This document shows, in pieces, positions 1 through 12,229 of a stretch of DNA of 12,229 bases; position 1 is the first letter of the stretch; every line of letters starts with the position of its first letter. The DNA comes from Candidatus Krumholzibacteriota bacterium. Its GTDB lineage: Bacteria > Krumholzibacteriota > Krumholzibacteriia > LZORAL124-64-63. The position numbers and the translations under genes were made by a program. The notes under the pieces were generated by a model. It had not been told where the DNA came from. It was given only the letters and a program-made list of their open reading frames with translations, and did no database searches. Location: contig JBDLKA010000099.1 of NCBI GenBank assembly GCA_039714075.1, forward strand, positions 1 to 12,229. The letters are read 5' to 3'.

Positions 1-470
1 GCCCACGACTTGGGCAGCAACGGTTCGCCGCCGTACCAGGTGACGTGAAGCTCGCTGCTGGCGGCCATTTCCCGCCGCACCCAGTCGACGATGGCCGTCT
101 GCACGGGCTTGGACATGTTGACCCGCAAGTGCTCTTCGTAGCAGTAGTCGCAGCGGAAATTGCAGTCCAGGGTCGGGGCGATGGTCAGGTGCAGTTCGTC
201 CTTGCTGAACCGGTCCCGCAGCAGATCGGCCTTGATGGTGCCGATCTCGTCCATGTTGTCGTCGATGAGGAAATTGGCCTGGATCATGCCTTCCCGCATC
301 TCGCGCTTGTCGGGCGTGTCGCAGACCATGCCGTCCGGATCGGCCAGCAGGGCCCGGAAAAACCCGAGGTTCTCCTCCTCGATCACCGCCAGGGCCGTCG
401 ACCAGGTGTTGAAAGCGAGCCAGGCGCCGTCGGCCGCCTGGAAAAGACGATTGTAGCGGGAAGCCTTCAT
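1..470 (-). CDS. Radical SAM enzyme, probable SPASM-type peptide maturase (N-terminal ~156 aa; runs off the left edge)
   Basis: Manual translation from ATG at 470: MKASRYNRLFQAADGAWLAFNTWSTALAVIEEENLGFFRALLADPDG...LHLTIAPTLDCNFRCDYCYEEHLRVNMSKPVQTAIVDWVRREMAASSELHVTWYGGEPLLPKSW. CxxxCxxC motif (CNFRCDYC) at 141-164 and a GGEP motif. The ~90 aa N-terminal extension is typical of RRE-bearing peptide maturases. ATGA overlap with the upstream gene's stop. A SPASM domain is inferred, not visible. Absent from the ORF track. Confidence 0.93.
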   Translation of the reverse strand, partial: MKASRYNRLFQAADGAWLAFNTWSTALAVIEEENLGFFRALLADPDGMVCDTPDKREMREGMIQANFLIDDNMDEIGTIKADLLRDRFSKDELHLTIAPTLDCNFRCDYCYEEHLRVNMSKPVQTAIVDWVRREMAASSELHVTWYGGEPLLPKSW

Positions 471-1369
471 GGCCGTTCTCCTTGATTGACGCGGGCCAGC
501 GCGGCCAGCCGGTGGGCGAGGATGGAACCGGGAGCGCCGTCGAGCTGGGTATCCCAGGTATTGAAATCGGGGGCTGCGTCGACCGTCATCACTGCGGGCC
601 CCTCGCCGCCACCGACACAGGAGACCTGAACAATTTCCAGGGCGAGGGTCGAGGCGACGCACGAGGCGAGGTCGGCCGCCTGGTCCGGCGCGGAGGTATC
701 AAGCTGTGCGGGTTCCGAACTCGTCCAGGCGGCGGGGTCGGACCACCGCCGGCAACCGGCGATCTCGCGACCGATGAGCAGCACGTCCATCACCTCTCCG
801 CCAAGGGAGGGAAAAACAAGCCGGGGAGCATCAGGTGGAAGCGCCCCTGCCGGGTGCCGGCGGTCATGGCCCGTGGCGTCGATGGCCACAACGGGTTCCT
901 GGTTGTCAGTGGACACGGACCCGACCCGCCAGGGAGCCACCGGAATCCCGCCGTCGGCGAGCTTGTCCAGAACAGTAATGGGCGCGACGGCGAGATGGGC
1001 GCTCCAAGGGGGATTGACGACCGTCGCCGATTCCGAGGCCGTAGCCAGGGCCGACACCGCCAGGGCCTGGGCTTCCCGCTGGTAATTGCGCCACCGGTTG
1101 AAGTTTTCGACATCGGGCAACGGGAACGGAGGGGGCAGCATCTGGGGCCAGGGAAAGACAGGTTTCTCGATCCACACCACAGCCGCGGTGTGCAACGCGA
1201 ACCCCTGCCAGATGACTTCATCACCCCGAACGGTGACCGGTTCGCCTTGGAGAGGCGCGTCGAGGTCGAGCATCCGGGCGGGTATATCCATCCCGGCCAA
1301 CAGGCCGCGGAGGCGATCGGAAACAGGGGAGTCGGAAACACCGAGCAGGGCGACGGTATTGATTTTCAT
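467..1369 (-). CDS. RimK/graspetide-synthetase-like ATP-grasp fold protein, apparently catalytically degenerate
   Basis: 300 aa; SD-like GGAAGGA just upstream. Layout follows ATP-grasp ligases: VVNPP...LADGGIPVAP, PVVAIDATG, DVLLIG, LALEIVQVS, VMTVDAAPDF. The canonical Lys, QE, Arg, Asp and E-x-N residues are substituted. Confidence 0.7.
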   Translation of the reverse strand: MKINTVALLGVSDSPVSDRLRGLLAGMDIPARMLDLDAPLQGEPVTVRGDEVIWQGFALHTAAVVWIEKPVFPWPQMLPPPFPLPDVENFNRWRNYQREAQALAVSALATASESATVVNPPWSAHLAVAPITVLDKLADGGIPVAPWRVGSVSTDNQEPVVAIDATGHDRRHPAGALPPDAPRLVFPSLGGEVMDVLLIGREIAGCRRWSDPAAWTSSEPAQLDTSAPDQAADLASCVASTLALEIVQVSCVGGGEGPAVMTVDAAPDFNTWDTQLDGAPGSILAHRLAALARVNQGERP

Positions 1370-1398
1370 ATCCTTCCGAATGGGGGCGATAAGGCTGG

Positions 1399-1407
1399 AT
1401 TATGCCA
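1399..1407 (-). promoter_or_regulatory. Possible extended -10 promoter (TG-G-CATAAT) for the ATP-grasp/rSAM operon
   Basis: Minus strand reads TGGCATAAT ~30 nt upstream of the 1369 start; no convincing -35. Confidence 0.3.
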
Positions 1408-1487
1408 CGGCCATGCTGATTTCACTAGGGGAATCCCTTCCCGACATGAAAGCTGCCAATCAGATAGATGGTTGCGGTATTTAGGAG

Positions 1488-1516
1488 TTGACCGGTCAGT
1501 GGCGCTCGGCTACTCT
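1488..1516 (+). promoter_or_regulatory. sigma70-type promoter for precursor gene 1
   Basis: TTGACC (1488-1493) - 17 nt - TACTCT (1511-1516). The -35 overlaps a perfect palindrome TGACCGGTCA (1489-1498). Confidence 0.6.
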
Positions 1517-1523
1517 GCCTCGA

Positions 1524-1605
1524 TTCGCCCACTGATACCCTATTGCAACCGGGACCCGACACCTATCTGCGGGGTGCTCGAAGGCGACTCGCCGGCCAAC
1601 GGGCC
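1524..1605 (+). promoter_or_regulatory. Conserved, putatively structured 5' leader, copy 1
   Basis: Shares TTCGCCCRCTRA and GACACCTATYTGCGGGG...TCGAAGGCGACTCGCCGGCC-loop-GGCC with 1831-1913. Followed by SD AGGAGG (1617-1622). Confidence 0.55.
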
Positions 1606-1629
1606 ATTTATCTTTTAGGAGGAAGTTTC

Positions 1630-1722
1630 ATGAAATTCATCGTCAAACCTCTCGGCAAAAAAGGCAGACTGGACCACACCATGTGTGCGAAGTGCTCCGA
1701 GGATCCCCGCTTCTGCTGGTAG
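1630..1722 (+). CDS. Putative RiPP precursor peptide 1 (30 aa, MKFIVKPLGKKGRLDHTMCAKCSEDPRFCW)
   Basis: Strong SD AGGAGG 7 nt upstream, ATG..TAG, paralogous to 1938-2027 with synonymous changes and an in-frame 1-codon indel. Next to an rSAM maturase and an exporter. Confidence 0.88.
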   Translation: MKFIVKPLGKKGRLDHTMCAKCSEDPRFCW

Positions 1723-1737
1723 GGAACCATGGTAGTG

Positions 1738-1767
1738 GCGCGGCGGCATCTTGCCGCCGCGTTTTTT
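1738..1767 (+). terminator. Intrinsic terminator after precursor 1
   Basis: Stem CGCGGCGGCA (1739-1748) / TGCCGCCGCG (1752-1761), loop TCT, followed by TTTTTT (1762-1767). Confidence 0.85.
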
Positions 1768-1796
1768 ATAATCTTCAATCCCCCTTCAGAATACCG

Positions 1797-1825
1797 TTGA
1801 ATTGAATCCCGGATGGGACTAGAAT
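1797..1825 (+). promoter_or_regulatory. sigma70-type promoter for precursor gene 2 (and possibly the exporter genes)
   Basis: TTGAAT (1797-1802) - 17 nt - TAGAAT (1820-1825). Confidence 0.65.
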
Positions 1826-1830
1826 CCCCC

Positions 1831-1913
1831 TTCGCCCGCTAAGGCCCCCTGCCCCATAGCGATGACACCTATTTGCGGGGCTGGTCGAAGGCGACTCGCC
1901 GGCCTTTTCGGCC
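1831..1913 (+). promoter_or_regulatory. Conserved, putatively structured 5' leader, copy 2
   Basis: Homologous to 1524-1605. Followed by SD GGGGAG (1925-1930). Confidence 0.55.
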
Positions 1914-1937
1914 TATCTCAAATTGGGGAGATTACTT

Positions 1938-2027
1938 ATGAAATTCGTCGTGAAACCCAAGGATATCAAAGGTAAGCGTATTACCATGTGCGTGAAATGC
2001 TCCGAGGATCCCCGCTTCTGCTGGTAG
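1938..2027 (+). CDS. Putative RiPP precursor peptide 2 (29 aa, MKFVVKPKDIKGKRITMCVKCSEDPRFCW)
   Basis: SD GGGGAG 7 nt upstream. Same N-terminal MKF(I/V)VKP and C-terminal TMCxKCSEDPRFCW as precursor 1. Confidence 0.88.
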   Translation: MKFVVKPKDIKGKRITMCVKCSEDPRFCW

Positions 2028-2043
2028 GGACCAAGTCATTTCC

Positions 2044-2075
2044 ATGGCGGCACCGTTTTGCGGTGCCGCTGTTTT
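2044..2075 (+). terminator. Hairpin / weaker intrinsic terminator after precursor 2
   Basis: Stem GCGGCACCG (2047-2055) / CGGTGCCGC (2061-2069), loop TTTTG, followed by an interrupted T-tract TGTTTT. Confidence 0.65.
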
Positions 2076-2131
2076 CGTCTGCGGCGGTCCAGCCCCTTCT
2101 TGAGGCCGCCTATCCGTGACCCGGTGATAAG

Positions 2132-3210
2132 ATGCGTCGCCCTCTGCCCCTGCTCCGGCCCCTTTCCCTGCTCGGCACGGTCTTCCTGCTGACCGTCGTC
2201 GCTGTTTTCGTATTCCTGCGGATCGATCGGGTGGTCGTGGCGCCGGGTTGTTTTACCGGCGGCACCCTGGCTGTGCGGGCGCCCCTGGACGGCCGGGTGG
2301 TGACCGCCGCTGTCAAACCGGGCCAGCAGGTGGCTCCGGGTCAACTGCTGGTGGAATTCGACTCCGAGCCCCTGGAAGCGGAAATCGGCCTGGCGCAGAC
2401 CCGGATCAGGGATCTCGAGCGGCACAAGATCGACCTGGCCGCCGAAATGGAACGGTTGACCACGGGCATCCATCCTGCAGAAGCGGAACAGGCCCGGCGC
2501 GAGGTGGAACGCAGCAAGCTGGCCCTGGAAGATGCTCGGACGGCTCGGGAACGCGCACGTCAACTGGCGGAAGAGGGTCTGGTTGCCGAGGAGAAGCTCC
2601 AGGAAGCAGATCTTGCCTTGAGGTTGGCGGAGATCGAGCTTGCCGGCCGCACGGACGCGGTGCCTTTGCTGGAACGGCGTCAGACCGAGGTCATCGCGAC
2701 CCTGCGCCGGGATGCCGCGGCGGTGGACGCGGAACTGGCCGAGGAACAGCTCACCCTGCGGGAATCACAACGCCGGCGGACCCTTTGCTCGGTCCTGGCC
2801 CCGGACAGCGGTGTCGTCGTGGGCACCGGCCTCTATGAACTCGAACAGCGCTATCTGGAGGAGGGCGAGGATCTGCTGCGCATCGAACGCGGCGTTTCCG
2901 CGCGTTTCGAGGGTTGGTTGGACGACCACGGCCGCGCTCTCGCCCGGGGCGGCCAGGAAGTCAAGATCCGGCTCGACGGCTACCCCTGGCTGCTGCACGG
3001 CACCGTGCCCGGAAAGGTCGAGTTCGTATCCGGCCGCCGCGACGGGAACGGTGAGGGAGCCGCCGGTTTTCCGGTCGTCGTGGCCTACGTGGCCGGAAGC
3101 GGCCCCGGCCCGCTGCTGGACGGCATGACCGGACGGGCCCGCATTGTCGTCGGCGAAAGGGTGAGCCTGGGCCGACTGCTGCTCGAACGGGTCATGGGCG
3201 TGGACGATCC

Positions 3211-3214
<4 letters not shown>
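2132..3214 (+). CDS. HlyD-family membrane fusion / periplasmic adaptor protein
   Basis: N-terminal TM helix (LLGTVFLLTVVAVFVFL), lipoyl-like half motifs (VRAPLDGRV...VKPGQQVAPGQLL; VLAPDSGVV), a long coiled coil, and a C-terminal beta-barrel (GQEVKIRLDGYP...G...GKV...LLDGMTGRARI). Confidence 0.92.
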
Positions 3215-4959
<1,745 letters not shown>

Positions 4960-4965
4960 GCCCGC

Positions 4966-7098
4966 TCATTTAACCAGGGTCAACCGACCGGTCCTGAATT
5001 CATCATCCACCTGCAAACGGGAAAAATAGACACCCGCCGCGACGGCGCCGCCCTCGTTGTCCCGGCCATTCCAGAATTCCCGGTGCGGGCCCGCTCCGAG
5101 ATATCGATCCTCCAAGAGGGTGCGTACCAACCGGCCTGCCAGGTCATGAATGCGCAGGCTGACCCGACCGGACTCCGGCAGGGTGAAACGAAGGCCGGTA
5201 CGGGGATTGAAGGGATTGGGCGCCGCCGGATGCAGTACCGGCCCGCCCGCTGCCAGGACGGGCAATCCCTCGACCGCGCTGACCCCGGCTTCGATCTCGT
5301 CAATGAACCAGACCTTGTTCTCCGGCGTGATGGCGATGTGCTCCTGGTTGGCGGCCGGAAAGTAGACCTGGTCGAAGGCGGTCTTGTCCAGCAGGGCGGG
5401 ATCGCCGGCGATGTCGAAAAACGGTCCGACCCCGACCAGGGCCAGGGCGCTGATCGTGGGGATGAAACAGTGGTTGTCGTGCAGGGCCACGATGTCGCCG
5501 TAGGGCACCGCGGTCGTGTCCATCTGGGCCATGGAGGCCCGGTAGCCCCCGGGGGCGCTGTCCCAGGGAAGCGTTCCGCCGACGGTCACCGTCAGGTAGG
5601 TGTCCGGCAGGGGCCAGATAAGGTTGATCATGCCGTCGAAGATCACCTGGGTCCCCCCATCGGGAACCGCCCACACGTTGCCGTCGATGTCCGCCAGCAG
5701 GCTGCGGTACTCGTAGAAAATCAACTGGTCGCCCGCGGTGAAACCCTGGTCCAGGCCCGCGCCGCTGCCGTTGGCGACGCCCACCAGCCGGGGCGCCGCG
5801 GGCCAGTCGCCCACGCCCGCCAGGTCGGCCTGGAAAGCCGCGAACAAGGGATCCGCTCCGGCGACGGTGCCCGCCGTGGACAGGTGATGGTAGAGCAGCA
5901 TCTGCCGCGCCGCGGGCGTGTTCAGGCGCGACAGCAGGAAGGCGGCATCCTCGGATTCACCCTGGAAAAAATCGAGCCAGTGCTGCAGGCCCAGCGGGAT
6001 GTTGGCCCCGCCGTGGGGCGCGTCGAAGGAAATGAAGGTGCGCACCTGGTGTCCGGTCCCCTGCTGCTCCAGCCAGGCCAGGGCGTAACGGGACACCAGG
6101 CCGCCCATGCTGGCGCCGACCACGGCCACGGTGCGGCCGGGAGCGATGGCCGCCTGCACCTGGCCCAGCAGTTCGGTCAGCACGAAGGCGTTGCGCTGGA
6201 TCGGTTCGGTGGCCTCGGTGAAGTCGAGCACGACGGCGTCGTAACCGTCGCTCCTGAGATCCTCCAGCATGTTTTCCTGATTGAGCAGATCGTACAGCAC
6301 GGGCCAGTCCATGGTGTTGTCCAGGTCGAAGCCTTCGACCACGATCGCGGGATTGGTCAGCGCGGTCCGGCCGGGCGCCAGGTACACGTAGGCCAGTCCG
6401 GTCGCGGCGGAGTCTGCGAAGGCTTCGGAAGCAGTAACGGCCCAGGTCTCATGGGGAGTCGGGGTCACCAGCCGCTTGACGTTCAGGGCGGTCGTGGCGG
6501 TCAGGGTCCGGCCGTCGATCAAGGTGGCCTTCAGCACGGGGTGTTTGACGCCGGTCGTGGAGTACGACACCGGGAAGGGAACGGAAAACGTCAGTTCGCG
6601 CGGCCCGCCGCCGTCGTCCGGATCGAGGGTCATGCTCGCCAAACCCGCGGTTCGGTGGGTCAGGAAATCCGCGGGTTCTAAAATGAACTCGGTCGCGGCA
6701 CCGTGGAACAGCTCTTCACGCAATACCGCCAGCGCGAATACCTCGGCAGCGGCGGTTTGTCCGGATTCCGTCATCCGGTCGTAGGTTGCGTGAACCAGGG
6801 CGAGGGGAACCCGGTGGGGCGAAGCCCCGGCCAGGGTTACGTTCTGCAGGTGGCGGGGCGCCGGCCAACCCAGATTTTCCTCGGCGGCCCGCCGCAGCTC
6901 GTGGACTGTCTGGCGCCAGCGTGCAAGGTCACCGGCGGCAGCGGTCGCGGAACCGTCCAGGTCCTCCAGATGGGCCAGGGGCACAACTCGGTCCACGAGA
7001 ATTCCATTGGGAGTTGTTTGGGGCAGCGGCGGGAAAGCCAGGGCGGCCGGAATCATGATCAGCAATAAAAGGTGCAAAAGGACAAAAAGTGACTTCAT
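4966..7098 (-). CDS. Secreted alpha/beta hydrolase (esterase/lipase-like) with C-terminal FlgD-Ig/T9SS-like sorting domain
   Basis: Signal peptide MKSLFVLLHLLLLIMIPAALA (start 7098 preferred; 7110 possible). Motifs VVEGFD, nucleophile elbow GASMGG, and DAPHGGANIP. C-terminal PNPFNP...IHDLAGRLVRTL...WNGRDNEG...GVYF...LTLVK. Confidence 0.88.
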   Translation of the reverse strand: MKSLFVLLHLLLLIMIPAALAFPPLPQTTPNGILVDRVVPLAHLEDLDGSATAAAGDLARWRQTVHELRRAAEENLGWPAPRHLQNVTLAGASPHRVPLALVHATYDRMTESGQTAAAEVFALAVLREELFHGAATEFILEPADFLTHRTAGLASMTLDPDDGGGPRELTFSVPFPVSYSTTGVKHPVLKATLIDGRTLTATTALNVKRLVTPTPHETWAVTASEAFADSAATGLAYVYLAPGRTALTNPAIVVEGFDLDNTMDWPVLYDLLNQENMLEDLRSDGYDAVVLDFTEATEPIQRNAFVLTELLGQVQAAIAPGRTVAVVGASMGGLVSRYALAWLEQQGTGHQVRTFISFDAPHGGANIPLGLQHWLDFFQGESEDAAFLLSRLNTPAARQMLLYHHLSTAGTVAGADPLFAAFQADLAGVGDWPAAPRLVGVANGSGAGLDQGFTAGDQLIFYEYRSLLADIDGNVWAVPDGGTQVIFDGMINLIWPLPDTYLTVTVGGTLPWDSAPGGYRASMAQMDTTAVPYGDIVALHDNHCFIPTISALALVGVGPFFDIAGDPALLDKTAFDQVYFPAANQEHIAITPENKVWFIDEIEAGVSAVEGLPVLAAGGPVLHPAAPNPFNPRTGLRFTLPESGRVSLRIHDLAGRLVRTLLEDRYLGAGPHREFWNGRDNEGGAVAAGVYFSRLQVDDEFRTGRLTLVK

Positions 7099-7145
7099 GA
7101 CGACCCCCATCCCCGAAAACGAACTCGCTGCGCCCCAAAAAGGTC

Positions 7146-7174
7146 AGTATAACTCCACCGGTTGCCGCCGTCAC
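7146..7174 (-). promoter_or_regulatory. Possible sigma70 promoter for the hydrolase gene
   Basis: Minus strand GTGACG (7174-7169) - 17 nt - TATACT (7151-7146). Confidence 0.45.
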
Positions 7175-7225
7175 CAGGCCTGGTCATTCACGGACCCCCG
7201 GCCGGTTCACGAAAACCCCACCGGT

Positions 7226-7254
7226 TTGACGTACGAACTGTTAATCCATAGCAT
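7226..7254 (+). promoter_or_regulatory. Possible sigma70 promoter for the 7301 gene
   Basis: TTGACG (7226-7231) - 17 nt - TAGCAT (7249-7254). Confidence 0.5.
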
Positions 7255-7300
7255 GATTCGTAAGGCTTTTTTGTTCCCTCGCCCAGAGAGGGAGGCGGTC

Positions 7301-7702
7301 ATGGGGGTCATCGAAGCCGTCATGGGTCCGCGTTCGAAGCGAGACCTTCGTTTGCCTTATACCTACGAGGCATGGGTCGACATCCTGAACGGGCAAGGCC
7401 GGGAGCCCGTTTACGACCACTATTTTTCCAGCACGATCTGCGGTTTGGTAACGTATCTGGACAGCATGGGACTGTCCGCGGGGGACGTCCTGCTGTTTGG
7501 TGTCTACCGCGGCCGCCAAACCCGATTGTCCACCGAATTGCTGACTACCGAAGATGGATGTTGGCTGAAAAGACCGGAAATATGCCACGTCCTGGAAAAG
7601 TACTACGAAAAAACACGCGATGAATGTTACCGGGGACACGTTGAAGAGGGTCCCTGCTCCTTCGACGATCGGAATCGCGAGGGCTCGGGTCCGTCCTGGT
7701 AA
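7301..7702 (+). CDS. Hypothetical protein (133 aa, MGVIEAVMGPRSKRD...GSGPSW)
   Basis: SD GGAGG at 7291-7295 before the ATG at 7301. Globular-looking composition with several Cys/His. Fills the gap between two minus-strand genes. Confidence 0.78.
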   Translation: MGVIEAVMGPRSKRDLRLPYTYEAWVDILNGQGREPVYDHYFSSTICGLVTYLDSMGLSAGDVLLFGVYRGRQTRLSTELLTTEDGCWLKRPEICHVLEKYYEKTRDECYRGHVEEGPCSFDDRNREGSGPSW

Positions 7703-7715
7703 CGGGGGGAATGGT

Positions 7716-9839
7716 TCAGCGCGCCAGGGTGACTTTCCCCTGCAACTGCCAGGAGGAATCCCCGCCGCCGTCGCTTGCCCGACCCCGGCAGGTGACCCGG
7801 TAGAGGTAGGTTCCCGAGGGAGCCTGCTGCCCCTGGGAATCAATCCCGGTCCACAAAAATTCCCTGGGCCCCGCTTCGGCGGAAGCCAACTGTCGGGACA
7901 GGATCCTGCGGCCCTGCACGTCGAAAATTTCCACCAGGTCCTGCGTGGTCGTGGCGGCTTCCCAACGGAACAGGCAACGCGGATTGAAGGGATTGGGGTA
8001 GGCCGGGTAAAGCCGGACGGGCGCCTTGGCGAGGTCGTCGTTCGCGGGCTGTGACTTGGCAACGGCCATGTCGTGCAGCAACCACCGCTCCGGATCCAGA
8101 TAAACCGCGGTCACGTCGGTGTCCAGGGGGATCACGAATTCCTGGTTCAACTGGTCACTCATGACGGTGACCACGGTGTTGAGTCCCGTTCCCACCAGCT
8201 TGAATTCCACCGGTACACGATAGGGCAGATCACCCTGGACAAGATCGGGCACCTGCACCTGGTTCAGCTGGATCCGGAACTGGTTGGTCCCTTCCTGCCA
8301 GTCGTTGTTCCAGGCCAGATCGAACACGGGGTACGTTGTCCGGTACAGCCACTGGTCGAAGAACCACTGGAGATCCTGGCCCGAGACATCTTCGCAGGCC
8401 TGCCGGAAATCGTCGGAATGGGCGTTGCCGAAACGCAGCGCGGGGTTGTTCAGATAGGCGGTCAGGGCGGCGAAAAAGTCGTTGTCACCCAGCTGGCGCC
8501 GCAGCATGTGCAGGACCCAGGCGCCCTTGTGATAGGCGATGGTGCGGAAGTAATACGGGGCGTAGGACGACGCCGAATCCCTGATCAGCGAATCGGTGGG
8601 GTAGCCGTGTCCCCAGTCGTGCTGGTTCATGAAGCTGATCAACCCGGTCGGTCCCCACCGGTGTTCCGCCCACAGGGCCTCGACATAGGTGGCGAAACCT
8701 TCGTTGAGCCAGATGTGGGTCCAGTCCTCGGGAGATATCATGTCGCCGAACCACATGTGGGACAACTCGTGGATCAGGACGGTTTCGAACTGACCGGTCC
8801 CGGTGATGAGCACGTTGCCGTAGGTCACCGCGGTGGGGTGCTCCATGGCCTGGTCCCACTGGCAGAGCACCATGCCGTAGGGCTGGCCCGTGAAGGGGTA
8901 GGGGCCGAAAAGGTCGCCGCAGAAATCCAGCATTTCCGGCAGGACGGCGAAATCCGCCTCGGCCTGCGCCGCCAGCTCGGGAAAAACAAAATGGTTCAGC
9001 TCGATCTGCCCCGCGCTGCCGGAGTAGGTGTCATTCAGTTCGGTGTATTCCGCAACCGCCAGGCTGACCAGATAGGTCGGGATGGGCAGGGGTTCCTCCC
9101 AGGTGAAGGTGCGACCCTCCTGGCCCACGAAATTCCCGTTCGAGACTCCGGTCATACCGGCCGGCACGCTCATCTTGGTGATGACCGAGGCCTTGTCCCG
9201 GGGATCGTCCTTGCAGGGCCACCACGAGCGGGCGCTCCAGGGTTCACTGACGGTGGCGACCACGGGCCGGCCCGCGTCCGACAGGTCCACGCGGTAGCCG
9301 AATATGTCGCCCGGTTCCGGCTGGCCCCAGAACTGGACTTCGATCATGCCCACCTGCCAGGGTTCGATGGGGGTGGACAGTCTCGCGGTAATCTTGTTGT
9401 CCCGGTGGAGGTAGGCGACATGGGCGGTGTAGGGAAAGGTGATGCTCATGCCGGAGCAGGTCATACCGTCAGCGTAGTCCAGGACGATCCGGTTCACCGG
9501 CTGTTCCTGGGCCTGGATAATGACGGTGACCGTACCGGCGATCCAGCCGTAATCCGGGTCGATCTGCAGGTCCAGTTTGTAATGGAGAACATTGAAGAGG
9601 TCCTGCAGGGGATCGGGAACGGGCATGCCGGTGGTCGAGAGGACTTCGGCTTCGGCGGCGGGGCTTTTGCCTTCGATCAGGGAGACCTGGGGCCAGACCT
9701 CGGGCATGGGCTGGACGGTTGCATCCCCGATTGGTGATTGGGCAAAAAGGGAAACCGGAAACAGCAGGACAAACAGCAGCACCGCCCAAACGCGGGGCGG
9801 AGCCAGGAACTGGAAGGGCGATACCAGTTGTCGAACCAT
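7716..9839 (-). CDS. Secreted M1-family zinc aminopeptidase with C-terminal FlgD-Ig/T9SS-like domain
   Basis: HELSHMWFG...WLNEGFATY (HExxH-x18-E), exopeptidase motif variant QAMEH, ARSWWPCKD, YHKGAWVLHMLR, C-terminal YPNPFNP...WTG...GTYLYR. Signal peptide ...VWAVLLFVLLFPVSLFA. Start set at ATG 9839 (approximate), not the track's 10703. Confidence 0.9.
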   Translation of the reverse strand: MVRQLVSPFQFLAPPRVWAVLLFVLLFPVSLFAQSPIGDATVQPMPEVWPQVSLIEGKSPAAEAEVLSTTGMPVPDPLQDLFNVLHYKLDLQIDPDYGWIAGTVTVIIQAQEQPVNRIVLDYADGMTCSGMSITFPYTAHVAYLHRDNKITARLSTPIEPWQVGMIEVQFWGQPEPGDIFGYRVDLSDAGRPVVATVSEPWSARSWWPCKDDPRDKASVITKMSVPAGMTGVSNGNFVGQEGRTFTWEEPLPIPTYLVSLAVAEYTELNDTYSGSAGQIELNHFVFPELAAQAEADFAVLPEMLDFCGDLFGPYPFTGQPYGMVLCQWDQAMEHPTAVTYGNVLITGTGQFETVLIHELSHMWFGDMISPEDWTHIWLNEGFATYVEALWAEHRWGPTGLISFMNQHDWGHGYPTDSLIRDSASSYAPYYFRTIAYHKGAWVLHMLRRQLGDNDFFAALTAYLNNPALRFGNAHSDDFRQACEDVSGQDLQWFFDQWLYRTTYPVFDLAWNNDWQEGTNQFRIQLNQVQVPDLVQGDLPYRVPVEFKLVGTGLNTVVTVMSDQLNQEFVIPLDTDVTAVYLDPERWLLHDMAVAKSQPANDDLAKAPVRLYPAYPNPFNPRCLFRWEAATTTQDLVEIFDVQGRRILSRQLASAEAGPREFLWTGIDSQGQQAPSGTYLYRVTCRGRASDGGGDSSWQLQGKVTLAR

Positions 9840-9899
9840 CTCGATAAAAAATCCCGGGTGGTTTGATTGCCGTCCAAGGATGATTGGTCGGAAAAACAT

Positions 9900-9928
9900 A
9901 CCATATGAGAGCGAAAAATCCTCATCAA
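9900..9928 (-). promoter_or_regulatory. Possible sigma70 promoter for the M1 peptidase
   Basis: Minus strand TTGATG (9928-9923) - 17 nt - TATGGT (9905-9900), with A/T tracts upstream (9943-9981). Confidence 0.4.
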
Positions 9929-9991
9929 TTCCATTCTGGGTGAAAAAGTGGATGAAAAAGCGGGAAAAAAACGGCCGAAAACAAAGCCGAT

Positions 9992-10867
9992 TCAGCTGGT
10001 TTTCGGGGTCAGATTCGCCACCCGGCCCAAACCCCATTTGGTGGCAAATGCCTCTATCAGAATGGCTTCGGCGCCGGAATACCGCAGATCCTCGATTTCC
10101 AGGTCGCAGGGGGCCTCGTGGTCCAGGTTCGCCAGTTTCCAGCTGAGCCGGGCGTTGGCGCGGTCTTTCTCCAGCTTGCCCCGAAGGCTTTTCGCGCCCC
10201 GCACCGGCAGGGATTCCACCCGGTCGAGGTTGGCGTAGATCGCGTCCAGGTCCGGAAATGCGGCCAGCAGGGCGGTCGCGGCCTTGGGTCCGACGCCGCG
10301 CACCCCGGGAATGTTGTCCACCGCGTCGCCGGTCAGGGCTAGATAATCGATGATCTGGGAAGCCTTGACCCCCATCCTTTCCGGCACCCCGGCTTCGTGC
10401 CACCAATCGTCCTTGGCCAGATTGTAGATCTTGACTCCGGGGCCAAGAAGCTGGGCCAGATCCTTGTCCCCCGAAACGATGACCACCTCGTGGCCCGCGG
10501 CGCGCAGGCGCCGGGTCAGCGAGGCGATCAGATCGTCGGCTTCGAAGCCGGGCGTCATGGCGGTGGCGAACCCCATCTTTTCCGTCAGTTCCCGGCACAG
10601 GTCGAACTGGGGCACCAGGTCCTCGGGCGGCTCGCCGCGGTTGGCCTTGTAGGCGGGATAGAGTTCGTTGCGGAAGGTCTTGGACCCGGCGTCGAAACAG
10701 CACGCCACCATGGCGGGTTGGTGGTCGCTGAGAAAACGCTGCAGTGTCATTCCCAGGCCGAACACGGCGTTGATGGGAGTCCCGTCCGGCGCGGACATGC
10801 TGCGCATCCCGAAAAAACTCCGGAAGACGTAGGCCATGGTGTCGATCAGGTAGACGGTATCCGGCAT
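9992..10867 (-). CDS. Stand-alone 5'-3' exonuclease / flap endonuclease (Pol I N-terminal domain homolog)
   Basis: 291 aa from MPDTVYLID. Motifs NAVFG, CFD, FRNELYPAYKANR, GFEADDLIASL, SGDKDLAQL and H3TH GDAVDNIPGVRGVGPKAA. No polymerase domain follows. Confidence 0.93.
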   Translation of the reverse strand: MPDTVYLIDTMAYVFRSFFGMRSMSAPDGTPINAVFGLGMTLQRFLSDHQPAMVACCFDAGSKTFRNELYPAYKANRGEPPEDLVPQFDLCRELTEKMGFATAMTPGFEADDLIASLTRRLRAAGHEVVIVSGDKDLAQLLGPGVKIYNLAKDDWWHEAGVPERMGVKASQIIDYLALTGDAVDNIPGVRGVGPKAATALLAAFPDLDAIYANLDRVESLPVRGAKSLRGKLEKDRANARLSWKLANLDHEAPCDLEIEDLRYSGAEAILIEAFATKWGLGRVANLTPKTS

Positions 10868-11106
10868 GGTTGGTGGATCCTTGCTGCTGGCTTTTCCCGC
10901 CGGCGGCCTTGCTGACCGTCCGGGGTATCGGATAGGGGCGGCATCGGTTTTCCAGCGCATTCTAACCCATTCCAACCGAAAGGTGTGATTATTTGAAAAT
11001 CGTCCTCTTTATTGGACAAAATTCCGATTGAAGAATGTGGGTTTTTTACGGTTTTCAATTTTTTAATTCATTGTGAAAACACAAGTTATTGCAATTTTAA
11101 GCCATC

Positions 11107-11122
11107 GGGCATGCCGGTTGCA
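11107..11122 (+). promoter_or_regulatory. sigma54 (-24/-12)-type promoter
   Basis: GGGCATG-CCGG-TTGCA versus consensus TGGCACG-N4-TTGCW. GG at 11108-11109 and GC at 11120-11121 are correctly spaced. AT-rich upstream region with an IHF-like CAA-N4-TTG at 11082-11091. Confidence 0.55.
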
Positions 11123-11173
11123 ATATCATGGCCAAGACCCCCTGATACGGGTAGTCCATCAAGGAGGCCGATC

Positions 11174-11662
11174 ATGAAAACGAACAAAACAACCATCAGG
11201 ACCAGGATCATGACCAAAGTCAGGACCAACAGGAAACGCTTGAGTCTGGTCAGCCTGCCGGTTCTTGCTCTATTGCTCACCATCGGAGCCGTGGATGAGG
11301 CCCAGGCCCGGATCCGCGTCAAAGCCACGGTGAGAACTCCCTACGGCCGGGTCCAGGTCGATAATGGGCCCTACCATCACACCCGGGTTTATCGCCAGGA
11401 GCTTCCGGTCCGGTATTATCGCGATCATTACCGCGTCACCAAGCGGGACCGTAAGATCGCCCGCCGTCTCGGCAGCTTCACGGGCGTTCCCAAGCGCGAG
11501 CTGCTTCAACTCAGGAAGCAGGGTTACACCTGGGGTGAGATCGGACGCTGGTTGGACGTGCCCCGCAAGGTGGTTCGCGCCGCGAAAAGCGGGAAGCGCT
11601 GGAAACGATTCATGAACCGCCACCACAGGAATCACTATTGCGAAGTGGGTGGGCGATGGTAA
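11174..11662 (+). CDS. Highly basic secreted hypothetical protein (162 aa)
   Basis: SD AAGGAGG at 11161-11167. Signal-peptide-like h-region LSLVSLPVLALLLTIGA ending in AQA. Arg/Lys/His/Tyr-rich mature part with a helical GYTWGEIGRWLDV motif. Confidence 0.8.
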   Translation: MKTNKTTIRTRIMTKVRTNRKRLSLVSLPVLALLLTIGAVDEAQARIRVKATVRTPYGRVQVDNGPYHHTRVYRQELPVRYYRDHYRVTKRDRKIARRLGSFTGVPKRELLQLRKQGYTWGEIGRWLDVPRKVVRAAKSGKRWKRFMNRHHRNHYCEVGGRW

Positions 11663-11697
11663 CGATCAGGCCGGGCAATGATTCCGGAAATGAAAGT

Positions 11698-11732
11698 GGG
11701 AAGGGTCGGCGCTAAACCGGCCCTTTTCTTTT
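11698..11732 (+). terminator. Intrinsic terminator
   Basis: Stem AAGGGTCGG (11701-11709) / CCGGCCCTT (11717-11725) followed by TTCTTTT. Confidence 0.7.
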
Positions 11733-11805
11733 GAATGGCAGGCCCGAGCGGCTTTCCCTATCTTTGAGGCTCCTGAAACCACCCTCCCACGTGATTGGAT
11801 GATTG

Positions 11806-12229
11806 ATGATAAGCGGCCGCTTCCTTTTGATCATGGCCCAACTGTGGCTGATCCTGGGATCCCTCAGTCTCATCTATGCCTGTGTGCGCCTGTTCCGGCG
11901 CGCTCTCGCCGCGGGTATGTCCGTCACCCATCTGTATTGGATCATCCCCGTGGCCATCCTGGCCGGCGCCTTCAAGGCCCGGATGGTGATGCGCAAGCGC
12001 ATGCGCGCGAACATCGACCGTCTTTCCGCGTCCACGGAAAAACTCTGGCCCTGGCAGATTTATCCGCCCCAGCTGCTGGCGTTCATCATCTCCATGGTGA
12101 TCCTGATGAACGTCCTGCGGCGCGTCTTCGCCGACAACGGTTTCGGACTGGGATGTCTGGGCGGGGTGGATCTGGCGGTCGCCGTGGCGCTGGCCGTCGC
12201 GTCCCTGGAGTATGGGCGGCCGGGGGTCG
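11806..12229 (+). CDS. Hypothetical integral membrane protein (~4 TM), truncated at the right edge
   Basis: Manual translation: MISGRFLLIMAQLWLILGSLSLIYACVRLFRRALAAGMSVTHLYWIIPVAILAGAFKARMVMRKRMRANIDRLS...LLAFIISMVILMNVLRRVF...GGVDLAVAVALAVASLEYGRPGV. No stop before the window end. Confidence 0.8.
   Translation, partial: MISGRFLLIMAQLWLILGSLSLIYACVRLFRRALAAGMSVTHLYWIIPVAILAGAFKARMVMRKRMRANIDRLSASTEKLWPWQIYPPQLLAFIISMVILMNVLRRVFADNGFGLGCLGGVDLAVAVALAVASLEYGRPGV

Follow-up and report, generated by a model that had tools for sequence, protein, structure and literature searches.

Predictions of gene clusters that encode both an ATP-grasp ligase and a radical SAM/SPASM enzyme go back more than ten years, and no characterised product of such a cluster was found in the literature searched. 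PsnB, the ligase of the plesiocin system (group 2 graspetides), makes Thr-Glu side-chain esters, and the plesiocin core motif consists of TTxxxxEE repeats. Microviridin clusters hold two ATP-grasp paralogues, MdnB and MdnC, both of which are active, and in thermocellin a Thr residue is the thioether acceptor. Peptide-derived cofactors, PQQ and mycofactocin among them, are further products of SPASM enzymes. PMC8939145 gives Thr, Asp and Asn as known thioether acceptors, and describes loci with ATP-grasp, SPASM and HlyD genes and conserved Thr/Ser, Asp/Glu and Cys as predicted RiPP clusters. For the Bacteroidetes 'branch 5' of that paper and the 'group 14' graspetides of PMC13097080, the available text of the two papers reports no characterised member. 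PMC13097080 describes rosaritide, made by a graspetide synthetase that requires a partner protein.

The locus described here lies on a 12,229-nucleotide stretch of DNA (the window; contig JBDLKA010000099.1 of Candidatus Krumholzibacteriota assembly GCA_039714075.1). Like Clo7bot (TIGR04333/TIGR04334) and TIGR04463, it has short tandem Cys peptides beside a radical SAM/SPASM maturase, and the maturase aligns end to end with the TIGR04334 and TIGR04463 models (residues 2-438 and 6-412). The initial annotation had noted a Clo7bot-like start of the peptides, and the leader MKF(I/V)V is indeed matched by the opening 8-29 positions of TIGR04333, the model for Clo7bot peptides, in 9 of 28 family peptides, at 9.6-14.7 bits and in the leader only. 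With the cut-off at 31 bits, P1 reaches 13.4 (E 0.052, over residues 1-19 alone) and P2 has no match, and the maturase reaches 301 bits against 600; P1 and P2 are therefore not Clo7bot members. The core here, with 3-4 Cys in the pattern T-x-C-x-x-C-x-E-x-P-x-x-C, is unlike that of Clo7bot, and the two ATP-grasp proteins and the PrdB-like protein of this cluster are additional to the Clo7bot set. A literature search for Clo7bot found no paper.

PsnB is both the best solved relative of the active ligase of this cluster and the best structural match of its second ATP-grasp protein, ORF300, and the Thr and Glu of the PsnB ester pair are invariant in the cores here. Plesiocin, in contrast, has no Cys, radical SAM enzyme or second, degenerate ligase, and the leaders are unrelated. 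Thermocellin/CteB (SCIFF-type ranthipeptides) and PapB (freyrasin) are similar in that a radical SAM/SPASM enzyme acts on Cys-containing cores, and the Thr, Asp and Asn acceptors of CteB/PapB-type systems are the conserved neighbours of Cys in the present peptides. The likeness is weak (SCIFF maturase model, 73 bits against a cut-off of 425; PapB, 115 against 340), and those systems have another leader and core and no ATP-grasp ligase. Two ATP-grasp paralogues are also found in microviridin clusters, and MdnB and MdnC are among the Foldseek matches of ORF300, but the second paralogue here has lost ATP- and Mg-binding residues. The rosaritide ligase of PMC13097080 is likewise accompanied by a second conserved protein, which is of another kind (PPIase-associated) and not an ATP-grasp paralogue. 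The same enzyme combination as here is found in the 'branch 5' loci of PMC8939145 and the 'group 14' loci of PMC13097080, with conserved Thr/Ser, Asp/Glu and Cys in the precursors and HlyD/ABC export genes; the Bacteroidetes precursors of PMC8939145 differ in having MKKL-type leaders and GG motifs. The core and leader strings of the P1/P2 family are absent from all 11 supplementary files of PMC8939145. The PMC13097080 survey may list the family under a graspetide group, e.g. 'group 14'.

Precursor genes and the peptide family

The initial annotation had read two tandem precursor ORFs from the window, and both are present with the exact sequences given (Table 1). The conserved N-terminal 7-mer (6/7 identical between P1 and P2) and C-terminal 14-mer (13/14) were reproduced, as was the variable linker with its in-frame indel, the spacers having diverged and that of P2 being one codon shorter. 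Shine-Dalgarno sites, AGGAGG for P1 and GGGGAG for P2, lie 7-8 nt 5' of the ATGs. An upstream TTG at 1543, which would open a 59-aa ORF, is not taken as the P1 start codon: the ribosome-binding site and the conservation across the family both point to the ATG at 1630. P1 and P2 are the sole copies of the family in their own genome (E 2e-18 and 1e-9; runner-up 0.62).

Table 1. Positions of genes and sequence elements in the window
Feature	Position	Strand	Description
Radical SAM/SPASM maturase, N-terminal 157 residues	3..473	-	gene runs off contig; ATG at 473
ORF300, degenerate ATP-grasp paralogue (probable)	467..1369	-	first gene of maturation operon; AlphaFold2, Foldseek, hhalign
Divergent intergenic region	1370..1629	.	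between maturation operon (-) and precursor/export genes (+); gene layout
5' box copy 1, upstream of P1	1558..1597	+	direct repeat
P1 precursor gene	1630-1722	+	30 aa: leader MKFIV, spacer, core TMCAKCSEDPRFC, tail W; translation (ATG 1630 to stop 1722) MKFIVKPLGKKGRLDHTMCAKCSEDPRFCW
Terminator-like hairpin after P1	1737-1763	+	12-pair stem, 9 GC pairs, then TTTTTT
Sigma-70-like site	1797-1825	+	5' of second 5' box/P2
5' box copy 2, upstream of P2	1864..1904	+	direct repeat
P2 precursor gene	1938-2027	+	29 aa: leader MKFVV, spacer, core TMCVKCSEDPRFC, tail W; translation (ATG 1938 to stop 2027) MKFVVKPKDIKGKRITMCVKCSEDPRFCW
Terminator-like hairpin after P2	2044-2072	+	GC-rich, 13-pair stem, T-run
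HlyD-family membrane-fusion (periplasmic adaptor) protein	2132..3214	+	360 aa; Pfam HlyD_3 1.3e-10
ABC exporter	3211..4959	+	582 aa, transmembrane domain + ATPase; overlaps HlyD stop

The head-to-head gene layout of the window recurs in loci L025-L027 and L029. P1 and P2 sit in two units of about 307 nt that are conserved in patches, with the 5' box, leader and core at 90-94% and the spacer and the surroundings of the ribosome-binding site diverged. The two 5' boxes, direct repeats D2 and D4, are 93-94% identical, and a similar string, ACYTATYTGYGGGG, lies upstream of a same-genus precursor gene; the box probably serves as a promoter or 5'-UTR element. Folded as RNA, the two boxes did no better than shuffles (z 0.34 and -0.84), and a structured RNA element is therefore unsupported. 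Four terminator-like sites were observed, against 1.0 +/- 0.9 in shuffled sequence. The sole Rfam match in 1300-2200, CsrB on the opposite strand, scored 14.7 bits where the gathering score is 71 and was taken as chance.

Forty-nine distinct precursor genes were collected from 18 related loci in Krumholzibacteriia, Acidobacteriota and Eisenbacteria records. They encode a leader M-K-F-(I/V)-V, a variable spacer, a core T-x-C-x-x-C-x-E-(D/N)-P-R-x-C and a variable tail of 0-11 residues, which bears out the recognition sequence, spacer and core layout proposed earlier, the conserved parts being the first 5 residues and the 13-residue core. Precursors in the loci studied are 29-49 residues long, with 15-33 residues ahead of the core Thr as the spacer varies in length, and a locus may hold up to 12 diverse copies whose spacers and tails are hypervariable. 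Within the core, Thr (4 codons) and Glu (GAG 34, GAA 15) are found in 49/49 genes, Pro in 48/49 (4 codons), Asp/Asn in 47/49 and Arg in 44/49. Thr and Glu, 7 residues apart, are the sole invariant hydroxyl and carboxyl residues; Asp, Lys and Ser, also put forward as crosslinking residue types in the initial annotation, are not invariant. The three-Cys spacing was a selection criterion for the 49-gene count, so that Cys is fixed there by construction, and three Cys were present in every intact copy of a search that used the leader motif only. That search, of 13 related loci, gave 46 matches, 42 with T.C..C.E.P..C; the other four comprise one Pro-to-Val change, one copy shortened by a stop and two spurious matches. 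A GGAG-type site lies 6-10 nt upstream of all 42 members collected. Several synonymous codons are in use for the invariant residues, and on this evidence selection acts on the protein. Disruption of homologous ORFs, named beforehand as an outcome that would speak against genuine genes, was seen in one nonsense copy among 50 recognised, the second precursor gene of the same-genus genome G126, in which TAA replaces the invariant Glu codon.

A short-peptide profile search, as the initial annotation had proposed, established a real family. The profile was built from 42 family members and searched against 1.84 billion proteins at E <= 1e-3, and it returned 113 protein clusters, 110 of them peptides of at most 100 aa, with the full motif in 102 of the 110. 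The core Thr is kept in 112/113 hits and Glu in 113/113. Three long matches were discarded as unrelated: P0075 (a 662-aa tandem repeat), P0132 (which looks like a translated repeat array) and P0130 (a 4747-aa Cys-rich protein, judged on its first 100 residues). No Pfam or NCBIfam model covers the P1/P2 peptides, and the literature search found neither a paper covering the family nor the core strings. Among 401 sampled Acidobacteriota genomes, no carriers were found beyond the four already identified. On these comparisons P1 and P2 are confirmed as genuine genes for predicted RiPP precursor peptides, and the family to which they belong is, by its sequences, an undescribed RiPP precursor family.

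Conserved cluster and maturation enzymes

The precursors are found in a conserved six-gene neighbourhood that encodes ORF300, a radical SAM/SPASM enzyme, an ATP-grasp ligase, a PrdB/GrdB-like CxxC protein, HlyD and an ABC exporter. The genes for ORF300, the radical SAM enzyme and the ATP-grasp ligase are present in 10/10 genome loci, HlyD in 10/10 (shortened in L034), the ABC exporter in 9/10 and the PrdB-like protein in 8/10; L031, a locus cut by contig ends, is without the ABC and PrdB-like genes, and L039 is without the PrdB-like gene. Precursors are present in 9/10 of these loci, the tenth genome having one on a different contig, and the same synteny was seen in a phylum-wide search and in metagenome contigs. 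In the genome of the window two contigs share the cluster, and the assembly lacks about 170 residues of the radical SAM enzyme. Contig C146 carries the 3' part of the radical SAM gene together with the genes for the ATP-grasp ligase and the PrdB/GrdB-like protein, and we infer that the window contig joins C146 because the same-genus locus L025 has that arrangement.

The radical SAM context that had been expected for the peptides was found, as a radical SAM/SPASM enzyme belongs to the same maturation cluster. Its start codon in the window overlaps the stop of the upstream gene, and its C-terminus is at G000:C146 7197-6787. The N-terminal fragment, with the CNFRCDYC (CxxxCxxC) cluster motif in the window translation, matches NCBIfam TIGR04334 rSAM_Clo7bot at 5.5e-33 and TIGR04463 at 5.8e-28, both sub-cut-off. 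The C146 piece has a SPASM domain (TIGR04085, 59.7 bits against a cut-off of 27) with the Cys pattern G-x4-C, C-x2-C-x5-C-x3-C and a further C; the two fragments together thus carry the CxxxCxxC motif and the SPASM Cys motif of radical SAM/SPASM peptide maturases. In L025, where the gene is whole (452 aa), the full-length orthologue scores 313.6 bits with TIGR04463 (cut-off 525) and 301.4 bits with TIGR04334 (cut-off 600), and the own-genome fragments score 114.2 and 75.9 bits. The next families are CefB, FlmE/OhkG, geopeptide and PapB, and a search of the literature on OhkG/FlmE/CefB gave nothing relevant among the matches listed. Among solved structures, the thioether synthase CteB (5wgg, 3.3e-12) is the closest relative of the enzyme. 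The thioether (sacti/ranthi) crosslinks suggested in the initial annotation thus stay the best guess for this enzyme, given its nearest families and CteB, and the reaction type itself is extrapolated because the enzyme scores under every curated family's cut-off.

The profile of the ATP-grasp ligase has PsnB (7drm) as its best solved relative, at E 1.4e-36 over positions 4-309, nearly the full length, with matches to RimK (1e-9 to 1e-11) far weaker. It also matches TIGR04187 'ATP-grasp ribosomal peptide maturase' (2.5e-18) and TIGR00768, the RimK family (1.3e-14). The Lys of LKP, the Lys of W-I/V-x-K-G, an acidic Asp and the Glu and Asn of L-E-C-N-S-x-P-F-F are invariant, so that all catalytic motifs are kept. 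The cluster thus holds an MdnB/MdnC/PsnB-type ligase with intact catalytic residues, whose link to the precursors in the window's own genome is drawn from L025, and the peptides offer a conserved Thr donor and Glu acceptor. The earlier remark that the cores contain residue types joined by graspetide synthetases is strengthened by this PsnB-like ligase, by the degenerate ATP-grasp paralogue in the same conserved cluster and by the invariance of Thr and Glu.

That paralogue, ORF300, matched no Pfam family. Its relatives number 22 proteins (its own included) at E <= 1e-3 among 8000 candidates scored from a 5.8-billion-protein collection; all have E <= 1.7e-62, no precomputed Pfam domain and only the name 'hypothetical protein'. 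An AlphaFold2 model (pLDDT 88.2) gave PsnB (7drp, E 1.6e-14, TM 0.72), AMdnB, PruB and RimK as top Foldseek matches, and hhalign aligned ORF300 with the active ATP-grasp of the cluster at a probability of 97.5%. In that alignment both ATP lysines, the Gly-rich loop and 2/3 Mg ligands are replaced or deleted. ORF300 is probably a non-catalytic paralogue of graspetide-type ATP-grasp ligases, as judged from the model and the alignment.

The PrdB/GrdB-like protein has an invariant C-x-x-C and matches TIGR04483 at 5.2e-24 (85 bits against a cut-off of 300) and TIGR01918 at 22.5 bits against 65. No solved relative was found by sequence, Foldseek gave nothing at E <= 1e-3, and a wide fold search gave generic Rossmann-like alpha/beta matches only (Z <= 8.9).

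The HlyD protein scores sub-cut-off with NCBIfam RND_mfp, type_I_hlyD and NHLM_micro_HlyD, and its gene adjoins the precursors in other loci too. The ABC exporter has Pfam ABC_membrane at residues 29-296 and ABC_tran at 359-508, and its orthologues in related loci are 56-77% identical. No Pfam match to a C39 peptidase domain was found on the exporter, whose membrane domain begins at residue 29, and the precursor alignment contains no conserved GG motif. The double-glycine leader/peptidase-ABC class was rejected on these two findings, and neither a leader peptidase nor a GG cleavage motif marks a boundary between leader and core.

Proposed product and alternative readings

The explanation as a whole, that P1 and P2 are RiPP precursors and substrates of the divergent operon, with a product exported by HlyD/ABC, is regarded as probable. 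Most likely the product is a hybrid peptide that combines a side-chain ester between Thr and Glu with one or more Cys thioethers. The leader would dock on the radical SAM enzyme, at its N-terminal domain, on the ATP-grasp proteins, or on both. The active ATP-grasp ligase would then join the Thr hydroxyl to the Glu carboxylate 7 residues on, giving an omega-ester ring of 8 residues, as the nearest solved relative, PsnB, does with Thr and Glu. The radical SAM/SPASM enzyme would link at least one of the three Cys sulfurs to carbon in sactionine- or ranthionine-type thioethers, a plausible pair being the last Cys and the Asp/Asn four residues ahead. ORF300 may act as a non-catalytic partner or scaffold, and the CxxC (PrdB/GrdB-like) protein as a thiol-redox helper. 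With no leader protease in the cluster, the leader would be retained or cut by a protease encoded elsewhere, and the HlyD/ABC pair directly downstream of P2 would export the product. Two points speak against this product: with Thr as the thioether acceptor, as in thermocellin, the ATP-grasp ligase would be left without an invariant nucleophile, and the CxxC of the peptide could alternatively hold a metal or close into a disulfide.

Three invariant Cys near conserved Thr, Glu and Asp/Asn, and a maturase nearest to Cys-rich-peptide maturases and CteB, could also belong to a pure radical-SAM peptide (sactipeptide/ranthipeptide) with up to three thioethers on Thr, Glu and Asp/Asn, the ATP-grasp proteins serving e.g. 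in RimK-like C-terminal addition or immunity, and RimK-family models do match the ligase. Such a product is unlikely: the ligase profile fits the macrolactone synthetase PsnB far better than RimK, the 39 different C-terminal tails among 49 genes would be a poor handle for a C-terminal ligase, and Thr and Glu are exactly the pair joined by PsnB.

Less probable again is a role of the peptides as precursor or carrier for a molecule with redox or metal-binding function, a cofactor or metallophore built with the CxxC...C of the peptide, the CxxC of the PrdB-like protein and the SPASM enzyme. The CxxC and third Cys of the core, the invariant CxxC of the PrdB/GrdB-like protein and the cofactor chemistry of other SPASM enzymes would suit it, but cofactor precursors are usually single-copy and conserved throughout, whereas a locus here can hold as many as 12 diverse copies, hypervariable in spacer and tail, and has a dedicated HlyD/ABC exporter.

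Both peptides end in F-C-W, for which the initial annotation had suggested an aromatic crosslink (a triceptide-like cyclophane or Cys-Trp), and cyclophane-forming families do occur low among the model matches of the radical SAM enzyme. The family makes this crosslink very improbable. Only 6/49 genes and 4/109 profile hits have a lone Trp after the last Cys, the Phe position holds F in 32 genes, A in 11, W in 4 and G and D in 1 each, and neither aromatic is therefore required by the family; the cyclophane models YhhB (62.6 bits, cut-off 445), AmcB (59.6, 425) and GrrM (44.7, 310) all score far under their cut-offs. A reading of the ORFs as chance occurrences, or as untranslated parts of a regulatory region that was duplicated, to which a non-coding 5' box as conserved as the core might point, is effectively refuted by cross-phylum conservation with synonymous codon variation at invariant residues, ribosome-binding sites in 42/42 members checked and 110 short-peptide clusters in an independent protein library.

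Returning to the hybrid peptide, a bolder form of the proposal is put forward tentatively. The family could define a new class of RiPPs, where a single core of 13 residues receives both an ATP-grasp Thr-Glu ester and radical-SAM Cys thioethers, the dead ATP-grasp serving as obligatory partner or peptide chaperone and the selenoprotein-B-like CxxC protein doing reductive chemistry, possibly at Glu-(Asp/Asn)-Pro. If this were true, two accessory proteins would be new to RiPP pathways.

Implications for the family

With its 13-residue core and six conserved genes, the P1/P2 family is a compact and sharply defined test case for clusters that combine the two enzyme types, and the cluster includes a pseudo-enzyme paralogue and a PrdB-like protein with putative roles in peptide maturation. 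The family is patchy across at least three poorly studied phyla, and its natural precursor diversity, up to 12 per locus, would reveal enzyme tolerance. A new annotation model for the family could easily be built from the alignment made here, and the family is a good genome-mining lead.

The tandem precursor genes

The two small plus-strand open reading frames of the initial annotation, P1 and P2, agreed exactly with the sequence on re-reading, and the window (G000:C99) is the contig in full. Their start codons are preceded by AGGAGG (P1) and GGGGAG (P2), and over 900 nt a terminator scan detected four terminator-like sites, where shuffled sequences gave 1.0 +/- 0.9. P1 and P2 are a tandem duplication with a unit of about 307 nt and patchy conservation, identity being 93-94 % in a 5' box of about 40 nt, 90 % over the first 20 coding bases and 94 % over the last 48. 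The spacer is divergent and one codon shorter in P2. No third copy was found in a search of the own genome. The non-coding 5' box has no significant RNA structure and is therefore probably a promoter or operator. The box and the peptide core are equally conserved between the two units, and a string related to the box was found upstream of the same-genus precursor.

Features of the precursor region and cluster in the window and on contig C146, which carries the C-terminal end of the radical SAM gene
Feature	Position	Strand	Remarks
5' box (GACACCTATYTGCGGGG...GAAGGCGACTCGCCGGCC)	1558-1597 and 1864-1904		non-coding; ~30 nt upstream of each ribosome-binding site
P1	ATG 1630 to TAG 1722	+	30 aa
GC-rich hairpin and T-run	1737-1763	+	3' of P1
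P2	ATG 1938 to TAG 2027	+	29 aa
GC-rich hairpin and T-run	2044-2072	+	3' of P2
HlyD-family adaptor	2132-3214	+	downstream of P2
ABC exporter	3211-4959	+	downstream of HlyD; no peptidase domain
ORF300	467-1369	-	divergent from P1; no Pfam match; stop overlaps radical SAM start
Radical SAM gene	473 to 3	-	extends past contig end
ATP-grasp ligase	C146, after radical SAM piece		315 aa; Pfam RimK 8.4e-07; TIGR04187 'ATP-grasp ribosomal peptide maturase' 2.5e-18
PrdB/GrdB-like protein	C146, after radical SAM piece		274 aa; TIGR04483 5.2e-24, far under cut-off

The precursor peptide family

To keep the core from influencing the outcome, a search over 13 loci used the leader motif alone as the query; it returned 46 matches, 42 of them with the core T.C..C.E.P..C; the other four were one Pro-to-Val substitution, one truncated copy and two spurious matches. 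The truncated copy is the second tandem precursor of the same-genus genome G126 (L025 8070-8159, equivalent to L030 7523-7594). It starts with GTG and reads TAA at the codon of the invariant Glu, with the downstream DPRVCW still in frame, and reflects either the decay of a paralogue or a fault in the assembly.

Altogether 49 distinct precursor genes were collected over 18 loci by leader motif and CxxCx6C spacing, and therefore only the non-Cys columns are informative; the leader M-(K/R/Q)-(F/Y/I)-(I/V)-(V/I) found throughout is likewise a selection filter. Core Thr (codons ACG, ACC, ACA and ACT) and Glu (GAG in 34, GAA in 15) are present in 49/49, Pro in 48/49 with four codons, Asp/Asn in 47/49 and Arg in 44/49. 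The core Thr comes after 15 to 33 residues, and 28 genes encode a fourth Cys ahead of the core. The C-terminal tails are of 39 different kinds, and in only six genes does the tail consist of a single Trp. A profile built from 42 members and searched against 1.84 billion representative proteins matched 113 clusters at E <= 1e-3, 110 of them peptides no longer than 100 aa, and 102 of those with the full motif. The three long matches are unrelated to the family. Among members from other metagenomes, P0024, P0073, P0090 and P0125 hold two complete cores in one peptide of 65-74 aa, and the spacers of P0091, P0124 and P0136 are long and rich in Cys (7-8 Cys). The evidence that the family comprises RiPP precursors is solid.

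The peptides belong to no Pfam family and to no NCBIfam family above cut-off. Scoring against the Clo7bot families, to which the leader had been likened, placed them under the cut-offs; the only signal seen was in the leader, which in 9 of the 28 peptides scored 9.6-14.7 bits (cut-off 31) against the model for Clo7bot peptides.

Maturation genes and their distribution

The part of the radical SAM gene missing from the window, its C-terminus, lies at the end of contig C146, where the SPASM motif is complete. The two contigs would be adjacent, as the same four genes are contiguous in G126 (45-74 % identity). A full-length radical SAM orthologue aligned end to end with TIGR04463 (313.6 bits, cut-off 525) and the Clo7bot model TIGR04334 (301.4 bits, cut-off 600), followed in rank by CefB, FlmE/OhkG, geopeptide and PapB; among proteins of solved structure, the thioether synthase CteB is its closest relative. 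The active ATP-grasp ligase retains all catalytic motifs, and its profile gave a match to PsnB, the macrolactone synthetase of plesiocin, at 1.4e-36, a far better value than for RimK. ORF300, a 300-aa paralogue of this ligase (hhalign probability 97.5 %), has a confident predicted fold (pLDDT 88.2, pTM 0.87) whose best structural matches are PsnB and other graspetide ligases. In the hhalign alignment it has lost both lysines for ATP binding, two of the three Mg ligands and, through a deletion of 15 residues, the Gly-rich loop, and it is read as a putative pseudo-enzyme partner. The PrdB-like protein has an invariant C-x-x-C, and sequence and fold searches gave no informative solved relative. 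This CxxC protein and the dead ATP-grasp paralogue are the unusual components of the cluster.

Searching P1 against 208 genomes of the phylum gave 69 matches at E <= 10, mostly noise; tandem copies were clear in five further genomes (G126, G038, G037, G114 and G072, which has six), so that 6/208 are carriers; gene order is the same in all five loci as far as the contigs reach. The publicly deposited label of the G037 locus (L033, G037:C2), 'Patescibacteria group bacterium', looks wrong because genome taxonomy places it in the phylum and class of the window. ORF300 is rare: of 8000 candidates scored in a profile search through 5.8 billion proteins, 22 including its own fell within E <= 1e-3, all at E <= 1.7e-62, with no precomputed Pfam domain and 'hypothetical protein' as the sole source name. 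As bait it recovered 11 metagenome contigs and 10 loci in species-representative genomes labelled Krumholzibacteriia, Acidobacteriota (including Polarisedimenticolaceae and Terriglobia) and Eisenbacteria. Radical SAM and ATP-grasp genes follow ORF300 in all ten genome loci, HlyD is present in ten (truncated in L034), the ABC gene in nine, precursors in nine and the PrdB-like gene in eight; L031, cut by contig ends, has neither ABC nor PrdB-like gene, and L039 has no PrdB-like gene within 16.9 kb. The genome of the tenth locus, L037, has a single precursor near the end of another contig (L055, G211:C84 11575-11673). In L035 (2123-5314) the ORF300 frame lacks a stop codon and remains open for 1064 codons, through the radical SAM gene, which it overlaps in a different frame, and on into the ATP-grasp gene; a GC-rich shadow frame, loss of the stop or faulty assembly may account for this. 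The only carriers among 401 sampled Acidobacteriota genomes were the four already known, and the distribution is sparse.

Four Acidobacteriota loci (L032 at ~11200-12400, L036, L039 and L047) have, just past the ATP-grasp gene, an extra gene for a ~400-aa protein with HELAH (HExxH), a candidate leader peptidase that is absent from the window's cluster; this protein set apart, a comparison of 16 sequence pieces showed no other real gene family common to more than five. The cluster is flanked by three large proteins of secreted type (window 4966-7110 and 7716-10703, both minus strand; L004 3151-4980, plus strand); they are esterase/lipase-like, M1 aminopeptidase and GH32-like, each ending in a FlgD_ig/T9SS-type sorting domain. 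T9SS-type tail matches aside, neither the esterase-like nor the GH32-like gene is kept beside the cluster in other genomes, and the M1 aminopeptidase was in no cross-locus cluster among the 16 pieces. Positions 10800-11250, between a 5'-3' exonuclease gene and a 216-aa ORF without family match, have a G+C of 0.42-0.47, against about 0.65 elsewhere.

Predicted pathway and relation to known clusters

Since Thr is the only invariant hydroxyl residue and Glu, seven residues away, the only invariant acid, and PsnB, the nearest characterised ligase, reportedly links Thr to Glu, the most economical role of the ATP-grasp ligase would be to form a Thr-Glu ester ring around the first two Cys. The radical SAM/SPASM enzyme would most likely convert Cys thiols to thioethers, for which the Asp/Asn four residues ahead of the last Cys may serve as acceptor by analogy with ranthipeptides, whose acceptor types are given as including Asp/Asn in PMC8939145. 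The aromatic crosslink on the terminal F-C-W proposed in the initial annotation is unsupported, since the Phe and Trp positions both vary in the family. The HlyD/ABC pair would export the product, and no leader peptidase is encoded in the window's cluster.

Loci combining ATP-grasp, SPASM and HlyD genes appear in PMC8939145 and PMC13097080 as a recognised, uncharacterised sort of predicted RiPP cluster. The core and leader strings of the present family occur in no paper of the literature searched, nor in the 11 supplementary files of PMC8939145. Within that literature the family, which also scored under the Clo7bot cut-offs, is an undescribed form of the predicted ATP-grasp/SPASM/HlyD RiPP clusters.
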